From Mustelus asterias (lineage: Eukaryota), in assembly GCF_964213995.1 (NCBI RefSeq), contig NC_135811.1, positions 3,472,001-3,536,000 of the forward strand: a stretch of DNA of 64,000 nt, read 5' to 3'. Below are positions 1 to 64,000 of this stretch, one piece after another. The notes beneath the pieces were generated by a model. That model made no database searches, was not told the origin of the DNA, and worked only from the letters and a program-made list of their open reading frames with translations. The position numbers were made by a program, and so were the translations under genes. Numbering within the stretch: position 1 is the stretch's first letter; every line of letters begins with the position of its first letter.

Positions 1-360
1 ACTCCAGAGACTTAAGCACATTCCACATTCCCAGCGATGCACTGATGAAGCATTGCACTGTCAGCGGTGCGGTCTTTCAGCAAGACCCCATCTGCCTTCT
101 CAGGTAGATGTAAAAGATCCCATGACACGATATTGAAGAGGAGCAGAGGCGATCTCCCGGAGCCAGTGTTTATCCCTCAGTCAACATCATGTCAAACTGA
201 TGATTTGGTCAATATCACTTTGCTATTTGACGTCTGTAAATTGGCAGTCGCATTTCCTACATTATTATAGTGACAATACCTCAAAAAAGTAGATTATTGT
301 CTGTAAGATTTTTTACCAACATCCTTAGATAGCGAAAGCTCTGTAGAAATGCAAGTTATT
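1..360 (+). mobile_element. DeuSINE (SacSINE1-like) relic
   Basis: Deu-domain-like GATGTAAAAGATCCCATGACAC..GAAGAGGAGCAG..TTTATCCCTCA; tail GCTCTGTAGAAATGCAAG. Confidence 0.7.
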
Positions 361-605
361 TTTCTCCATGCATGTACCTGGTCAGCAAGGGCTGCCGGGC
401 TTTGGGAAAGAACACCATCTGTCACCACCTTTCCAATATCCACAGTTCCGCTGACCAGGGAAAGGCTACTGGCTCAGTGACACACATCCCACTTATTGCT
501 GGCAGACTTCTCTTTCAGGTCTGTGAGGGCGCAGTGTCACTGACAACAATGTAGTTACTACATAAAATGTACAGCACAGAACAGGCCATTCAGCCCAACT
601 CCATT

Positions 606-822
606 GGTCAGTTTAGCTCAGTTGGCTGGACAGCTAGTTATTAATTCAGAACAACTCCCAACAGCGCCAGTTCAATTCCCGTACCGGCTGGTTATTCATG
701 AAGGCCCTGCCTTTCCAGCCTTGCCCCTCGCCTGAGGTGCGGTGATCCTCAGGTTAAATCACCACCAGTCAGCTCACCCCCTCAAAGCCTGTGGTCATCT
801 GGGACTCTGGCGACTTTACCTC
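606..822 (+). mobile_element. tRNA-derived SINE of a third family; second copy at about 18055-18215 (-)
   Basis: GTCAGTTTAGCTC..GTTCAATTCCCGT..CATGAAGGCCC..GCCCCT..CCTGAGG is shared by both copies. Confidence 0.65.
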
Positions 823-1494
823 CCCTACCTACTCAAGCATCCTCCACTTCACTTTATCTGAGCATATCTCTTTCTATTTCCTGCTCATGTGTTTATCTGG
901 CAGCCCCTTAAATACAGTCGCCCGAACTGTTCACTTTGGTTGTGAATTCCACGTCCTTACACTTTTCTGGGTAAGGAAAAGTTTCTCTTGAAACCCCTGT
1001 TCGATTTATTAGTGACTATCTTATATTTATGGTCCTATATTTGGACTTCCTCACAAGTGAAACCATTCTATCTTCTTAAACCTCTTTATAGATCCCTCTC
1101 AGTCTCTTTTCTACAGAAAATACCCCAGCCTGTCCAATCTTTCTAGTGATTGTATCTTCTGAGCCCTATAAACATCAAAAGGCCTTAGGTATTGATGAAA
1201 CACTTATAATCTATCAGCACACGTTTCCCACACATCCCGCACAATATAGCCACCGTTAATGGGTAGCTCAGCCGATCTGTTCCCAGGCACCATGAGAAAT
1301 GAGATTAAGAATTGCAGGGTTTTCTGTGCCCAGCAGAGGGCAGCAAATATGGAAGTTGCATCAGGAGAATCAACATTTCCTCATCCGAGACAGAAACCTG
1401 CTGTCTCTCCATATAGACCAGTGTCCTCTATGTGACACCACAGTCCAGGTACAGGCGATGGAACTAACTAATGCTTTGTTTCCTTTTCCTCCAG

Positions 1495-1629
1495 GTTTTC
1501 TTCCTCTCCTCGCCCAGCAGTAGCCCGGTGTACTGCCTCCGATTCACTACCTCGCACCTGTATGCTGCCTTGGCCCACGCACTTTACATGCTGGATTTTA
1601 CACACACTGACCCACAGCAGGGGAAGTAA
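1495..1629 (+). CDS. FBXW4: FBXW4 (F-box/WD repeat protein 4, dactylin) or close paralog, last coding exon
   Basis: Branch-point-like ACTAAC (1463-1468), pyrimidine tract and cag acceptor at 1494. Translates VFFLSSPSSSPVYCLRFTTSHLYAALAHALYMLDFTHTDPQQGK*, matching the recalled human C-terminus SSPVYCLRLTTKHLYAALSYNLHVLDF. Convergent with DPCD as in human. Not in the ORF track. Confidence 0.88.
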   Translation, partial: VFFLSSPSSSPVYCLRFTTSHLYAALAHALYMLDFTHTDPQQGK

Positions 1630-2876
1630 ACCTGTGAGCACCGTTATAAAGTGGGCATCTCAATACTGCACATCAGAAGCCAGTACAATGTCAACCAACA
1701 CTTCGAGACAGGGACTGCTCCTTCATACTCACAATGCGGGAAACCTTTTAAGGATCACATTTCGTTTTTTTTTAAAATAGAGGAGGAATCCTTTATTTGC
1801 ATCAAATTTTATATGACTAGTCTAATTGTTTGTAATTTCTCAACTGGTTCCTGCTGCTATCCTCACCTAAAGAAGCTGCCGAGGGCTGGAGCAATGTCTT
1901 GATGTTTGGAAGCAAATATTTTGTAAAAAGAGCATTGCATTTCTCTGGGATACTGCCTTGTTTCTCAAAAGATTCCACAGTGCTTCACATGTAATCACAG
2001 TTATTATGTACGCAAACACAGCAGTCAATCTGTGAACAAGATCCCTCAAACAGCGAATGAAAAATAACCAGAAATATTTGTTTTCAGCAATGGTGATTCA
2101 GGGAGAAACTCTGAACCATAAAAGCTGGGAAAATATCTTGCTGATTGAAGCCAGCCATGGAGTTTTCTAAGCAGGCAGATCAGGTTTTTACTTCATCTCA
2201 TTTAAAGCTCTGAAAATGTGGCACTCCCCTCAACATTGCTCTGAAGTTTCAGCTGAGATGGATGCACTAATTAATATTGTTTCCTTGGGGAAAAGAATCT
2301 AGCAGGGTTCCTGCTTTTGCTTGTCCGTTTGCTCCTTGTGAGCTAAGCTTAGTGGACACAGTCACAGCTTCTTGGGTAAAGGTATCTGTATCCCAATACT
2401 GAACAAAACTCCCATCAAACACTCCCAGGACAGGTACAGCACGGGGTTAGATACAGAGTAAAGTTCCCATTAGTGAAACCTTAAATCGAATCCAGGTGCC
2501 AAAGGTGAAAAAATACCTTGAACTTTAAAAACACAGAACAATACTTATAGGAACAGCAGGGTGAGGGTACGGTATCTGGATCATGGATAACAAGCAGGGG
2601 CCCCAGATGTCATTTGTAATCAACAGTTGGAATTAACAAGAAGGGAGCTATTCAGACATTGAACAGCTGGATGTTGTATTGGAAAGATAAGAGGATTGGT
2701 TTTCTGGAAAGATGTGATGCATCAGGTGAATAAACCTTGTGCTGTGCACAACAATGAGCAAAAATGTAATTTCATCAAGTTTTTAATACCATTATGTCAC
2801 TATCGCTCCTCCATTGTGTTGTCAGTGGGAGTTAAGACAGACAAATTTTAAACTCATTCAGATCGATTACATATCA

Positions 2877-3162
2877 GGGGCAGCATGGTGGCACAGTGGT
2901 TAGCACTGCTGCCTCACAGCGCCAGGGACCCAGGGTTCAATTCCCATCTTGGGTCACTGTCTGTGTGGAGCTTGCACGTTTTCCCTGTGTCTGCGTGGGT
3001 TTCCTCCGGGTGCTCCGGTTTCCTCCCACATTCTGAAAGATGTGCTGGTTGGGTACATTGAACCGAACAGGCGCTGGAGTGTGGCGAGTGTGGTTACTGG
3101 GAATTTCCCAGTAACTTAATTGCAGTGTTAATGCAAGCCTTACTTGTGACTAATAAATAAAC
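2877..3162 (+). mobile_element. tRNA-derived V-SINE (HE1-like head and core) with alternative tail
   Basis: A/B-box head GGTGGCACAGTGGTTAGC..GGTTCAATTCCC, V-core GGGTTTCCTCCGGGTGCTCCGGTTTCCTCCCACA, tail ...TTGTGACTAATAAATAAA. Same type at 44155-44418 (-), 48094-48240 (+) and 18265-18335 (-). Confidence 0.85.
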
Positions 3163-3751
3163 TTTTTTAAAAATCTATAACAGCCAGAAGGAGCATTTGT
3201 AACATTTATATCAAATGTTGAGGCAAATATTTGGTTACTAAAAACCTAAATATGCAATCAGAAAATACAGACTGTGAGAGTGATATATATTACAGGATAT
3301 ACCTCCTAAATACAAATCTTCACTTTGTAGCTATGTTGGGATTGGTGAATGTTGAGTGAAAGGAATAATGTGACCTGGTGATGATTGCCAGGATGATTAA
3401 CAGCCGTCCTCTTCCTGTACTAGAAGCATTGGCCCATGTGGGGTACAGTGCTTTAATCAAGTCCTTTCAGAGTGTTAGTCTCAGTAACTCTCCCGACCTC
3501 ATTGCCCTGATCCTCAGCACTAGAAACAAACTTAGGAAAAACATGACTAATTTCTCGGATAAAGGAGGTGGGGCATTGAATGGTGAGAAAAGGGGGGATT
3601 CAAGGGGAAAGATTTGTTCAATTTATTTTCTCTCCAAAGTGTCTGAAATCAGTAGATCCACTGGAACAAAGGAGTTCTGTGCCATTGAGACTGGCCAAGT
3701 AGTCGGAGGTCAGGAAATCACATATTGCACATTTAGTTAAAAAAAAACTAA

Positions 3752-3757
3752 TTTATT
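3752..3757 (-). terminator. Candidate DPCD polyadenylation signal AATAAA
   Basis: TTTATT on + strand about 265 nt after the stop codon, followed on the - strand by a U-rich tract. Confidence 0.6.
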
Positions 3758-4021
3758 GATGTTCTGCAATTTACAACATGACTGAGAAATTTCTAACCCT
3801 CCAAAATAACACCATTCCATCGAGCTTGCAATTTAATTTAAACCCCTATGCATAGCCATCAAGTTGTAATGATCTGGGCCACGAGGTTCACATTTAGCTG
3901 CACAGATGCTAAACACACAATTAAAACACCACTTCTTACCCCGCCCCATCCCTCAAAATAGGATTCTGCACTCAAGTAGATTTAGACAGGTCAGTGTGCT
4001 TTAAATGGTGAGTGTTCAGAT

Positions 4022-4126
4022 TCACTGTGTTTTACAGTCCACATCTCCACCCCCCGTCAGCTTCACTGTCTTCAGCTCCTGCACCATCTCCTGTTCCAGC
4101 TGCAAGATTTCGGTTGGCTTTTTATA
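4022..4126 (-). CDS. DPCD: DPCD coding exon 6 (last)
   Basis: cag|YKKPTEILQLEQEMVQELKTVKLTGGGDVDCKTQ*; ends DCKTQ as in human. Confidence 0.95.
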   Translation of the reverse strand, partial: YKKPTEILQLEQEMVQELKTVKLTGGGDVDCKTQ

Positions 4127-5866
4127 CTGGGGAGGAAAGAAATTTCAATATATAAAAATATTTCATAATCTATTGCCACAACCATGGCATACGTCTTGTA
4201 GCTTCCAAACCCCACAATAGTTGTTAGAGATAAAAGAACAAAGAAAATTACAGCACAGGAATAGGCCCTTCGGCCCTCGAAGTTTGCACTGACCATGCTG
4301 CCCGACTGAACTAAACCCCCTACCCTTCCGGAAAGAATAGTAAATAAACGGCAAGCTTATAATTCTCACCACCACATGCCACTTCTGCATCCATTTTTGG
4401 GGAAAAAAAAGTTATTTTCTTTGCATAACTATCAATTGCAACGGCTCATCAAGGATCCTTCGACAGACCCTTCCAAACCTGTGACCTCTACCATCTAGAA
4501 GGACAAGGGCAGCAAATACATGGAACGCCACCACCTGGAAGTCCACTGCTATCCTGATTTTCAACCATAATCACTGTTTCTGGGTCAAAATCCTGGGACA
4601 CCCCAATAGCACTGTGGATATACCTACACCACATGGACTGCAGGGGTTTGAGAAAGCAGCTCATCACCATCTCAAGGGCAATTGGGGATGGACAATAAAA
4701 GGAACTATGCCTGGTGTTTTAAACATAAAAAGGTAATTATAAAGGTGTGAAGATAGAGCTGGCTAAAGTGAACTGTGAAACTATGTGGAAAGATGGATAG
4801 TAGGGATGCAGTGACCGTCTTTTAAGGAAATAGAAACATAGAAAACTACAGCACAAAACAGGCCCTTCAGCCCCACAAGTTGTGCCGAACATATCCCTAC
4901 CTTCTAGGCCTACCTATAACCCTCCATCCTATTAAGTCCCATGTACTCATCCAGGAGTCTCTTAAAAGACCCTATTGAGTTTGCCTCCACCATCACTGAC
5001 GGCAGCCGATTCCACTCACCCACCACCCTCTGTGTGAAAAACTTCCCCCTAACATTTCCCCTGTACCTACTCCCCAGCACCTTAAACCTGTGTCCTCTCG
5101 TAGCAGCCATTTCCACCCTGGGAAAAAACCTCAGAGTCCACCCGATCTATGCCTCTCAACATCTTATATACCTCTATTAGGTCTCCTCTCATCCTACGTC
5201 TCTCCAAGGAGAAAAGACCGAGCTCCCTCAGCCTATCCTCATAAGGCATGCCACTCAATCCAGGCAACATCGCCTCTGCACCCTTTCAATCTTTTCCACA
5301 TCCTTCCTGTAATGAGGCAACCAGAACTGAGCACAGTACTCCAAGTGGGGTCTGACAAGGGTCTTATATAGCTGCATCATTATCCCCGGACTCCTAAACT
5401 CAATCCCTCGATTGATAAAGGCCAGCACACCATATGCCGCCTTAACTACCTCCTCTATCTGCGGGGCCGATTTTAGAGTCCTATGGACCCAGACCCTTCT
5501 GATCCTCTACAGTACTAAGAGTCTTTCCCTTTATATTGTACTCCTTCATCCCATTTGACCTGCCAAAATGGACCACTACGCATTTATCTGGGTTGAAGTC
5601 CATCTGCCACTTCTCTGCCCAGTCTTGCATCCTATCTATGTCCCTCTGTAACTTCTGACATCCCTCCAGACTATCCACAACCCCATCAACCTTCGTGTCG
5701 TCGGCAAACTTACCAACCCATCCCTCCACTTCCTCATCCAGGTCATTTATGAAAATGACAAAGCAGCAAGGGTCCCAGAACAGATCCCTGGGGCACACCA
5801 CTGGTGACCGCCTTCCATTTAGAAAAAGACCCATCTATACCCACTCTCTGCCTCCTTTGGGCAAGC

Positions 5867-6899
5867 ACAGTAAGAAGTCTCACAACACCAGGTTAAAGTC
5901 CAACAGGTTTATTTGGTAGCAAATACCATAAGCTTTCGGAGCAATGCTCCTTCGTCAGATGGAGTGGTCTCTGTTCTCAAACAGGGCACAGACACAGAAA
6001 TCAAATTACAGAATACTGATTAGAATGCAAATCTCTACAGCCAGCCAGGTCTTAAATGCACAGACAATGTGGGTGGAGGGAGCATTTAACACAGGTTAAA
6101 GAGATGTGTATTGTCTCCAGACAGTACAGCTTGTGAAATTGTGCAAGTCCAGGAGTCAAGCTGCGGGGGTTACTGATAATGTGACATAAATCCAACATCC
6201 CGGTTTAGACCGTCCTCATGTGTGCGAAACTTGGCTATCAGTTTCTGCTCAGTGACTCTGCGCTGTCGTGTGTCGTGAAGGCCGCCTTGGAGAACGCTTA
6301 CCTGAAGATCCAAGGCTGAATGCCCGTGACTGCTGAAATGCTCCCCCACAGGAAGAGAACAGTCTTGTCTGGTGATTGTCGAGCAGTGTTCATTCATCCG
6401 TTGTCGTAGCGTCTGCATGGTTTCCCCAATGTACCATGCCTCGGGACATCCTTTCTTGCAGCGTATCAGGTAGACAACGTTGGCCGAGTTGCAAGAGTAG
6501 GTACCATGTACCTGGTAGATGGTGTTCTCACGTGAGATGATGGCATCCGTGTTGATGATCCGGCACGTCTTGCAGAGGTTGCTGTGGCATGGTTGTGTGG
6601 TGTCGTGGTCACTGTTCTCCTGAAGGCTGGGTAGTTTGCTGCGGACAATGGTCTGTTTGAGGTTGCGTGGTTGTTTGAAGGCAAGAAGTGGGGGTGTGGG
6701 GATGGCCTTGGCGAGATGTTCGTCTTCATCAATGACATGTTGAAGGCTCCGGAGGAGATGCCGTAGCTTCTCCGCTCCGGGGAAGTACTGGACGACGAAG
6801 GGTACTCTGTCCACCGTGTCCCGTCTTTGTCTTCTGAGGAGGTCGGTGCGGTTTTTCGCTGTGGCACGTCGGAACTGTTGATCGATGAGTCGAGCGCCA
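5867..6899 (-). mobile_element. 5'-truncated Penelope-like retroelement (GIY-YIG endonuclease plus 3' pLTR) nested in a CR1
   Basis: ORF 6170-6925 contains VVYLIRC...YIGET...LRQRMNEH...GLN (GIY-YIG). Flanked by the 11-bp TSD TTTGGGCAAGC (5856-5866 and 6900-6910). Confidence 0.92.
5926..5962 (-). ncRNA. Minimal type I hammerhead ribozyme in the Penelope 3' end
   Basis: CCAT CTGACGA A GGAGC att GCTCC GAAA GC TT ATGG: stem I, core, stem II, GAAA, palindromic mini stem III. Confidence 0.8.
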
Positions 6900-7603
6900 T
6901 TTGGGCAAGCCAGTTCTGGATCCACAGGGCAGCAGCCCCTTGGATCCCATGCCCTCTCACTTTTTCTAGAAGCCTTGCATGGGGGACCTTATCGAACGCC
7001 TTGCTAAAATCCATACAAACCACATCTACCGCTTTCCCTTCGTCAATGTGTTTAGTCACATTTTCGAAGAACTCCACCAGGCTCATAAGGCACGATCTGC
7101 CTTTGACAAAGCCATGCTGAGTATTCTTGAGCATACTAAACCTCTCTAACTGCTCATAAATCTTGTCCCTCAGGATCTTCTCCATCAGCTTACCAACCAC
7201 TGAGGTTAGACTCACCGATTGGTAATTTCCTGGGCTACCCCTATTCCTTCTTGAAAATAGGAACCACATCCGCAATCCTCCAATCCTCCGGCACCTCCCC
7301 CGTCTCCATTGACGACGCAAAGATCATCGCCAGAGGCTCTGCAATCTCTTCCCTCGCCTCCCACAGTAACCTGGGGTACATCCCATCCGGACCCGGCGAC
7401 TTATCTATCTTGATGCCATTCAAAGATTCCAGCACAACCTGTTAAATTCCACATACTCAATCTTTTCAGTTCGCCGCAAGCCCGCAGTACATCCACCCAG
7501 GTCCTTCTCCTCTGTGAAAACCGAGGCAAAATACTCATTAAGCACCTCTGCCATTTCTACTGGTTCTGTACAGATTTTCCCGCCTTCACCTTTTATAGGC
7601 CCT

Positions 7604-9228
7604 AAGGCATTGGTTATAATTTTCCAAAATTATCCAACATTTAAATTCAGGAATGGTCTCATTGGATTGGAAAATAACCAATATAAAACTTGAATTCAAG
7701 AAAGGAGACAGAAAGAAAGCAGGAAACTATAGGTTAGTTAGCCTAACATCTGTCATAGGGAAACTGCTAAAGGCTATTATTATGGAAGTTATAGCAGTAT
7801 AATTAGAAAATCATAATGGGATCAGGCAGAGTCAACAAGGTTTTGGGAAGAGAAATGGTATTTAACTCATTTATTAGAATACTCTGAGGAAATAATAAGC
7901 AAGGTGGATACAGATGAACCTGTAGATGTGATGTTCTGGGATTTCCAAAGACATTTGATAAGGTGTCACATCAAAATAAGGGCTTATGATGTATGGGTAA
8001 CATGTTAGCATGGATAAAGGATTGGTTAGAAAACCAGAAGCAGAGAATAGGGATAAATGGGTCTTCTTTGGGTTAGCAAGTTGTAACCTGTGGAGTACCA
8101 CAAGGATCAATGCTGGAGTCTCAACTGTTTGCAAACTATATCAATGACTTGGAGGAAGACACTGAATGTATGGTAGCTAAATTTGCCAAAATAGGCAGGA
8201 AAGTAAATTAGAAAGGAGGTAATGAGTTCACAAAGGAATTTAAATACGTTAAGTGAGTGTTCAAGAAAGGAAATAGAAATGACCCTGGTAATTATAGGCC
8301 AGTTAGTCTTACTTCGGTGGTCAGTAAGTTAATGGAAAAGGTTCTGAGGGATAGGATTTATGACCATTTGGAAAGATGCAGCTTAATCCGGGATAGTCAA
8401 CACGGCTTCGTGAAGGGTAAGTCTTGCCTCACAAATTTGACTGAATTTTTTGAGGTGGTAACTAAGTGTGTAGATGAAGGTAGAGCAGTTGATGTCATAC
8501 ACATGGATTTTAGTAAGGCGTTTGATAAGGTTCCCCATGGTCGGCTCATGAAGAAAGTAAGGAGGTGTGGGATAGAGGGAAGTTTGGCCGATTGGATAAG
8601 TAACTGGCTATCTCATAGAAGACAGAGGGTGGTGGTAGATGGAAAATTTTCAGACTGGAAACCGGTTACCAGCGGTGTGCCACAGGGATCAGTGCTTGGT
8701 CCTCTGCTCTTTGTGATTTTTATCAATTACTTGGAGGAGGGGGCTGAAGGTTGGGTCAGTAAATTTGCTGATGACACCAAAATTGGAGGAGTAGTGGATG
8801 AGGTGGAGGGCTGTTGTAGGCTGCAAAAAGGTTGAACAGGTTGGGCCTATCCCATGGGAGTTTAGATGAGTGAGGGGAAATCTTACTGAAACATACAATT
8901 CTGTGAAGTCTTGATAAGGTGGGTACAGGAAGGATGTTTCCTCTTTTGGGGGTAACTAAAATTAAGAGTTTAAGGATAAGAGGTCTTCTTTTTAGGATGG
9001 AGGTGAGGAGAATATTTTTCACTGAGGGTTGTTAGTCTGTGGAATTCTGTTCCCAGAAAGCAGTGGAGGCTCAAGGCTGAGTTAGGTTTTTGATAGACAA
9101 GGGAGCCCAGGATTATGGGAACAAACAGGAAGATGGAGTTGAGACCACAAAACGCAGCCATGGTCTTAAATGGCAGAGCAGGCTTAAAGGGCCAAATGGC
9201 CTACTCCTGCTCTTAAGTCCTATGTTCC
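7604..9228 (+). mobile_element. CR1 LINE fragments (older copy plus a younger piece at 8257-8830)
   Basis: [28 protein letters not shown]; CR1 3' end GGCCTACTCCTGCTC. Confidence 0.85.
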
Positions 9229-9397
9229 TCCATTATAATTACACAACCATTAGTCCACTCCCTTCACCTCTACCTTTGATGGGCAGATCTCAACAAAACC
9301 AATGGTCATTTCTTTCCTGCATTGATTTCCATCTACATTCTCTCAAACCCAAGGAGTGCAGGCTTGAGTGCAACTAACAATCAGTTTAACACCATCA

Positions 9398-9610
<213 letters not shown>

Positions 9611-10561
9611 TCAGTGTCAGTACACAAAAAGGAAAAGGATAGCTAAAGTGAGCATTGGTCCCTTAGAGGGTGAGACGGGTGAATTAATAATGGGGAACAA
9701 GGAAATGGCAGAGATTTTGAATAAGTATTTTTAATCTGTCTTCACACTAGAAGGTACAAAAAGCCTCCCAAGAATAGTTTAAAAAAAGCAGGAGGCAGAA
9801 TTAAGGTGAAACAATGATCACTGGACAAAACAAATATGAAAAATGGAATGAAAGGTTGACCAGCTCCTTTATTCAAGATAGATAAAAGGGAACCAGTAGA
9901 TGGATTTCCAAAAAGCATTCGATAAAAGACTATAGCACAACATAAGAGCTCATGGTGTTGGGGGTGACATAGACAGAGGATTGATTGACTAATTGGAAAC
10001 GGTTAAAATAATTGGGTCACTTTCCGGTTGGTAAAGTGTAACTGGCAGAGTGCCGAGGGACCAGTGCTGGCTCCTCAACTATTTACAAGCTCCATTCATG
10101 AGTTGTATGATGGGACTGACTGCCTTGTAGCTAAATTTGCTAATGATACAATAGATACAATAGTTCTGCAAAGAGATATAGAATAGTTAGCGAGTGAGCA
10201 AAAACGTGGCAGATGGAGTACAATGTAGGAAAATGTGGTTACCCACTTGCTCGGGAAAAATAGAAAAACAATATTATTTAAATTGAGAGAGACTGCAGAC
10301 CAAGCTAGACTCCCACCGACTATTCAAGGTCTGAAAGACATAACAGACTACAAGATGAAGGCAAGTAAAATCGCCAGCTCCAATGCACCCCTCTCCAATG
10401 AGCTCAATGCATTTTATGCTCATTTTAAGCAAGAGGTCAGCGAGAGCACGCCCTCCATCCTGGAAGTCTCAGATGAACCTGTATCCGAGATCACCATTGC
10501 TGATGTCAGATCAGCCTTCTCAAAAGTCGACCCACAGAAAGCGACTGGCCCGGATAGGGTA

Positions 10562-10775
10562 GTCATGATGTGGAGATGCCGGCGTTGGACTGGGGTGAAC
10601 ACAGTAAGAGTTTTAACAGCACCAGGTTAAAGTCCAACAGGTTTATTTGTTAGCAAACACCATTAGCTTTCGGAGCGCTGCTCCTGCGTGACGAAGGAGC
10701 AGCGCTCCGAAAGCTAATGGTGTTTGCTACCAAATAAACCTGTTGGACTTTAACCTGGTGCTGTTAAAACTCTTA
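10562..10775. mobile_element. Fold-back (inverted) Penelope pLTR insertion
   Basis: About 82-bp inverted arms at 10604-10685 and 10695-10776, homologous to 5870-5950; 12-bp TSD CCGGATAGGGTA (10550-10561, 10776-10787). Confidence 0.88.
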
Positions 10776-11320
10776 CCGGATAGGGTACCCAGACAAGCAC
10801 TCAGATCCTGCGTGGACCAGTTGGAGGGGGTAATCGCAGACATCTTCAACTTCTCTTTAGTGCTTCGAGAGGTTAGTCATGGAATGAATCAATTCCTGCC
10901 TATCAGACTACCTGGATCCACTACAGTTCACCTACCACCGCAACAGGTCCACAACAGATGCCATCTCCCTGGCCCTGCACTCAATCCTGGAACACCTAGA
11001 TTACAAAGATACCTAGGTATTAACTACAGCTCAGCCTTCAACACCATTATTCCTACGAGACTCATCTCCAAACTCCATGGCCTACAGCTCGGCTCTTTGC
11101 TTTGTGACAGGATCCTAGACTTCCTAACCCACTGACTGCAGTCAGTAAGGATAGGCAACAACACCTGCTCCACAATCCATCCTCAACACCGGTGCACCGC
11201 AAGGCTGTGTCCTCAGCACCTTACTATACTTATACAGCTTTGACTGTATGGCCAAATTCCCCTCTAAGTTTGCTGATATCACCACCATTGTGGGTCGGAA
11301 CAATGATGAGACACAGTTGT

Positions 11321-11667
11321 GGGTAGCACGGTAGCACAGTGGTTAGCACTGCTGCTTCACAGCTCCAGGGACTTGGGTTCGATTCCCAGCTTGGGTCACT
11401 GTCTGTGTGGAGTTTGCACATTCTCCTCGTGTCTGCGTGGGTTTCCTCCGGGTGCTCCAGTTTCCTCCCACAGTCCAAAGATGTGCGGGTTGGGTTGATT
11501 GGCCATGCTAAAAATTGCCCTTAGTGTCCTGAAATGCATAGGTTAGAGGGATTAGTGGGTAAATATGTAGGAATATGGGGGTAGGACCTGGGTGGGATTG
11601 TGGTCGGTGCAGACTCAATGGGCCGAATGGCCTCTTTTTGTACTGTAGGGGTTCTATGATTCTATGA
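11321..11667 (+). mobile_element. HE1-like V-SINE with CR1-type tail
   Basis: tRNA-like head, V-core, tail GGGCCGAATGGCCT...(ATTCTATG)n. Confidence 0.88.
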
Positions 11668-12045
11668 GCACAGGAAAGAATGAGAGAATCTGGTGAACTG
11701 GTGCAACGACAATAATCTCTCCCGCAATGTCAGCAAAATGAAGGAGATAGTCAAGGACTTCAGGAAGCAAGCAGGATGAAATATAAAAGTGGAAAATCTT
11801 GTTACAACTGTACAAGGCATTGGCGAGACCTCACCGAGAGTACCATGTACATTTTTACTCTTAAGGAGGAGTGCATTGGAAGGTCAGAAAGAGATCATTT
11901 GGTTGATTCCTGGGATGAAAGGGTTTGACTTATGAGCAGGTTACGCCAATACTCATTGGAATTTAGAAGGATGAGAGGTGGTCTTATGAAACATAAGATT
12001 CTGAGGGGGCAAGACATGGTAGATGTTCAGAGACCATAAGAGTTA

Positions 12046-12333
12046 TCATAGAATCCTACAATGCAGGAGGCGGCCATTCGGCCCACCGAGTCTGAACCGA
12101 CCACAATGCCACCCAGGCCCTATCCCCATAACCCCATGCATTTACCCTAGCTAATCCCCCTGACACTAAGGGACAATTTAGCACGGCCAATCCATCTAAC
12201 CCGCACGTCTTTGGGAGGAAACCGGAGCACCCGGAGGAAATCCACGCAGACACAGGGAGAACGTGCAGACTCCGCACAGTGGCCCAAGCCGGGAATCGAA
12301 TCCGGGTCCCTGGCGCTGTGCCACCGTGCCGCT
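12046..12333 (-). mobile_element. HE1-like V-SINE
   Basis: Reverse-complement copy of the same family. Confidence 0.88.
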
Positions 12334-13215
12334 CACAGTTTAAGAACAAATGGACTCCCGTTCAAGAGGGAAATGAGGAGGAATCATTGGTCTTTGGAAT
12401 TCTCTCCCAGAGAGCACTGAAGGCCAGGTCATTGAATACATTCAAAGCTGAACAAGAATTTTTGAATTGACAATTGATTTAAGGGTTCTGGGGAATTGGC
12501 AGAAAGTGGAGCTAAAGCCACAATTAAATCAGCCATGATCTCAGTGAATGACAGGGTAACTCGGTGGATCAAATGGCCTCCTCCTGCTTCTATTTCTCAT
12601 GACCATACCTCGATCTATTATAATATTTAAAATTCTAAGAGGCTCCGATAAACACAAAGCATTTCTACTTGTGGCGATGAACAAAATTAGAAGTCATCAA
12701 TATAAGATAGCCACCAAGAAACCATCAAGAGAAATTTCTTTACTCAGAGCGGTGAAAATGTGGAACTCACTACCACAGGGAACATTTGAGACAAATAGTG
12801 CAGATGCATTTAAAGGCAAGCCACAAAAGCACATGAGAGAAGGGAATGAAGGGTTATTCTGATAGAATTCTATGAGGGAGAATGGGAAGAGGCTTGAGTG
12901 GAACAAAAACATCATCAAGTACTGATTAGGCCAAATTGCCAGTTTGTGTGTCGTATATTCTAAATAATTCTATGACTGGGCTATTGGATGAGCTACTGGA
13001 AAGCAGTCTGTGGCCGTGGAACCCATATCCCAACAGGATTAGCACCGTCCAAAAAGAGGGATAGGAACTGGTGAATGGAATCTCTCAACTGGAAACAGTA
13101 AAAACCAAAATGTTGGGAAATTAAAAGCAAAAAGAGAAAGTGGGGAAAACATAGCTGGTCCACATAGAGGACAGAGCCCCAGCACAGAATTTTCACTAGA
13201 ACAAAAAACAAATTA

Positions 13216-13416
<201 letters not shown>

Positions 13417-13573
13417 TCAAATTGAGTGTAAACCAACCAAACTCAGTCACATAAGTAATCAAGCTAAACCCAAGAAGAAATGTGCACCTGTCCACCAAGG
13501 AGATACACTCACCTAGTTAAATACATAGAATTTAAACACACATCATTTAGGTTTCTTGTTTAGAGCCACTTAC

Positions 13574-13698
13574 ATTGCTGCTACTTTCCTGTATCAGCTG
13601 CTGCTCCAGGTTCCCAACCGCTCCAGAAAATGTTTCACCCATTTCAATCTGCCACTGTCCCTGGGATCCCAGTTGACTTTTCTGCCTCCATTTCCTGA
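13574..13698 (-). CDS. DPCD: DPCD coding exon 3
   Basis: tag|TC, (V)RKWRQKSQLGSQGQWQIEMGETFSGAVGNLEQQLIQESSSN, |gtaagt; 125 nt. Confidence 0.95.
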
Positions 13699-14107
13699 CT
13701 ACAAGCATAAAGAGACTTAATGTAATCAATATATATACCAACCAATACAATACCTTACGTGCAACATTCTACAGAGACCTGCATTGTTAAAATCAGGCCT
13801 TTGTATTTATGGGCAACATTTGCACAAAAGACACAGAGTGCTTCATTACTGATAGATTTCCACCATCCACACACTAAGGTAACTATTGAGAGAAGTTGAA
13901 TCTGTCGTCCTAAATTGACCGGAATTGAATTTGAGCAAAACGGAAGGCTCTGACCCAAAGCAGCCAGCGAATGGCAGTAGTAAATACCAGTCCAGTAACA
14001 AAGACACTGTAATGAACATTGCAATTACTTTACTGATCATTGAGCCACATAGACAATAGTAATTCTTGACTCTTTCTTGAATTTAAATTGACTGTTGTAT
14101 ATCTGAC

Positions 14108-15592
14108 TTGGGGTAGTACCGGCTGACTGGAAAACAGCTACTGTTACGCCACTGTTTAAAAAAGGAAGTAGACAAAAGGCGGGTAACTACAGGCCGGTTA
14201 GCTTAACGTCCGTAGTTGGGAAGATGCTAGAGTCCATTATTAAAGAGGAAATAACAGAGCACCTGAATAAGAATGGTTCGATCAAGCAGACGCAGCATGG
14301 ATTCATGAAGGGAAAGTCGTGTTTGACGAATCTACTGGACTTTTATGAAGATGTCACTAGTACGGTTGACAGAGGGGAACCGGTGGATGTGGTGTTTTTA
14401 GATTTCCAGAAGGCGTTCGATAAGGTGCCTCACAAAAGGTTGCTGCAGAAGATTGGGGTACACGGAGTTAGGGGTAAGGTGTTGGCGTGGATTGGGGATT
14501 GGCTATCTAACAGGAAGCAGAGAGTTGGGATAAATGGGTGCTTTTCTGGTTGGCAGTTGGTGACCAGTGGCGTGCCGCAGGGATCGGTGCTGGGGCCTCA
14601 ATTGTTTACCATTTACATAGATGATCTGGAGGAGGGGACTGAATCTAGGGTATTCAAGTTTGCTGATGACACGAAGGTGAGTGGGAAAGCGAATTGCGTG
14701 GAGGACGCGGAAAGTCTGCAGAGAGATTTGGATAGGCTGAGCGAGTGGGCGAGGATCTGGCAGATGGAATATAACGTTAGCAAATGTGAGGTTATCCACT
14801 TTGGAAGAAATAATAGTAAATTGGAATATTATTTAAATGGAGAAAAATTACATCGTGCGACTGTGCAGAGGGACCTGGGGGTCCTTGTGCACGAATCGCA
14901 AAAACTCAGTCTGCAGGTGCAGCAGGTGATCAAGAAGGCGAATGGAATGTTGGCCTTTATCGCGAAGGGGATAGAATATAAAAGCAGGGAGGTCTTGCTG
15001 CAACTGTACAAGGCACTGGTGAGGCCGCAACTGGAGTACTGTGTGCAGTTTTGGTCCCCTTATTTGCGAAAGGATATATTGGCCTTGGAGGGAGTGCAGA
15101 GAAGGTTCACCAGGTTGATACCGGAGATGAGGGGTGTAGCTTATGAGGAGAGATTAAACAGATTGGGTCTGTACTCGTTGGAGTTTAGAAGGATGAGGGG
15201 TGATCTTATAGAGACATATAAGATAATGAAGGGGCTGGATAGGGTAGAGGTGGAGAGATTCTTTCCACTTAGAAGGGAAACCAGAACTAGAGGGCACAGC
15301 CTCAAAATAAGGGGGGGCCGGTTCAGAACAGAGTTGAGGGGGAACTTCTTCTCTCAGAGGGTAGTGAATCTCTGGAATTCTCTGCCCATTGAAGTGGTGG
15401 AGGCTTCCTCGTTGAATATGTTTAAATCACGGGTAGATAGTTTTCTGATTGATAAGGGAATTAGGGATTATGGGGAGCAGGCGGGTAAGTGGAACTGATT
15501 CACTTCAGATCAGCCATGATCTTGTTGAATGGCGGGGCAGCCTCGAAGGGCCAGATGGCCTACTCCTGCTCCTATTTCTTATGTTCTTATGT
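14108..15592 (+). mobile_element. Young 5'-truncated CR1 LINE with an open RT frame
   Basis: 424-aa ORF 14224-15498 with all RT motifs and the C-terminus; tail TTCTTATGTTCTTATGTT. Confidence 0.95.
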
Positions 15593-16392
15593 TGGCAGTG
15601 TTTAATAGGACAGAGCGGAGGGAGCTTTACTCTGTGCTGTATCTGTCCTGGGAGTGTTTGATCGGGACAGTGTAGAGACAGCTTTACTGTGTACCTAACC
15701 CCATGCTGTACTATCCTGGGAGTGTTTGATGGGGACAGCATTGAGGTAGCTTTATTCTTTACCTATCCCTAATGCCAGAGAGGAGAGGCTAGCTTCCCTC
15801 AATTTGAAGGCAGCATTTTACAAAAGGAGCTGTCACAAAACCCCAATAACGTTGGAGTAATATTTGATTTAAACAAAGCTGGTCATAGTCGTCAGAGACC
15901 AGTCAGGACACAGAGCTGCTTACTAAAGAATTAATTGTTCAGCTGCATTCACAACTTTTGTGATAATGGAGAAAGTGAAGTAGTCCATGCTGGCCTACAG
16001 CAGAACCGAATAACATTCAGGCATGGGCAGAAAAGTGGCAGATAACATTTGTACCACAACTGTGTCACGGAATTATCACCTCCAACAGGTAAAAACTTAG
16101 CAATTACCCTTTGACTTCTAACAGCCCCATCAGTAATAGGGAGCCATCCCACTGACCAGGAACTGAACAGGACTAGCTATACTAACATGGGATACTTTGA
16201 CATACAACTCACCTCTGACCCTCTCAAGGCTGTTCCACCATCTACAAAGCTCAAATCAGGAGTGTGGTGGAATTCTGAATTTTGACAAGTTACTTCAACA
16301 TCACTCCATTCCATGTGACCTCTCCCACCAAGAGCAGTAATATTGTGGAAGCAGCTTCACCCAAATTCCTCTCCATCCTGACCTGGACATTT

Positions 16393-16563
16393 GTTACTGG
16401 ATAAAAGCAAATTACTGTAGATGCTGGAATCTGAAACCAAAAGAGAAAATGCTGGGAAATCTCAGCTGTCTGGCAGCATCTGTTAGGAGAGAAAAGAGCT
16501 GACATTTTGAGTCCAGATGATCCTTAAAAGGGACCTGATGAGATTTTCCAGCATTTTCTCTTT
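16393..16563 (-). mobile_element. Partly inverted copy of the 27883-28035 family
   Basis: Reverse-complement match to 27915-28040; about 35-bp inverted arms (16437-16470 and 16532-16566); TSD TGGACATTT (16384-16392, 16564-16572). Confidence 0.7.
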
Positions 16564-16851
16564 TGGACATTTAGTACCATTTCTTTGTACCTGGACTAGA
16601 ATCCTGGAATTTCCCACCCAACAATATTGTGGATACGCCATCACAAGTTACTGCAGTGGTTCAAAAAGAAAATCCATCAACTTTCAGCAGTTAGGGATGG
16701 CCAAAAAATTGCAGCAAGTTCATACAAAATTTTATTCTGTTTGGTGTTTTCTTATTTCTAATGGCCAAGCATAATTTACCGAAAACCCCCCAACATAACC
16801 AGTACACTGTTATAGGAAATTAAAGTCTGCAGTGAGTAATCTGGTCCTTAC

Positions 16852-16932
16852 CTATGAGTTGGTCATTGGAGACTTCATATTCTTCTACCATTTCACTGCC
16901 ATCTAGAAATAAATAATGTACTTTCCTCTTAC
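16852..16932 (-). CDS. DPCD: DPCD coding exon 2
   Basis: aag|GT..., KRKVHYLFLDGSEMVEEYEVSNDQLI, G|gtaagg; 81 nt, phase 1-1. Confidence 0.95.
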
Positions 16933-17460
16933 CTTGTTGGGGGAAGAAGAGAGATACAGTCAGAGCCATGTTAGGAGTTAGAATTACCACCAACAGGCCA
17001 CACACTGCAAAATTACACAGGTTTTGTAAATCAGTATTACAGAATATAAACATTGAACCTTACTGAGTGCCTGCCAACTCCAACCTTGGCACTAACAATC
17101 TCCCACCACATAAGAACATAAACAATGGGAGCAGGTGGAGGCTATTCGGCCCTTTGAGCCCATTTTGTCAGTCAGAGACCCTGGCTAATCCCCCACTTCA
17201 TTTTCCTGCACTATCCTCATCAGCCCTAGTGTTTCTAGATGTAGAAATCTCAGCTTTGAACATATTCAACACCCAAGGCCTCACAGCCAGTCCGTCCCGC
17301 ACCTGTAACAAGATAAGAAATGGTTGGTTTCCAGCCGAGAACCTGTATCCACTCTCTCTCTATTACACTCACATTACCCCCACCCCGTCCCTGTTTAAAC
17401 ACTCCGCGTCTCTCAGCCCCAAACCCGGCTGGAAGCTCTCCTTCAGCCCCAGCCCCAGCC

Positions 17461-17660
17461 CCCCGGGGCCTCGGCCTCACCCTCCTGCCCCGGGGCCCCG
17501 GCCTCACCCTCTTGCCCCGGCCTCACCCTCCTGCCCCGGGGCCCCGGCCTCACCCTCCTGCCCCGGCCTCACCCTCCTGCCCCGGGGCCCCGGCCTCACC
17601 CTCCTGCCCCGGGGCCCCGGCCTCACCCTCCTGCCCCGGGGCCCCGGCCTCACCCTCCTG
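17461..17660 (-). repeat. 27/19-bp GC-rich tandem repeat (8 units) spanning the DPCD exon 1 donor
   Basis: Unit CCCCGGGGCCCCGGCCTCACCCTCCTG; six 27-bp and two 19-bp units. Confidence 0.95.
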
Positions 17661-17717
17661 CAGCACCGCTGTTTTCTTCGCCCCCCGCAGACTCTCCAGC
17701 CAACTCTGCGCCGCCAT
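17654..17717 (-). CDS. DPCD: DPCD coding exon 1
   Basis: ATG at 17717; MAAQSWLESLRGAKKTAVLQE(G) resembles human [22 protein letters not shown]; donor G|gtgagg. The six exons sum to 612 nt = 203 aa + stop. Confidence 0.95.
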
Positions 17718-17990
17718 CTTGCGGTACCTGCCCGGTCTCCATGGCAACCGCGGCTCCGCCCATCGACCCTGTGACCCACGCGGCCTCAGTCACGTGGCTG
17801 CACTGATTTAGTCAAAGTTTTAACGGAAACCGAATTCCTGCCTTTGTGCCGATAATTATAAACATCACAAACATTATAAACATAGTAAACATTATAAACA
17901 TTATAATAAAATTATCATTGATTTTGTTCACCGATTGTCCGAGGAAACCGGAAGTGCTGTGTGTGTTTCCGGTGCGGTGGGTAAGTGGTC
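17700..17990. promoter_or_regulatory. DPCD/POLL bidirectional promoter in a CpG-rich island
   Basis: Head-to-head genes. Motifs: YY1-like CCGCCATCTT 17711-17720; RFX X-box GTCTCCATGGCAAC 17735-17748; E-box GTCACGTGG 17789-17797; five forkhead-type RYAAACA 17858-17900; ETS CCGGAAGTG 17948-17956 and TTCCGG 17967-17972. Confidence 0.8.
17945..17980 (+). other. POLL: Probable POLL non-coding exon 1 (5' start uncertain)
   Basis: Consensus donor TGG|gtaagt at 17980/17981 just downstream of the ETS sites. The first coding exon has its own acceptor (cag|21021) upstream of the ATG. Confidence 0.6.
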
Positions 17991-19433
17991 AGATATTTAC
18001 CCCCAGCGGGAGGCCATTCAGCCCGTCCCTCCTGTGAGGGGCAAGGCCGCAGTGCCCGGGGACCGCAGGCTGCTTTCCCCGCCGAGGGTCCTCACCCCTC
18101 AGGCCAGGGGCGAGGTGGAGGAATCGCGGGGCCTTCATGATTAACCCCAGCCGGGGACGGGAATCGAAGCTGGAGTCGCTCCGCATCACTGACCAGCCGG
18201 CCGAGCTAAACTGACAGCAGTCCTCGGTGCCGGCTGTCCCAATGAGCCCTCACCGCCACTAAAACTTTTTAATATTTATTTATTAGTGTCACAAGTACAT
18301 TAACACTGCAATGAAGTTGCTGTGAAAATCCCATTAGCGCTCTGTCAGGCAGCCAATTCCCAGCCCCACTCCCTGGGAAAGATTTTCCTCATGCCACTTT
18401 TACCAGTTATTTTTAAACCTCTGTCCACTCGCTCTCCATCCTTTCGCAGGACCTCCCCTCTCTGGCTGGACCCCTCCTGGTTTTTGAACACTTTTTGATC
18501 AGATCTCCTCTCAGCCTTGTATTTTTTTCTGAGGAAAACATTCCTAATTTCTGTCAGTTATCTCAGTAACTAAAGTTCCTCATTCCTTGAACAATTTTCA
18601 TGAATCTTTCCTCCTTTTATAGATTAATTAGAGGATTCTCTTCAATAGGATTTGAGTGGGATGTGGGGTCCTGATTGGCTACTTCTCAATGGGGTTTGAC
18701 CTGTTAATAGAAGATCATTTGTGTGTGTAAAAGTGTTTTTTCACATTAAGCACAATTTAATTGTGTTTGTTCCTAGCACCTAACAATAGGAATAAATACC
18801 CTCCAGGGCAGAAAGATTAGAAATGCTTACATAAAGCTCACTGGTCAGTATCTTGCGGATGTGTTTATGAATTTTAACCAATGCATCCTCCCCATTATTT
18901 CCCCAGTGGAAATCAAGGTATTTGCTTTTTCCACCCCCTAGCTCTACATAGAAGTTCATTAACAGTTGGATGAAAATCAGATAACTACGTACAAGAGTGA
19001 TTAAAACTTTGTTTATAAATTCTCAAATAAAAATAAAGTGTGGGAAATACCCACTGACTCACAGTTGACACCTAAAGTGGATAAATATATGAAAATGTTT
19101 CAGCAAAGTTAATTCCAATTGCTGATGAGCCTGAAGCCACAACCCAAAGTGGGTCAGCTTTGACAAAGGGATGTCTGGACTCTCAACATCAGCTCTTTTC
19201 TCTGCTTTTTGGTTTCAGATTCCAGCATCCACAGTAATTTGCTTTTATCCAGGGTACTAATACTTCCAGTCTTATTCAGGAAGCTATGGGAGACGGATGT
19301 TATGGGAAGTGACAAAGATATACTGGTGTATTAGATTTTTTTTAGATTGGGGCTGAGTAGAGTTAGTTTTATTCTGTATCGAATCGTACTGTAGATCATC
19401 TGAGTGTGTTTGATGCTGACACTGGGCCTCACA

Positions 19434-19845
19434 CGGAGGTTGAGGGGAGACATGATAGAGGTCTACAAAATTATGAGAGACATAGGGTGGATAGTCAGAG
19501 GCTTTTTCCCAGGTTGGAAGTGTCAATTACAAGAGTGGAAGTGTCAATTACAAAGGGGGCACAGGTTCAAGGTGAGAGGGGGAAAGTTTAAGGGAGATTT
19601 GCGGGGGAAGTTTTTCACACAGAATGGTGGGTGTCTGGAACGCGCTGCCAGAGGAGGTGGTGGAAGCAGGCACATTAGCAACATTTAAGAGGCATCTGGA
19701 TCGGTACATGAATAGGGAGGGAATAGAGGGATATGGACCGAGTAAGGGCAGAAGATTTTTTTTTTAGTTTAGTTAGGGCATCATGATCGGCACAGGCTTG
19801 GAGGGCTGAAGGGCCTGTTCCTGTGCTGTACTTTTCTTTGTTCTT
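19434..19845 (+). mobile_element. CR1 3' fragment
   Basis: RRLRGDMIEVYKIM...RGHRFKVRG; tail CCTGTGCTGTACTTTTCTTTGTTCT. Confidence 0.85.
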
Positions 19846-20174
19846 AAGGGAAGTATTCTGTAGCCCAATATTAACATAATTCATAATGAACACCAAAACC
19901 ACACACAAAAGATTAACAGTCACTGCTCCCAGTAACCTGGTGAATGAATCAGTCCAGGAGAAAGGGGGAAGACATCCATGAATTTTGACTCCTGTTTTTG
20001 TGATTCCTGCTGAAAAGTGCATGTGTGTACTCATCTACAATCATCAGATTAAAACACTCTAGCAATCCAGATTGTTTTAAAAAGCTGGCTCTGTATGCTT
20101 TTGAGAAATGTAGACATAAGGGAGGCCTGACGATGGTCTATAAAATAATAATAGGTTCCATGTTATTTCAGTTA

Positions 20175-20485
20175 ATAGAATCCCCACAGTGCAGAAGAAG
20201 GCCCTCCGGCTCATCGAGTCTGCACCAACAATAATACCCACCCCAGGCCCTATCTCCACAACCCCACACATTTACCCTGCTAACCTCCACATCACAGGAC
20301 ACTATGGGTAATTTAGCATGGCCAATCAATCTAACCCGCACATCTTTGGACTGTGGGAGGAAACCCACGCAGACGCGGGGAGAAAGTGCAAACTCCGCAC
20401 AGACAGTGACCCAAGGCGAGAATCGAACCCAGGTGCCTGGAGCTGTGAGGCAGTAGTGCTAACCACTGTGCCACCGTGCCACCCC
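20175..20485 (-). mobile_element. HE1-like V-SINE
   Basis: Reverse-complement copy with an internal deletion. Confidence 0.85.
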
Positions 20486-21064
20486 AGTTAGTTAGGTTGC
20501 AGAGGGCCAAAGGTCAATCTTGTAAGTTACCCGCAAGTAGAATGTTGTAACATGTTAAATGGTTCATTTCTCAGAGAATAATGAGACCAATGGAAGAGGT
20601 TGCTGGCTCATGTGGTGAATTCTGATTCGCTCAGTACAATCAAATGTGATCCAGAGATCAAGTCATACAACAGGTGGATACCAACTAAAATAATCCTGGC
20701 CAGTGTGGTCTCCTGCTCTAGTTTTGATTGCCTTAGGAAATTGAGAAAGGAATTTTCCAGATTTCCTTTTACTGGAATTCATCTTACATTTTAATACTGT
20801 TTTAAACCGCCCCTGGTAGGTTGCATTATTCTGGCGAGTAGGAATAGTCTTAGTCATGAAGCATTATGAAGTTATACTAAACCAATAATCATGGATTAGG
20901 TCTCAGTCTGATTCTGGAGACCACATTTTAGAATGGATGCAAAAAGATGAGAAAATGGAGGTGATCATGGAGCATTTGAGTATTTGTACAGTGATCTTAA
21001 AATCTCAATTGTTGGAACAGGTCGATTCCCAGTTTAGCCAGACTCTGAGTCAGTCGTGCAATGT

Positions 21065-21179
21065 ATGGAGCCTCGGGGGATTGTAAAGGCATTTCGGAAG
21101 GTGAAACGAGTGCAGGATGTCCCACCAGCAACCGCCGGAGTGACTGTGAAGAAAGCAAAGCCGAATGAAGTCAGTAAAG
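21065..21179 (+). CDS. POLL: DNA polymerase lambda coding exon 1
   Basis: MEPRGIVKAFRKVKR resembles human MDPRGILKAFPKRQK; phase-1 donor G|gtagaa fits the next exon. An alternative phase-1 donor at 21173 cannot be excluded. Confidence 0.88.
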
Positions 21180-21597
21180 GTAGAAAACGTTGTGACATTA
21201 ACCCTTGTAGTGCGGATGTTGGAACAGACAGAAACTAAACAGAATCAAGAAGTGAATAATGAAAGAAGGATGTGTATTTAGACTATCTGGTCATTATTGC
21301 ATTGCTATTGGAGGTTGCTATGCATAATTGGCTGCTGTGTTTCCTACATAAGAATGTCATTACACTTCAAAAGCAATACAATCTGTAAGACATGTTGATG
21401 CTTCCCGAGACCAGGAAAGGCACTATCCGAATCCAAGTCTTTATTTATTTACCATCTTAATATTTCTTTTGGAAATGTGTCAAGGCTCAATGTAAACCAA
21501 GTTGGCAAACACAGCAGCAATTTTCAGCAAAGAAAGATCCATCTAGAAGGACAAGGGCAGCAGGCGCAGGTGAACACCACCACCTACACGTTTGTAG

Positions 21598-21970
21598 CTG
21601 CCCCCCCCCCCCAACCCCACCTCCATGCCCCCCCAGCTCCAAACCCTCCCACTCCCTGCTCCCCACCCCCAGCTCTGAACACCCCCAACCCCAGCTCCCA
21701 GCCCCCCCAACCCCAGCTACATCCCTGCCCAACCCCAGCTCCCTGCCCCCCAACCCCAGCTCTCTGCCCCCCCAACCCCAGCTACATCCCTGCCCAACCC
21801 TAGCTCCCTGCCCCCCAACCCCAGCTACATCCCTGCCCAACCCCAGCTCCCTGCCCCCCAACCCCAGTTCCCTGCCCACCCAACCCCAGCTCCCTGCCCC
21901 CCAACCCAAGTTCCCTGCCCCCCCCAACATCCTGATTCATAGATCAGCGCCCCCTCCCCCAAACCCAGCT
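21598..21970 (+). repeat. C-rich approx. 21-bp imperfect minisatellite
   Basis: (CCCCCCAACCCCAGCTCCCTG)n with variants. Confidence 0.9.
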
Positions 21971-22044
21971 CTGTGCCTCCTGCCATCCTCAGTTTTATCT
22001 CCTCATACAAAACAACATCAAGAACGAATGGTTGCAGCTCCTGT

Positions 22045-22824
22045 CAATGATCAGAACACACTCCACCACACGGCAATGATCGGGACACACTCCACCACAC
22101 GGCAATGATCCGGACACACTCCACCACACAGCAATGATCCGGACACACTCCACCACACGGCAATGATCGGGACACACTCCACCACACGGCAATGATCGGG
22201 ACACACTCCACCACACGGCAATGATCAGAACACACTCCACCACACGGCAATGATCGGGACACACTCCACCACACGGCAATGATCAGAACACACTCCACCA
22301 CACGGCAATGATCGGGACACACTCCACCACACGGCAATGATCGGGACACACTCCACCACACAGCAATGATCGGGACACACTCCACCACACGGCAATGATC
22401 AGAACACACTCCACCACACGGCAATGATCAGAACACACTCCACCACACGGTAATGATCGGGACACACTCCACCACACGGCAATGATCGGGACACACTCCA
22501 CCACACGGCAATGATCGGGACACACTCCACCACACGGCAATGATCGGGACACACTCCACCACACGGCAATGATCGGGACACACTCCACCACACGGCAATG
22601 ATCGGGACACACTCCACCACACGGCAATGATCGGGACACACTCCACCACACGGCAATGATCGGGACACACTCCACCACACGGCAATGATCGGGACACACT
22701 CCACCACACGGCAATGATCGGGACACACTCCACCACACAGCAATGATCGGGACACACTCCACCACACGGCAATGATCGGGACACACTCCACCACACGGCA
22801 ATGATCAGAACACACTCCACCACA
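22045..22824 (+). repeat. 29-bp minisatellite, about 27 copies
   Basis: (CAATGATCGGGACACACTCCACCACACGG)n with TCAGA/TCCGG variants. Confidence 0.97.
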
Positions 22825-22897
22825 TGTCAATGGTCCGGTCATGTTCCGCCATATGGCAGTTGACGTTAGCTGATCTTTCTTTATCTCATTTTGACAG

Positions 22898-23397
22898 AAG
22901 CCTGGCTGAGTGGATTGACAGTGTACATTGTCCAAGCAGGGATTGGTAAGGCTCGGACAGAAATCTTTCAGGAGCAGGTCGTACAGAATGGTGGGGAGGT
23001 CAGCCTTGCTTTCTCCCCTGCCGTTACCCACGTGATCATCGATGATGGGATGGATTGTGAGCGTGCCTTTCGCCTCCTGAAGCTGGAGGTGCTGCCCCCC
23101 AGTGTCCAGCTGGTGCGATCGACGTGGCTCAGTTTGTGCATCACAGAGAGGAGAATTCTGAGCACTGCGGGTTACAGCGTCTTCATCCCAGACAGATACC
23201 TGCCGCCTGAACAGTGCGCCAAGATTCAAGTATCAGCTGGTGAGGGTCAGCAAGGGAACACAGAGATCAGCTGTCAATCGGGGACACATACAAAGGCCCC
23301 GTTGAACTGTACAGAGGCAATAAAAACGATTACTGAGCTGCCAAAAGAGACCACACCGGAGGAAAAGAGTGAAACAGTACAAGCCACGACAGCACAG
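22898..23397 (+). CDS. POLL: DNA polymerase lambda coding exon 2 (BRCT domain and linker)
   Basis: cag|AA; WLSGLTVYIVQAGIGKARTEIFQEQVVQNGG...VTHVIIDDGMD...WLSLCITERR; CAG|gtacag. Confidence 0.95.
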
Positions 23398-24054
23398 GTA
23401 CAGTAACGCTCACTTGTCCCACCCTCTTCTCGAACCCCTTTGGCTCTTCAATTCTCCTCGATCTCTGCAACCCTTCAATTCTGCTCTCTTATCCAGCCCC
23501 AATTTTAATCTTCACACCATTGGCAGACATGCCTTCAGCTGCCTGGGTGCCAAGATCCGGAATTTCCTCCCAAAATCTCTCCACCTCTCCATCTCTTTCC
23601 TTTCCTTTAAGATGCTCCTTAAACCTCTCTCTTTGACCAAGCTTTTGGCCTCCTCCTGTTTAGACAGTGCCTCCTCTTGCCCCGCTGTGGCCAGTTATTG
23701 GAGCACAGTTACTGCTCTGCAGTGATCATTTATTTCACCCACTGTCATCGGGAGGTGGGGATCAGGTCGGGTTGCGTTGGATCAGGGTCACCCTGGAGAA
23801 GCAGAGATATGGGGAGCCACTGTCTGCAGTCTCTCTGATCTTTAGAAGAGGCTAAAAGTGTGCCCAGTGGCACTCAAGCATTGCATTGATCCGATGCTCT
23901 TGATAAGATTCTACATGAAGTCCTGATAATGACCTGTCTTGGGTGGGAATGCAGGTTGCCCATTCTAAGCCGCTTTTAAACAAAACACCTGCCTACTGTC
24001 CCCTTTGTCTACGTCAGTGAGGCATAAGGGGGTGAAAATGTCCCTCGTGTGGTA

Positions 24055-25090
24055 CACGGCGTTAGCTGTGCCTCAGTGGATAACACCTCGGCTCTTGAGT
24101 CAGAACCATCGATTTGAGTCCCATTCCAGAAATCTGATCACTTTGACACTTCCATTGCAGTACTGAGGGAACACAACAACATTGGACAGCAATACTGAGG
24201 GAATGCTGCACTCAGAGGGTCAGTACTGAGGGAGTGCCGCACTGTCAGAGGGTCAGTACAGAGGGAGTGCCGCACTGTCAGAGGGTCAGTACTGAGGGAG
24301 TGCTGCACTGTCAGAGGGTCAGTACTGAGGGAGTGTGGCACTGTCAGAGGGTCAGTACTGAGGGAGTGTGGCACTGTCAGAGAGTCAGTACTGAGGGAGT
24401 GCCGCACTGTCAGAGGGTCAGTACTGAGGGAGTGCTGCACTGTCAGAGGGACAGTACTGGGGGAGTGCTGCACTTTCAGAGGGTCAGTGCTGAGGGAGTG
24501 CTGCACTGTCAGAGGGACAGTACTGAGGGAGTGCTGCACTGTCAGAGGGTCAGTACTGAGGGAGTGCTGCACTGTCAGAGGGACAGTACTGAGGGAATGC
24601 TGCATTGTCAGAGGGGCAGTACTGACGGAGTGCTGCACTGTCAGAGGATCAGTACTGAGGGAGTGCCGCACTGTCAGAGGGTCAGTACCGAGGGAGTGCC
24701 GCACTGTCAGAGGAGCAGTATTGAGTAAGTGCTGCACTGCATTGTCAGAGAGGTAGTACTGAGGGAGTGTTATGTTTGATCTGAGACATTAAACTAAGGC
24801 CGCATATGTCCTGTTCAGTGGATATGAAAGATCCCATTGCCACTGTTTAGAAGAAGAGTGGACAACTTCTCGGGATGCTGAGCACTTTTTATCAACAAAC
24901 ATCACTAAAACAGATTCCTTGGTCAAGGTGGTTTTGCTGTTTGTGCGATCTTGCTGCAGGGGCAAATTGGCTTCTGTATTTCCTACATCTCAACACTTCC
25001 TGTACTTTTAAACATACTTCATTTAACGGTGAAGCATTTTTGATTGTCCTAATGTTGTGAAAGGTGCTATAGAAATACAAGTCTTTCTTA
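24055..25090 (+). mobile_element. DeuSINE (SacSINE1-like) with an internal minisatellite
   Basis: tRNA-like head at about 24060-24130, Deu domain GAAAGATCCCATTGCCACTG..AGAAGAAGAG at 24825-24860, tail GGTGCTATAGAAATACAAGTC. Confidence 0.72.
24188..24770 (+). repeat. 33-bp minisatellite, about 17 copies
   Basis: (CAGTACTGAGGGAGTGCTGCACTGTCAGAGGGT)n. Confidence 0.95.
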
Positions 25091-25203
25091 CACATTTACA
25101 AACGGAACCTGTGAGGAGTGTTGGGAGAAGGCTGTGACTAAATGTGGTGTGTTGATGGAATATTCACTCCTTTCACTGACTGTTCTCCGTCGTGTCTCCC
25201 TAG

Positions 25204-25512
25204 TTGTCTGAAGATGAAGGTGGAAATGGTGCTGAAGATGATGGAGTCTCCGAACAAGACCTGCAAGCGCTGATCACTGGGGACAGCCATTCTCCCAGTC
25301 TGTCTCGTCCACGTGAGCCCACCATCAGTGGCAAGTGGGTGTGTGCCCAATCATCTGACAGTAAAAAGCAAAACTACAACAAAGCCATCACAGACAAGCT
25401 GGAGATGCTGGCGGCTGCATATACACATCAAGGTGACAAGTGGAGAGCGCTGGGATATGCCAAGGCCATTAACGCCTTGAAAAGTTACCAGAAGCCAGTG
25501 TCTTCCTTTCAG
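25204..25512 (+). CDS. POLL: DNA polymerase lambda coding exon 3 (start of 8-kDa lyase domain)
   Basis: tag|LSEDEG...KWVCAQSS...[27 protein letters not shown]|gtaaaa. Confidence 0.96.
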
Positions 25513-26449
25513 GTAAAATCTCTGCCTTTTCCTTCCTCTTCCCTTCCCAAGTGGAGGAGCCTCCATTTGCAGTGCACACTGAGGGTAGGTCTAACCTGAC
25601 CTTCCCTACCCACCAGGAAATTGACAGCATCCAGTGTTTTGCACTTTTCCAGATTTTACCCTCCATTGATCTCATGTGAAAATGAGTTGAATTGTCCCGG
25701 ATTTGCTTTTTGACTGATTCCCTCTTGGTGCTAGTGTCCGCCTCAACCCCTGGCCTCTGGCATTGCCCAAGGGTCAAAGTGCCATGCCCAGGGGGCATCT
25801 TGGCACTGCCTGCCAGGCATTGGGCAGTGCCAAGGATGGGGCCTAATGGGGGGGGTAGGGTCTCTGTGGGGGAGGTCGGTGGGGGGGTGGGGAGTAGGTC
25901 GATGCTGGCCCGGACATGTAAGCCAGCGATCAAACGGGCCAGCGATCAGGAGGCCAGCGATCAGGAGGCCAGCGATCAGGAGGCCAGCAGTGTGGGGCTA
26001 CTGCCCATGCACCGATCCCGGCACTAGCAGATTGGCGTATGCGCAGTGGCCCACTCAGCACTGTGTTGCCGGCCTCTCCAGCAGGAGTTGGCCCTGCCCC
26101 TGCATTTTTACGAGATTTAAGCTAGGGCTCTCTGCAGTGCACAGAGTGTGGGAGATTCATTTCGAAACTCCTGCTGAAAAAAACCAGCGTGATTTACTCC
26201 AGTTTTTACACAAAATTGACGCTTAGAATTTTTTTGAAAGACCTCTATATTCCATGCACCCCCTATATTCTGCACACTCCCCTTTTCTTCTCTCCTATGT
26301 ACTCTATGTACGGTATGCTTTGTCTGTATAGCGCACAAGAAACAATACTTTTCACTGTATACCAATGCATGTGACAATAATAAATCAAATCAAATCAAAA
26401 AACATCCACATGTGACCTTGATGTAACAAAATTCAGAACACACATGGAT

Positions 26450-27570
26450 GGAAAATGTTAAGAGCGAGCATCGCTGGGGGTGTATGTATATAAATCATTA
26501 AATCATTGCAAGGCAGGTCGAGAAAGTATACGGGATCCTGGTTTTATTAATAGGGGCATAAAGTAAGCAAGCAAGGAAGTTTTGATAAATTTGTCAGCCT
26601 CAGCGGGGTATTGTGTCCAGTTCTGGACACCACACTTGTGAAAGTATTAAAGAAGGCTCAGAAAAGATTCACGAGATGGTCCTTCAGTTACATGGACAGA
26701 TTGGAAAAGCTGGGACTCTTTTTCCTGGATAAGTGAAGGTTTAAAGAAATTTAATAGAGGTGTTCAAAATTATGAGGGGTCTGGACAGAGTGGACAGGGA
26801 GAAACTGTTCCCATTGGTGGAAGGGTGGAGAAGCAGAGCGTGTCAACTTGAGGGGAATGAAGCAACTGTATCATGAGGAGAAACCTTTATACGCAGCAAG
26901 TAGTTAGGATCTGGAATGCACTGTCTGAGAGTGTGGTGGAGACAGATTCACACAGTGAGTGGTTAGGATGTGGAATGTACTGTCCGAGAGTGTGGTGGAG
27001 ACAGATTCACACAGTGAGTGGTTAGGATGTGGAATGTACTGTCCGAGAGTGTGGTGGAGACAGATTCACACAGTGAGTGGTTAGGATCTGGAATGTACTG
27101 TCCGAGAGTGTGGTGGAGACAGATTCACACAGTGAGTGGTTAGGATCTGGAATGCACTGTCTGAGAGTGTGATGGAGACAGATTCACGCAGTGAGTGGTT
27201 AGGATCTGGAATGCACTGTCTGAGAGTGTGATGGAGACAGATTCACGCAGTGAGTGGTTAGGATCGGGAATGTACTGTCTGAGAGTGTGATGGAGACAGA
27301 TTCACACAGCGAGTGGTTAGGATCTGGAATGCACTGTCTGAGAGTGTGATGGAGACAGATTCACGCAGTGAGTGGTTAGGATCTGGAATGTACTGTCTGA
27401 GAGTGGTGGAGGCAAGTTTTCAAAAGGGAATTTGATAATTATCTGAAGAGGAAAGATTTGCAGGGCTACAGGGAAAAGACAGGGGAGTGGCACTAGGTGA
27501 ATTACTCTTGCAGAGAGCCAGTACGGGCATAATGGGCTGAATGGCTTCCTGTGCTGTAACTATTCTGTAA
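26450..27570 (+). mobile_element. CR1 3' fragment containing a 59-bp tandem expansion
   Basis: CR1 ORF2 C-terminal sequence continues on both sides of the array. Confidence 0.8.
26900..27410 (+). repeat. 59-bp tandem repeat, about 8.6 copies
   Basis: GACAGATTCA recurs at 26941, 27000, 27059 and onward. Confidence 0.95.
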
Positions 27571-27882
27571 CTCTGTGTTACAACTGAATCTGCTACTACT
27601 GCCCTTTCAGATAGCTCATTTCAGATTACAACACCTTGCTATGTTAAAAACATCCTTCTTAACCCCCACTCCCTTCCACTCCCCAGTTATTTTGCTAATT
27701 TTCTTAAATCCATATCCTTTGGCTTCTGACCTTGCTGCCAGCGGAAACAGTTTCTCCCAATCTGCTCTGTCAAAACCCTTCAACACCTCCATTAACCCTA
27801 ACCTTCTCTGCTCTAAGGAGAACAGAGGCGATGGAGTACTGGTAATGTGATTGAGCTAGTAATCCAGGTACCCAGACTAATG

Positions 27883-28035
27883 ACAAAGCCTGGGTTTGAC
27901 AAAGCTTTGACAAAGGGTCATCTGGACTCGAAACGTCAGCTCTTTTCTCTCCTTACAGATGCTGCCAGACCTGCTGAGATTTTCCAGCATTTTCTCTTTT
28001 GGTTTCAGATTCCAGCATCCGCAGTAATTTGCTTT
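27883..28035 (+). mobile_element. Short non-autonomous element of a second hammerhead-bearing (probably Penelope-derived) family
   Basis: 14-bp TSD TACCCAGACTAATG (27869-27882, 28036-28049). Related copies at about 16393-16563 (-) and 19156-19252 (+), and weaker ones at about 56880-56960 and 57640-57740. Confidence 0.75.
27903..27941 (+). ncRNA. Variant minimal hammerhead ribozyme (U3-A8 core)
   Basis: AGCT TTGACAA A GGGTC atctg GACTC GAAA CG TC AGCT. Confidence 0.65.
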
Positions 28036-28193
28036 TACCCAGACTAATGCTGTGGAGACACAGGGTCAAACCCCACCATGACAACTAGTCAAATTTAAAT
28101 TCAATTCATAAATCTGGAACCAAAAGTTAGTCTAAGCTTGTCGATTATCATAAAATCCCAACACGTTCACAAATGTTCTTTAGGGAAGGAAAT

Positions 28194-28503
28194 GGGTAGC
28201 ACAGAGGTTAGCACTGCTGCCTCACAGCTCCAGGGACCCGGGTTCGATTCTCAGCTTGGGTCACTGTCTGTGTGGAGTTTGCACGTTCTCCCCGTGTCTG
28301 CCTGGGTTTCCTCCGGGTGCTCCGGTTTCCTCCCACAGTCTGAAAGATGTGCAGGTTAGGTGGATTAGCCGTGGTAAATGTGCAAGATTACGGGAATAAG
28401 GCGGAGGGGTCGGCCTGGGTGGGATGTTCTTTCAGAGAGTCAGTGCAGCCTTGATGGACCAGATGGCCTCTTTCTTCACTGTAGGGGTTCCGTGGTTCTG
28501 TGG
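28194..28503 (+). mobile_element. HE1-like V-SINE
   Basis: Head, V-core and tail present. Confidence 0.85.
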
Positions 28504-29631
28504 TGGTGAGGGAACCAACATGAGGGAAAAATCTACTTTACCTTGTCCTTACCATTTTACCTGTCACAGGTGCCTCTGTCCAAAAGACTACTGATCTGAA
28601 TGACCGCTGCATTGTCCTTGTGGGGATAAAGAACCACCTTCACATTGAGGATCTTGTTGTGTGGTACTAAATGGAATAGATTTCAAACACATCTAGTGAC
28701 TCAAAACTAGGCATCCATGAGGCCCTGTGGACCATCAGCAGCAACTTTCCAAGGGTTACCATTGACCAGAATTCAACTGGACTAGCCATATAAATGCTGT
28801 AGTTACAATAGCAGGTCAGAGGCTAGGAATCCTACATCAAGTGACTCATCTCCTGACTTCCCAAAGTCTGTCCACCATTTAAAAGGCACAAACCAGGAGT
28901 GTGATGGAGTACTCCCCACTTGCTTGGGTGAGTGCAGTTCCAACAACACTCAACCAGCTGGATATTGTCCAGGACAAAGCAGCCTGCATTATTGTCACTC
29001 CCTTCATCACTGACGCACAATGGCCGTAGTGTGTACCATCTACAAGATGCACTGCTGGAACTCACCAAGGTTCCTTAGACAGCACCTTCCAAACCCAGGC
29101 CACCACACCTAGAAGGACAAGGGCAGTTGACAAATGGGAACACCACCACCTGCAACTTCCCCTCCAAGCCACACACTATCCTGACTTGGAAATATATCAT
29201 TGTTCCTTCACTGTTGCTGGGTTAAAATCCTGGCACTCCTCCCTAACTGCACTGTGGGTGTACCTACTCACCTGGACTGCGGTGGTTGAAGAAGGCAGCT
29301 CACCACCACCTTTTCAAGGGCAATTATGGATGGGCAATAACTGCTGGTCCAGCCCACATTCCTGAACAAATGCTTAAAACAATCCCGTTTCTCCAATCTG
29401 TCCACATAACTGAAGTCCCTTGTCCCTGGTATCATTCTAGTAAATCTCCTCACACCCTCCACAAGGCTGACAACCTTCCTGAAGAATGCTGCCCAGAATT
29501 TGCCACGATCCTCTAGCTGGGGCCCAACCAGTGTTGTATAAAGACTTAGCATAATTTCTTAATTTTGTACACAATGTAAAAAGTCCAGGATTCTGTTTGC
29601 GGTTTTCAAACCTGAAAGACTTGGTTTGATT

Positions 29632-29655
29632 TGTGTGTGTGTGTGTGTGTGTGTG
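29632..29655 (+). repeat. (TG)12 microsatellite
   Basis: Direct read; about 40 nt upstream of the POLL acceptor at 29695. Confidence 0.95.
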
Positions 29656-29695
29656 AACTTACTGTGGAGCCTGGTTTCCCCTTTGCCTTTCACAG

Positions 29696-29869
29696 GAAGC
29701 CTGCAAGATCCCTGGCATCGGAAAAGGCATGGCTGAAAAAATCAGAGAGATACTAGAAAGCGGGCACTTGCGCAGGCTGGACTACATCAGTGAAAGCGTG
29801 CCAGTGCTGGAGATCTTCTCCAACATCTGGGGAGCTGGTGTGAAGACAGCCCAGATGTGGTACCAACAG
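29696..29869 (+). CDS. POLL: DNA polymerase lambda coding exon 4
   Basis: cag|[29 protein letters not shown]...[15 protein letters not shown]|gtggga; HhH motifs and the lyase Lys in AEKI are retained. Confidence 0.96.
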
Positions 29870-30408
29870 GTGGGATGCAGGTTGTGCAGCGTGGTATATT
29901 CTTTGAGCAGGTGCTTGAATTTACTGTTGTTGCCCTCGTGGTCTCCTGTACCTGGTTTGACAAAGTTACAGTTGGCAAATTACAGAAAGCCATTTCCATG
30001 CTATTCCAAAACCTGGCATTTCTATACTACCCGGTCATAACATCACACAGTGCTTCACACAGTATAGATTGCTTTGAAATGAAATTATTGTAATGTCAGT
30101 ATATATAGAGCTCCCTTTCTGAGGGGGAGCGTTGTCTGGGAGTCCTGGAGCTTTCCAGTTTCAGTGACAATTTTGTGCACTCCTACAAGCCTTTGGTTTT
30201 GTTGGAAAACATTGCTGATGTGTCACTCTGTGGCATGAAGTGATCGGGTTAGATTCTAATGATCACATTTGTTGATGAGATTTAAATAATTCCACCCCTT
30301 TGCCGGTAATCTGTTCAATGTACTCACTCTTCTGATACAAAGAAAGAAGTCTTATAATAGTTCTGTACATTGCATTGTGAAACTTTAGCCCTTTGACATG
30401 TTTTACAG

Positions 30409-30537
30409 GGATTCAGAACCTTGGATGACATTCGCATAAAAGCTAGTCTCACTAAGCAGCAGACCATTGGCCTCAAACACTACCACGATTTCCTGGACCG
30501 AATGTCCAGGGATGAGGCTGCAGAGATTGAAAAAACT
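30409..30537 (+). CDS. POLL: DNA polymerase lambda coding exon 5
   Basis: cag|[43 protein letters not shown]|gtgagt. Confidence 0.96.
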
Positions 30538-30782
30538 GTGAGTACTTTGTGCTTCTGTTTACAAGATGTGGGCATCCTCTGGAGAGAATCATTCGACCTG
30601 TCTGCCCTGTGCCCTCTCTCTGAGAGAGTGCAACCTCTGATACTCCCCACTCTTATTGTGGAAAGATTGCATTTGCTATGTTTGGGAATACGTGGACAGG
30701 ATTAACTGGGATTTGGGGATGTGGGGTCAGGATTTAGTGCTGTGGGATTGGGATCTGTGGGTGCGGGTATAGGATTTGATGA

Positions 30783-31325
30783 TCATAGAATCATACAGCA
30801 CAGAAGAGGCCCTTCGGCCCATCGAGTCTGCACCGACACATTAGAAAGACCTGAACTACCACCTAATCTGCCAGCACTTGGCTCATAGCCCTGGATGTTA
30901 TGATGCGCCAAGTGCTCATCCAGATACTTTTTAAAGGATGTGAGGCAACTGCCTCCACCACCCACCCAGGCAGAACATTCCACACCCTCACCACCTTCAG
31001 GGTAAAAATGTTTTTTCTCACATCCCCCCCAAACTTCCTGTCCCTCACCTTGAACCTATGTCCCCTTGTGACTGACCCTTGAACTAAGGGGAACAGCTGC
31101 TCCTTATCCACTCTGTCCATGCTCCTCGTAATCTTGTACACCTCGATCAGGTCAGCCCTCCGTCTCCTCTGCTGCAACGAAAACAACTCAAGCCTATCCA
31201 ACCTCTCTTCATAACTTAAACTTTCCATCCCAGGCAGCATCTTGGTGAATCTCCTCTGCACCCTCTCCAGTGCAATCACATCCTTCCTATAATGTGGCGA
31301 CCAGAACTGCACACAGTGCTCCAGC
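30783..31325 (-). mobile_element. CR1 3' fragment
   Basis: QFWSPHYRKDVIALERVQRRFTKMLPG... Confidence 0.9.
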
Positions 31326-33228
31326 TGTGTGCATGTATGATGGGATTTGGGAATGCAGGGTGGGATTTGAGGATGTCATGCAGCATCAAGCTCTCTATCT
31401 TGTTTAACTTGGTATTCCCTACATCCACCGCACTGGCTTCAATTTCATTGCTAATGTTTGACCAATGGAACACTTCTCTTGCCTTCCTCGAAGTCGACTC
31501 AATTCCTTATTGGCCTGCATGGATGCACTTTAACATCTCTCCTCTCATCCCCAGAGGGATGATGACTCTGTTTCCTTTTGTATAAGATGCCATCTTGGGC
31601 TGTCAATGCACCTTGAAATGCCCAAAATGTTCATGTGACCACAGGGTGTCCTTAGTACTCTCAGGCTATCCTCTCATCATCACTTTTACAGCACTTGGAG
31701 AGTTGTACTTGCTTAGATAGTTGCAGTGATGTGAGCAAGGTGCTTCTCTGTCAGATTCAATCGCTGCAATTCTACCGCCCCCGCCTGCCACGGATTCGGA
31801 GTGGGTGAGGGGCGGACAACGGAAATGTCCGTTGACCTCGGTGGGAATTTCCGGTCTCGCTCGAGTGAAGCTGTAAAATCCCACCCCATGTCTCCGCTGG
31901 GTTCCAGATCATGTTGAGTTGCTGCTTCACATTGGATCTGGAAGGTCTCACGTTCTGTTTTAGCTGTCCCACTTTCTTCATTAGGAACACTGCTCTCGAC
32001 ACAAGGTCAGCGATGTACATCTGTTTCCCTCAGATGTCACGTCCAAATGACATCTCAGCAAATGAAGTAATATTCTCTGCAGACGCTTTGGAGCTGATAG
32101 TAACAGTTGTCCTTGCTGCATTTAGTTTGACCTGTCTCTCTGGGGTCACACTGCAAGATGACTTCATCATTAATGTCATAGTATTTGAGCAATGGCGTTG
32201 TAGTCAACACTAGTTGTTTGATTTTAGTGAATGCTGCTTCTTATTCTGTTGCCCAATACCACCTTATATCCTTCACAGTGAATTTGCGGAATGGGTCACA
32301 CTCAACAACAAATTAGGCAAAGATTTTGCTAAATAGTTCACAAATCCAACAAATCATTGCACTACTTTCACATCCGTTGATCACTGCTATAGCTCTCACC
32401 TTGTCAGGACCTGGGCTTTCTCTGTCAGTATATGATCTGTGCGCTTAAGTTCAGGCATCTTAAGTTGCAATTCTTTCTTATTCAGCTTCAGATTCACTTG
32501 ACGCGTTCCCTATAGCAGCTGTATTAAATTCTCATTGTGATCAGCTATGGCTTCTTTCAATGTGTCTCCACATCCACAGACTAGTGGATCATCCACTCTG
32601 GCTTCCACCCCAGGAAGATCACTGACTATCTTGTGCTGTCTGTGGACTGGTGGAAATGTCAAACAGCATAAACAATCATCTGAATCTCCCAAACAGCATC
32701 CAGAATGTAATTACAGTTTCAATTTCAGTAACAAAGAACAATACAGCACAGGAACAGGCCCTTCGGCCCTCCAAGCCTGCGCCGCTCATGTGCCCAACTG
32801 GACCATTTGTTTGTATCCCTCTATTCCCAGTCTGTTCATGTGGCTATCTAGATAAGTCTTAAACGATCCCAGCGTGTCCGCCTCAATCACCTTCACATCA
32901 GGGTAGTAAAGATCTTTGCCTTGGCAAGTTGTGGCAAAACTCCTTTGATGGTTGGCACAGGGCGGTGAGATCTCTTCAGTGCTTTATTTAGATCCTTTGG
33001 GTTGAAGCATCCTCTCCAGGTTGTTTCCCAGCGACCAATCTGATAATCCACTCTGTAGGAGTTGTCTCTTTCTTGACAACTCCCTATTTTTCCAGCTCTT
33101 CTATCTTGTTTTTGAGGTTTGACTTCAGGGCTCTGGAACTCTTCTCAGCAGATGCTGAATTGGTCTAACACTCCTATCTACTTCCAGATGATATTCTCCA
33201 GGTGGATATCCATGCCCTATGAACACTT

Positions 33229-34480
33229 TGATTTGATTTGATTTATTATTGTCACATGTTAGTATACAGTTTCTTGCACACTATACAAAGCATACCGTTC
33301 ATAGAGAAGGAAAGGAGAGAGTTCAGAATGTAGTGTTACAGTTATAGCTAAGGTGTAGAGAAAGATCAACTTAATGCAAGGTAGGTCCATTCAAAAGTCT
33401 GACAGCAGCAGGGAAGAAGCTGTCTTGAGTCGGTCGGTACATGACTTCAGACTTTTGTATCTTTTTCCCGACCGAAGAAGGTGGAAGAGAAATATGTCTA
33501 GGGGGCATGGGGTCCTTAATTATGCTGCCTGCTTTTCCGAGGCAGTGGTAAGTGTAGACAGATGGGAGGCTGGTTTGCGTGATGGATTGGGCTACATTCA
33601 CAACCTTTTGTAATTCCTTGCGGTCTTGGGCAGAGCAGGAGCCCATACCAAGCTGTGTTACAACCAGAAAGAATGCTTTCTGTGGTGCATCTGTAAAAGT
33701 TGGTGAAAGTCATAGCTGACATGCCAAATTTCCTTAGTCTTCTGAGGACATAGAGGCGTTGGTGGGCTTTCTTAACTATAGTGTCAGCATAGGGGGACCA
33801 GGACAGGTTGTTGGTGATCTGGACACCTAAAAACTTGAAACTGTCGACCCTTTGTACTTTGTCCCCATTGATGTAGGCAGATGCATGCCCTCCACGACGC
33901 TTCTTGAAGCTAATGACAATCTTCTTCGTTTTGTTGACATTGAGGGAAAGATTATTGTCGCACCAGTTCACCAGATTCTCCATTTCATTCCTGTCCTCTG
34001 TCTCGTCATTGTTTGAGGTCCGATCCACTACGGTGGTGTCATCAGCAAACTTGAAAATCGAATTGGAGGGGAATTTGGCCACACAGTCTTAGGTGTATAA
34101 GAAGTACAGTAGGGGGCTGAGAACACAGCCTTGTGGGGCACCGGTGTTGAGGATGATCGTGGAGGAGGTGTTGTTGCCTATCCTTGCTGATTGTGGTCTG
34201 TGGGTTAGGAAGTTCGGGATCCAGTCACAGAGGGAGGAGCCAAGGCCCAGGCCACGGAGTTTGGAGATGAGTTTCATAGGAAAAATGGTGTTGAAGACTG
34301 AGCTGTAGTCAATAAATAGGAGTCTGACATAGGTGTCTTTGTTATCTAGGTGTTCTAGGGGGTTGAGTGTAGGGCCAGGGAGATGGCATCTGCTGTAGAC
34401 CTGTTGCGGCGGTAAGCAAACTGTAGTGGATCCAGGCAATCTAGGAGGCTGGAATTGATGCGTGCCATGACTAACCTTTC
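33229..34480 (-). mobile_element. Rex1/Babar LINE 3' portion
   Basis: [50 protein letters not shown]; (ATCAA)n tail. Confidence 0.9.
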
Positions 34481-34634
34481 GAAACACAACTTTGTACACC
34501 TCTAGGATCTGTTCACTGGTCAATGATTTTGTGTGCTGTGACACATTGTAAATCTCTGGCACATTTAAGGTTACCAGTCTAAGCTTTAAACTTGCTCTCG
34601 CTGAGATGAGTGGTATATAAGCTACAATTCTCAT

Positions 34635-35137
34635 CAACTTTTACAGATGCACCATAGAAAGCATTCTTTCTGGTTGTATCACAGCTTGGTATGGGCTCCT
34701 GCTCTGCCGAAGACTGCAAGAAACTACAAAAGGTCATGAATGTAGCCCAATCCATCACGCAAACCAGCCTCCCATCCGTTGACTCTGTCTACACTTCCCA
34801 CTGCCTCGGGGAGTGGGAATTGAATAATCGAGGACCCCACTCACCCCGGACATTCTCTCTTCCACCTTCTTCCATCGGGAAAAAGATACAAAAGTTTGAG
34901 GTCATGTACCGGACAACTCAAGAACAGCTTCTTCCCTGCTGCTGTCAGACTTTTGAATGGACCTACCTTGCATTAAGTTGATCTTACTCTACACCCTAGC
35001 TATGACTGTAACACTACATTCTGCACTCTCTCATTTCTTTCTCTATGAACGGTATGCTTTGCCTGTATAGCGTGCAAGAAACAATATTTTTCACGTATGT
35101 TAATATAAGTGACAATAATAACTCAAATCAAATCAAA
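34635..35137 (+). mobile_element. Rex1/Babar LINE 3' end
   Basis: Same family as 33229-33705, opposite orientation. Confidence 0.88.
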
Positions 35138-35365
35138 AATCTTTGGATTGCATTACTCCAGTGGCCATCTGTATAGACTGATTTTGCTTCCTGATAGCCA
35201 AATACTTGTGTGCGAAATGATTTGGCTTCTTGCAGTTAAAACGCTGCTTTCCCCACACTGGATAATCCTCCTTTTCCTTTGCGTGATGTCCTCCACAGTA
35301 TTTACATCCTTCCCTTTGTCTGTGATTGTTCTGCTCTTTTGGCCTGGAATGTCTCTCAGCATAAT

Positions 35366-37970
35366 AAGAACATAAGAACTAGGAGCAGAAGTGGGCCATC
35401 TGGTCCCTCGAGCCTGCTCCGCCATTCAATAAGATCATGGCTGATCTTTTCGTGGACTCAGCTCCACTTACCCGCCGCTCACCATAACCCTTAATTCCTT
35501 TACTGTTCAAAAATGTATCTATCCTTGCCTTAAAAACGTTCAATGAGGTAGCCTCAACTGCTTCACTGGGCAGGGAATTCCACAGATTCACAACTCTTTG
35601 GATGAAGAAGTTCCTCCTCAATTCAGTCCTACATCTGCTTCCCCTTATTTTGAGGCTATGCCCCCCAGTTCTAGTTTCACCCGCCACTGGAAACAACTTC
35701 CCTGCTTCTATCTTATTTATTCCCTTCATAATCTTATATGGCTTCCTGCAGTTAAAACGCTGCTTTCTATAAGATCTCCCCTCATTCTTCTGAATTCCAA
35801 TGAGTATAGCCCCAGTCTACTCAGTCTCTCCTCATAAGCCAGCCCTCTCAACTCCGGAATCAATCTAGTGAATCTCCTCTGCACCCCCTCCAGTGCCAGT
35901 ATATCCTTTCTCAACTAAGGAGACCAAAACTGTACACAGTACTTCAGGTGTGGCCTGACCAGCACCTTATAGAGTGCAACATGACCTCGCTGTTTTTAAA
36001 CTCCATCCCTCTCGTAATGAAGGACAAAATTCCATTTGCCTTCTTAATTACCTGCTGCACCTGCAAACCAACTCCTTGTGATTCCTGCACAAGGACACCC
36101 AGGTCCCTCTGCACAGCAGCATGCTGCAATTTTTTACCATTTAAATAATAGTCCATTTTGCTGTTATTCCAACTAAAATGAATGACCTCACATTTACCAA
36201 CATTGTACTCCATCTGCCAGACCCTCGCCCACTCACTTAGACTATCTATATCCCTTTGCAGACTTTCAGCGACCTTTGCACACTTTGCTCTGCCACTCAT
36301 CTTACACTTGGTCCCCAACTCCAAATCATCTATGTAAATCGTAAACAATTGCGGTCCCAACACTGATCCCTGAGGCACACCACTAGTCACTGATCGCCAA
36401 CCAGAAAAACACCCATTTACCCCCACTCTTTGCTTTCTGTTAGTTAACCAATCCTCTATCCATGCTAATACATTACCCGTAATACCGTGCACCTTTATCT
36501 TCTGTAGCAGTCTTTGGTGCGGCACCTTGTCAAATGCCTTCTGGAAATCCAGATACGCCACAACCACAGGTTCCCCATTGTCCACTGCACATGTAATGTT
36601 CTCAAAGAATTCCACCAAATTAGTCAAACATGACCTGCCCTTCATGAACCCATGCTGCATCTTACCAATGGGACAATTTATATCCAGATGTCTCGCTATT
36701 GCTTCCTTGATGATAGATTCAAGCATTTTCCCTACTCCAGAGGTTAAGCTAACCGGCCTATAGTTACCCGCCTTTTGTCTACCTCCTTTTTTAAACAGTG
36801 GCGTCACATTTGTTGTTTTCCAATCTGTGGGAACCACCCCAGAGTCCAGCGAATTTTGGTAAATTACCACTAGTGCATTTGCTATTTCTCCCGCCATCTC
36901 TTTTAGTACCCTGGGATGCATCCCATCAGGGCCATGAGTCTTGTCTACCTTTAACACCATTAACTTGCCCAACACTACCTCTTTCATGACAATGATAGTT
37001 TCTAGGTCCTCACCTGCCATAGCCTTCCTGTTATTTGTGTCTTCCACTGTGAAGACCGACACAAAATACCTGTTCAATGCCTCAGCCATTTTCTCATTTC
37101 CAGTTATTAAATCCCCCTTCTCATCCTCCAAAGGACCAATGTTTACTTTAGCCACTCTTTTTCATTTTGTATGTAGAAACTTTTGCTATCTGTTTTTATA
37201 TTCTGAGCTAGTTTACTCTCATAATCCATCTTACTTTTCTTTATAGCTTTTTTCGTGGCTTTCTGCTGACCTTTAAAGATTTCCCAATCCTCTAGGTTCC
37301 CACTAATCTTTGCCACTTTGTATGCATTTTCTTTCAGTTTGATATCCTCCTTTATTTCCTTAGATATCCATGGTTGATTATCTCTTTTTCTACAGTCCAT
37401 CCTTATCACTGGTATATACTTTTGCTGAGCACTGTGAAAGATCGCTTTGAAAGTCCTCCACTGTTCCTCAACTGTCCCACCATAAAGTTTTTGCTCCCAG
37501 TCTACCTTAGCCAACTCCTCCCTCATTCCATTGTAGTCTCCTTTGTTTAAGCACAAGACACTGGTATTGGATTTTACCTTCTCACACTCCATCTGTATTT
37601 TAAATTCAACCGTACTGTGATCGCTCCTTCTGAGAGGATCCCTAACTGCAAGATCATTAATTTTTCGTGTCTCATTACACAAGACCAGATCTAGGATAGC
37701 TTGCTCCCTTGTCGGTTCCATTACATACTGTTCAAGGAAGCTATCGCGGATACATTGTATGAACTCCTCCTCAAGGCTGCTTTGACCAATTGATATGTAG
37801 ATTAAAATCCCCCATGATAATTGTTGTACCATTTTTACATGCATCAGTTACTTCTTTGTTTATTTCTCGCCCCACCATGATGTCATTATTTGGTGGCCTA
37901 TAGACTACGCCTATCAGTGACTTTTTCTCCTTACTATTTCTAATTTCCACCCAAATGGATTCAACCTTTT
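35366..37970 (-). mobile_element. CR1 LINE with partial APE endonuclease and RT
   Basis: GVVYRPPN, ILDLVLCNE, SDH, RT ORF 35944-37155; tail (TTCTTATG). Confidence 0.93.
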
Positions 37971-39576
37971 TGTAATGTATCTCCTGGTCTCTTCTGCCAT
38001 GCATGTGCTCTAGCTAATGTTTTCCAACCTCCGTGTTTCTGCACACATCTATTGCTTTCTTGGAAGTAAGTTGCTCTTTTCGTAGACAGGCTCGCACAGT
38101 TGGACCTCTCATGCCTAATTCTATCTTTAATGAGATCATCTTTTAATTGCCCAAATTCACAGAATTCTTCGAGCTGTTTACGACATTTGCATATTGATCA
38201 ATGGATTCTTTATCACTTTGAGATTTAATGTTGAATACATAGCATTCATAAGTTACATTCACTTAGGATTTAAAGTGTGCCTTTCAAAATCTCCACAGTC
38301 TGTATTTTCTGTTATTGGATAGACTTAAGGTGGAATAAAATTTGTAGCCGTTTCTCTCCAGCAGTGTTAAAAGTGTTGCTACTCATAGCAGCTCTGGCTT
38401 GTTAATTAAACCTGTTGCAAGTGAAACAAGAAACCATTCCTGCTGCATATCTCCTTTCATTTCAACTGGAGCCGATAGTAGGAAATTTACAGCCATTTTT
38501 GGTTCACCCTGTATTTTACTTGCAGCCTTCAGCTGCCTAGGCCCCAAGCTCTGGAATTCCCTCCCTAAACTGCTCCATTCTCTACCTCACTCTCCTCCTC
38601 CAGACATTCCTTCAAACCTTTCTCTTTGACCAAGCATTTGGCCATCTGTCCAAATCTTTATTTCTGGCTCAGTGTCAAATGTTGTTTGATACTATCTCTG
38701 TGAAGTCTCTAGGGACCTGTTGCTGGGTTAGGGTGCTATACAAGTTCAAATTGATGTTGTTAAAGTGTAGTCACTGTTGCAGCGTAGGCAAATGTACCAA
38801 TTCCTGCTTCAGAACCAGTGATGCAAGAGCAGCTCAGAATCCCAGGGTTTTAATTGAAATTGGGAGGGAACTTGGGAGTATTTTGCACAAAAAAAGCAAT
38901 AAAGGAATCTTGTTTACACGGTTAAAAGCTGTGCTGTAATAGAGATCTACACTCCCCCACATGCACAGCTGTCCCCAACAGTTGTCACAGGAACAGTGAG
39001 CAGCTCACGCCCGCCACGGAGTGTCAAACCCGAGGAATGTGACGCGGTGGGAGAGGGAAGAGGTGCGGTTTGTCATTCCCACTTCATTGTGGTGAATAAA
39101 GAGGGAATGGCCTTCCTATCCCGGATTGGAGGAGCTAACAGCAGCTTCAGATCACAAATCAATCAGGACCCAACAGTTGTCACTCCGAGGGGAGCAAAGC
39201 CCATTGTTGAGTGAAAGTGTAACTCACAGCGATGACTGACACCCTATTGAGGCTATAAGGAGTTGAGAAAGGGATTAACAGGATTATACCGTCTATCTGT
39301 GTGTCAAACGGATTAGCTCAATTTGAGTGGAAGTGTCAAGATTCTTTCAGCTCAGCTGTCTGACAACCAGTGGCTTCACTGCAAAAACCCAGGTGTTCGG
39401 ATATTCAGAATGAATATTTAGGAGCGCGATAGAGGAGGCGGCGCAAGAAATTAAAATAACCCAATCAAAGGAACAGGAGTTAATCTTCTAACGGAAGAAA
39501 TAAAAATGATGAGGCAGAGGAGAGAGAGAGAGAGAGCCACAAAGATGGGAGTGGAAAAACAACTGAGAAGTAAAGA

Positions 39577-40353
39577 GAATCCAGTGTCGGGGCGGAGGGG
39601 GTGAGCTGGAATCCAGTGTCGGGGCGGAGGGGGTGAGCTGGAATCCAGTGTCGGGGCGGAGGGGGTGAGCTGGAATCCAGTGTCGGGGCGGAGGGGGTGA
39701 GCTGGAATCCAGTGTCGGGGCGGAGGGGGTGAGCTGGAATCCAGTGTCGGGGCGGAGGGGGTGAGCTGGAATCCAGTGTCGGGGCGGAGGGGGTGAGCTG
39801 GAATCCAGTGTCGGGGCGGAGGGGGTGAGCTGGAATCCAGTATCGGGGCGAAGGGGATGAGCTGGAATCCAGTGTCGGGGCGAAGGGGATGAGCTGGAAT
39901 CCAGTATCGGGGCGGAGGGGGAGAGCTGGAATCCAGTGTTGGGGTGGAAGGGGAAAGGAGGTGAGCTGGAATCCAGTGTCAGGGCAGAGGGGGTGAGCTG
40001 GAATCCAGTATCGGGGAGGAGGAGGAGGAGAGCTGGAATCCAGTGTCGGGGCGGAGGGGGTGAGCTGGAATCCAGTGTCAGGGCAGAGGGGGAGAGCTGG
40101 AATCTAGTGTCGGGGCGGAGGGGGGAGCTGGAATCCAGTACCGGGGAGGAGGGGGAGAGCTGGGATCCAGTGTCGGGCGGAGGGGGTGAGCTGGAATCCA
40201 GTGTCGGGGCGGGGGAGAGCTGGAATTCAGTGTCGGGGCGGGGGAAGAGCTGGAATTCAGTGTCGGGGCGGGGGAAGAGCTGGAATTCAGTGTCGGGGCG
40301 GGGGGAGAGCTGGAATCCAGTGTCGGGCGGAGGGAGAGAGCTGCAATCCAGTG
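39577..40353 (+). repeat. 32-bp G-rich minisatellite, about 24 copies
   Basis: (GAGCTGGAATCCAGTGTCGGGGCGGAGGGGGT)n, degenerating toward the 3' end. Confidence 0.96.
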
Positions 40354-40387
40354 CTGGTCGTTATCAGTCATTTTACCTGTGTTTCAG

Positions 40388-40556
40388 GTGAGAGACATGG
40401 CTCACTCCATTAATCCAGCCCTGGTTGCTCTGGCTTGTGGTTCCTATCGACGTGGGAAGCCCACCTGTGGGGATGTAGACATTCTGATCACACATCCAGA
40501 TGGAAAATCGCACAGAGGTGTTTTCAGTAAGATCCTGGCTGGGCTGAGGGACACAG
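40388..40556 (+). CDS. POLL: DNA polymerase lambda coding exon 6 (palm)
   Basis: cag|[39 protein letters not shown]...; Pol X motif GSYRRG..GDVD with two catalytic Asp; G|gtgagt. Confidence 0.97.
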
Positions 40557-40942
40557 GTGAGTGTGAACAAGCAATGTGGCAATGGGCACGGTACAGGCTT
40601 ATCAGCACAGGTATCTCAGTATGCTGCACTGGAGGGGTCGTTCACAGCACCCTCAGCACGATCACGGGGGAGCAGCGCTCTCACCGTTCTTCGAGGGTTC
40701 AGGGATGATTCCTCCTCCAGATACTCCAACGCTTCATCCAGCCAAACACTTCAGTAATGAGCTCATCTTGGGTGAGATGGCAACCCAAGGCACCATCTCT
40801 CACCTCAGGTGGACATGAATGATGGACAGCTACTTTCTCAGATCCAGGGAAGTTATATTTGGCGCCCTGACCAATATTTACCCAACCAACATCACTGAAA
40901 CATGTTATCTGATCATTTATCAAATTAGTGCTTGTGGGAAAT

Positions 40943-41670
40943 TGTAGAGGGAGCTTTACTCTGTATCTAACCCCGTGCTGTATGTCCTGGGACTGTTTGA
41001 TGGGGACAGTATAGAGAGAGCTTTACTCTACATCTAACTCTGTGCTGTACCTGTCCTGGAAGTGTTTGATGGAGGACAGTGTAGAGAGAGCTTTACTCTG
41101 TATCTAACCCCGTGCTGTACCTGTCCTGGGAGTGTTTGATGGGGACAGTGTAGAGGAAGTTTAACTCTGTATCTAACCCCGTGCTGTACCTGTCCTGGGA
41201 GTGTTTGATGGGGACAGTGTAGAGAGAGCTTTACTCTGTATCTAACCCCGTGCTGTACCTGTCCTGGGAGTGTTTGATGGGGACAGTGTAGAGGAAGTTT
41301 AACTCTGTATCTAACCCCGTGCTGTACCTGTCCTGGGAGTGTTTGATGGGGACAGTATAGAGAGAGCTTTACTCTGTATCTAACCCCGTGCTGTACCTGT
41401 CCTAGGAGTGTTTGATGGGGACAGTGTAGAGGAAGTTTAACTCTGTTTCTAACCCCGTGCTGTACCTGTCCTGGAAGTGTTTGATGGAGGACAGTGTAGA
41501 GAGAGCTTTACTCTGTATCTAACCCCGTGCTGTACCTGTCCTGGGAGTGTTTGATGGGAACAGTATGGAGGGAGCTTTACTTTGTATCTAACCTCGTGCT
41601 GTACCTGTCCTGGGAGTGTTTGATGGGGACAGTGTAGAGGGAGCTGTACCCTGTATCTAACCCGTGCTGT
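40943..41670 (+). repeat. 69-70-bp tandem repeat, about 10 copies; dispersed family
   Basis: (CTTTACTCTGTATCTAACCCCGTGCTGTACCTGTCCTGGGAGTGTTTGATGGGGACAGTGTAGAGAGAG)n; also at about 15595-15760 (+) and 2405-2467 (-). Confidence 0.96.
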
Positions 41671-41775
41671 AGCTGACTCCAGACTGAGCCGTGTAGATTT
41701 GCAGAGAGATTTTGCAGTTTCTTGAGCACAGGATATTTTCTATTTGAAGTTTGATCTTGAATTTTCTGTTGAAAG

Positions 41776-42137
41776 GATTTCTGACTGATGATCTGGTGAC
41801 TCGGGAGGACATTGGAAATCAGAAAAAATACCTGGGAGTTTGCCAGCTCCCAGGTGCTGAGCATCGTCAGCGGCGGCTCGATATCATTGTGGTGCCGTAC
41901 AGCGAGTTTGCCTGCGCCCTGTTGTACTTCACCGGCTCCGCGCACTTTAACCGGTCCATGCGTGCATTGGCCAAGACAAAAGGCATGAGTCTATCGGAGC
42001 ACTCACTGAACTGCCACGTCCTGAGAAAGGGGAGAGCCAAAATCAGCACCGGCGTCACAATCCCCACAACAACTGAACAAGACATCTTTGAGCAGCTGGG
42101 ACTGCCGTATAGGAAGCCGTGTGAGAGAGACTGGTGA
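41776..42137 (+). CDS. POLL: DNA polymerase lambda coding exon 7 (last)
   Basis: aag|GA FLTDDL...[31 protein letters not shown]...[13 protein letters not shown]. Total CDS 1758 nt = 585 aa, uninterrupted. Confidence 0.97.
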
Positions 42138-43074
42138 CGTCCTGCTGCAGGCTGGCAGAGGCCTGTTTGCCTGTGGCTGTCGGTGCATCACCCAGTGAGG
42201 TCCTGAAACACACAGGCCAGGAACACGCCAGCTTCAACTCCTGGTCTGTGCTAAGCTGCTGCTTTGAGTGGTTTTTATGTCCTTATCATGAAACAACAGT
42301 TCACCTTTGGTGAGCTTTACAGTCTGAGAAAACAAACGGGTCTGTAGGGTAGGAACATAGGGAGGTTCTTAATCAATCACTGGGTCAGTTGTGGCTGATT
42401 TGGCCACCACTAAATGTCAGGGAAAGGGTGCAAAGAAGATGTATTGCAGATGTACTGTTTTAAGTTATGTAAAGATACCGGAGAAGCAGGTATTCTTCTC
42501 ATTAGGGCCGAGAAAATTAATAGAGGAGATTTAATAGAGATGTTCAAATCATTATGGGGTTGGATAGAGTCAATCCATTTTACCCACAGACAGCTGAAAG
42601 ATCAAAGATTTACAGTAATCGACAAAAAACCAAAAAGGGGGGATGAGATTTTTAATGTAGTGAGTTGTTATCTGGATTGCGCTTCCTCAATGGACGGGGA
42701 AACAGACTCAATAATAACTTTTAAAATTGTAGAGTGGAAAAAGGAGGGGGAGGTGAACTAAATGAATCTCTCTCTCAAAGAGCTGGCCAGGCATGATGGG
42801 CTAAATGGCCTCCCACGTGTTACGATTCCACGTCTCTGCTGTCTGCTTCACCTCATCCTTCTTTGCCTGTTGAATCCCTCAAAACCTGGGTGGCCTCCTG
42901 CACTCTACAGTTCAGCTTTCTCTGTGGCCCCACACAGTAACAGGGCAGGACAGGCTCACCATCCCCGCTCCGCACTCCCACCTTCAAGGAACCAACAACC
43001 CACTATCCCATGCAGATATGCAGTCAACAATTAGAAACGGGAGGAAGCCACTCAACCCCTTGAAAACCTTTCCT

Positions 43075-46000
43075 CTAAAAACAGGCATTAGAATCTTCTA
43101 CAAATGAGTAAAAAGGAGAAGAGTAGCTAAAGTGAGATGGGAATTGATGGGAAATGAGGCAGAGACTTTGAACAAGAATTTTATGTCCATCTTCGCAGGA
43201 GAAGATCCAAAAAGCATCCCAAGAATAATGAAAAATCAAGAGGCAAAATGGGGGGAGGAACTTAGAACCATCAGTATCAGTAAAGAAAAAGTAATAGGTG
43301 CCTCCAGACTTGATGGCCTGAATCCAGGGTCTTAAAGAGGGGATAGTGGTTACATTTAATGCATTGATTTTTGTAAAATTTCTTAGATTCTCAAAAGAGG
43401 TGGATTGGAAAATCACAAATCTAAAGAGAAATCATGTTTGACATATTTATCAGAGTAGATTTAACAAACGGGTGAATAAAGGAGAACCAGTCGATGTGAT
43501 ATATTTGGATTTCCGAATGGCATTCCTTAAGGTACCACATAAAAGATCGCCATGCAAGAGCATAGGTGTGGGGTGGGGGGGGGGGGGGGGGGGGGGCGAT
43601 ATATTAGCATGGATAGAGGACCAGCTAACTAACAGAACACAGAGAGTCAGGATAGATAATTTTCAGGTGGGCAAACTAACGAGTGGAGTGTTGCTGGGGC
43701 CTTGGCTATTTACACTAATGACTTGGACGAAGGGACAGACTGTATTGTAGTCAAATTGCTGATGATACCAAGGTAGATAGGAAAGCAAGTTGCAAGGAGG
43801 ATACAATGAGTGGGATTTTCCAGCCGCGCATTCAGGTGGGATTTTCTGATCCTGTTGCAGTGAATAGAGGTTTGGTGAACTGCTGAAAAATCCCAGCCAA
43901 AGAGTCTGAAAGATGAAATAATAAAAGGGAGTAATATACTGTCATGGATTGAGGATTGGTTATTGGGCAGAAAACGGAGAGTTGGGATAAAGGGATCATT
44001 CTCAGGTTGGCCGGCTGTGACTATTGGGGTACCACAAAGATCAATGCTGGGGGCTCCAGCTATTCACAGTCTATGATTTGAATGTGAGGACTGAAAGTAA
44101 TATTTTCAAGTTTGCCCATGACACAAAACGTGGTGAGAATGTTGAAGTTCAAATTTTTTTATTAGTCACAAGTAGGCTTGTATTAACACTGCAATGAAGT
44201 TACTGTGAAATTCCCCTAGTCGCCACACTCCGGCGCCTGTTCGGGTCAATGCACCCTAACCAGCATGTTTTTCAGAATGTGGGGGGAAACTGGAGCACCC
44301 GGAGGAAACCCACGCAGACAACGTGCAAACTCCACACTGACAGTGACCCAAGCCGGGAATCGAACCCGGGTCCCTGGCACTGTGAAGTAGCAGTGCTAAT
44401 CACTGTGCTACTGTGCCATCAATGTGAGCTGTGAGGAGAATATAAAGTGACTTCAAGGGGAGTTAGGCAGGCTGAGTGAGTGAAAGAACATGGCGGATGG
44501 AATATAGTGTGGGAAAATGTGAATTTATCTACTTTGGTAGGAAAAGCAGAACTGCTTGGATTGGAGATTGGATTGGAGAGTGTTGATGTCCCAGGTGTTC
44601 TCGTTCATGACTCACTGAAAACTATCAAGCAGGTACAACAAGCAATTAGAAAGGCAAATGGTATCTTAGCCTTTATCCCAAGAGGATTTGAGTACAGGAG
44701 TAAGGAAATCTTGCTGCAATTGTTGCGAGTTTTTGTTAGATCACACCTGGAGTACAGTGTGCAGTTTTGGTGGCCATGGAAGAAATGTAATAAAGGTTAA
44801 CCAGACTAATCCCGAAACAGCAGAAGTGTCCTCTGAGGACAGGTTGAGGAGACTGAGCCGTATACTATAGTTTAGATAAATGAGAGGCCATCTCATTAAA
44901 GTGTACAAAATTCTTAACAGGGCTTGACCGGGGTGATACAGGAAGGATGTTTCCCCTGTTTGGGTGGGTCTCGAACACAGTCTCAGAATAAGAGGTAGGC
45001 TAGGAGTGAGAGGAAGAGGAATTTCTTCAATCAGAGGGTAGTGACTCTGGAGTTCTCCACCTCAGAGAGCTGTGAAGGTTCGGTCAGTGAGTGTTGTGTA
45101 CAGCAGAGGCCAATAGATTACTAGATATCAGTGACATCAAAGGATACAGGGACAGTGTGGGAAGATGATGTTGGAGTATCAGATCATCAATGCTCTAGTT
45201 AAATGTAGTGAAGCAGACTCGAGGGATCGAATGGCCGATTCTTGCTCCTTATGTTCCTGAAAGTTAAGTGAACATACAAAAATTTGGCATTTAGAGTATA
45301 ATGTGGGAAGAATGTGATATTATCCACTTTGACAAGAATAGAAAAGCAGAGTATTATTGAAATAGTGATAGTGCAGAATGCTATCGTGCAGAGGGATCTG
45401 GGTGCCCTTGTACATGAATCACAAGTTAGCATGCAGATACAGCAAGCAATTAGGCAGGCAAATGGAAAGTTGACTTTTATCCAAAAATGTGCGGGTTAGG
45501 TTGGTTGGCCAGGTTAAAAATTGCCCCTTAGAGTACTGGGATGCGTAGGTTAGAGGGATTAGCGGGTAAATATGTGGGGGTAGGGCCTGGGTGGGATTGT
45601 GGTCGGTGCAGACTCGATAGGCCGAATGGCCTCCTTCTGCACTGTAGGGATTCTATGATTTCTATGATTTTATTGCAAGGGGAATGGAGTATAAAAGTGA
45701 GGAAGAATTGGTACAATTGTACAGGAGATTGGTGAGACCACAACTAGGGTACTGTGGACAATTTATATCACATTGTTCTAAGGAGGGACATATTTGAATT
45801 GGAGGCAGTTCAGAGAAGATTAATCGACCGATTCCTGGGATGAACTGGTTGTCTTATGAGGAAAGGTTGGAGTTTAGACGAATGAGAAGTGATCTGATTG
45901 AAACAGATGTTGAGACTGGACAGGGTAGATGCTGGGAGGATTTTTCATCTCCTGGGGGAATCTAGAACTGGGGGCACATTTTAGAAAAAGAGGATCAGCC

Positions 46001-46262
46001 ATTTAAGACAGAGGTGAGGAGGAATTTCCTCTCTCAAGAGGGTTGTTCATATTTGGAATTCTCTCCCACATGAGCAGTGGACTCAGTCATGAAAAATATT
46101 TAAGGCTGAGGTAGATATGTTTTGATTGACAAGGGAGTCAAGGGCTTTGGGGACAGATAAGAAAGTGAAATTAAGGCACATTAGATCAACCAGCATCTTA
46201 TTGATTGGCAGAGCAAACTCCAGAGGCCAAATAGGCCAACTCCTGTTTCTTTTGTTCTTATG
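43075..46262 (+). mobile_element. Cluster of decayed CR1 fragments with nested SINEs
   Basis: GEPVDVIYLDF, QQAIRKANG, RSHLEYSVQFW; two CR1 3' ends at about 45257 and 46262. Confidence 0.8.
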
Positions 46263-46795
46263 AACTTGTTCTGTCATTCACTTAGATCGAGTGATCTGTA
46301 TCTTAACTCCATTTACCCACCTTGGTTCCATATCCTTAAACATCCTCACCCAACAATAATCTTTCATCGTCAATTCTGAAAGCTCCAAGTGACCCCCAGT
46401 CTCAAGAGCCTTTTTTGGGGGAAGAGAGTTCCACTAGTTTTTGTTTGAAGTGCTTCCCGACATCACCCCTAAACAGCCTAGCTCTAATTTTAAGGGTATG
46501 CTCCTTTTTTCTGGACTTGCCCACGAGAGAAAGCAGTTTCTTTCCATCCACCACTTCTAATCATCAGAAATACCATGAAAGGATATGACCCCCATCAATA
46601 CTGAGGTGCATTTTAAGAAGTTGCTGTATTAAGTGAACCTTCCTCAGTCTTCCTTTGGGTCTGACTGAGAAAGAGCTGCACTAAATGTAGATCAACTTTA
46701 CCCAGAACAGCTGATGTTCAGTTGAAGCTGAAACGAGATGTGTTGCCACCTTGTGGTCAGAAATAAACCATGACCATTGCCTGTTTAAAGAGGGA

Positions 46796-46859
46796 TCCGA
46801 AAGCTCGTGATACCAGATAAACCCGTTGGACTGTAACCTGGTGTTGTGAGACTTCTTAA
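46796..46859 (+). mobile_element. 64-bp Penelope 3'-end insertion
   Basis: TCCGAAAGCTC...AACCTGGTGTTGTGAGACTTCTTA matches the element end at 5870-5940; 14-bp TSD TGTTTAAAGAGGGA (46782-46795, 46860-46873). Confidence 0.8.
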
Positions 46860-47227
46860 TGTTTAAAGAGGGAAATAGGTCACTGACAAACATTTGGAAA
46901 CTGATCTTTATTTGGTGGGTGCATAACTGGAAAACCAGGAAGGCCAATGTTCAGACGATACAGTCAGCCCTGAGGAACATTAGAAATCAAATAGGATCCT
47001 TCTGACACTGTACAGTACACCTCTGATGGAAAAGTGTGTGGACATTAATTAAAGGCAATATCATGCTCAGCTATGATGCCCTCCACAGTAAAATAACCTG
47101 CTTGGGGGAGGGAGGGTACCCATCACCTGAGTGATCCTATATCAGTCGGAGTTGTTGTGTCAGGCAAACGAGTAAATAGCAGGTACACATTGTTTTCACA
47201 CACTGCCCACAGTATCTGCTTTGATTT

Positions 47228-47546
47228 GGGGGCAGCACAGTGGTTAGCACTGCTGCTTCATAGCGCTGGCGACCTGCGTTTGATTCCCAGCTTGGGTCAC
47301 TGTGTGTGGAGTTTGCACATTCTCCCCATGTCTGCGTGGGTTTCCTCTGGGTGCTCCGGTTTCCTTCCACACTCCAAAGATGTGCGGGTTAGGTGGGTTG
47401 ACCATGCTAAATTGCCTCTTAGAGTCAGGGGACTAGCTAGGGTAAATGCATGGGGTTATGGGGATAGGGCTTGGGTGGGATTGTGGTCGGTGCAGACTGG
47501 ATGGGCTGAATGGCCTCCTTCTGCACTGTAGGATTCTATGATTCTG
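47228..47546 (+). mobile_element. HE1-like V-SINE
   Basis: Head, V-core and tail present. Further copies at 45487-45668 (3' part), 59642-59957 and 62294-62584. Confidence 0.85.
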
Positions 47547-47979
47547 TAACTTCCCCAGCATCTTAATTCTTTCCAGATCTGTGGATGAACACAGAAAAAA
47601 GTCATTCTTGAGCAAGATGTGATGACTAAATTTATATTTATTTGTGACTTCAGTGTACCTATGTGTTGAATAAAATCAGGTTACAGCAAGTGAATGACAG
47701 GGTAATTCCACTTCACGCCTTGTGTCGGATGTAGTTTAGCACAGTTCTCCAAATGGCTGAACAAGGGTGTAATGTTATCAGTTTACTGACATGTCAGAGT
47801 GCAATAAATAATATTAAATCTTGCATCGCTGTTGTTTCCAATGCTGCACCTGGACTGAGCCACGCTGAATCTCCAATTCCCCCATCATATTGACTAAACG
47901 GGTATGAACAGCAGGTTTCCTTCCGTAAAGGTCATCAGTAAACTAGTTGGGTTTTACAGCAATTATTTACCCTTATTGT

Positions 47980-49090
47980 TATATACGTAAATGACATAGA
48001 TGAAAATGTGCTGGGAATATTAAGCAAGTTTGTAGATGACACCAAGATTGGTAGGGTGGTTAATAGTGAAGATGCTTGTAAGTTACAGGAGAGAGACGTG
48101 CTGGTTAGGTGGATTGGCTGTGCTAAATTCTCCCTCAGTGTACTCCGAACAGGTGCCGGCCGGAGTGTGGCGACTGGGAGATTTTCACAGTAACTTCAAT
48201 GCAGTGTTAATGTAAGAATATTTGTGACACTAATAAATAATCTTTAACTTTAAGATATAGATGGGTTGGTCAGATGGGCAGAGCAGTGGCAGATGGTATT
48301 TAACCCTGATAAGTGCGAGGTGATGCACTTTGGAAGAAGAAACAAGATGAGCAAGTATTTAATGAATGGCAGGACACTGGGAAGCTCGGAGGAACAGCGG
48401 GATCATTGGGTAATTATTCATAGATTCCCAAAGTTTAGCAGAGCACATGAATAGGATAGTTAAGACATATGCAACCTTTGCTTGTATCAGTTGTGGCAAA
48501 GAGTATAAGAGCAAGGAGATTATATTCAGGTTATACAGAGCATTGCTTAGACCACAGCTGGATACCGTGTGCAGCCTGGTCACCTCACTCTTGGAAGGAT
48601 GTGATAGCACGTGAGGGGATAGAGGAGATTCACCAGGATGTTGCCTGGGATGGAGCATTTGAGCTATGAGAGACTGGATAGGCTTGGATTGTTTTCTCTA
48701 GAGCAGAGAAGGCGGGGGGGGGGGGGGGACATGATTGAGGTGTTTTAAGATTATGAGGGGTATGGACAGAGTGAGTAGGGAGCAGCTGTTTCTTCTGGGT
48801 TAAGGGGTCAATCATGAGGGGGAAGTTTTCAGGTAAGGGGCAGGAGATTCAGAGGGGATTTGAGAAAGAAAAATCACTGAGGGTGGTGGGAATCTGGAAT
48901 GTGTTGTCTGGGAAGGTAATGGAGGCTGGAAAACTTACAACCATTAAAAAAATATTTAGATGAACACTTGAAATATAATATGCAAGGGTATGGGATGAGT
49001 GCTAGGAAATGGGATTGGTATGCCTTTTGAGGTAGATATCGTTGGTGCAGACTCAATAGACCGAAGGGCCTTTTCTGCACTGTATGACTC
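47980..49090 (+). mobile_element. CR1 fragment
   Basis: SKFVDDTKIG, WAEQWQMVFNPDKCEVMHFG. Confidence 0.85.
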
Positions 49091-50596
49091 CTGGTCACTT
49101 GATTTGGTTTAAGCTCAATTCAAATTCTTGTCAGGATTTCGTCCAGTTACGTAGCCTCTACACTACTGTGCCCCTTTTAGAGTTAAATTCCCTCCTCTGT
49201 GATCACCTTGCAGTTGACTGACCCTCTTTAGACAGAACGCAGTAAGCATTGTGAGACTGATGTTTATTTTCCATTGGTTACTGAACGGGTGTAACACTGG
49301 TCCACTCACCTTGCAACACATTGTCACATGGATCCATTTTTTTTCTACCTCGTGTTGGGACGTTCCTGTTGTGTTTGTGGACGTAATTTGCACTTGGGTA
49401 AGAATCAGAAACCTGGGACCCAAAGAAGGCAGAGCCACAGCTGACTGTCCACACAGCACTGGGATGTAGGACGTGACAGGGAATTGCTAACTAACACTCT
49501 GTATGTGGAAAGAAACATTGGAAACAGCTGAAATTTCTGATCAATAACCACATGGCCATCAGCTTTCTGCTGGAGCAATAAGAGCATTGTATCTGTACTT
49601 TCCACAATTTGAGAGAAGAGCAGTTAGTGCAACAGACAACTAACCTTACACTGCAGGTTCAATCCCTGTATTGCCATCAGGACAGAAATTAAAATGTGAT
49701 TGTTGAGGGAGTAGATCCAGAAGAATGATTTCCTCTGAGGGGCAATGAAATAAAATGGGGCCAGAATTTTAGCAAAAAAAGGCCAAACTCTAATTTTTGG
49801 AGGAAATCTGGAATTCTCCCAAAAGCCTGGGGACAATTACAGCTTTCAAGACTGAGATTCATAATTTTCTCTTCATAAAAACATCAAGGGGTAAGGAGTA
49901 GACTATTTAGACCCTCGAGTCTGTTCTGCCATGCAATAAGATTCATAGCTGATCTGCTACCAAATTTCATCTTGGCACCTTTGCTCTAGTGAACAAAAAA
50001 TCTAAATTAAACGCAGCACCGGTTATTATTTGTGGACATTTAGAAGGACAAGAGCTCAAATTCTCAGATATCTGCTGCTCTTGTCCTTCTAAATGTCCTG
50101 GATGGGGTCAAGCTTATTGCTAGTGTTGTTGGAGCAGCACTCATCCAGGCAAGTGGAGGGTATTCCATTACACTCCTGACTTGTGCCTTGTAGTGCACAG
50201 GCTTTAGGGAATCAGGAAGTGAGCTATTCACGGCAGAATTCCTAGCCTCCATTACCTTCCCAGACAGCACATTCCAGATTGTGCATTATTCCACTGTTTG
50301 CTCATAGAAGTGTTTCCTCGCTTCAACTGTTGAAGGGCAACCTCTAACTTTTAGGCAATGTCTCCACGACCTCTAGCCTCTCATAATGAAATATATTAGA
50401 GATGTATTAGCAATCGCCAAAAGATTAGAATACAAGGGAGTGGTTAACAGACAATTTGCAGTTTGACGGGCTATGAGGACTGGAGTCCTGTAAGGATTAC
50501 TGCTGGGGCCTCAACCATTAAGAATCTATATTGATGAGTGGATTAATTAATGGAAGAGGGTTTGAGGACGGGGTCTAGGAATTGAGGGGGCAGATT

Positions 50597-52020
50597 TTTT
50601 TATATTCATTTTATGGGATGTGGGCGTCACTGGCTAGTCCAACATTTATCGCCCATCCCTAGTTGCCATTGAGGTGGTGGTGAGCTGCCTTCTTGAACCG
50701 CTGCAGTCCCTGAGGTGTAGGTACACCCACAACGGCGTTCGCGAGCACGTTCCGAGATTTTTACCTAGTGACAGTGAAGAAGCGGAAATATAATTCCAAC
50801 TCAGCATGGTGAAGGGCTTGGAGATGATTCTCCAAGTAGTGGAATTCTCAGGTATCTGCTGCTCTTGTCCTTCTAAATGGTAGTGGTTGCGAGTTTGGAC
50901 AATGCTGATTAAGGAACATTAGTGAGTTCCTGCAGTGCATCTTGTAGATGGTACACACAACTGCCACTGTTTGTCAGTGAATGTAACAATCAAGCAGGCT
51001 GTTTTGTCCTGGATGGGGTCAAGCTTATTGCTAGTGTTGTTGGAGCAGCACTCATCCAGGCAAGTGGAGGGTATTCCATTACACTCCTGACTTGTGCCTT
51101 GTAGTGCACAGGCTTTAGGGAATCAGGAAGTGAGCTATTCACGGCAGAATTCCCAGTCTTTGACCTGCTTTGGTAGCCACTATATTTATATGGTTAGTCT
51201 AGTTCAGTTTCTGGTTAGGGTGGTGAAGGCAGCATTTGGCATGCTTGGTTTCGTTGGTCAGAACATTGAATACAGGAGTTGGGACATCTTCTTGAAGTTG
51301 TACAAGACATTGGTAAGGCTACACTTGGAATACTGTGTACGGTTCTAGTCACTATTATAGAAAGGATATTATTAAACTAGAGTGTAGAAAAGATTTACGA
51401 GGATGCTACTGGGACTTGATGGTTTGAGTTATAAGGAGAGGCTGGATAGATTGGGACTTTTTTTCCCTGGAGCGTAGGAGGCTTAGGGGTGATCTTATAA
51501 AGGTCTATAAAGTAATGGGGGGCACAGATCAGCTAGTCAATATCTTTTCCTAAAGGTAGGGGAGTCTAAAGGTGAGAGGCGAGAGATACAAAAGGGTCCA
51601 GAGGGGCAATTTTTTTTTACTGAGTGTCTGGAACAAGCCAGAGGCAGGTACAATTTTGTCTTTAAAAAACATTTAGACAGTTACATGGGTAAGATGGGTA
51701 TAGAGGGATATCGGCCAAATGCAGGCAATTGGGACTAGCTTAGTGGTAAAAACTGGACAGCATGGACAAGTTGGGCTGACTGACCTGTTTATGCTGCAAA
51801 CCTCTATAATAGCACCCCCTGGATGTTGATAATGGGAGATTCAGTCATGGCAATGCCAGTTGTCAACATCCTCTCTTGTTGGAGATGGTCATCACCTGGC
51901 CCTCGTATGGCACAAATGTTACTTGCCACTTGTCAGCCCAAGCCTGGATATTGTCCAGGTCTTGCTGCATTTGGACGCAGACTGCTTCAGTATCTGAGTT
52001 GCAAATGATGCTGAACATCC
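50597..52020 (-). mobile_element. Old CR1/L2-superfamily LINE 3' portion, with a + strand CR1 inserted at about 51213-51808
   Basis: YKAQVRSVMEY..LAWMSAAPT motif. Same family as + strand relics at about 4440-4700, 15985-16705 and 28745-29370. Confidence 0.7.
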
Positions 52021-53532
52021 CCAATTGGAAGGAAGGTCATTGACAAAGCTGACCAGCATTTACTGGCCATCCCTAGTTGCCTAAAGGCAGTAGAGAGTCA
52101 ACCTCATTGCTGTGGCTCTAGAATCACATATAAAGGACAGCAGATTTCCTTCCCTAAAGGACATTAGTGAACCAAATCGGTTTAGAGTCCATCAGTTTGT
52201 GAATCCTCATTCTGTCTCACCTGGATTTCCCTTTACTGGTCCTACTGACATTCTAATACTGCATTCTCAGTTGTGAATTTGGTCTGAAACTAATTGTACA
52301 GATACAGGGTCCCCCTCCTACGTCTCCAAATCACACTCCTGCTCAATGACTGCGAACTTGAGAAATTGGGTTCACTTGGCTCATTTTCATTGTCCACAAG
52401 CTCTCACCTTTCAGGTGCACAGCCTGCTCTGCCACAAGTTAATTTTTTTTTGCACACCAACTTGACTTAAGCACACAAAACATGGGATAGTTACAGCTCC
52501 AGCTGACAAAGCACAATTATTTGATGAAAAAGCAGTAGCACCTTCTCCCTCTGCATCAAACGGCCACACTTTCACTCTGGTTCGGATGCACTCCATTCTT
52601 GACAACACTATGCGACCAACTGAATTGCAGATCAACATCGTGGAATAGACTCGGGCTTCCTTCTTTCCAATATTCCAATGAGGAATTGAAGGTAGTGTCT
52701 CAGTGATACCTCAGCCAAATAGGCCATTTCTCGACAGTGAGCCTGATATCTGACCATGACAAGCATCACAACCCCTGCCCAATTCCATCCAGCATTGATT
52801 CACCAGCCAAAATAGCCATATATTTACATCAGGATCTTGGCAAATGCTTCACAATCAAGTACTGAGATACAAACACAGGGAGCAATTTGAAAAGCAAAGT
52901 CCCACAAACAGCAATATAAATGGCGAGTTATGGCATTTAATTATGGGATTATATTGGACAGGACACTGAAGACCTCTCCCTTGTTTTACTTCAAAATGGG
53001 GTGGGTGCGAAATGATGGTTTAAATGTAACTCTCAGACAGCACAGACCTCTGCACCATTGGGAGTGTCAGCCTGGCTAAATATTCAATTAGGATTTAAAC
53101 CAAGGGCATTGTCAGTGAAAGCTCTCTCCACACACAAGGAACCCGAGTGGCAAAATCTTCGGAGGGTGAATGCAGAACAAGTGCGTTACCAAAATGAGAA
53201 AACCTTACACTCGGCAACATTCAAAGTATCAATGAATACAAGATTCAACCCTACACTATCTTTACTAAATTTAGCTGGGCCAGGATCTCCTGTTCCTCAA
53301 ACCAGATCCAAGTTGGTTAACATGCCAGGAATAGGTTTCTACAGCCACTACACAAGAGGCACTTTGACTCATGTCTGTGCCAGCTTATTTTCAAAAGCCA
53401 ATCAATTAGTCCCACTCCACCATTCTTTCCTCGCCTTTGATCACTGTCCCTTTAGTTCACATTTTTTGAAACAAGAATGGGTTTTAAATTTGGAATAATT
53501 AAACTGAAAATCATTCACGTGCTTTCTTAATT

Positions 53533-53853
53533 AAAGAACATAGAAAAGCTACAGCACAAACAGGCCCTTCGGCCCACAAGTTGCGCCGAACATGTCCCTA
53601 CCTACTAGGCTTACCTATAACCCTCTATCTTACTACCATAAACTTATCCAAAAGTCTCTTAAAAGACTATCGAATCTGCCTCCACCACCACCACTACTGG
53701 CAGCCAATTCCAAGCACCCACCACCCCGAGTGAAAAAATTACCCCTAACATCTCCTCTGTACCTACTCCCCAGCACCCTAAACCTGTGACCTCTTGTGGC
53801 AACCATTTCAGCCCTGGGTAAAAGCCTCTGAGAATCCACTCTATCAATACCCC
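53533..53853 (-). mobile_element. CR1 3' fragment
   Basis: GIDRVDSQRLLPRAEMVATRGHRFRVLG. Confidence 0.85.
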
Positions 53854-56800
53854 AATAATTATTGGCAACAACTGCAGGGAACAGCCAGAGAAAAGTGGTA
53901 CCATGGTACCCTCTGATGCCCACTGGTAACATTAGTCGATGTTAACTTGACCTGGCTATGAAATGTTTTCTTCACAAAATAGTTTATATGACGTTTGAAT
54001 GTTCTTCCCCCTCAACTATATCGTAGCTTCAAAAAGATTGAGTCACATTGAGGACACCCAGAGTGTGGAAAACCATCAGGCACCATCCTAACTTGGAAAT
54101 ATATGCCTTGCTTCACGGTCGCTGGGTCAAATTCCTGGAATTCCCTCCCTAACCGCACTGTGGGTGTAGCCGTTACGTATTAACATTGATTGTTGGTAGT
54201 TGCAATAAGCATTGTGTATGCCAGAATGAAGCAGCCACGCAGTGAACACCACCCTGGAAATAAAGCTCCGTTATTTTTAATCCTCCGTGGTTCCTAGCAT
54301 CAATTCTCCAATATACAACAGCACCTACACCTCAGGGACTTCAAGAAGACAGTTCACCACCACATTCTGAAGCGCAACTAAGAATGGGCAATAAATGTTG
54401 GTCGAGCCAGCAATACCTACATCCCATAAAAACCCAGAACCACAACCTCCCACCAGACAGCAAGTACACTTCTGCATCGTCATATTACTCCCACTGCAAC
54501 CAGAGGATACTCACCTATGTATATATAGCCCAGGGACAAGGTGTGACCATAGAAATAGTGCAGGACAGTTCTGGCTGTAATCAAGCGACAGTGATGTCTA
54601 CTCTGGTAATAGACGGTTTTGCTCAGGAATGATTGCAATGAGATGATCAGTGCTAATGGAACTATAAATAGTTCCTACCAAATTAAAACTAGCAGCAATA
54701 TTGCCTGCAGCAGCAAATTTCAATTCACACAGAAGACAATAACCAGCTCATTGGGAAGAAGATGGAGCTTCCTACCACTGATGGTGAACTACAACCACAG
54801 AGGAAATGGTGCTTTACTCAAACAATATCCCAAAAGCAGCAATTAGTCAGGATGCTTTTAGCTGCTCAGGTTTCCACGTTCACTTAGTTTATGCTTCCAA
54901 ACATTTTCCCTCAGGGTCCCTCGCCCCAGGACTGGTTTAGTTTATCCAGATTAACAACAAATCAGCATAACTGTTGTATTTCCTGTCATTGGGACATGAT
55001 TAAAAACAGACCAGAAGCATATGTTTAGGTATTAGTGTGTCAACACTGGAACAGTTAACACTGAGTAAACAAACCCTTCTAACCTGCATCCTAACATTTT
55101 AAAACAAAAGACACACAAAAAGTTGATCTTTTAAAAAGATTTATATGTACACAGTTCTTTCCTTATCTGGGCTGTACTCCACTGATGAGTGTCAGAAGTT
55201 TTCGCAAGAGGGCACCAGTTAACATATCAAAAGCAAGCAGTATGTCTGTGCGTTTTGAAAATGGGCTGTGGAAGGTAAAGGAGCATGGCTAAATTCCCAT
55301 GTTACGGAAATAAATGAAGGGTTGGCACCTGCAGGGTTTGGTGTTACAATATTATGGTAATGATCAGAGTTAATATGCTTTATAGTTTAAGACAGGCAAT
55401 ATGGAACCCCAGTGTAGTTCTGTAAAACTGAAGCCACTAGTATGTTCATTCCATTGTTTTACAGCTCAATGTTTGCACGAGCCACACCACAGGTTTGGGA
55501 GGCTAGAATCTGTAACCGTACCATCGGGTGTAAAGAAAGCTTTCCTCATTTTACCTGGTGAAAAATACTGAATCAGTTTTATCCTTGGAGGGGAAAGAGC
55601 CACTGAAACCTGCCTCAAGCATCATGACCCAAACTCTCAACATCTACTGCCTAGGACAAGTGGCAGATGCATAGGAACACCATCACCTGCACACCTCCCT
55701 CAATTGTACGCCATCCTGACTTGGAGTACATCATTGTCACTGGGTGAAAATCCTGGAGCTTACAGTATTTTTGAGTACCGACATTGCATGTACTGCAGTG
55801 GTTCACTTTCTCAAAGGCAATTAGGTGAGGGAATGTTAAACAAGGTGCCATTTCTATTTTAGCTAATGGGGCAAAAAAACCCCCCCGAGTGCCAGAATAC
55901 ACAGCAGGTTGATGTTTGTAACAGAAAATCTAACAGGCAGGCAACTTTATCCAATCTGCTACATATTTGGTTCCATTTCTTCCCTCCCCTCAAAAGAGAG
56001 TGGCTCATTAGTTTCCACAGAGCTTTGTGCACACCGTCATGCTATCAGTTTCTGGAATCACAGACCCACAGTCTTCCTACAGTACTGATACTTCAGCACG
56101 GCCCATATCCTCATGCAACTCCACTCTCCCCACACCGTTCCCACAGATTGGTTTTTAGCACTTGTGCAGAAAACAGCACTACACAACCAAAGGAAGCAAG
56201 CAAGCAGCAGCTGTTCTCAAGTATGCAGCAAGGAAACCAAATACACAAACATGTCACAGTGTAATCTGGGAGATAGCATGGGGCAGGGCAGAAATGAGAC
56301 AGAAAAGATTATTTAAAAAAGGTATTAACCTGGTTTTATAAAACATGGATTTTCAAACAAGATTGGTCTGTAGACCTCGAGGAGTCTGTAAAATCAGATT
56401 TCTATGTGGCTAGATCCGGGAATATGACCGGAACCATACCTGGATAATTTTGTATTCCATCTGCTCCCTGCATCATTCACATAGAATCATATAATAGCAA
56501 CATTATTTCTGTCCAATTCTGTGCACATTACATAACTGAGAGAGTCCTTCTATCCGATTGGAGACGAGCTGAATTGTGAGAGGTGGTAGTGGGGGGGCAG
56601 GGAGAGGGAGATCTGAAAACTTGGATCGCACTTGAGTATTTTGCTCGGTTTGATGAAGCCAGGCCTGGTGAGAGTGTAAATGGAAAAGCTAGATTTGCAT
56701 AGTGCATGAATATGTAGGCGCATAAGTGTTTGGAAAAATATTCAGGCAAGAATGAATGGAATTTAACACGAGTTGCAGCTAATTCTCACTCAATCCAGGA

Positions 56801-58399
56801 TTTAAGAATCGAGTGCGACAACTAAATGCAGAATTGAAAAAAAGTTATAACAGAGACAGGTTGCGACAACAGACACTGGTTGCAGGAATAAACAGAAAAT
56901 GCTGGAAAAACTCAGCAGGTTTGACAGCATCTGTGGAGAGAGAATCATATGACTTCTTCAGAGAAGAGGAGGCAGAAGTAGAGGTTGCAGGAATGCAGAT
57001 GTCAGTATAATGAAGATGGAAAAGCAAATTTGTTTCCTCCCAAATACCAGAAACATTACAAACTATAAAATGAGTATCGCTGGCTTAGCTCAGTGCTTGT
57101 GCCCATCTTCCTGATTCCCTCCTCTCTGCTGCAGATATTAGGGGATCTCATCTCATCTCTTTGTTAGTGTCTCTCCCAACCTGAGAGCCAGAAGACGTAC
57201 CATGGACATAGATACCAGAATCAAACGCAAGAGAATTGGTCAGAAGGCAAATGGTTGCTGGTCCACACAACAAACCAGGCCACGAAACCAGAGATCGCAA
57301 GTTTCAATTCCACTACATCAACTTCTGCAATGAAGTCTTCTTTGCAGAGCAAACAATTACTCAGCAGGACAAGATTTACAGGAGGTTACTGAGGGCTGTG
57401 GGTACTGGGGAGGAATCTCCCACACCCATCACTTAGAGTCATCAGCACTGATGCAATGGGAAGGTAAAGTCACACATAGGACTGGGCTATTCTACTGTAT
57501 TAAAGTGGTAATTATAGGCCTACATTGTTACTGGTGAACCCGGTGTAGGTCCACTTCCAAGTTAGACTTCAGGCAGTCTTTATACAAACAAATTCTCCCA
57601 CCTCAATAAATGGCTTAGGTGTACAACTCAAATCAGGTTCTGAAGGGTAGGCACCCAAAATATTAGTCTGCCTTTCTCCTTTACAGATGTTGCCTAACCA
57701 GCTGTGTATTCCCAGCACTGGTGCACTTACTTCAGATTTACATTTACAGTTTGTTCCTTTATTCAGAAACAATTCTATAAAATGCTAAATTAGATAATAA
57801 GAATCTCTACATACAAGGTGCCTTTTTAAAGAGAGGAATCAATTTAAAGTCTAAGAGACCATTAGTTTTTACAGAACAATACTGCAGAAAGCAGACTCCA
57901 AGGCACCAGTTGGAAGTCCCAGAACCTCAATCAAACTGAACTCGGCTTGCAGTAACGAAACGAGCCAAGATGTCCAAACATTCCTCTGTGATGGATGGTC
58001 AGTTATAGACAGCCACCTTATGACAATATGGTTTAAATGGCTGCACAGCAAGCAAACATCGTCAGCCTGTGACTGGCGTCAGAAGTGAGAGAAACTATTC
58101 TCCACCTTACCAACTTCCTGTTTAATAACAGAGAATTTCTGATGTGAGATGAGAAAAATGGAAGGAAGTAAAAGGGCAAAAACAGAAAAGGGAAAAGGCA
58201 TTGCTTTGTTACTGCATCAGTGGAGCTCCGCCCATCTCACAAAGTGCCATCTAGATCAAGTTCACCTTATTATGCATTTCAAATAAAAAAAGATAAAATA
58301 TAAAACATTATTAAACACAGGTTATTCAGCTTAAGGCTAAATTTAGATACATTTAATTATACACATCCTTTAATTACACTACGTAGCACAGGGCAACCG

Positions 58400-58536
58400 T
58401 TACAAGTTCCTTCCCAGAACCAACATCTCTTTCGGGAATCCCTCCATTTTAGCCAACTCCAAGAAGCCCAGCTTTCTGTAGAATTCCAGCCCTCGTCGAT
58501 CACTGGGTTTTACTTCACAGAATGCTCCTCGGGATC
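58400..58536 (-). CDS. OGA: O-GlcNAcase (OGA/MGEA5) or OGA-like, last exon
   Basis: T-tract tag|GA; (G)[44 protein letters not shown], resembling human [45 protein letters not shown]. Not in the ORF track. Confidence 0.9.
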
Positions 58537-59949
58537 CTAAAAAAAAAGGGAGATAAGTAGGAGTTTAACTCATCGGAACCCATTGTCAAACAACCTGCAG
58601 TGGAATAGGCACTCCAATATACCCTGGATTCCATCACAGGCCACCTATCCTCTGCCGTCCTTCAGCCACTTGACTGAAAAAGCTTTTGATCACTTATCCC
58701 AGTATCTCACCTGGCTTGGTGTCAAATTTTGTTTGCTAATCGCTCCTGTAAAGCACCCTGGCAGGTTTAACTGCATTAAAGGCGCTATAAAAATACAAAT
58801 TGCTGCTGTTATGTAGAAGTTACATGTCAGTGACATTTCCTTTCTACTGCTACCTAGCAACAAGAATGTGTCGACGCAACCAAGACCCCGCTTCCCCATA
58901 CCACCCCCACACAGTCAGAATTTCAGGTGAAATCCAGAGTTTGCAAGACAGCATAAGCATACTACTCATTAGGGGAGCACATTCCAACATGCCTGAAATA
59001 TGGGCCTTGGGCCTAACACTAATGTAGCCTGCAACTGCAATTTAGGATTAAGAAGTTCATAGTGTTACAAGATGGAATCAAGTGTGTTTCAAAGCGATCC
59101 TAGATCTTGATTAGACCCATTGATGTTTGACACGACAGTTTACATTTATGCATAATTAACTTTAAAATTAGAAATATGTCAACCAATTAGAAAAGCAAGT
59201 ATCTAAATGCTATTTCCAGCAGTTGGAATCAAATAGAAGAAATGGGGCCGTAAAACAGGAAACAAAGCTACAGCAGTGCCCCAGTTACCAAATAAAAATG
59301 GACCCAAACCAAAATGTGGTATCTGTATATCACAGGGTATTATTCTCTATTTCACCCGAGTCAGAAAAAGGTATACAGCACAGAAAAAGGCACTTCAGCC
59401 CCATCACATCTGCACCCAAGACAAACCACCCAAACTACTACAATGCCATTTTCCAGCACTTGGCCCAAAGCCTTGTATGCCTTGGCTTCGCATCCTCAGT
59501 CTCTGCTCCAAGGACAATAATCCCAGAATATCCAATCACTCGTCATAACTCACTCTCCAGCCCAGGCAACATCCTGGTAAATCTCCTCTGCACCCTTTCC
59601 AGTGCTATCACATCACTCCTATGTGGATTACACACAATTCAGGGTGGCAAGGTGGCACAGTGGTTAGCACTGCTGCCTCACACTGAGGGACCTGGGTTTG
59701 ATTCCAGCCTTGGGTTACTGTCTGTGTGGAATCTCCACATTCTCACCATGTCTGCGTGAGTTTCTTCCGGGGGCTCTGGTTTCTTCCTATGGTCCAAAGG
59801 TGTGTGTGTTAGGTGGATTGGCCATGCTAAGTTGCCCCTTAGTGTCAGGGGGACTAGCAAGGGTAAATGCGTGGGGTTGCGAGGATAGGGCCTGGGTGGG
59901 ATTGTAGTTGGTGCAGACTCGATGGCCAAATGGCCTCCTTCTGCACTGT

Positions 59950-60640
59950 AGATTCTACGTCCACTCATGGTTGGTCAGAAGCGAAACTGGCCTTCTGGAA
60001 GGACTACTTCAGAGACTGGGAGAAGGCAGCTAGTGAGGATTCGAGCGATGACCTCCCTGGCGATGGAGATTAGGAATATTCTTCGTTAGTTCCATAGTCC
60101 ATTTTGTCTCCTTTCTTGAAGATGGTGGTGAAGACGGCACCCCTAAGGTTGGCAGGAATTTCTTCTGTCCCAGATGGTAGTGAGTCTGGTGAACTGATGT
60201 GATGACAATAATCTCTCCCTCAACGTCAATACAACGAAGGAGATAGTCATCGACTTCAGGAAACGTAGTGGAGGACAATCTGTCCTGGTCTCTCCACGCC
60301 AACGCGATAGTTAAGAAAGCCCACCAACGTCTCTACTTGCTCAGAAGGCTAAGGAAATTCAGCATGTCCACTACAACTCTTACCAATTTCTACAGATGCA
60401 CCATGCGTCCTGGACTGATCCATGGGTTTTTCTCTCCAGAAGGTGGTGCAACCACTGCCATCTTCCCTCAGCTGCCCTTCAGGACTCTCGCAGAGCAGTG
60501 ATATCAATGTTGAAGGGCTGACTTCATGGGCAACGCTGTTCTGATTGGTTGTTTTGCTCATTATCCATGACAGCTTGTACATTCTAGGGTCTCACAATTA
60601 CCAGGCAGGATATCACTGAAGATAGAAGTCACCCACCTCT
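59950..60640 (-). mobile_element. RTE-clade LINE fragments (about 59950-60175 and 60403-60640) interleaved with Rex1/Babar (+, about 60180-60402 and 60643-61103)
   Basis: EEIPANLRGAVFTTIFKKGDK...ISIAREVIARILTSCLLPVSEVVLPEGQF is typical of RTE RT; Rex motif KKAHQRLYLLRRLRKF. Confidence 0.65.
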
Positions 60641-61564
60641 CTAATGGAAGTCCTTTCTGGTTGCATCACAGCTTGGTATGGCTCTTCCTCTGCCCAAGTC
60701 CGCAAGAAACTACAAAGGGCCGTGAATGAAGCCCAGTCCATCATGCAAACCAGCTTCCCATCCATTGACTCCGTCTACACTTCCTGCTGCCTCAGCAAAG
60801 CAGCCAGCATAATTAAGGATGCCACACACCCCGGACATTCTCTCTTCACCTTCTTCCGTTGGGAAAAAGATACAAAAGTCTGAGGTCACGTACCAACCGA
60901 CTCAAAAACAGCACTTTCTCTGCTGCCAGACTTGGACCTACCTCGCACTAAGTTGATCTTTCTCTACACCCTAGCTATGAATGTAACACTACATTCTGCA
61001 CTCTTTCCTTTTCTTCTCTATGAACGGTTTGCTTTGTCTGTATAGTGCGCAAGAAACAACACTTTTCACTGTTCGCTAATATATGTGACAATAAATCAAA
61101 TAAACCCTTCAGTGAAAAAAGTACATTTTCTCAACACTAGCCTCAAGGAGCTGTAAGTTATTGGGAGATTTGCCAAGGGATCAGATATTACACAATCTTT
61201 AACCTGATCAAACACATCTATTCGCAGTTCTCTAATTGATAGTCACTGTGCATCATGTACTTCAATCGTAAGCTGGCTAAGGATCATCTTCCAGTTAACC
61301 AGGAATATCTTGAACAAGATCCTCATTGTAGAAGAGAGACACACAGCCAAAACCCAGAACGTGAATTCTTTTAGAAAGGGACATGTTTGGACAGTAATCA
61401 ATTCGTGTGTATAATTTCCAAGAATGTGGGAGAAATAAAAAAATTAATATTTTGGCAGGTAATCATTTGATGCATTCCACATGATTCAGTGCATCGTTTA
61501 TGTCCAATAATTAGCAATCACTGTGATTTCTCTTCAGATAGGAAGGCAAAACATTTAGACTTAC

Positions 61565-61724
61565 CATTAGCTTTTAATGATGAAAGCAAGCAACCCATCA
61601 TACTCTTAGCAACACTGGGATCTGTCACTTTGGAGTGCACATCCACTTTAATTAGTGACGGGAAGGTGGCAAGGAAGCTTTCCGGCAGGCCTTGTTGCTC
61701 TTCATGGAAGCTCAGCATCATTTT
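61565..61724 (-). CDS. OGA: O-GlcNAcase (OGA/MGEA5) or OGA-like, penultimate exon (pseudo-HAT domain)
   Basis: tag|[54 protein letters not shown]|gtaagt; matches recalled human [53 protein letters not shown]. Confidence 0.9.
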
Positions 61725-63081
61725 CTACATGAGAACCAAAGATAAGTGACTCACAGACTTACTCATTCATGTCAATGTTCACTGAAGACACAAATGTTTA
61801 AGGATTTGCCTGTCCAACACTAAAAAAATCACATGGCACTGTTCAATGAGGAAATAGGAACGCACTGCCCGGGGAGGTGATGGGAGCAGGTACGATAGCA
61901 GCATTTAAGGGGCAACAAGATGAACACGTGAATAGGATGGGAATGGAAGGATATGGACTCTAAGTGCATGCGGTTTTAGTTCAGGCAGGCATCATGATCG
62001 GCGCAGGCTTGGAGGGCCGAAGGGCCTGTTCCTGTGCTGTACTTTTCTTTGTTCTAGGAACTCTCCCACTGTCCTGGCCAACATTGATCCCTGTACTAAC
62101 ATCAAATCTCAGTGCTGCTTGTGGAACTCTGCTGTGATATTTCCACCTTAAACAGTAACTGTTCAGCTGGATTCATTCTCCTTGAGCAATGGGTTTGAGG
62201 GCGATGAGGGGCTGCATTTTAACAGCATGAAAACTGCTGTATAAATTTAAGCTCTTTCCCCTTACTGGCACTAAGTATGCCTGAACACTTAATGGGCACA
62301 GTGGCAGTGTTAGCACCGTTGCCTCACAGTACCAGGGACTCGGGTTCAATTTGGGCCTCAGGTGATTGTGTGGTATTTGCATATTCTTCCCATGTCTACG
62401 TGGTTTCCTGCGTGGATTTCCTCCAACAGTCCAACAAAGTTAGGTGGATTTGGATTAGTCGTGGCAAACGTGTGGGATTGTACGGATAGGGCGGAGGGGA
62501 GGGCCTGGGGGAATGCTCTTTTGGAGAGTTGGTGCAGACTTGATGGGCCGAATGGCCTCCTTCTGTACTGTAGGAATTGTATGGTAATCAGAGTGAGCCT
62601 CTTTATAGTTTTTAAAGATGAACTGGAAGGAACCAGGGGAATAAGGAGAATGGGCACTGAAAACAGTACTTGCTAAAAATTCTTACAGCAGATTAAATAC
62701 TTATGAACTAGGAGCAGAAGACCATTCAGCCCTAGCCTGCTCTGCCATTTAGCAAGATCGCTGCTGATCTGATTGTAAACTCAACTCCACATTCCCATCT
62801 ACCTCTCTAACCCATCACCCCCTTGCTTATCATCTCTAAGAATATTCAACGGCTGTGCATCCGCTGCCTTTAGAAAGTGTTCTAAAGGCTCAGGATTCTT
62901 AGAAAAATGTTTTCCTCATCTTGGTCTTAAATGGGCGACACCTCATTTTTACACAGTGACCTCCTAGTTTTAGATTGTCCCACAGAATGAAACACCCTCT
63001 CCACATCGACTCTGTCAAATCTCCTCGGGATCTTGTATGTTTCAATCACTTTTCTAGACTCTGGTGGATACAAAACTAACT

Positions 63082-63868
63082 TAGAAACATAGAAAAACTA
63101 CAGCACAAACAGGCCCTTCGGCCCACAAGTTGTGCCGAACACATCCCTACCTTCTAGACCTACCTATAACCCTCCATCCTATTAAGCTCCATGTACTCAT
63201 CCAGGAGTCTCTTAAAAGACCCCATTGAGTTCGCCTCCACCACCACTGACGGCAGCCGATTCCACTCGCCCACTACCCTCTGTGAAAAGCTTACCCCTAA
63301 CATCTCCCCTGTACCTACCCCCCAGCACCTTAAACCTGTGTCCTCTCGTAGCAGACATTTCCACCCTGGGAAAAAGCCTCTGAGAGTCCACCCGATCTAT
63401 GCCTCTCAACATCTTATATACCTCTATTAGGTCTCCTCTCATCCTTCGTCTCTCCAAGGAGAAAAGACCGAGCTCCCTCAGCCTATCCTCATAAGGCATG
63501 CCACTCAATCCAGGCAACATCCTTGTAAATCTCCTCTGCACCCTTTCAATCTTTTCCACATCTTTCCTATAGTGAGGCGACCAGAACTGAGCACAGTACT
63601 CCAAGTGGGGTCTGACGAGGGTCTTATATAGCTGCATCATTATCCCCGGACTCAAACTCAATCCCTCGATTGCTAACGGCCAGCACACCATACGCCTTCT
63701 TAACCACCTCCTCCACCTGCAGGGCCGATTTTAGAGTCCTATGGACCCGGACCCCAAGGTCCTTCTGATCCTCTACAGTACTAAGAGTCTTTCCCTTTAT
63801 ATTGTACTCCTTCATCCCATTTGACCTATCAAAATGGACCACGACACATTTATCTGGGTTGATGTCCA
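63082..63868 (-). mobile_element. CR1 3' portion, same young subfamily as 4831-5600
   Basis: Near-identical by eye to 4831-5600. Confidence 0.92.
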
Positions 63869-64000
63869 ACCTTTCCTCATAAGCCCATTCTAGGTATTAG
63901 TTAAGCAAACTTTCTGAACTGCTTTCAATGCATTTACATCCTTCCTTAATAAAATCTCACCAATGTCCTGTATAACTGAAACGTACTTTGTACTCAATTC

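What the first reader, a model, noticed from the sequence alone, without database searches (positions are those of the whole stretch)
17461..17660. Tandem repeat multiplies the DPCD exon-1 splice donor eight times and reads in frame as Gly-X-Y
Seen: the unit straddles the exon/intron junction, so each copy regenerates (C)AGGAGG|GTGAGG, with GT at 17653, 17626, 17599, 17572, 17553, 17526, 17507 and 17480. The first four donors are 27 nt apart and in frame. Using them would add 0, 9, 18 or 27 residues of (GEAGAPGQE)n, a collagen-like triplet pattern. Donors past the first 19-bp unit are frameshifted or lie beyond a stop at 17550, so they would be NMD-prone. Established: among identical competing 5' splice sites, the one nearest the acceptor is often favoured. 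Inference: repeat copy number could tune DPCD isoforms and dosage, or show de novo birth of a collagen-like insert.
Basis: partly seen in the sequence, partly recalled or inferred. Interest (0 to 1): 0.72.

Follow-up and report, generated by a model that had tools for sequence, protein, structure and literature searches.

The report
Splice-donor minisatellite in shark DPCD intron
A short repeat has copied the end of the first exon of a shark cilia gene (DPCD), splice signal included, seven more times into the next intron; it varies between alleles and is missing in a close relative, and the cell most likely still uses the first signal, as in several human genes with the same known arrangement.

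Summary
Observation confirmed: eight identical AGG|GTGAGG donors at the stated places, and donors 2-4 would add 9, 18 or 27 Gly-X-Y residues. The array is real in reads. One DNA contig of a relative about 7% diverged lacks it. In 3 of 3 DNA-like runs the first unit is 19 bp, not the assembly's 27 bp, so on that allele donor 2 gives a stop at codon 29 rather than an insert. This is a known kind of repeat (human F7, CBS, IFI6; amphioxus 'mirages'). Donor 1 gives the NCBI protein model exactly; no insert isoform was found, and 118 of 118 homologs keep the same length here. Donor choice in this species is not shown by reads. The one RNA-like run gave a contig running unspliced from intron 1 into exon 2, so some retention stays open. 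The Gly-X-Y pattern arises in 2.5-21% of shuffles. The scan noted this kind before on other DNA, including twice in this genome.

The parts
17654..17717 (-). DPCD exon 1, coding part (ATG at 17717, 64 nt, phase 1)
   Evidence: with exons 2-6 it gives P0001 exactly
17652..17653 (-). Authentic donor (donor 1), GT of AGG|GTGAGG
   Evidence: the same junction is joined in RNA-like contigs of two relatives, X14 and X10
17461..17660 (-). Minisatellite, 83% G+C: five 27-bp units, two 19-bp units (the 27-mer less 8 bp) and a partial last unit; each unit holds the exon's last bases and the intron's first bases
17479..17626 (-). Seven reiterated donors, G of GT at 17626, 17599, 17572 (in frame in the assembly allele) and 17553, 17526, 17507, 17480 (early stop)
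17550..17552 (-). First in-frame stop (TGA, codon 56) on read-through from exon 1
17627..17653 (-). First unit: 27 bp in the assembly, 19 bp in the flank-anchored contigs of X1, X2 and X4
   Evidence: (8 letters left out at 17633)
17444..17460 (-). Short G-rich hexamer run behind the array, with a 6-bp indel between alleles
   Evidence: X2 lacks 6 letters at 17444; X1 of the same sample matches the assembly
16933..17653 (-). DPCD intron 1 (721 nt); 16933-17456 is covered by an RNA-like contig continuous with exon 2
16852..16932 (-). DPCD exon 2 (81 nt); Met36 ATG at 16891 starts NCBI isoform X2 (168 aa)
13574..13698 (-). DPCD exon 3
13217..13350 (-). DPCD exon 4
9482..9584 (-). DPCD exon 5
4022..4126 (-). 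DPCD exon 6, coding part with stop

Best explanation
This is a polymorphic minisatellite that repeats the DPCD exon-1 splice donor eight times, and splicing most likely uses the first donor almost alone, giving normal 203-residue DPCD. Shown: the array, its eight identical donors, a second first-unit type in reads, and its absence from one contig of a close relative. Inferred: it arose recently by slippage or unequal exchange in the G+C-rich start of intron 1, with 8-bp deletions giving the 19-bp units. Inferred from human F7: the donor that is transcribed first and lies nearest the cap is committed first, so the seven copies behave as silent pseudo-donors. Any leak is probably limited to donors 2-3, giving a small in-frame insert on the 27-first allele and a premature stop on the 19-first allele. 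The Gly-X-Y reading is probably a by-product of a G-rich unit, not a selected collagen-like insert.
For: Donor 1 gives P0001 (NCBI X1) letter for letter. The two NCBI isoforms found for this gene, X1 and X2, carry no insert, and each cluster has one member. A search with exon 1 plus the repeat frame returned 1 protein among 7996 candidates scored, P0001 itself without insert. Of 120 listed homologs, 118 have both anchors and all 118 have 22 residues from W6 to H27; 0 of 129 fetched DPCD proteins carry a four-triplet Gly-X-Y run in the first 80 residues or the repeat word. F7 minigenes: only the most upstream site was used, with 1-12 copies and with stronger downstream sites up to consensus value 91. 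Amphioxus mirages do not disturb splicing and differ between haplotypes. Relative B has 17 other letters in place of 198 (X5, one contig, depth 7.4, at least 255 letters each side), while five 27-bp units here are exact copies, which fits a young array. Gly-X-Y by chance: 2.5% (fixed register), 7% (donor context fixed), 21% (any register) of 200,000 shuffles.
Against: No read of this organism shows which donor is used. The two RNA-like contigs joined at donor 1 come from relative B, which lacks the array, and from relative C, whose intron was not seen. The RNA support behind NCBI model X1 could not be seen. The RNA-like run X3 of this organism has a contig that runs unspliced through 524 nt of intron 1 into exon 2 and on into exon 3. 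NCBI X2 starts at Met36, which fits use of an out-of-frame donor. IFI6 and CBS do use two extra donors. F7 exon 7 is an internal mammalian exon tested in minigenes; this is a shark first exon. Predicted structure does not single out donor 1: unpaired probability 0.17, 0.18, 0.10, 0.18, 0.05, 0.19, 0.05, 0.05 for donors 1-8. Gain in this lineage versus loss in B has no outgroup test.
Confidence: 0.68

Rival explanations
1. The array lowers DPCD output. Eight U1 sites and many G-runs would slow removal of intron 1 or leak to out-of-frame donors, the products would stop early (codon 56 or 29) and be degraded, and the effect would depend on the allele.
For: X3 contig 16 (1295 nt, depth 82, no differing letters) crosses the intron 1/exon 2 border unspliced while exon 2 is joined to exon 3. 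RNA-like contigs of relatives B and C join across the intron. NCBI X2 (168 aa, from Met36) is not what simple retention would give, since the intron offers an in-frame ATG at 17053 and a 222-aa frame; it fits an out-of-frame donor or another first exon. The CBS VNTR is titled as associated with lower CBS activity (reference title only).
Against: One run per species, with tissue and library unknown; contig depth cannot give a retention level, and a contig is not a single transcript. A 168-aa Met36 isoform is also modelled in basking shark (P0125), and other sharks and rays have altered DPCD N-termini (P0107, P0122), so variable 5' ends are not peculiar to this array. Copy number had no effect in F7. 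Retention of short G+C-rich first introns is common (my knowledge).
Confidence: 0.17
2. Donors 2-4 are used at a noticeable level, as in IFI6, so DPCD is made as a ladder of isoforms with +9, +18 or +27 residues. The insert would fall in the turn of the first beta-hairpin. The first reader's stronger version adds a collagen-like function.
For: The frames are open and the donors identical. IFI6 and CBS use two downstream repeat donors. The site, E21-G22, is a two-residue turn between strands 14-20 and 23-29 in the model (pLDDT about 90), and the main RUVBL2 contacts are reported elsewhere in the protein (PMC13663681 passages), so an insert might be tolerated.
Against: No insert isoform among the proteins found; no length change in 118 of 118 homologs. 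The 19-first allele puts donor 2 out of frame. Three to nine triplets with one proline per three, in a cytosolic protein, are unlikely to form a stable triple helix (established knowledge, not computed). The pattern appears in 2.5-21% of shuffles.
Confidence: 0.11
3. The array, or the 27-27-27 start that makes the in-frame ladder, is an assembly error.
For: 3 of 3 DNA-like runs show a 19-bp first unit that the assembly lacks, and no listed contig spans the array.
Against: Depth of the collapsed contig matches the assembly's multiplicity, and both ends of the array are anchored in reads. X1 and X2 come from one sample yet differ at 17444, 17755 and 17778, so the sample is heterozygous on both flanks, and a second haplotype explains the 19-bp first unit. 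An error confined to the first unit remains possible (about 1 in 5, my estimate).
Confidence: 0.04

Closest known systems
Human F7 intron 7 37-bp VNTR (Borensztajn et al. 2006, PMC1557585; parts 1-5 of 6 read: abstract to the start of the references)
   Same: First unit spans the exon/intron border; donors of identical sequence follow (5-9 there, 8 here); G-rich units; polymorphic.
   Different: F7 exon 7 is internal and its unit is mostly out of frame. Here it is a coding first exon, with two unit lengths and three consecutive in-frame copies. Donor use was tested there, not here.
Human IFI6 (6-16) intron 2 minisatellite (seen only as summarised in PMC1557585 introduction and a passage of PMC4526556; the original, PMC306954, is not held)
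   Different: 25 pseudo-sites there; use of the extra donors is documented there and not seen here.
Human CBS intron 13 31-bp VNTR (PMC1557585 introduction; passages of PMC2630376; Lievers 2001 and Yang 2000 seen as reference titles only)
   Same: Donor-spanning VNTR with alleles that differ in number and in unit sequence; two extra donors used.
   Different: 16-21 units, internal exon; a link to enzyme activity is claimed there, and nothing of the kind is tested here.
Amphioxus 'mirage' minisatellites in Adh3 and globin genes (passages of PMC3087553)
   Same: Tandem copies of an exon-intron border, haplotypes of different structure, regular splicing reported as undisturbed.
   Different: Units of 10-160 bp, often on the acceptor side; invertebrate chordate.

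Membership tests
Donor-reiterating minisatellite (F7/CBS/IFI6/LMNB2/PDGFA type; 'mirage') | Head-to-tail repeat whose first unit spans an exon/intron border | tested here: met
Donor-reiterating minisatellite | The donor sequence is repeated intact in the intron | tested here: met
   8 of 8 share AGG|GTGAGG
Donor-reiterating minisatellite | Polymorphic in length or unit order | tested here: met
   First unit 19 bp in X1, X2 and X4 against 27 bp in the assembly; a local assembly error is not fully excluded, and total copy number per allele is not resolved
Donor-reiterating minisatellite, silent subtype (F7, LMNB2, PDGFA) | Only the most upstream donor is used | tested here: inconclusive
   NCBI model X1 uses donor 1; no read of this organism shows a junction
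Donor-reiterating minisatellite, leaky subtype (IFI6, CBS) | The next one or two donors are also used | tested here: inconclusive
   No insert isoform among proteins found; contigs drop rare forms
Collagen-like triple-helical domain | Gly at every third residue | tested here: met
   GEA-GAP-GQE per unit, at most nine triplets
Collagen-like triple-helical domain | The sequence is translated as part of a protein | tested here: inconclusive
   Not found; one search scored only 7996 candidates
Collagen-like triple-helical domain | Long enough and stabilised (imino acids, hydroxylation or a trimerisation domain) to form a triple helix | not tested
   From established knowledge unlikely at 3-9 triplets with one Pro per three; no computation run
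Splicing-associated tandem repeat (spl-TR; PMC10078293, passages read) | Repeat length or allele is associated with a splicing change across individuals | not testable with these tools
   No paired genotype and raw RNA data available

The most novel reading that the evidence does not exclude
The order of units, not their number, acts as an allele-specific switch. One animal carries a 27-first and a 19-first haplotype, so a leak to donor 2 adds nine residues to DPCD from one allele and destroys the frame on the other, while the array as a whole holds back removal of intron 1. That would make a young shark minisatellite a dosage control on a ciliary RUVBL1/2 adaptor, and a natural in-vivo test of donor choice at a first exon.
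Probability: 0.12. Interest if true: 0.5.

Novelty: new member of a known kind. Interest (0 to 1): 0.2.

Why it matters
As the likeliest reading it is an ordinary, probably neutral example of a known repeat type and matters little. Its small extra value is as a test case: a close relative lacks the array, and two alleles predict opposite outcomes for donor 2, so allele-resolved RNA reads would test whether first-come donor choice, shown for human F7 minigenes, also holds at a shark first exon. A search for DPCD + shark + splice + tandem repeat found 0 papers in the held library; subscription journals are mostly not covered.

Tried and rejected
No RNA holder was listed on record; X3, X10 and X14 are called RNA-like only because their contigs join exons. 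X3 shows no cover of exon 1 or the array and no joint from any donor. This is not used as evidence, because Logan contigs are simplified graphs (passages of 10.1101/2024.07.30.605881), and the contig ends at 17456, where the two alleles of the 6-bp indel part. The lack of intron cover in X10 is likewise not used. X9 (second sample of B) does not bridge the site, so 1 of 2 B DNA runs is informative. Of 20 listed runs, 8 were laid; 12 were not.

RNA structure as the selector of donor 1: rejected. The region folds better than shuffles (z -2.77, 0 of 100), but the centroid leaves most of the array open and donor 1 is no more accessible than donors 2, 4 or 6. G-quadruplex: five pattern matches, none in the minimum-energy model. 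G-runs favouring the upstream donor: plausible from hnRNP F/H work (passages of PMC1326234), and G-runs in the would-be exon rise from 1 to 20 across the donors, but G triplets were not needed in F7, so this is left as a possible helper only.

A dispersed repeat family: rejected. Seven other loci with 72-76% similarity are different G+C-rich repeats, and 0 of 7 hold the unit or the donor core; 120 matches were listed and only these were examined. No solved structure matched by sequence. The catshark alternative N-terminus (P0122) matches the array only as low-complexity G/R sequence. No splice-strength score was computed (no model available), the insert isoforms were not folded, and no outgroup intron could be fetched. 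Two primary papers were not held. No look-alike stretch in other scanned genomes.

Full report
Observation. The minus strand carries DPCD exon 1 (ATG 17717) followed by a 200-bp, 83% G+C array. The G of GT stands at 17653, 17626, 17599, 17572, 17553, 17526, 17507 and 17480, spaced 27, 27, 27, 19, 27, 19, 27. All eight have the context AGG|GTGAGG. The 19-bp unit is the 27-bp unit less 8 bp. Joined to the acceptor at 16932, donors 1-4 add 0, 9, 18 or 27 residues of GEAGAPGQE, and donors 5-8 stop early. Read-through stops at codon 56, 17552-17550.

Gene and organism. Six exons joined at donor 1 give 203 residues identical to P0001, which NCBI names DPCD isoform X1 of Mustelus asterias, so the genome is very probably that shark's. 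Exon 1 with its flanks matches one place in G000. Seven other loci examined of 120 matches are unrelated G+C-rich repeats without the unit. DPCD binds RUVBL2 and is linked to dynein-arm assembly; its reported contacts lie in the linker holding NKKYYKKF and in a loop between later strands (PMC13663681, passages). In my model (mean pLDDT 81) the exon 1/2 junction, E21-G22, is the turn between strands 14-20 and 23-29.

Is the array real? Yes. In DNA-like runs X1 and X2 the flanks match and run into the array from both sides. A collapsed 49-nt contig has 3.9-4.5 times the flank depth, against 4.26 expected (rough). No contig spans it. These runs belong to one study and may be the source of the assembly, so they show that the array is in reads, not that it is in other animals.

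A second allele. The flank-anchored contigs of X1, X2 and X4 (3 of 3) lack 8 letters at 17633. The last 31-mer of the X1 and X2 contigs still holds the unique exon base at 17662, so the first unit is the 19-bp type; this word is absent from the window. X1 and X2 come from one sample but differ at 17444 (6-bp indel), 17755 and 17778, so the sample is heterozygous on both sides. A second haplotype is the simplest reading (inferred); an assembly error in the first unit is less likely but open. On the 19-first allele donors 2 and 3 are out of frame and stop at codon 29. The in-frame Gly-X-Y ladder is therefore a property of one allele at most.

A relative lacks it. One contig of organism B (X5, depth 7.4, at least 255 letters on each side) passes from 17643 to 17444 with 17 other letters in place of 198. 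B differs by about 7% in the flanks, while five 27-bp units here are exact copies. A recent gain in this lineage is the likely reading; no outgroup was available. The second B run (X9) does not bridge the site.

RNA. No run was on record as RNA; three behaved as RNA. X14 (organism B) joins exon 1 to exon 2 at donor 1, skipping 721 nt, at depth 372. X10 (organism C, 2 differences in 81 nt) has exon 2 sequence directly behind donor 1. Neither tests the array: B lacks it and C's intron was not seen. X3, from this organism, gave a 1295-nt contig with no differing letters that covers exon 2 and 524 nt of intron 1 unbroken and continues into exon 3. So unspliced intron 1/exon 2 sequence is present in RNA in which exon 2 is joined to exon 3. 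It may be retained intron, precursor, or transcripts starting in the intron; its level cannot be read from contigs. Donor choice in this species is not shown by any read.

Proteins. A search with exon 1 plus the repeat frame against longer proteins gave 1 hit among 7996 candidates scored, P0001 without insert (weak evidence). Of 804 homologs, the best 120 were listed; 118 have both anchors and all have 22 residues from W6 to H27. 0 of 129 fetched proteins carry the repeat word or four Gly-X-Y triplets near the N-terminus. The only other isoform found for this gene, X2, starts at Met36. Simple retention would offer an in-frame ATG at 17053 and a 222-aa frame, so X2 more likely reflects an out-of-frame donor or another first exon (inferred). 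A 168-aa isoform is also modelled in basking shark, so X2 need not come from the array.

Gly-X-Y. In 200,000 shuffles of the unit the pattern appears in 2.5% (same register), 7% (donor context fixed) and 21% (any register). That is uncommon but not remarkable in a scan of many repeats. Three to nine triplets in a cytosolic protein are unlikely to trimerise (my knowledge).

Mechanism. Human F7 has the same anatomy. Only the most upstream donor was used; the others worked only when those upstream were mutated; 1 to 12 copies made no difference; G triplets were not needed (PMC1557585). The same paper traces the 'proximal wins' rule to disputed two-site globin constructs. It lists IFI6 and CBS as using two extra donors and LMNB2 and PDGF as using only the first (IFI6). 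Amphioxus mirages behave alike (I took the name from scan note e1-8074563 and then read the passages). I found no structural reason here for another outcome: donor accessibility is similar for donors 1, 2, 4 and 6. I therefore commit to first-donor use with at most a small leak (0.68). Rivals are reduced output through retention or out-of-frame leak (0.17), a real in-frame ladder (0.11) and artefact (0.04). The step from mammalian minigenes of an internal exon to a shark first exon is inference.

Novelty. A new member of a known kind. The scan's index holds 26 notes with these words in at least 15 genomes, with two donor-type arrays in this genome, at TTC41 and an MHC class I gene; these are unchecked AI notes and are not counted as support. 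No paper in the held library joins DPCD, shark, splice and tandem repeat. No supplements were read. What is particular here is the allele pair with opposite predictions for donor 2, the array-free relative, and the unexplained intron-1 contig. These make a clean test but do not change the class. Interest 0.2.

Noticed in passing
window 17950-25513, + strand: A DNA polymerase lambda (POLL)-like gene lies head-to-head with DPCD across a CpG-rich stretch. The name and the same arrangement in human are recalled, not tested by a call.
   Followed up: no
window 16927-16934, - strand: Exon 2 begins with GTAAGA behind the acceptor AG, so the acceptor is also a good-looking donor; this could allow in-frame skipping of the 81-nt exon 2 by re-splicing.
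   Followed up: no
window about 16902, - strand: An internal acceptor in exon 2 would remove ten residues in frame; white shark and basking shark models P0126 and P0128 have this form.
   Followed up: partly
proteins P0122, P0123 (Scyliorhinus torazame): Catshark DPCD models have another first exon that encodes a roughly 10-residue repeat, joined to exon 2; possibly a parallel repeat near DPCD exon 1. It matches this window only as low-complexity sequence.
   Followed up: partly
window 17855-17906: A 9-bp A+T-rich repeat (5.8 copies) sits in the shared promoter region; organism B's contigs have gaps around there.
   Followed up: no
window 16930-17053, - strand: The 3' end of intron 1 is open in the DPCD frame for 41 codons with two ATGs (17053, 16969), so intron-containing RNA could encode a 222-aa DPCD with another N-terminus.
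   Followed up: partly
window 21608-27405 and 39577-41675: Several other minisatellites (periods 22, 29, 33, 59, 32, 69) lie in the window; their relation to exon borders was not checked.
   Followed up: no
L002 1488-1841; L004 893-2312: Other young G+C-rich arrays in the genome (24-bp and 26-bp units, 93-99% matches) share the GGCCCCGGGG core with this unit but not the donor.
   Followed up: no

Follow-up and report, generated by a model that had tools for sequence, protein, structure and literature searches.

A Penelope-like pseudo-LTR stub with a U3-A8 hammerhead motif in a POLL intron of Mustelus asterias

An intron of POLL in Mustelus asterias carries a short insertion with a hammerhead ribozyme motif whose core has U3-A8 in place of C3-G8. 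The locus raises the questions of what this insertion is, whether its altered core could still be that of a ribozyme, and whether POLL is affected. The window analyzed is the whole stretch of 64,000 nucleotides (NC_135811.1, positions 3,472,001 to 3,536,000), to which all coordinates below refer. An earlier sequence-only reading had taken the insertion for a member of a SINE-like ribozyme family whose double core change preserves activity.

The insert, its motif, and its parent element

The insert spans 153 bp (27883-28035), and both copies of the 14-bp target duplication claimed for it were located at its flanks (Table 1). Its proposed sense orientation also holds: the POLL exons are on the + strand, with a start codon near 21050 and Pfam matches to BRCT, HHH_8, and pol-beta thumb/palm, and the hammerhead is on the + strand of the intron. 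While 153 bp is the size of the insert, it is not that of the family unit, which corresponds to 27903-28037, the last two bases falling within the right target duplication. Element positions are numbered with +1 at 27903. The filler preceding the unit occupies the identical site in two further organisms and likely reflects abortive re-priming or a template slip at the 5' junction.

Table 1. Coordinates of the insert, its parts, and related copies in the window
Feature	Position	Strand	Remark
Left copy of 14-bp target-site duplication	27869..27882		
20-nt junction filler, outside family unit, partly repeating the element's first bases	27883..27902	+	
Pseudo-LTR of Penelope-like element, +1 to +135	27903..28037	+	Family majority matched at 135/135
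Minimal type I hammerhead motif	27903..27941	+	
"Tail" of ~35 nt between the family's two preferred 3' ends (+94..+109, +132..+141)	28003..28037	+	
Right copy of 14-bp target-site duplication	28036..28049		
Host POLL intron with insert	25513..29695	+	
Second family copy: U3-A8 box present, GAAA lost, internal deletion	19156..19252	+	POLL start codon downstream
Head-to-head pair of truncated same-family arms: long on minus, short on plus	16404..16566		

The stems, GAAA, and GUC reported as intact around a U3-A8 core could each be placed by coordinate. Stem I (4 bp) pairs 27903-27906 with 27938-27941, and the core box (27907-27913), with U3 at 27907 and A8 at 27912, is followed by one extra A. 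Stem II (27915-27919 with 27925-27929; 5 bp, one of them G-U) is closed by G10.1-C11.1. GAAA lies at 27930-27933 and the GUC triplet at 27935-27937, and the cut is predicted to separate 27937 from 27938. The palindrome of stem III is four bases long (ACGU), where AACGT was first given. The Watson-Crick 3-8 pair, the NUH triplet, the extra nucleotide after position 9, and a palindromic stem III stub are thus all present alongside G10.1-C11.1. By these sequence features the motif can be classed as a hammerhead resembling published Penelope hammerheads; core boxes, stems, and pseudo-LTR location all fit the Penelope-type minimal form originally suggested. Rfam returned no hammerhead match in the window at E ≤ 10, as expected for a minimal variant. 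The copy upstream of the POLL start codon (19156-19252) does share the TTGACAA core box, as had been noted, but has lost GAAA (Table 1).

In isolation, +1 to +45 forms both stem I (pair 2-38, p = 0.87) and stem II (p = 1.0) when folded by computation. The predicted probability of stem II falls from 1.0 (45 nt) to 0.02-0.36 with the tail included and is 0.24-0.98 in intron context, varying with window size. Once the tail is transcribed, +20 to +32 (27922-27934) is predicted to pair with +100 to +113 (28002-28015). The base of this modeled helix would coincide with the shorter preferred 3' end. In two-molecule folding the dimeric hammerhead is not the lowest-energy form, a result that is uninformative because core contacts lie outside the model.

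Several other features were seen in the window. Minus-strand 53-aa frames with regular spacing (period, ~59 nt) at 26900-27420 of the same intron suggest a minisatellite. A 463-aa open frame upstream of POLL (14107-15498) encodes what we take to be a CR1-like LINE reverse transcriptase (RT), and older, diverged relatives of the insert's pseudo-LTR occur at 56890-56944 and 57673-57717. At 10620-10753, two arms of a different repeat, which bears a hammerhead with a canonical core, meet head to head in a long palindrome; this palindrome accounts for a weak microRNA-like match in Rfam.

The U3-A8 family is large, with 5,607 exact matches to a 32-mer and 7,073 to a downstream 31-mer pattern (controls, 0). 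When the ORF end plus 3' untranslated region (UTR) was used as a query, the 30 best matches, read by eye and including the query locus itself, all ran into the same U3/A8 hammerhead. An autonomous RT plus GIY-YIG partner with the same end, suggested as something to look for, was therefore found. Locus L131 contains RT and endonuclease frames plus an inverted 5' arm, and L276 is a partial tandem in which the endonuclease end, UTR, and pseudo-LTR are followed by the ORF start and RT motifs; the pseudo-LTR also leads straight into the ORF start in L146/L276 and L151/L277. Pfam matches to RVT_1 (E = 0.0015) and, in 3/4 fragments, GIY-YIG (E = 4e-4 to 2e-3) were all under the curated cutoffs. DKG, GVAMG, YIDD, and YIGET motifs occur in the broken frames of L131 and L276, from which the order RT then GIY-YIG, as a single ORF, can be read; all ORFs seen in the parent element are broken.

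A C-x4-C-x2-C motif precedes the GIY-YIG motif in L081, L084, and L131. According to PMC8557442, CX2-5CxxC in the RT-endonuclease linker marks Neptune/Nematis elements, and partial tandems, inverted arms, and a 30- to 40-bp tail are standard Penelope-like anatomy. The parent shares with that type the RT followed by a C-terminal GIY-YIG domain, the linker motif, partial tandems, an inverted truncated arm, a 30- to 40-bp tail, and a pseudo-LTR hammerhead; unlike the elements described there, it yielded no intact ORF. By the linker motif, we class the parent provisionally as a Neptune-type Penelope-like element, and the insert is almost certainly a stub of its pseudo-LTR.

At least three distinct GIY-YIG retroelement families occur in the genome (L031-L038); among these loci, L035 is a C3-G8 relative with 85% identity over 107 nt of pseudo-LTR. 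L155, L156, and L161, on one contig, are >99% identical over 1.5 kb including flank and represent a recent segmental duplication with a Penelope fragment. Acceptor-like sites (pyrimidine tract plus AG) lie at +2, +56, +106, ~+140, and immediately ahead of the likely ORF start in L146:376-560 and L151:434-620; no donor matching this run was identified. The element's 5' region also has a frame of 24 codons that opens at +56 and ends within the tail.

The 3-8 pair and the search for cleavage

We assessed positions 3 and 8 in the 77 arms, out of 100, that span the core without gaps. U/A was found in 69, with C/A (n = 3), U/U (n = 3), U/G (n = 1), and U/C (n = 1) making up the remainder. All 30 long copies, read by eye, also have U3-A8, which is thus a family trait, as the sequence-only reading proposed, and the master state of the family. 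The other combinations appear to be products of decay, with non-CpG sites diverging by 4.6% on average. With C/G at 0/77, there is no 3-8 covariation within the U3-A8 family to count; the proposed covariation is instead seen between families, as sister families have C3-G8. For the nearest of these, a pattern with G8 fixed and position 3 free gave 2,939 matches, the first 100 of which have C (n = 83), U (n = 8), G (n = 7), or A (n = 2) at position 3, as counted by eye. The swap looks compensatory because this near-identical family is C3-G8. The prediction that scans for the canonical core would miss the family is borne out by the >5,600 exact copies that they pass over in one genome.

The majority sequences of the two families differ at 6/39 ribozyme positions (+5, +10, +21, +22, +35, and +36), which comprise both members of the 3-8 pair, two bases in the loop, the triplet's H, and a base of stem I whose change turns G-U into A-U. 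All six are in a loop or keep a pair, and two (G1.1 to A and U17 to C) go toward a Watson-Crick pair and a GUC triplet. The probability that six random changes would all be tolerated is 0.001-0.011, a value that overstates the case, since much of the core was held constant in the search patterns; for a matching change at position 3 alone, we roughly estimate a chance of ~0.05-0.1. Among 11 hand-picked copies from three families, 99/100 cells are paired and 3 pairs are changed on both sides, although these counts are inflated in that the retrieval patterns held constant much of the core and part of the stems. In the third, older family, retrieved with two patterns (3 and 17 matches, respectively), stems I and II are altered on both sides, and the 5' strand of stem I was mostly outside the search pattern. 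The swap at 3-8 counts as one evolutionary event, and U3-A8 is quite likely a selected compensation.

The best-surviving alternative is that the motif is a relic, in which G8 of the master became A through decay of a CpG, U3 hitchhiked, and the ribozyme is irrelevant. Positions 7-8 of the sister core are a CpG, and G8A is therefore the commonest kind of mutation; by the same token, U3-A8 could plausibly have been reached by loss of this CpG and then a restoring change. A relic would fit the reports that catalytic mutants of the anole element still inserted in vitro (PMC11167929) and that Naiad elements spread without canonical hammerheads (PMC8557442). It would also fit pairwise mutagenesis of one type III hammerhead, in which only a G-C swap rescued the 3-8 pair (PMC9901934), arguing that U-A at 3-8 can be poor. 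However, U3-A8 recurs in unrelated hammerheads: PMC4209133 describes ~1,300 matches to Penelope hammerheads with this pair in Schistosoma mansoni, and PMC3088659 reports it in several other natural hammerheads that are stated to be active in vitro. The six sister-family differences, all tolerated and two of them toward canonical pairing or GUC, likewise run against a relic, which we regard as unlikely.

The relic reading gains from the genomic 5' ends, which show no independent surplus at the cut site. In the 100 arms, 2 begin at +36 and 1 at +37. Genome-wide junction patterns gave 50 matches at +36 versus 26 at +39 and 22 at +33, but the surplus is explained by microhomology, since 26 of the 50 junctions, read by eye, unite +1 with +36 head to head via a shared AGCT. 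Joins with 1 to 2 shared bases at +13, +16, and +20 numbered 3, 3, and 4 among the first 100 matches; within that stretch of contig 1 there were 2 comparable joins at +36, a count taken from the other junction search because the last pattern letter excluded that class. No independent genomic footprint of cleavage therefore remains for the U3-A8 family. The C3-G8 sister gave 27 matches at its own cut site, mostly internal deletions or substitutions and without controls, so the two families cannot be ranked by activity; the 65 arms retrieved for a hammerhead family at a greater distance were too heterogeneous for this comparison.

Minimal hammerheads cut little even as dimers, and the anole element's ribozyme is reported to cut only with protein present (PMC11167929). 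Returning to the preferred reading, the U3-A8 hammerhead is probably compensated yet weak as a ribozyme, and would depend on the element's protein or on a partner copy. We lean slightly toward expecting measurable cleavage under either of these circumstances.

Origin of the short copies

Copy ends were mapped on the first 100 consecutive arms matching an anchor downstream of the cut site, chosen because the first 40 matches to the 153-mer favored copies with its 5' filler. At the 5' side, 49 arms begin at 0 to +4 (25 of them at +1), 23 begin at +5 to +41, and 28 extend upstream of -2, where they share a common UTR. The 3' ends fall at +94 to +109 (n = 47), at +132 to +141 (n = 47), or elsewhere (n = 6). 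An inverted arm lies within 200 nt, just upstream, in 48/100 arms, and flanking repeats of at least 9 nt are present in 39/100 versus 2/100 in a reversed control. In 24/30 long copies, +1 is preceded at exactly 30 nt by a TATA-like box; by eye, one is found at -30/-31 in 4/30 sister-family copies, with a different spacer sequence. A spacing of ~30 nt from TATA box to start is usual for polymerase II.

Because of the TATA box at -30, the RNA likely begins at the first base of the ribozyme, and the sharp 5' edge would also fit +1 as the transcription start. This start site is unproven, as the +1 edge in three families also resembles a 3' splice site; in Drosophila Penelope, an intron end meets helix I. 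Arms starting at +1 have no common upstream exon when read by eye. Among the matches listed for contigs of four sequencing runs, whose RNA origin is a guess, no splice joint appeared; such contigs do not reveal RNA ends. For Poseidon of Anolis carolinensis, PMC11167929 describes two internal RT starts that bound the tail and uncut RNA as the main template. The two 3' ends of the present family may represent the same two internal priming sites. RT would then prime at the tail, at ~+100 or ~+135, and run off the RNA 5' end at +1, with two cDNAs per landing giving the head-to-head arms and mostly uncut RNA serving as the template. The stubs probably arose by such run-off, and the 5' edge, TATA box, and two 3' ends would together mirror, at the level of the genome, the internal priming that was measured in vitro with the anole element.

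The two systems thus share two preferred 3' ends bounding a tail, a hammerhead near the RNA 5' end, and templates that would be mostly uncut. They differ in that the Poseidon ORF, as described in PMC11167929, starts inside the ribozyme, whose core is C3-G8, whereas the likely ORF start here is ~170 nt after +1; a cut would consequently remove a 35-nt leader and not coding sequence. The stub in the POLL intron was likely dead on arrival, since it has neither the TATA box nor the ORF region.

A second alternative retains the original proposal of an independent, SINE-like, non-autonomous ribozyme family, one replicating from its short copies with Penelope protein. Half of the arms do start at 0 to +4, measure 100 to 135 nt, and have flanking repeats, and Penelope pseudo-LTRs are described as able to act in trans (PMC3846280). 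Nevertheless, short and long copies have a common majority sequence and common ends, the 5' ends are continuous into UTR and ORF, and the short copies lack the TATA box. A comparison of short and long arms at three variant positions found minor variants at +18 and +19 to be more common in short arms (9 and 10 of 59) than in long arms (1 and 1 of 23); the +18 variant, however, also occurs in 9/30 ORF-linked copies, as read by eye. The anole protein is, in addition, reported to require the initial 172 nt of its ORF RNA (PMC11167929). Animal non-LTR retrozymes, which have been proposed as non-autonomous Penelope derivatives (bioRxiv 10.64898/2026.07.22.740005), are likewise short, non-coding, and Penelope related, with a type I hammerhead. 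They are defined in that account by tandem units, whereas this insert is single and traces to an ORF-bearing element. No retrozyme-like tandem arrays were seen among the loci read, and no distinct unit of its own sets the insert apart from the element's pseudo-LTR, with which it is colinear.

An independent family is therefore very unlikely. As long copies lead into the ORF, the insert is better described as +1 to +135 plus 20 nt of filler than as a SINE, and the separate family initially proposed gives way to a truncated copy of an autonomous element's pseudo-LTR.

Consequences for POLL and relation to known systems

No second family copy on the same strand was found within POLL, so a dimer in cis is unavailable in this gene. 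A lone insert with no partner ribozyme and a competing fold would likely leave the POLL pre-mRNA uncut, and the insert very probably has no effect on POLL. We hold with high confidence the combined reading of a Penelope run-off stub with a compensated, weak hammerhead that leaves POLL uncut.

The state of preservation of this copy is not what that reading alone would lead one to expect. The copy has 0/135 differences from the family majority, with all 3 CpGs kept, whereas 34 full-length arms carry 1 to 15 differences, averaging 5.3 per 101 free positions. Contigs from two other organisms share the insertion, their preceding flanks differing at 24 and 21 of 321 nt; these contigs end at +18 and +20, so that the insertion beyond is unseen there. 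An empty-site joint was absent among the matches listed, the insertion being shared instead. If each lineage changed by 3-3.75%, a complete lack of differences has a P value of 0.006-0.016. The insert is thus old yet unchanged, and a purely neutral stub would not predict 0 differences. Acceptor-like sites are also present at 27958 and 28008. That this copy is a domesticated U3-A8 hammerhead, or a splice element, kept by selection to tune POLL RNA since before the split of the three lineages (~7% in the flank) is nonetheless very unlikely, because it was picked as intact looking and the orthologous contigs stop so early, to which are added the missing partner ribozyme, the competing fold, and gene conversion, which could likewise erase differences. 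Were it true, cutting in trans with transcripts of other pseudo-LTRs, protein-helped cutting, or cryptic splicing would tune the RNA of DNA polymerase lambda, and the tail helix would be a co-transcriptional off-switch of the domesticated hammerhead.

U3-A8 in Penelope hammerheads is already known and is not new here. The closest counterpart is Cercyon of S. mansoni, which PMC4209133 describes as a type I hammerhead with no real stem III, an additional nucleotide separating position 9 from 10.1, G10.1-C11.1, a palindromic 15.2-16.2, and a U3-A8 core, all as found here. Its copies are likewise mostly single and dispersed, from truncated elements, with some close opposite-strand pairs. The present family differs in having a vertebrate host, a stem II of 5 bp (7 to 8 bp in Cercyon), and one homogeneous family accompanied by a near-identical C3-G8 sister, and it is known from sequence alone. 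The natural U3-A8 hammerheads of PMC3088659 have the same compensatory pair; those were found by full three-stem descriptors, in contrast to the minimal retroelement form of this motif. A U3-A8 family in cartilaginous fish was not found in the literature searched, although the supplements of PMC4209133 or repeat libraries may list one.

Most of what is described above is ordinary. The role of Penelope hammerheads is still open according to PMC8557442, and it is this question that makes the two sister families useful. With thousands of copies each, the C3-G8 and U3-A8 families form a natural test pair, and since they stand only 6/39 ribozyme positions apart, the cost of the swap is directly measurable.
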